Part shown: positions 1 through 14,618 of the stretch, piece by piece
Layout of the letters: the number at the start of each line of letters is the position of its first letter
How positions within the stretch are numbered: position 1 is the stretch's first letter
Source: Allocoleopsis sp.
GTDB lineage: Bacteria; Cyanobacteriota; Cyanobacteriia; Cyanobacteriales; Coleofasciculaceae
Assembly: GCF_036703385.1 (NCBI RefSeq)
Contig: NZ_DATNPA010000018.1
Location: forward strand, 1-14,618
Direction of reading: 5' to 3'
DNA length: 14,618 nt
Notes under the pieces: model-generated
The model's database searches: none
What the model was told of the DNA's origin: nothing
The model's input: the letters and a program-made list of their open reading frames with translations, nothing else
Program-made: the position numbers and the translations under genes

Positions 1-1032
1 ACCCAGATTTGACGGCACCTCCCCCATCATCCTAAACAGCGAACACAGCATCCACAACAGCAGAGGTGTTTGTCCCAACTCCTGCAACCGACTGCCCAAC
101 TGCCTCAACATTTGCTCTCCCTGCTGTGGCAGATAGGCGCGGACGAACTGCTGCATCTGTGCTTCACTCAGGGGTTGCATTTCCAGCTTCTTGGCAATAT
201 CCAAGTCGCCCCCCACCCCCAAGTCCCGCGTCGTGAAAATCATCGGCGTCGTCTTCTGGTAGTCCTGCCGAAATTTCTGCAAATCCCGCCGCGCTTCTTG
301 GGAAGGCAATTCATTGAGTCCATCCAGCAGCAGCAGCAATTGCCCCTGCCGCAACCAGGTTTTGAGCGTTTCGCTATCTACCGTTAAGTTGGGGTCATGC
401 CGTTGTAGGAAGTCTTGGATTAAGTCGAGGATTGAGGTGCGGTAGTAGCGGAGTTCGACGAGGACGGGGATTTTCACCCCCCCTGCCCCCCTTATTAAGG
501 GGGGAGCAAGAGAATCTTGTGTGTTACTGGTGAAGGAGTCAGTTGAACAATCTTCTTCCCCCCTTGCTAAGGGGGGACTGAGGGGGGTGATTCCGGATGC
601 TTCTCCTTTTGCCTCTGAGTGAGTTGAAAAATCTTTTTCCCCCCTTTTTAAGGGGGGATTAAGGGGGGATCTTCCGGATGCTTCGCTGCACCTCTGCGCC
701 TCCTCCAGCACCAACCGTACCAACGCCCTCGATTTCCCCGAACCCGGACGCCCCACTAACAACACATGCTCCGAGGCATACTTGTGCAACCCCTCCAACA
801 CCGTCAATCGCTCAATTTTCTCCTCCCCTTTCCCCCTCTCCTCCCTCTCCCGTTCCACCGTCTGCACCATCAAGCCAAAATCAAACAGTAAGGGCGGTGC
901 CCCCGTGCCCGCCCTAGATGACGCTTCCGCCTCTTCCCGCTTTCGCCCCACTACATCCGTAATGGTGTAAACTTCCCACCATTGCGCGTAAGTCTTGCAA
1001 AGTGATTCTAAATATCGACTCCAATGGGTCAT
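1..1032 (-). CDS. NACHT-family STAND NTPase, N-terminal ~344 aa; the 3' end runs off the left edge of the window
   Basis: The minus-strand translation is open from ATG (1032..1030) to position 1. It reads MTHWSRYLESLCKTYAQWWEVYTITDVVGRK...LEGLHKYASEHVLLVGRPGSGKS (Walker A/P-loop), then VKIPVLVELRYY, then TWLRQGQLLLLLDGLNELPS (Walker B hhhhDGhDE), then PMIFTTRDLG (sensor-1), then LLWMLCSLFRMMGEVPSNLG. The order and spacing of motifs is that of NACHT NTPases, which are abundant in cyanobacteria. It is absent from the ORF track because it has no in-window stop. The plus-strand ORFs 70..387, 678..917 and 782..970 are its antisense shadows. Confidence 0.8.
   Translation of the reverse strand, partial: MTHWSRYLESLCKTYAQWWEVYTITDVVGRKREEAEASSRAGTGAPPLLFDFGLMVQTVEREREERGKGEEKIERLTVLEGLHKYASEHVLLVGRPGSGKSRALVRLVLEEAQRCSEASGRSPLNPPLKRGEKDFSTHSEAKGEASGITPLSPPLARGEEDCSTDSFTSNTQDSLAPPLIRGAGGVKIPVLVELRYYRTSILDLIQDFLQRHDPNLTVDSETLKTWLRQGQLLLLLDGLNELPSQEARRDLQKFRQDYQKTTPMIFTTRDLGVGGDLDIAKKLEMQPLSEAQMQQFVRAYLPQQGEQMLRQLGSRLQELGQTPLLLWMLCSLFRMMGEVPSNLG
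477..690. repeat. Three C6-N7-G6 palindromic hairpin units lying in frame inside the NACHT CDS. The second and third units are a diverged ~85-bp tandem duplication that shares the motif TTCCGGATGCTTC.
   Basis: The units are CCCCCCTTATTAAGGGGGG (486-504), CCCCCCTTGCTAAGGGGGG(ACTGA)GGGGGG (558-587) and CCCCCCTTTTTAAGGGGGG(ATTAA)GGGGGG (639-668). On the minus strand they translate without stops as ...SPLNPPLKRGEKDFSTHSEAKGEASGITPLSPPLARGEEDCSTDSFTSNTQDSLAPPLIRGAGG..., which lies between the P-loop helix and the IPVLVELR strand. Confidence 0.7.
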
Positions 1033-1109
1033 GCTGGGAGTTGAATCCTGCCGGGTTGACTACCTATTACGTAATCCTCTGATTTATCTTAGACTCAGTA
1101 ACCTCAGCA

Positions 1110-1370
1110 GTGCCAATGTCTCACCCATCCCCCAACGACTATCAACCCCAGCCAAAAACTGAAGAATTCGAGCTAGAAATGCTCAAGCAAGAATACTTCT
1201 TTCTACAAAACACCATTGAAGACTACAACAAACAAATCTGGGTCATTAAAGCCCTCGGAATTACCGGAACTGGCCTGGTGATTAACCAAGTGCTGCAACA
1301 AAAGCAGGGTGAACCGGGTTTAACTGCCTTGATTGGTACGACGATTCCCCTATTTTTTTGGGTACTATAG
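1110..1370 (+). CDS. Hypothetical small membrane protein (GTG start at 1110; alternative ATG at 1116). It is probably frameshifted at the T7 run 1353-1359; with one more T the reading frame continues to a TGA at 1424-1426.
   Basis: An 86-aa ORF with lower GC than its neighbours. It ends inside a hydrophobic helix (TALIGTTIPLFFWVL*). The -1 frame continues as IFLGTIAILMLVMYSQFFSLLCVT*, which would complete a transmembrane helix. No homology is recognised. Confidence 0.35.
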   Translation: MPMSHPSPNDYQPQPKTEEFELEMLKQEYFFLQNTIEDYNKQIWVIKALGITGTGLVINQVLQQKQGEPGLTALIGTTIPLFFWVL

Positions 1371-1441
1371 CAATTCTCATGCTTGTGATGTACAGTCAAT
1401 TTTTCTCTCTTCTTTGTGTGACATGAAATAGCACAATTAGG

Positions 1442-1711
1442 ATGTACATCATGAGTCCGAGAAACGCTATAGAAAGTCAATGGAAGCACTTTCAGCGCGG
1501 CTTTTATCCTCGCGTATATGAGATTGAGGAGATTTTCAAACAGCGGAGTTTTTCTAGCCCCGCTATCTTTAGCGATTGGAGTCGTAACTTGAAGCGAAAT
1601 CCTTCAAATAAACGCAATGGCTATCTCTGGGATGGTCTATTTAATCCCACTGTATATGTTAGTTATGTTCTAGAAATTGTCTTTTTATTACTAATATCTT
1701 TTATAAAGTAA
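1442..1711 (+). CDS. Hypothetical small protein with a hydrophobic C-terminal segment
   Basis: An 89-aa ORF in the same frame as the frameshift-corrected upstream ORF, 15 nt after its TGA. It is low-GC, has a C-terminal helix (TVYVSYVLEIVFLLLISFI), and is followed by a terminator-like hairpin. No homology is recognised. Confidence 0.35.
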   Translation: MYIMSPRNAIESQWKHFQRGFYPRVYEIEEIFKQRSFSSPAIFSDWSRNLKRNPSNKRNGYLWDGLFNPTVYVSYVLEIVFLLLISFIK

Positions 1712-1726
1712 GCAGGTGGTAAAAAT

Positions 1727-1753
1727 AAACACGACATGGGCAGGGCGTGTTTT
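1727..1753 (+). terminator. Weak rho-independent-like hairpin: AAACACG-12 nt-CGTGTTTT
   Basis: A 7-bp stem (1727-1733 pairing with 1746-1752) followed by a T-run. It lies 16 nt after the stop of ORF 1442..1711. Confidence 0.35.
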
Positions 1754-1786
1754 CAAACTACTCGTTCTTGCACTTCATTCTGGAAG

Positions 1787-1846
1787 ATCCCCCTTGCATC
1801 CCCCTTAAAAAGGGGGACTTTGATTCAATTCTCCCCCCTTAATAAG
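1787..1846. repeat. Hairpin-repeat unit CCCCCTTAAAAAGGGGG plus an orphan half-unit CCCCCCTTAATAAG
   Basis: Same C5-6/G5-6 clamp architecture as the units at 477-690, 1895-1997 and 3287-3380. Confidence 0.6.
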
Positions 1847-1894
1847 CTACGGTATACACACATCTCCCGAGCAACCTCAAAATGCAGCATTTTG

Positions 1895-1997
1895 CCCCCC
1901 TAGCCCCCCAATTTTGGGGGGAACTGGAAGTTCAAAGTCCCCCAGAATTGGGGGATTTAGGGGGCATTCCAGGATTCAAGCAAAAAGTCTAATCATC
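1895..1997. repeat. ~100-bp double-hairpin dispersed repeat, copy 1, upstream of ddl
   Basis: CCCCCCAATTTTGGGGGG ... TTCAAAGTCCCCCAGAATTGGGGGATTTAGGGGGCATTC..GCAA.A.GTCTAATCAT. It is about 85% identical to the copy at 3287-3380 and in the same orientation. Confidence 0.7.
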
Positions 1998-2077
1998 AGC
2001 CGCAAGACATTCGGGAGCCTCGAAGCTTGACTGCTGTGATAGGCTATCTGCGAAGAGGAGTGCTGGAGGTATAATAA

Positions 2078-3220
2078 ATGGCTAAATTACGGGTCGGTCT
2101 GCTGTTTGGCGGGTGTTCCGGAGAACACGAAGTTTCGATCAGTTCAGCACGGGCGATCGCAAAAGCCCTGAGTTCTGACCAAAACGCCAATCACTACGAA
2201 CTACTGCCAGTTTACATCCAAAAAGATGGTGTCTGGCAATCGGGAGACGTTGCTGTACACGTCCTCGAATCGGGTAAGGCTTTGCAGATAACAGGTAGTA
2301 ACCCGCAGTATCTCCCGACTCCGACGGCGGATTCTCCGTCATCCTCAGCTAGCAGTGAGATTTTACCCTCTGCCGCGAGTGCTTCTAAATTGAGTCGTGT
2401 CGGTGAAAATATCAGTTGGTCTGAAGTGGATGTTTGGTTCCCCATCCTGCACGGCCCGAATGGCGAAGATGGTACGATTCAAGGCTTACTGAAGTTAATG
2501 CAAGTTCCCTTCGTGGGTTCTGGCGTCCTGGGTTCAGCCCTAGGGATGGATAAAATTGCCATGAAAATGGCATTTACGCAAGCTGGATTGCCGCAAGTCA
2601 ATTACATGGCAGTAAACCGTTCCCAGATTTGGTCGAATCCCTGTGTGTTTCCCAAACTTTGCGACCAAATTGAGGAAACGTTGGGCTATCCCTGCTTTGT
2701 CAAACCGGCTAACCTAGGGTCATCAGTCGGGATTGCTAAAGTGCGATCGCGCCCTGAATTAGAAGCAGCATTGGATAATGCGGCTAGCTACGACCGACGA
2801 ATCATCGTGGAAGCCGGTGTCGTGGCGCGGGAAGTCGAGTGTGCGGTGTTGGGTAACGACCAGCCTAAAGCCTCTGTGGTTGGGGAAATTACCTATAAAA
2901 GCGATTTTTATGACTACGAAACCAAATATACCGAGGGACAAGCTGACTTATTAATCCCAGCCTCCCTACCCGATACCGTTGCCACCAAAATTCAGGAAAT
3001 GGCACTTCAGGCGTTTGCTGCCGTTGATGCTGCCGGGTTAGCACGGGTGGACTTCTTCTACATCGAAGAGACTGGAGAAGTCTTGATTAACGAAATCAAC
3101 ACGATGCCCGGTTTCACAGCAACCAGTATGTACCCTCAATTATGGGGCGCTACAGGGATTCCTTTCCCAGAATTGGTTAACCAACTAATTCAGTTGGCAA
3201 TGGAACGACAATCTTCTTAA
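2078..3220 (+). CDS. ddl: D-alanine--D-alanine ligase
   Basis: [24 protein letters not shown]..., followed by an ATP-grasp core ([13 protein letters not shown]; DFFYIE...[11 protein letters not shown]). A GGAGG Shine-Dalgarno lies ~20 nt upstream. The protein is 380 aa and carries an S/P/A-rich low-complexity insert in the N-domain. Confidence 0.9.
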
Positions 3221-3286
3221 GCCGAAGGGCACTAACTTAAGCAAAAAGTAGTCGTTCTTTGGACAAAACCTAGATTGGGGAGAATA

Positions 3287-3380
3287 CCCCCCAATTCTGG
3301 GGGAACCGATATTTCAAAGTCCCCCAATTTTGGGGGATTTAGGGGGCATTCGAGCATTTATGCAAGAGGTCTAATGATTA
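3287..3380. repeat. ~100-bp double-hairpin dispersed repeat, copy 2, downstream of ddl and upstream of ndk
   Basis: CCCCCCAATTCTGGGGG ... TTCAAAGTCCCCCAATTTTGGGGGATTTAGGGGGCATTC..GCAAGAGGTCTAATGAT. It is a direct repeat of 1895-1997. Confidence 0.7.
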
Positions 3381-3454
3381 AGGATTGGGTGCTTGGGGGC
3401 TTTCTAGTCTAATCTGGGTTTGGTGATTTGTTGAAAAATATTGAGGAGAGAAAC

Positions 3455-3904
3455 TTGGAACGCACATTTCTCATGATTAAGCCGGATGGCGTACAGCGTA
3501 ACCTTGTCGGTGAAATCATCCGGCGTTTTGAGGCAAAAGGCTTTACCCTGGTTGGGCTAAAGCTGATGAATGTCAGCAAGGAACTTGCAGAAAAACACTA
3601 CGACGTTCACAAAGAACGACCCTTTTTCCCCGGACTCGTCCAGTTCATCACCTCCGGGCCGGTGGTGGCAATGGTTTGGGAAGGCGATGGTGTGATTGCC
3701 TCAGCGAGAAAGATCATTGGTGCCACCAATCCCCTCAATGCTGAACCGGGTACGATTCGCGGTGATTATGGCGTCACCGTCGGTCGGAACCTGATTCACG
3801 GTTCAGATGCTCCCGAGACAGCGCAGCACGAGATTAGCCTCTGGTTTAAGGACGAGGAACTCGCCAGCTGGCAGGCGACCTTAACACCCTGGTTGTACGA
3901 GTAA
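3455..3904 (+). CDS. ndk: Nucleoside diphosphate kinase
   Basis: [25 protein letters not shown]...[20 protein letters not shown], including the catalytic His region. The ORF track starts at TTG 3428. TTG 3455 gives the canonical MERTF N-terminus and is preceded by GAGGAG (3443-3448). An ATG at 3473 is also possible. Confidence 0.88.
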
Positions 3905-3935
3905 TACTGTCTCGCTTTATCTTTGAACAGGGTAG

Positions 3936-3956
3936 GGGCACGACATTGTCGTGCCC
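3936..3956. terminator. Perfect 10-bp-stem hairpin GGGCACGACA/TGTCGTGCCC between the convergent genes ndk and terC
   Basis: The inverted repeat 3936-3945 / 3947-3956 is followed by TTAAAGTTT on the plus strand. It is a candidate ndk terminator, possibly bidirectional. Confidence 0.5.
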
Positions 3957-3967
3957 TTAAAGTTTGG

Positions 3968-4726
3968 CTACCTTACTTCAGTGGCTTCTTCAGGTTCTTT
4001 AAATTCACTGTCTGTCGGTAATTCCACCTTCTCATCTTCTGTCGGCAACTCAACCTCGGTGCGCTTGGAAAATCCCCACATGAATACCAAGGCAATCGCA
4101 GCAATCATCAACCATTCAGGCGGAACTAATTCTGGTTTAATCGCTCTCACCAGGAGTCGCAACCCAACAAACCCAACCGTAATGTAGCCAGCATCCTCAA
4201 GATGGACATATTCCTTGAGCCAACGAATGAATAACTCTGCCATGAACCGCAGAGTAATCACGCCAATCGTGCCACCGGTAATCACGAGCCAGGTCTTATC
4301 TGAGATAGCGATCGCAGTTGTTACACTATCCAGAGAGAACGCCAAGTCAGTTACAGCAATGATGGGAATAGCTTGCCACAGGGAAGTAAAGCGAGGCCCG
4401 TGATGCTGATGTTCCTCGTCCTCCTCAGAGGTGAAATGCTCAAAGACCAACCACAGCAGATAAGCGGCTCCCAGTAGCTCAAACTGCCAGAATTGCACAA
4501 CCCAAGTTGCGGTGAGAATCAGGGTAATTCGTAGGATGTAGGCTCCTACTAAGCCCAAATTGAGGGCATTACGCTGAAGCTTGGGATCTTCTAACCCACT
4601 GGCGATCGCAGCCAAGGCGATCGCATTATCAGCGCTGAGTACTGCCTCTAGTGCGATGAGAATCAGCAGCACCACTGGAGCTTCTATTCCGACATTGAAA
4701 GGGGAGTTAAAAATTTGGTCTAGCAT
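3968..4726 (-). CDS. TerC-family integral membrane protein
   Basis: A 252-aa polytopic membrane protein with duplicated motifs (LSADNAIALAAIA and FSLDSVTTAIAIS) and an acidic C-terminal tail. This pattern fits TerC/Alx-type proteins. Confidence 0.6.
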   Translation of the reverse strand: MLDQIFNSPFNVGIEAPVVLLILIALEAVLSADNAIALAAIASGLEDPKLQRNALNLGLVGAYILRITLILTATWVVQFWQFELLGAAYLLWLVFEHFTSEEDEEHQHHGPRFTSLWQAIPIIAVTDLAFSLDSVTTAIAISDKTWLVITGGTIGVITLRFMAELFIRWLKEYVHLEDAGYITVGFVGLRLLVRAIKPELVPPEWLMIAAIALVFMWGFSKRTEVELPTEDEKVELPTDSEFKEPEEATEVR

Positions 4727-4982
4727 TAAAAACTATTCAAAACCGAGAATTACCAACTCTTAGGACTAGGCAAACGCTGCTAAAGCGCGCTCAAACAATG
4801 TCTTTCTTAACCTAGCTTAACCTTTTGCCGTAATTCCTGCCGTAAAGTAAATTTTACCAGCTCGACCGGAGCAGCTGAATCGCTGATGGTTTATATTGCA
4901 ACTTGTAACAAGATATTTCGCTTGGAATCGATTTGACGCAAATTAATGGGTAATTACCCTTGAAATCAGGAGATATTCAACG

Positions 4983-5078
4983 ATGGCATTATCAGATACC
5001 CAAGTTTTCGTGGCACTAGTCGTAGCCTTGATTCCCGGAATCCTGGCCTTCCGGTTAGCGACGGAACTCTACAAGTAG
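4983..5078 (+). CDS. psaM: Photosystem I reaction centre subunit XII (PsaM), 31 aa
   Basis: ATG at 4983 with AGGAG 12 nt upstream. The translation [31 protein letters not shown] matches the conserved PsaM sequence (MALSDTQI..ALV.AL.P..LAFRLSTELYK). It is below the 60-aa cut-off of the ORF track. Confidence 0.85.
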
Positions 5079-5096
5079 AGCCCTTGTATCGTTAAA

Positions 5097-5318
5097 GAGC
5101 GACAAAGAGCTTATCACCGAGCAAGCAAAAGGCGACCAAGGGCTTTAAGATGGAAGCTTCTCACTAGAAGCGAGAGTTCAAAACCTAGAACCTATCTCTC
5201 AGGCAAGGCTCTCCCTTTCTTGGCAAGCCCTTAAGTTTTCCGGATAATCGCAGCCATTCGCTGTAAATTATCTGATAACATCAGCGTGCCACTGCCTTTG
5301 GTAGGCTCTTTGTCGCTC
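5097..5318. repeat. ~220-bp element bounded by a perfect 14-bp inverted repeat (GAGCGACAAAGAGC / GCTCTTTGTCGCTC). It is MITE-like or a structured RNA.
   Basis: The arms are 5097-5110 and 5305-5318. The interior has internal hairpins (GCTTCTcactAGAAGC at 5154-5169), repeated AAGCCCTT/AAGGGCTT segments and GACAAAG repeats. It has no coding potential. Confidence 0.4.
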
Positions 5319-5431
5319 GGCTTTTTCTGGTCGTCAAAGACAAAGTCGCCGTATCACATCAGCAGTGTATGCTCGAGGCGCTATTCTAGAATCTTCGGCG
5401 ATAGGTCGCCAGTACGGTATTCACGCACACC

Positions 5432-5827
5432 ATGAACGCATTCCAACCTCGTATACCAACTCAGCAACCCGTAGAACCCCGCCGGATGGCTCACCGGACT
5501 CAGCGCCGTCAGCCCCGTCATTCTTATCAAGCTGTTGCCGGTGAAACGACCGCTAGGTTGGCTGTTAATTTGGTGCTATGTACCGCTGCGATCGCCGGAC
5601 TGGTAAAACTGTTGCCTTATCACCTATCTCAGCAAGCTAAGCTTCGAGAACTGCGAACGGAAGTGCAGGGTGCACAGGGACGAGTTAAGGGTTTACGTGC
5701 CGATTTCGGTCGAACATTTGACTCTAGACAAACTAAGAGCGTCATGCAGGAGCAAAGCTATCGGGTTGACGAAAATCAGCGTCCAGTTGTCCTGAAAGAT
5801 CCAACCCCCAACGAGGATAACTACTAA
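5432..5827 (+). CDS. Hypothetical small membrane protein with a basic N-terminus, one transmembrane helix and a coiled-coil segment; possibly an FtsB/DivIC-like septation protein
   Basis: A 131-aa protein. The transmembrane helix is LAVNLVLCTAAIAGLVKLL and the heptad-like segment is SQQAKLRELRTEVQGAQGRVKGLRADF. The call rests on architecture only. Confidence 0.45.
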   Translation: MNAFQPRIPTQQPVEPRRMAHRTQRRQPRHSYQAVAGETTARLAVNLVLCTAAIAGLVKLLPYHLSQQAKLRELRTEVQGAQGRVKGLRADFGRTFDSRQTKSVMQEQSYRVDENQRPVVLKDPTPNEDNY

Positions 5828-6012
5828 ACCCTGGCAGAACTTTTTAATCCGTTGTCAGTAGCCGTCCTAAACGGCGTACACCAAAAGCCCTATATATTTC
5901 TTCCTTCTGCCTCCTCACTAAAGCTTTGGTGACCTCTACCGGATTTTAAGCCAGAAAGACTTGAGACCGATTCTCATGCTCGCTTCCTAATGCCCACATA
6001 GAGGTTTTTGCC

Positions 6013-6771
6013 TTAAGCACTTAGAGGCTTTAGTAGTTCTCTCATCCAAGTCTCGACATTCCGGCGCAAACGACCCACCAAACCGGATTGTGTCATAGCA
6101 GTGAGGGCACGCTGATAGTCAGCGATCGCACAATTCCAATCGCCACGTAAATGGTAGGTACGGCCTCGTTCGGCGTAGATATTCTCTTCCAAACCGCCCA
6201 GCATCAAAGCCATATCTAGATTTTCCAGCGCTAAGTCATATATCCCCAATTCGCGGAACGTGATCGCTTGGTTGATCCAAGTGCGAGTATTGCCAGGATT
6301 GAGGTCAAGCGCCATTTCATAATCCGTGAGCGCTTCCCCTAGTTTTCCATGAGAGGCGTAGTAATTTGCGCGATTGTTGTAGGCACTGTCCAATTCGGGA
6401 TTCAGTTGCAGAGCCTTGTTATAATCAGCCAGGGCTTTTTCTCCTTGACCACTTTGGAAGTAAATCAACCCTCGGTTGTTGTAATCAATGGCATGTTTGG
6501 GGTGACGCGTGATCAGCTGGGTGAGTAACGCGATCGCACCCATATAATCTCCCTGTTTCGCTTTGCGATGTGCCGAGGCGCGTAGGCTTTGATCGGACGG
6601 TTGGCGATCTTGTCCCGATATCCTTTGGATTCGAGCTAAACGCCGTTCTTGACGTGGCATGGGTAACCACTGTCTATTTTGATCTTGCCAATTTACAAAA
6701 GCATGAGCGTTCATATCTTCCTCAACAGTACCTGCGGCCTTATCTAGCATCAACCTTACGGCTTGCAGCAC
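6013..6771 (-). CDS. Tetratricopeptide (TPR) repeat protein
   Basis: It contains several 34-aa TPR units (AIDYNNRGLIYFQSGQGEKALADYNKALQLNPELDSAYNNRANYYASHGKLGEALTDYEMALDLNP...). Confidence 0.75.
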   Translation of the reverse strand: MLQAVRLMLDKAAGTVEEDMNAHAFVNWQDQNRQWLPMPRQERRLARIQRISGQDRQPSDQSLRASAHRKAKQGDYMGAIALLTQLITRHPKHAIDYNNRGLIYFQSGQGEKALADYNKALQLNPELDSAYNNRANYYASHGKLGEALTDYEMALDLNPGNTRTWINQAITFRELGIYDLALENLDMALMLGGLEENIYAERGRTYHLRGDWNCAIADYQRALTAMTQSGLVGRLRRNVETWMRELLKPLSA

Positions 6772-7117
6772 CCTGCTGGTTGGTCTAAGTGTGTCACTTA
6801 CTTAGGCGTCTTGATTTTGCTAAAAAAGCACCCAGACTATCCTTCAAGTGGTGGATGTTCTTAAGAACTCTACAAGACCCCTGTGCTGGTTTCCTGAAGC
6901 CTATCGTAAAGACCCTGGAAAGTTCCTCTTCCTTGCGTTGGGAAAACCGCCTTAATGTGTGAATCTTCAGGAATTGGCACACGCTTTGGGGAATGCGATC
7001 GCTTAAGTTCCCCCTCACGCCATCTTCCCCTCTCCCACTGGAATGTAGATGCTGATAGAATGCAACCGAAGCCCTTGAGTAGTCGGGGTTTTTTGCTCGT
7101 TAACAAAGAAGAGTTTT

Positions 7118-14618: not shown

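Follow-up and report, generated by a model that had tools for sequence, protein, structure and literature searches.

An in-frame REPIN-like palindromic repeat in a recurrently colonised loop of a cyanobacterial NACHT NTPase

Introduction

How does a cluster of perfect palindromes come to lie in the middle of an NTPase domain without closing its reading frame, and does the gene gain anything from it? The question is raised by the first gene of the window analysed here, a contig of 14,618 nt taken in full from an Allocoleopsis sp. metagenome-assembled genome (MAG). The first-pass annotation, made from the sequence, had described three C6-N7-G6 palindromic units within a NACHT NTPase gene and had considered a tolerated insert in a hypervariable surface loop, a regulatory RNA structure in the mRNA and a repeat on its way to pseudogenisation. 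Here we compare the insert with its orthologues, with related repeats in other genomes and with the corresponding loop of homologous proteins.

Results

Host gene

The gene runs off the end of the contig (Table 1), and the translated protein is identical to P0001, 'NACHT domain-containing protein, partial [Allocoleopsis sp.]'. Pfam NACHT (PF05729) is matched with 42.9 bits against a cut-off of 26.7, over amino acids 205–303 and from profile position 54 onward only. The AlphaFold2 model built from 83 homologues has a pTM of 0.76, and its top Foldseek matches are NLRC4 (E 8e-10), NOD2 and NLRP3; by this predicted structure the host protein has a STAND/NLR-type nucleotide-binding fold. The flanking NACHT motifs had been called intact. 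Walker A and Walker B are indeed present, but the codon following GKS (727–729) reads Arg (R102), a position at which Thr is found in nearly all relatives.

Among relatives with a complete C-terminus the closest is P0261 (89% identity over 166 aa), which has the architecture NACHT-HEAT-TIR_2, and some other relatives end in an endonuclease-type effector. PADLOC models gave a weak P-loop match alone with the window protein (mad8, E 5.5e-4); in full-length relatives HEAT, TIR and endonuclease effector models were matched. Since its relatives carry TIR and endonuclease effectors, the host protein appears to be NLR-like and of the kind used in conflict or defence systems, and its domain architecture suggests a defence role. 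There is no transposase gene in the window. The N-terminal region contains a second hairpin insert of 24 nt (892–916), which is private to the window copy; further copies of it were sought in 0.9 Mb of fetched loci and none were found.

Table 1. Features of the window that bear on the insert. Positions are counted from the first nucleotide of the contig.
Feature	Position	Strand	Basis or remark
NACHT NTPase gene, 5' part, 344 codons	1–1032	−	start at 1032, off contig end at position 1; translation
Walker B region LLLLLDGLNE	310–339	−	alignment
Strand beta2 IPVLVEL, adjoins insert	451–471	−	AlphaFold2 188–193, pLDDT >90; conserved in alignments
Unit U1, inverted orientation; C7 tail 477–483 and palindrome CCCCCCTTATTAAGGGGGG 486–504	477–504		encodes LAPPLIRGAGG
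Inverted doublet U1+U2, tails outward (REPIN-like), 111 nt, 53-nt spacer	477–587		inverted repeat
In-frame insert with repeat units, 70 codons (aa 116–185)	478–687	−	alignments, AlphaFold2, Pfam
Tandem direct repeat, 81-nt (27-codon) period	536–684		copies 536–603 and 617–684
Unit U2; palindrome CCCCCCTTGCTAAGGGGGG 558–576 and G6 tail 582–587	558–587		encodes TPLSPPLARGE
Unit U3; palindrome CCCCCCTTTTTAAGGGGGG 639–657 and G6 tail 663–668	639–668		encodes SPLNPPLKRGE
Walker A GRPGSGKS	730–753	−	alignments
Intergenic cluster of related C5-6/G5-6 hairpin repeats, including GCCCCCCTAGCCCCCCAATTTTGGGGGG (tailed-unit form) and CCCCCTTAAAAAGGGGG	1789–1965		
Second intergenic copy of the ~65-nt composite hairpin repeat	3287–3346		between ddl and ndk

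Palindromic units and their reading

The three CCCCCC-N7-GGGGGG palindromes reported earlier are exact (Table 1). When one mismatch is allowed, the window contains five such palindromes against an expectation of 0.04, a number that was never reached in 200 dinucleotide shuffles. Two features had been missed before. Each palindrome has an additional C- or G-run 'tail' a few bases outside it, and U1 is inverted with respect to U2, with arms at 468–511 and 551–594 that are 73% complementary over 44 nt. U1 and U2 therefore form an inverted doublet with outward tails. U3 is the product of a tandem duplication. A duplication of U2 and U3 of about 85 bp had been proposed; the duplication itself stands, with 85% identity over 68 aligned nucleotides, while its period is 81 nt. 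Each copy ends with TTCCGGATGCTTC (591–603 and 672–684), as had been pointed out.

On the coding strand the core is read CCC CCC TTA NNA AGG GGG, i.e. PPL-x-RG, which accounts for the PPL-x-RG(G/E) peptide quoted in the first-pass annotation. The order in the protein is ...SPLNPPLKRGE...TPLSPPLARGE...LAPPLIRGAGG, and the translated insert includes the peptides SPLNPPLK and GEASGITPLSPPLAR. We also found the frame to be open through all units: over 468–690 the minus-strand NACHT frame has zero stop codons and is alone in this, the other five having 1–6. The insert length is a multiple of three, as had been noted, and so are the length differences between orthologues.

The transcript segment is predicted to fold with −102.5 kcal/mol (z −5.1), with U2 paired to U1, and nine homopolymer runs of 6–7 nt occur within ~190 nt. 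A scan of the whole window with Rfam gave no family at gathering score, and a terminator and promoter scan of positions 1–2100 found nothing on the coding strand within the insert. Formation of G-quadruplexes or i-motifs is unlikely because a complementary C-run lies 7 nt from every G-run, and duplex hairpins should outcompete them. STRR heptamer arrays, HIP1 and CRISPR were rejected as candidates for the insert, which shows neither a tandem period of 7 nt, nor a GCGATCGC core, nor a regular alternation of repeats and spacers.

Position of the insert in the NACHT fold

In the AlphaFold2 model the insert is flanked by helix 100–118, which follows Walker A, and by strand 188–193, in agreement with the earlier placement between Walker A and the next beta-strand. 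It is modelled as coil with pLDDT ~42, both flanks being above 90, and we regard it as a predicted disordered surface loop between well-folded flanks. When amino acids 118–184 are removed in silico, the Pfam NACHT match becomes continuous, covering profile positions 3–166 of 167 with 53.8 bits; the insert peptide alone matched no Pfam family. In P-loop alpha/beta folds the crossover connection is located on the sheet edge, remote from where the nucleotide binds. Judged by this general topology, the loop bearing the insert would lie away from the active site.

A dispersed repeat family of cyanobacteria

One genome per species was scanned for CCCCCCTTNNTAAGGGGGG followed by a second G6 run. This tailed-unit pattern occurs in at least 120 stretches, nearly all of them in cyanobacteria of many orders; Nostoc, Microcoleus, Calothrix, Microcystis, Laspinema, Spirulina, Moorena and Coleofasciculaceae are among the matches listed, and the consensus among these matches is CCCCCCTTwTTAAGGGGGGyTAGGGGGGATC. 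Among the 230 tailed units in the matches listed we counted 46 inverted doublets with tails outward as compared to 2 with tails inward. Outward-tail doublets in these matches have a total length of 61–143 nt, and U1+U2 of the window has the same architecture. Our results indicate that the units are members of a dispersed REPIN-/MITE-like palindromic repeat family across cyanobacteria, a membership that had escaped the first-pass annotation.

Related hairpin repeats are present also between genes of the window (Table 1), with the first copy of a ~65-nt composite hairpin repeat at 1904–1965. Hairpins in the opposite order (G-run to C-run) are absent from the window. Only 17 stretches with the repeat were found in 2.9 million viral contigs, so the repeat is not obviously phage-borne. 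In our data neither a transposase nor a RAYT was tied to the family, and a target-site duplication was not evident; it is thus from the distribution of the repeat alone that we infer its mobility.

Among the fetched loci, an open frame of 200 codons or more encloses 17 of 101 cores, and the other 84 lie elsewhere. By sequence, the hosts of in-frame cores include a histidine kinase, an NRPS adenylation domain, an RsmE-like protein and an ATPase-kinase, and the cores are read as PPLxRG or (S/P)PLxKGG. It is the third frame of the core that meets the TAA or TAG of the palindrome, and therefore two of three frames are open on either strand. With two open frames, and with C- and G-runs that give Pro and Gly, the element can survive in a loop. 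Moreover, the lengths of doublets are generally not multiples of three, which makes the in-frame intragenic copies a selected subset.

Orthologues keep the frame and lose the hairpins

The same insert was found at this site in four other loci: L121 (duplicate L122; P0002), L124 (P0010), L125 and L144, whose contig begins within the insert. L125 was found by a DNA junction search that is independent of ORF calling, and it was the only further locus given by a metagenome scan for the conserved right junction. The insert is thereby present in five independent assemblies, which rules out an assembly artefact. In the four assemblies where the frame is readable through the insert it is open. It is important to note that the sample compared is small, with four loci, of which three came to light through called proteins.

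Measured between Walker A and ELRYY, the segment has 297 nt in the window, 261 in L124, 201 in L125 and 207 in L121, and all four lengths are equal modulo 3. U3 is present in L124 and absent from L125 and L121. In L125 the alignment with the window has a gap of exactly 81 nt, corresponding to the U3 duplication. The number of units among orthologues is therefore two or three, as had been worth checking, and the duplication is the derived state. Perfect palindrome cores are retained in 3/3 units of the window, 1/3 of L124, 1/2 of L125 and 0/2 of L121. The changes in the stems are all one-sided (GGGGGG to GTGGGG, GGGAAG or GGAGAG; CCCCCC to CCCTCC or CCCCCT), and compensating changes were not found among the orthologue loci compared.

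Relatives without the insert are present in the alignments. In the empty-site relative L126, seven codons (TQLEELP) stand where L125 has the doublet. The flank common to L126 and L125 extends up to GGCAAGAAC and resumes at the (V)KIP codons (GTAAAGATTCC in L126, TGAAAATCCCC in L125); there is no evident target-site duplication between the empty and the filled site, though the two loci are diverged. Nei-Gojobori omega is 0.18–0.26 for the NACHT flanks and 0.47–0.66 for the insert, the latter being based on 41–60 codons. Taken together, the maintained frame, the decayed stems and the omega values indicate that both frame and fold are under purifying selection, that the peptide is under relaxed constraint and that there is no selection for the hairpin. 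The same results speak against structural conservation at the RNA or DNA level, and equally against a general pseudogene state and an assembly artefact.

The same loop is used by other repeat families

Among the best 120 homologues, the segment between Walker A and the following strand has 15–22 aa when uninserted and 25–86 aa in most. This supports the earlier suggestion of a tolerated insert in a hypervariable surface loop, for which the coil in the AlphaFold2 model is another argument; what had not been recognised is that the loop is recurrently used by other repeat families. The longer loops consist of recognisable translations of cyanobacterial repeats, namely PPLxRG; PPSLxGKGVGGLG; LTPSPSPxxGRGE; INFQANSESRLKTTES...SAMSQGIDSLADS; VIARxxxxNEAIS; RGAEEQGSRGAEE; GRRGDGETGRWGD; VETRHGASINGVSING; CRAGILPAINAGGQDAHPT; VGAQGLAPLQ; and KVPLFKGDLGGS.

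So that an insert in the query would not bias the survey of the loop, the uninserted relative P0017 was used as query against 1.84 billion 50%-cluster representatives. Loops could be measured in 128 of the family representatives. Specifically, 75 have at most 23 aa, 18 have 24–30 aa, 24 have 31–50 aa and 11 have more than 50 aa, which means that 53 of 128 (~40%) exceed the baseline of 15–23 aa. The long loops include a helical insert of 121 aa that does not derive from repeats. At least nine repeat families are represented. With signatures defined from inserts already seen, 26 signature peptides were counted in the loop (3,949 residues) as compared to 4 among the 132,614 residues that these proteins have outside it, i.e. 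6.6 versus 0.03 per 1,000 aa or a ~200-fold difference. No other segment is comparably expanded in the first 344 residues of the 83-sequence alignment.

Discussion

Origin of the insert

We consider it likely that the insert is a copy of a non-coding, dispersed cyanobacterial palindromic repeat and is tolerated as selfish DNA. The unit of the family is CCCCCC-TTnnTAA-GGGGGG with a second G-run; as in REPINs and MITEs, it mostly occurs as an inverted doublet, the extra runs of which point outward. In the first step, the U1+U2 doublet of 111 nt would have inserted into the connection between the helix and beta2 of an NLR-like NACHT(-HEAT-TIR) gene; in the second, an 81-nt in-frame tandem duplication would have produced U3. 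Several properties may have made the insertion tolerable. Whichever strand is read, two of the three frames cross the core without a stop codon; the C- and G-runs of the core encode Pro and Gly, which makes the peptide a flexible Pro/Gly/Ser-rich loop; and the crossover loop is presumably remote from the nucleotide-binding site. After insertion, selection would have acted on the reading frame and the flanking NACHT fold only, with the hairpins left to drift and decay. The family is presumably mobilised in the manner of such elements, and the peptide of the insert is probably neutral.

Several points do not fit easily with this explanation or limit it: neither a transposase or RAYT nor a target-site duplication accompanies the family in our data, peptides derived from repeats are concentrated ~200-fold in this loop, the window copy keeps three perfect palindromes and the orthologues do not, and the orthologues compared are few.

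Alternative explanations

The loop may instead have been exapted, with variation in its length and sequence benefiting an immune-type NLR-like protein, for which escape from phage inhibitors and tuning of oligomerisation might be examples; the repeats would then be raw material. The loop survey is consistent with such a role, as 53 of 128 family representatives are above the 15–23 aa baseline, at least nine repeat families are involved and signature peptides number 26 in the loop versus 4 in the other 132,614 residues. So are the TIR and endonuclease effector domains of relatives, which suggest a conflict system, and the fast non-synonymous evolution of the insert. However, omega of the insert is below 1 (from 41–60 codons), its peptides are mere translations of the repeat with no further conserved feature, and many close relatives work with a loop of 15–22 aa. 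Exaptation therefore seems rather unlikely to us. A function at the level of nucleic acid is highly improbable. It could consist of translation attenuation, transcript stability, phase variation by slippage at C6-7/G6-7 runs or a G-quadruplex/i-motif, and a very stable transcript fold (−102.5 kcal/mol, z −5.1) as well as nine runs of 6–7 nt in ~190 nt would suit it. Phase variation is known for defence genes in other bacteria, and the host is a probable defence gene. Yet stems are lost one-sidedly and without compensation in orthologues, no Rfam family and no terminator-like site on the coding strand were found, and the frame is open in every assembly where it can be read; G-runs are flanked by complementary C-runs, which should favour duplex hairpins. 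For the same reasons of uncompensated decay and absent Rfam and terminator matches, we do not maintain the suggestion of a regulatory RNA structure.

The remaining alternative is that the window copy is becoming a pseudogene and that the repeats mark relaxed constraint, as had also been suggested. The window copy does have its oddities: Arg in place of the near-invariant Thr after the Walker A GKS, and the private 24-nt hairpin insert in the N-terminal region. Among relatives there are fragments, L124 is truncated after Walker B, and in L123 a transposase-like ORF abuts the site. Against these stand 344 codons open up to the contig end, flank omega of 0.18–0.19 relative to two orthologues (0.18–0.26 over all comparisons), indels that are all multiples of three, and an insert that was in place before at least four loci diverged and is open in each of them. 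We find decay of the gene very unlikely as an explanation of the insert, and the Arg after GKS together with the hairpin at 892–916 leaves a small chance that the window allele is impaired.

The preferred reading, a tolerated selfish repeat, concerns the origin of this insert; the hot spot as such could stem from exceptional tolerance, from integration that is preferential or nested, or from selection for diversity. The ~200-fold concentration in one loop is more than one would readily expect from simple tolerance. There is a slim chance that the loop of this NACHT-HEAT-effector family is a preferred landing pad into which REP-like elements integrate or nest, and that the ensuing variation in length, sequence or homopolymer tracts is used to diversify or switch an NLR-like immune receptor. 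Recurrent use of a single site has been seen before in recB, in which different REPs occur at nearly one position (PMC3733652), and compared with it the scale in the NACHT loop is unusual.

Significance

Taken singly, the locus is a further example of selfish palindromic DNA surviving within a gene, a phenomenon familiar ever since the Rickettsia palindromic elements (RPEs), and as such it is ordinary; the part worth following up is the loop-specific hot spot in an immune-type family. With at least nine repeat families concentrated ~200-fold in one loop, the system is a clean one for separating tolerance alone from targeting or selection for diversity. The loop is also a naturally validated permissive site in a NACHT nucleotide-binding domain, accepting inserts of up to ~100 residues, and could be useful for tagging and engineering bacterial NLR-like proteins. 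Finally, when cyanobacterial annotations show peculiar 'low-complexity' segments rich in Pro and Gly, domain hits that are split or contigs that break off, such repeats explain a class of these cases.

Comparison with known systems

The small dispersed repeats (SDR) that Elhai et al. are said to have described in 2008 are reportedly very small hairpin repeats of filamentous cyanobacteria, modular or nested, and sit where the orthologous positions are empty. The C6-N7-G6 unit may correspond to one of the SDR families; we claim no identity with a named one.

The RPEs are palindromic, non-autonomous repeats that lie in frame in unrelated genes at positions compatible with the fold (Ogata et al. 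2000, as summarised in PMC10969869). They are ~100–150 nt long, confined to Rickettsia and readable on either strand (PMC10969869). The window insert, too, is palindromic, in frame and at a loop predicted to be compatible with the fold. This is a functional resemblance and not membership: the host is a cyanobacterium, the units are ~30 nt in doublets of 60–140 nt, and most sampled copies of the family are outside long ORFs (84/101 cores). For this reason we do not file the insert as an RPE.

With REPs and REPINs the family shares short imperfect palindromes that are dispersed, mostly extragenic and paired in inverted orientation (PMC3733652; PMC3116915). The three palindromes of the window have 19 nt, within a class defined by hairpin palindromes of ~20–40 nt, and the predicted fold is stable; at least 120 stretches are dispersed among genomes with 84 of 101 cores outside long frames; and inverted doublets prevail (46 versus 2 in the matches listed), as seen also in the arms of U1 and U2. 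Intragenic REP dimers and clusters are known to encode 20–82 aa (PMC3733652). The two described REP superfamilies are defined by a GTAG or CGTC end tag (PMC3733652), whereas the window units and the consensus are untagged, starting with a C-run and ending with GGGGGG(ATC). Unlike REPs, the cyanobacterial family has an asymmetric second G-run 'tail'.

The insert also resembles MITEs such as Nezha and the Correia element in its size of 111 nt, terminal inverted arms and lack of own coding capacity, and MITEs are likewise occasionally fused in frame with host ORFs (PMC10969869). Inverted arms are present, the length is within ~70–300 nt and the peptide has no Pfam match, in accordance with an element that does not code for itself. 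No target-site duplication is visible between the diverged L126 and L125 loci, and no parent insertion sequence was identified. The event as a whole is the in-frame insertion of a REPIN-like repeat, of a kind already known from the RPEs of Rickettsia and from intragenic REPs.

Hairpin insertions and a substitution in the NACHT gene

The NACHT gene of the window contains a second in-frame hairpin insert besides the three-unit one in the loop between the Walker A helix and strand beta2. The sequence AGGGCGGTGCCCCCGTGCCCGCCCT forms a hairpin with a 7-bp stem and contributes eight residues (SSRAGTGA) that are missing in every aligned relative, including the four orthologous loci. No further copies of this hairpin were found among 0.9 Mb of fetched loci. 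The window protein also differs from its family next to the Walker A motif. The residue directly after GKS is Arg (codon AGG, window 727-729), while nearly all of about 260 relatives have Thr, encoded by ACG or ACA in the orthologues; Arg versus Thr at this position is a matter of one C-to-G change.

Coordinates of repeats and small ORFs in the window and in fetched loci (L)
Feature	Sequence	Position	Strand	Remark
Second in-frame hairpin insert	window	892-921	minus	aa 38-45; found in the window only
Two small ORFs (86 and 89 aa)	window	1110-1711	plus	between NACHT start and intergenic repeat cluster
Composite hairpin repeats	window	1789-1965		intergenic; related to intragenic units
Composite hairpin repeats	window	3287-3346		intergenic; related to intragenic units
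Head-to-tail tailed-unit array	L032	6482-6700
Head-to-tail tailed-unit array	L100	3412-3530
Head-to-tail tailed-unit array	L066	7860-7960

Repeats outside the NACHT gene

The intergenic repeats of the window include two copies of an element of about 65 nt, CCCCCCAATTnTGGGGGAAC...TTCAAAGTCCCCCAnnnTTGGGGGATTTAGGGGGCATTC, whose would-be translation is SPPELGDLGG, and the same peptide is present in the NACHT loop of a relative (P0239). In Microcystis and Floridaenema the tailed units (the C6-N7-G6 palindrome plus a second G-run) are strung head to tail without spacers, repeating about every 36-37 nt. Among the matches listed, a few exact ones are non-cyanobacterial (L041, L051, L061, L067, L070 and L071), their sources being MAGs of Planctomycetaceae, Caldithrix, Patescibacteria, Phycisphaeraceae and Aminicenantes. 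Viral contigs hold 17 further matches (L127-L143). These matches may be due to chance, to contamination or to transfer.

Contigs frequently start or stop inside repeats of this family, as in L144 (1-70), the first base of which falls within the NACHT insert, and near the locus ends of L011, L043, L053, L074 and L080. It seems that the family breaks short-read assemblies, and such breaks may be the reason why many NACHT homologues are annotated as 'partial'.

Rearranged and variable relatives

L123 encodes a relative that shares 92% identity with the window protein, and its NACHT gene starts at ...IELRYY (region 2100-2500). Since a transposase-like ORF has its 3' end directly upstream of this start, an insertion sequence or a rearrangement adjoins the same NACHT loop. 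The closest three-unit orthologue, P0010 (L124, 263-949), loses similarity just past the Walker B leucines and continues as unrelated sequence to its end; the L124 gene is a truncated or rearranged copy.

One family representative (P0154) has a 121-residue insert in the same post-Walker A loop. This insert has the look of a helix or coiled coil and not of a product of repeats, and by this appearance the loop also takes large structured insertions. Among the segments of the family, the Glu/Lys/Arg-rich linker ahead of the NACHT core ranks second for variability (16 of 83 sequences); it varies in length (alignment columns 150-180) and in P0003 (aa about 55-80) carries a tandem duplication, RDERGKGEEKVE x2.

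Follow-up and report, generated by a model that had tools for sequence, protein, structure and literature searches.

Hairpin repeats on either side of ddl in an Allocoleopsis genome: probable independent insertions of an apparently unnamed cyanobacterial MITE

Described small repeats and the hairpins of the window

Among the very short repeats of cyanobacteria, the SDR1–8 of Nostoc punctiforme are reportedly 21–27 nt long and nested in minitransposons and heptamer arrays; they are also said to lie beside such arrays, to be nested at times within themselves, and to have undergone recent gain and loss. Cyanobacteria have been documented as MITE-rich (PMC11602168; PMC3542288), and the Rickettsia palindromic elements (RPEs) of Ogata et al. 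(2000), as far as PMC10969869 relays that work, are palindromic in-frame insertions that leave the genes unbroken. The repeat treated here is apparently an unnamed member of the cyanobacterial MITEs and small dispersed repeats, and two of its copies stand on either side of ddl in the window, by which we mean the whole stretch of 14,618 nucleotides analysed from an Allocoleopsis sp. contig (NZ_DATNPA010000018.1).

A pattern search for a clamp consisting of C5-6, a loop and G5-6 returned 13 overlapping matches where 0.08 would be expected, and none of 200 shuffles reached that number. These correspond to eight distinct hairpins within the first 3.4 kb (at 486, 558, 639, 1800, 1904, 1939, 3287 and 3321), seven of which carry a third run in the form C5-N-G5-N2-7-G5, a pattern with 0.00 expected matches; by computed folding the stability per unit is -10 to -17 kcal/mol. 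The earlier note on this DNA had described a dispersed family with a common clamp architecture, present in at least eight units over that distance and matching no named element, which description holds, our searches likewise having given no named match. An Rfam 15 scan of the window (E <= 1) returned no family at its gathering score; its sole hits with E below 1, one of 18.5 and one of 21.5 bits, fall within 557–623 and 821–904, outside both ddl-flanking copies; and neither the motif nor its reverse complement was matched in the literature searched by string. A phage collection searched with the first copy gave no match either, the element contains no ORFs beyond chance short frames, and a tRNA/tmRNA scan of the window found none, so that tRNA-linked integration is not indicated.

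The copies at ddl, their family and the relatives

The locus is made up of the features listed below, in which TIR stands for terminal inverted repeat; here and throughout, L numbers denote the loci and contigs compared.

2078–3220, plus strand: ddl, D-alanine--D-alanine ligase (Pfam Dala_Dala_lig_N/C)
3455–3904, plus strand: ndk, TTG start, 149 aa (Pfam NDK, E 9.6e-61)
1871–1991, plus strand: probable MITE copy 1, upstream of ddl, from alignment with the full-length members L124–L133
1871–1894: degenerate left arm of copy 1
1895–1921: left unit of copy 1, C6-TAG-C6-AATTTT-G6
1931–1964: right unit of copy 1, TTCAAAGT-C5-AGAATT-G5-ATTTA-G5
1965–1991: right arm of copy 1, with the diverged TIR aGCAAaAaGTCTA at 1979–1991
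3232–3373, plus strand: probable MITE copy 2, in the ddl–ndk spacer, from alignment with family members
3232–3286: rearranged left part of copy 2, with CTTAAGCAAAAAGTAGTCG, similar to the left arm TTGCAAAAGTCGA
3287–3303: hairpin of copy 2, C6-AATTCT-G5
3313–3346: right unit of copy 2
3347–3373: right arm of copy 2, with the intact right TIR TGCAAGAGGTCTA at 3361–3373

As direct repeats, the copies span 1905–1996 and 3287–3378 (~92 nt), with the same orientation, starts 1382 nt apart and ddl between them. Two same-orientation copies of ~100 bp bracketing ddl had been correctly recognised from the letters, though the identity given as ~85% proved to be 80%, both ungapped and after MAFFT alignment, the longest exact stretch in common being 22 nt. 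The core attributed to the pair, CCCCCA.AATTGGGGG, holds for copy 1 but not for copy 2, in which the loop is AATTTT. The motif GCAAAAAGT, said to precede each copy, is indeed found at 1980 and at 3241, yet it follows the core in copy 1 and precedes that of copy 2; because the window contains 547 different 9-mers that are repeated, such a recurrence is in itself meaningless, and its significance is that both occurrences sit within the arms of the MITE shell. Copy 1 folds as a single long hairpin (-51.6 kcal/mol, z -4.6), and an intact left TIR is found in neither of the two copies.

The family element measures ~125–135 bp, has a 13-bp TIR, TAGACCTCTTGCA...TGCAAGAGGTCTA, with TA ends, and conforms to the consensus TAGACCTCTTGCAAAAGTCGAaCTGCG-[C6 TAG C6 AATTCT G6 ... 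TTCAAAGT C5 AGAATT G5 ATTTA G5]-CATTCCAGcATTTATGCAAGAGGTCTA. Inside it, a 26–35-nt unit, (TCAAAGT)C5-N6-G5-ATTTA-G5, is present as an inverted pair, so that the whole element constitutes a long imperfect palindrome. A search with the window-specific right arm located full-length subfamily members on 11 metagenome contigs beyond the two window copies, and the perfect 13-bp TIR is present in L124–L133, L075, L090 and L114. The element thus has the size of a MITE (< about 500 bp, no transposase coding capacity), along with the terminal inverted repeats and the dispersed copies with insertion polymorphism by which MITEs are recognised. TA stands at the start and the end of every full copy; because no clean filled/empty pair was seen for this family, those ends are inseparable from the TIR. 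At the site of copy 2, the relatives have a 22-nt spacer that is replaced rather than interrupted, with no TA at the junction.

A TIR scan of 865 kb of loci revealed no autonomous IS with the TIR TAGACCTCTTGCA; no transposase was present among the ORFs beside the solitary TIR in L015, and none was enclosed by opposed unit pairs 0.5–3.5 kb apart in the loci examined. The opposed pair in L028 was considered as an IS and discarded, the enclosed 529-aa ORF being, judged by its sequence, a putative membrane transporter and not a transposase. The window also contains a second, unrelated MITE of 102 bp (1368–1469), which insertion interrupts a conserved 163-aa gene; it is flanked by an exact TA target duplication, and L127 has the corresponding perfect empty site, indicating that TA-duplicating transposition is active in the lineage.

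An exact look-up of the Ddl protein gave no record, and relatives were found through a homology search. The syntenic L127, at 92–96% nucleotide identity across the whole window, carries copy 1 alone and is without the other six hairpins, namely the ddl–ndk copy, the units at 1789–1846 and three units in a NACHT gene. L122 and L127 have copy 1 at the orthologous site, in a form closer to the consensus than that of the window; L117, L118, L119, L120 and L121 lack it. Copy 2 is absent from L122 and L119 (Ddl 92–95% identical) and from L127, in which window positions 3223–3372 are represented by 22 unrelated nucleotides, the same short, empty ddl–ndk spacer being found in L122 and L119. The lack of most copies at the same sites in close relatives marks these repeats as ordinary genome parasites rather than as a control device for ddl. 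A ddl-specific role, as the earlier note had envisaged, was by its own criterion of refutation to be given up if the two copies resembled each other no more than they did copies elsewhere; they are 80% identical to each other versus 85–87% to copies on unrelated contigs, and the role is not supported.

The hairpin module beyond the ddl locus

The remaining units of the window, with an adjoining repeat end, are the following.

1789–1823, minus strand: solitary unit of a second subfamily with a 7-nt loop, reverse complement TCAAAGT-C5-TTTTTAA-G5-ATGCAA-G5
1831–1846, plus strand: half unit CTCCCCCCTTAATAAG, exact reverse complement of 491–506 (16/16 complementary)
1847–1865, plus strand: CTACGGTATACACACATCT, similar to the left end of another repeat shell
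477–504, minus strand: unit in the minus-strand NACHT gene, in frame (...APPLIRGAGG...), absent in L127
558–587, plus strand: unit in the NACHT gene, in frame (TPLSPPLARGE)
639–668, plus strand: unit in the NACHT gene, in frame (SPLNPPLKRGE)

The units at 1789–1846 and those in the NACHT gene form, with the ddl-flanking copies, a single superfamily of G5/C5 hairpin modules. The region of the 1789–1823 unit is not alignable with L127, where no hairpin is found. The half unit breaks off directly where another repeat end begins, and the terminus of that different shell appears in many other genomes on the module's right-hand side, as ...ACTTGTGTATACACGGTAG (L003, L017, L025, L062, L083, L087, L100, L106 and others), which arrangement at 1831–1865 suggests nested insertions. 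In the NACHT gene the ORF stays open through the three units, which occupy a hypervariable loop, the segment being missing in some homologues; the unit at 558–587 belongs to an 81-nt (27-codon) tandem duplication (536–603 and 617–684).

The unit was found in >116 genome loci, nearly all of them cyanobacterial and from many orders, with hosts including Pseudanabaena, Leptolyngbya, Moorena, Pleurocapsales and Synechocystis. Across many of those orders the TIR shells around it are of at least five unrelated kinds, and a further one occurs on the plasmids pSYSA and pSYSM of Synechocystis PCC 6803; the shells of L007, L021, L048, L077 and L104 hold one unit in place of a doublet, and in L090 the same TIR bounds a shell without the module. 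The presence of the module in unrelated shells, together with this module-free shell, implies that the shell transposase alone is insufficient to account for the distribution of the module. In addition, units without a recognisable shell lie in frame not only in the NACHT loop but also, elsewhere, in NRPS, transporter, pentapeptide-repeat and other long ORFs, as well as in an annotated CDS of Allocoleopsis franciscana PCC 7113. Among the 84 units classifiable in other genomes, 77 are intergenic and seven coding; spacers with units are more often convergent (28) than divergent (8), and in tandem spacers the orientation is unbiased (21 sense vs 20 antisense). Such an intergenic, convergent-rich and strand-unbiased distribution is the usual landscape of MITEs and REPs.

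Competing readings and described systems

The two ~100-nt copies are, in our judgement, probably independent MITE insertions that have decayed in permissive spacers. Full-length members with perfect TIRs and TA termini, the insertion polymorphism, and an identity lower between the two copies than to copies on unrelated contigs all count for this explanation. The non-autonomous ~125–135-bp shell would owe its movement to a DDE transposase of the IS630/Tc1-mariner type that targets TA and acts in trans from another place in the genome, and copies would have landed upstream and downstream of ddl, clear of the conserved ddl/ndk blocks, to decay thereafter. Copy 1, with both TIRs degenerate and common to relatives, would be the older insertion, and copy 2, with its right TIR intact, its left side rearranged and its occurrence lineage-specific, the younger; any effects on the ddl/ndk transcripts would be incidental. 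As observations that count against the MITE account, we note that no autonomous IS was found in the 865 kb, that the window copies have no intact left TIR, that the TA ends are not separable from the TIR, and that the module recurs in shells of unrelated kinds.

Among possible roles the earlier note had named host transcript punctuation of ddl/ndk—terminator, attenuator or mRNA-stabilising 3' hairpin—which interpretation we regard as improbable. It would accord with the stability of the hairpins, both per unit and in copy 1 as a whole, with their position in the spacer upstream of ddl and in that between ddl and ndk, and with the enrichment of units in spacers between convergent genes, where gene 3' ends lie; enterobacterial REP elements do, moreover, stabilise upstream mRNA. 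Nevertheless, the hairpins are missing from the same sites in relatives with Ddl 88–95% identical; ATTTAGGGGG or AAC, instead of a T tract, follows the main hairpins; and a terminator scan flags only 1799–1817 (plus) and 3295–3274 (minus), the total of 6 being not above the background of shuffled sequence (3.5 +/- 1.7). The unbiased orientation in tandem spacers speaks against punctuation as well. Among the relatives compared, the conserved block upstream of ddl begins at 2018, and the 83-nt block upstream of ndk (3373–3454), kept in L117, L119, L122 and L127, starts precisely at the end of copy 2; since these promoter-proximal blocks begin just downstream of the elements, the latter lie outside the conserved regulatory DNA. 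Nor do the loops of left and right units covary (4.77 of 6 positions vs 4.76 when shuffled), so that the doublets provide no evidence for selection on the long hairpin; the 4 nt flanking the clamps gave no covariation either (1.82 vs 1.80), in a comparison confounded by the reading of palindromes on both strands. That the two copies represent a local duplication, serving as recombination substrates for deleting or amplifying ddl, seems hardly credible: their common orientation and spacing around ddl would suit such a role, but they are not mutual closest relatives, differ in age (copy 1 being common to L122 and L127, copy 2 not) and share, at 80% identity, no exact match beyond 22 nt, which stretch is short for homologous recombination. 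The gene ddl is normally essential, and none of the relatives has a deletion or duplication of it at this locus. To a regulatory G-quadruplex on the plus strand at 3277–3346 we assign practically no weight. The four G4-5 runs that had prompted the idea are there, but with inter-run loops of 18, 28 and 5 nt they fail the canonical pattern of four runs of at least 3 G at limits of 7 or 12 nt and match it only at 30 nt; C runs in these 70 nt can pair with them in stable hairpins that compete, and the whole segment is absent in close relatives.

A different possibility, which we hold to be rather doubtful, is that what propagates is the 26–35-nt hairpin unit rather than the TIR shell, as an SDR-like micro-element that would colonise MITEs of unrelated families, repeat arrays and permissive protein loops, whether by templated repair, by way of an RNA intermediate or with the help of a dedicated nuclease, the ddl-flanking copies then being two colonised shells. 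The recurrence of one module in unrelated shells across orders, the module-free and single-unit shells, and the shell-less in-frame units all favour this proposal, as does the absence of the NACHT units from a relative at about 92% nucleotide identity; the nesting reported for SDRs would offer a parallel. On the other hand, no filled/empty pair differing by the unit only was found, recombinational shuffling of MITE interiors would look alike, and the NACHT difference is explicable by gene conversion between paralogues, similar units being present in L137 at 91% nucleotide identity; published SDRs, in what PMC5861425 sets out of them, are in addition confined to Nostocaceae. With the same reserve, we entertain the thought that the unit might be a self-propagating micro-element related in kind to the SDRs but much more widely distributed, spreading by an undescribed mechanism among unrelated MITE shells, repeat arrays and, in frame, protein loops; its invariable C5/G5 stems would then be due to a conserved cyanobacterial protein that recognises them, and not to hairpin stability alone.

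If, as we favour, the copies are independent MITE insertions, they have little import for the biology of ddl and ndk, the hairpins being accidental passengers and not conserved regulators. The repeats are of practical concern, in that they break assemblies (contig L122 breaks off inside one), give rise to spurious small ORFs, enter real proteins in frame (NACHT, NRPS, transporters) and are signs of very recent change in the genomes of near-identical strains. Their wider interest resides in a short G5/C5 hairpin module that is conserved across cyanobacterial orders and common to MITEs with unrelated ends; were that module independently mobile, the question of the smallest mobile element would widen from Nostocaceae to cyanobacteria generally.

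Compared with described systems, the REP/REPIN elements mobilised by RAYTs are likewise short palindromic inverted doublets that form a long hairpin, lie between genes and reach a high copy number; the present unit TCAAAGT-C5-N6-G5-ATTTA-G5, in contrast, lacks the GTAG/CGTC tag, and its doublets are situated inside TIR-bounded shells. The sole RAYT seen, a truncated one in the ddl–ndk spacer of L120 (NF047646, 70 bits), is flanked by quite different REPs, and for these two reasons, the missing GTAG tag and the other palindromes beside that RAYT, mobilisation of the module by a RAYT was rejected. With the RPEs our units share in-frame insertion into coding sequence—here the NACHT loop, where a conserved ORF is kept open, and elsewhere the NRPS, transporter and pentapeptide-repeat ORFs—but the phylum and the sequence are others, and the present units are mostly intergenic (coding 7/84). 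The enterobacterial BIMEs and the pneumococcal BOX elements are similarly modular, combining one conserved hairpin module with variable flanking modules, but are without sequence relation to our repeat and lack the TIR shells found here. By description, the SDR1–8 of Nostoc punctiforme likewise present a very short hairpin unit nested in minitransposons, comparable to the seating of the present unit in several shells; within the scope of PMC5861425 those repeats are reported from Nostocaceae only, whereas the present unit occurs in many orders. Finally, in relation to the MITEs of the IS630/Tc1-mariner type (the ISY100 derivatives in Synechocystis, Nezha, and the Anabaena sp. 90 catalogue), our element differs in having no matching autonomous transposase in the 865 kb of loci and in an interior module common to MITEs with unrelated TIRs. 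Like them—Nezha and ISY100 being compared by description and not by end sequences—it is small and non-coding, with 13-bp TIRs and TA ends, and is multi-copy, mostly intergenic, polymorphic between close relatives, folded into a long palindromic hairpin, and assembly-breaking.

Hairpins of the first 3.4 kb

The window spans a whole contig, 14,618 bp long, from the MAG of an Allocoleopsis sp. (Coleofasciculaceae, Cyanobacteria). It contains the pattern CCCCC-N5-9-GGGGG at eight distinct places (486, 558, 639, 1800, 1904, 1939, 3287, and 3321), all within the first 3.4 kb and against an expectation of 0.08 matches, so that the earlier note accurately described a hairpin-repeat family with a shared clamp. 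A third run (C5-N-G5-N2-7-G5) is present in seven of the eight, the expectation being 0.00. The features concerned are the following; psaM lies directly beyond TerC in syntenic relatives.

1-1032, minus strand: NACHT NTPase gene, partial, running off the left contig end
1110-1711: small conserved gene, interrupted by a repeat
1368-1469 (1366-1471 with flanks): unrelated 102-bp MITE without the G5/C5 module, TIR TAGCAATTCTC.../...GAGAAACGCTA
2078-3220: ddl
3455-3904: ndk
Downstream of ndk, minus strand: TerC gene (Pfam), then further genes

The largest direct repeat of the window (1905-1996 and 3287-3378; 92 nt, 1382 nt apart) corresponds to the two similar copies already noted around ddl—copy 1 upstream of the gene, copy 2 in the ddl-ndk spacer—with an identity of 80% rather than 85%. 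The core written as common to both does not match the loop of copy 2; and GCAAAAAGT, supposed to precede each copy, does occur at both, but after the core in copy 1 and before it in copy 2. Such recurrence is common, 547 different 9-mers being repeated in the window.

A single unit, present twice in inverted orientation (a doublet), makes up each ~100-nt copy: the right unit reads TTCAAAGT-C5-AGAATT-G5-ATTTA-G5, and the left one, C6-TAG-C6-AATTTT-G6, is in essence the right unit reverse-complemented. Copy 1 consequently forms a single long hairpin instead of two (RNA, -51.6 kcal/mol, z -4.6), the DNA fold being the same; copy 2, whose outer left C run is gone, forms separate hairpins (z -2.2). 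A unit by itself folds at -10 to -17 kcal/mol, and the stem of the right unit reaches 10 bp by including its AAGT and ATTT flanks.

The TIR-bounded element and its proposed transposition

The subfamily-specific right arm, GGGGGATTTAGGGGGCATTCNAGNATT, was searched for in metagenome contigs, and the alignment of the 11 contigs that matched gave the whole element as TAGACCTCTTGCAAAAGTCGAaCTGCG-doublet-CATTCCAGcATTTATGCAAGAGGTCTA: ~125-135 bp, bounded by a terminal inverted repeat (TIR) of 13 bp that is perfect, with TA at either end. Because the full element is thereby displayed, GCAAAAAGT can be recognized as shell-derived in both copies, belonging to the right TIR in copy 1 and to the left arm (TTGCAAAAGT) in copy 2. 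The latter copy keeps its right TIR intact (3361-3373), its left side being rearranged; copy 1 is decayed at both ends, with aGCAAaAaGTCTA (1979-1991) as right TIR. The same TIR encloses heptamer repeats without the G5/C5 module in one case (L090) and an interior with a second nested element in another (L075). The ddl-flanking repeats are thus a TIR-bounded, multi-copy, polymorphic, non-coding element, a MITE, and as such of a known kind, that of cyanobacterial MITEs and small dispersed repeats (SDRs), within which we found no name for it.

The copy 2 region has two occurrences of CTTAAGC at its left border, 19 nt apart (3217-3223, overlapping the ddl stop codon, and 3236-3242); the pair may be microhomology from the rearrangement that replaced an ancestral 22-nt spacer. 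Several short contigs start or stop inside the repeat (L122, at position 1; L008, L012, L027, L058, and L064), so that short-read assemblies often break at this element.

The TA termini of all full copies, together with the exact TA duplication around the unrelated 102-bp MITE, suggest indirectly that the element would move by TA-targeting cut-and-paste transposition through an IS630/Tc1-mariner-type transposase acting in trans. No autonomous partner was found in the fetched loci, nor did the compared relatives offer a clean empty site for this family. For the 102-bp MITE the empty site is kept in the syntenic contig L127 (GGATAC-TA-GAAAGTC). That MITE breaks the conserved gene into ORFs 1110-1370 and 1442-1711; its deletion in silico with one TA restores a 163-aa ORF matching full-length cyanobacterial hypothetical proteins of ~162 aa at up to 84% identity.

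The ddl locus in relatives and readings of host function

We compared the loci around Ddl homologues of 83-95% identity, the best comparator being L127, which aligns across the entire window at 92-96% nucleotide identity. Downstream, the order ddl-ndk-TerC-psaM is kept among these relatives. L127 and L122 have copy 1 at the orthologous site; it is missing in L117, L118, L119, L120, and L121, of which the first three have heptamer GGTAATC/GCTAATC arrays in its place. These tandem, STRR-like arrays upstream of ddl (GGTAATC/GGTAATG/GCTAATC) lie at ~3750-3775 in L117, ~3905-3930 in L118, and 1-50 in L119; what remains of an array of this kind may border copy 1 at its right end (...GTCTA/ATCATCAG). 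Copy 2 is missing in L127, L122, and L119, which share the short spacer ...TTAAGCAACCCTACATTTATCCCCAGCC/AATGATTAAGG..., while L117 has other sequence there and the L120 spacer (5143-5942) carries a 5'-truncated gene for a REP-associated tyrosine transposase (RAYT; NF047646, E 1.9e-19, 70 bits, profile positions 55-146) bordered by REP palindromes of its own. Mobile repeats of several kinds seem to have landed in the ddl-ndk spacer. Since the units at 1789-1846 and the three in the NACHT gene are likewise missing from L127, only two of the eight hairpins are common to genomes differing by 4-8%.

Two further segments are missing from L127: 1.8 kb at 8203-10027, with a 463-aa ORF (8417-9808; SPFH/Band 7 and MVP-shoulder domains), and 334 nt adjoining psbK at 10253-10586, with heptamer-type repeats (GGGAATAGGGAATCGGGAGTCGGGAATAG) and the perfect hairpin GAACAGACGCGACATGTCGCGTCTGTT.

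Just past each element begins a conserved promoter-proximal block, at 2018 for ddl and at 3373 for ndk; the elements therefore lie outside conserved DNA. The local, ddl-specific role that the earlier note had proposed fails by its own comparison: the two copies are 80% identical to each other, versus 85-87% to copies on unrelated contigs. Our verdict is that there is no ddl-specific function. Other proposed roles fare no better: transcript punctuation finds no support in a terminator scan of the window, which stayed at background level and did not flag the main hairpins, the suggested G-quadruplex would require loops of 18 and 28 nt, and the longest exact match between the copies, proposed as recombination substrates, is 22 nt, which is poor for recombination. 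In other genomes 77 of 84 classifiable units are intergenic, in 28 convergent versus 8 divergent spacers, and those in tandem spacers are 21 sense versus 20 antisense; no covariation was found between the loops of paired units.

The hairpin module beyond its shell

A genome scan with CCCCCNNNNTTGGGGGATTTAGGGGG returned at least 116 loci, and nearly all the listed matches are from cyanobacteria of many orders (Moorena, Okeania, Symploca, Pseudanabaena, Leptolyngbya, Pleurocapsales, Nodularia, Chamaesiphon, Planktothrix, and others). A few exact unit matches in MAGs labelled Dehalococcoidia (L013, L036, and L074) have a different repeated context, ...GGGTCTGGGGGTGTCCCCCA...AAAGTCCCCCAAGATTGGGGGATTTAGGGGGTTGATT, and may be true non-cyanobacterial copies or binning contamination. 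By BLAST the module is also found in Allocoleopsis franciscana PCC 7113 and on plasmids pSYSA and pSYSM of Synechocystis sp. PCC 6803, a model strain usable for tests of transcripts or binding proteins. The Synechocystis doublets are at 2480-2600 of L134 (pSYSA 75041-75111, with a TIGR03985 CRISPR-associated gene on one side and a hypothetical gene on the other) and in L135 (pSYSM 43211-43281). According to the flanks of the listed loci, a doublet or lone unit sits in shells of at least five kinds, whose terminal repeats are unrelated:

CAGGACTTACGCA...TGCGTAAGTCCTA
GCGTTGCTGAAT...ATTCAGCAACGCC
ATACTAAATCCG...CGGATTTAGTAT
...ACTTGTGTATACACGGTAG
AATATTGGCGA...TTCGCCAGCAG
CTAAGAGCGTGTTTGAAAAG...CTTTATAAACAGGTTCTAAG (further shell, Synechocystis)

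In the window, a CTAC...GTAG shell remnant (1847-1865) directly abuts a truncated half unit (1831-1846), which contact gives a picture of nested insertion.

Units also occur in coding DNA. The NACHT gene has three in frame (468-690), within the NACHT NTPase domain between Walker A and Walker B and ahead of the KIPVLVELRYY strand; they encode SPLNPPLKRGE, TPLSPPLARGE, and APPLIRGAGG, and two of them are inside an 81-nt tandem duplication. This loop is hypervariable among homologues, some with similar peptides and others with none: a Nodularia homologue of 58% protein identity has the DNA hairpins intact, and L127 (~92% nucleotide identity) has at 441-518 an in-frame GTAG-type REP palindrome (TGTAGGGGCGATTCATGAATCGCCCCTACA) instead. 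Loci L136 and L137 also entered these observations. In-frame read-through recurs in long ORFs of other genomes (L016, L026, L030, L032, L037, L069, and L080), among them an NRPS adenylation domain and a 1,104-aa ORF that looks like a membrane transporter, and in an annotated pentapeptide-repeat protein on an A. franciscana PCC 7113 plasmid (L138); the peptides include SPRIGGFRG, PPELGDLGG, and SPLNPPxLGDF. In a Limnoraphis MAG (L080, ~7575-7680) an open reading frame contains an at least fivefold tandem expansion of the unit's 15-nt tail (GGGGATTTAGGGGGC), read as GDLGG repeats.

A transposase acting on the shell does not account for the presence of this short module both in shells that are unrelated and within coding DNA. 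Its spread might reflect modular recombination, conversion between paralogues, or a genuine mobility like that of SDRs, reportedly described by Elhai et al. in 2008; we consider it rather unlikely that the hairpin unit is independently mobile. In being read through in frame inside ORFs, the units resemble the Rickettsia palindromic elements (PMC10969869).
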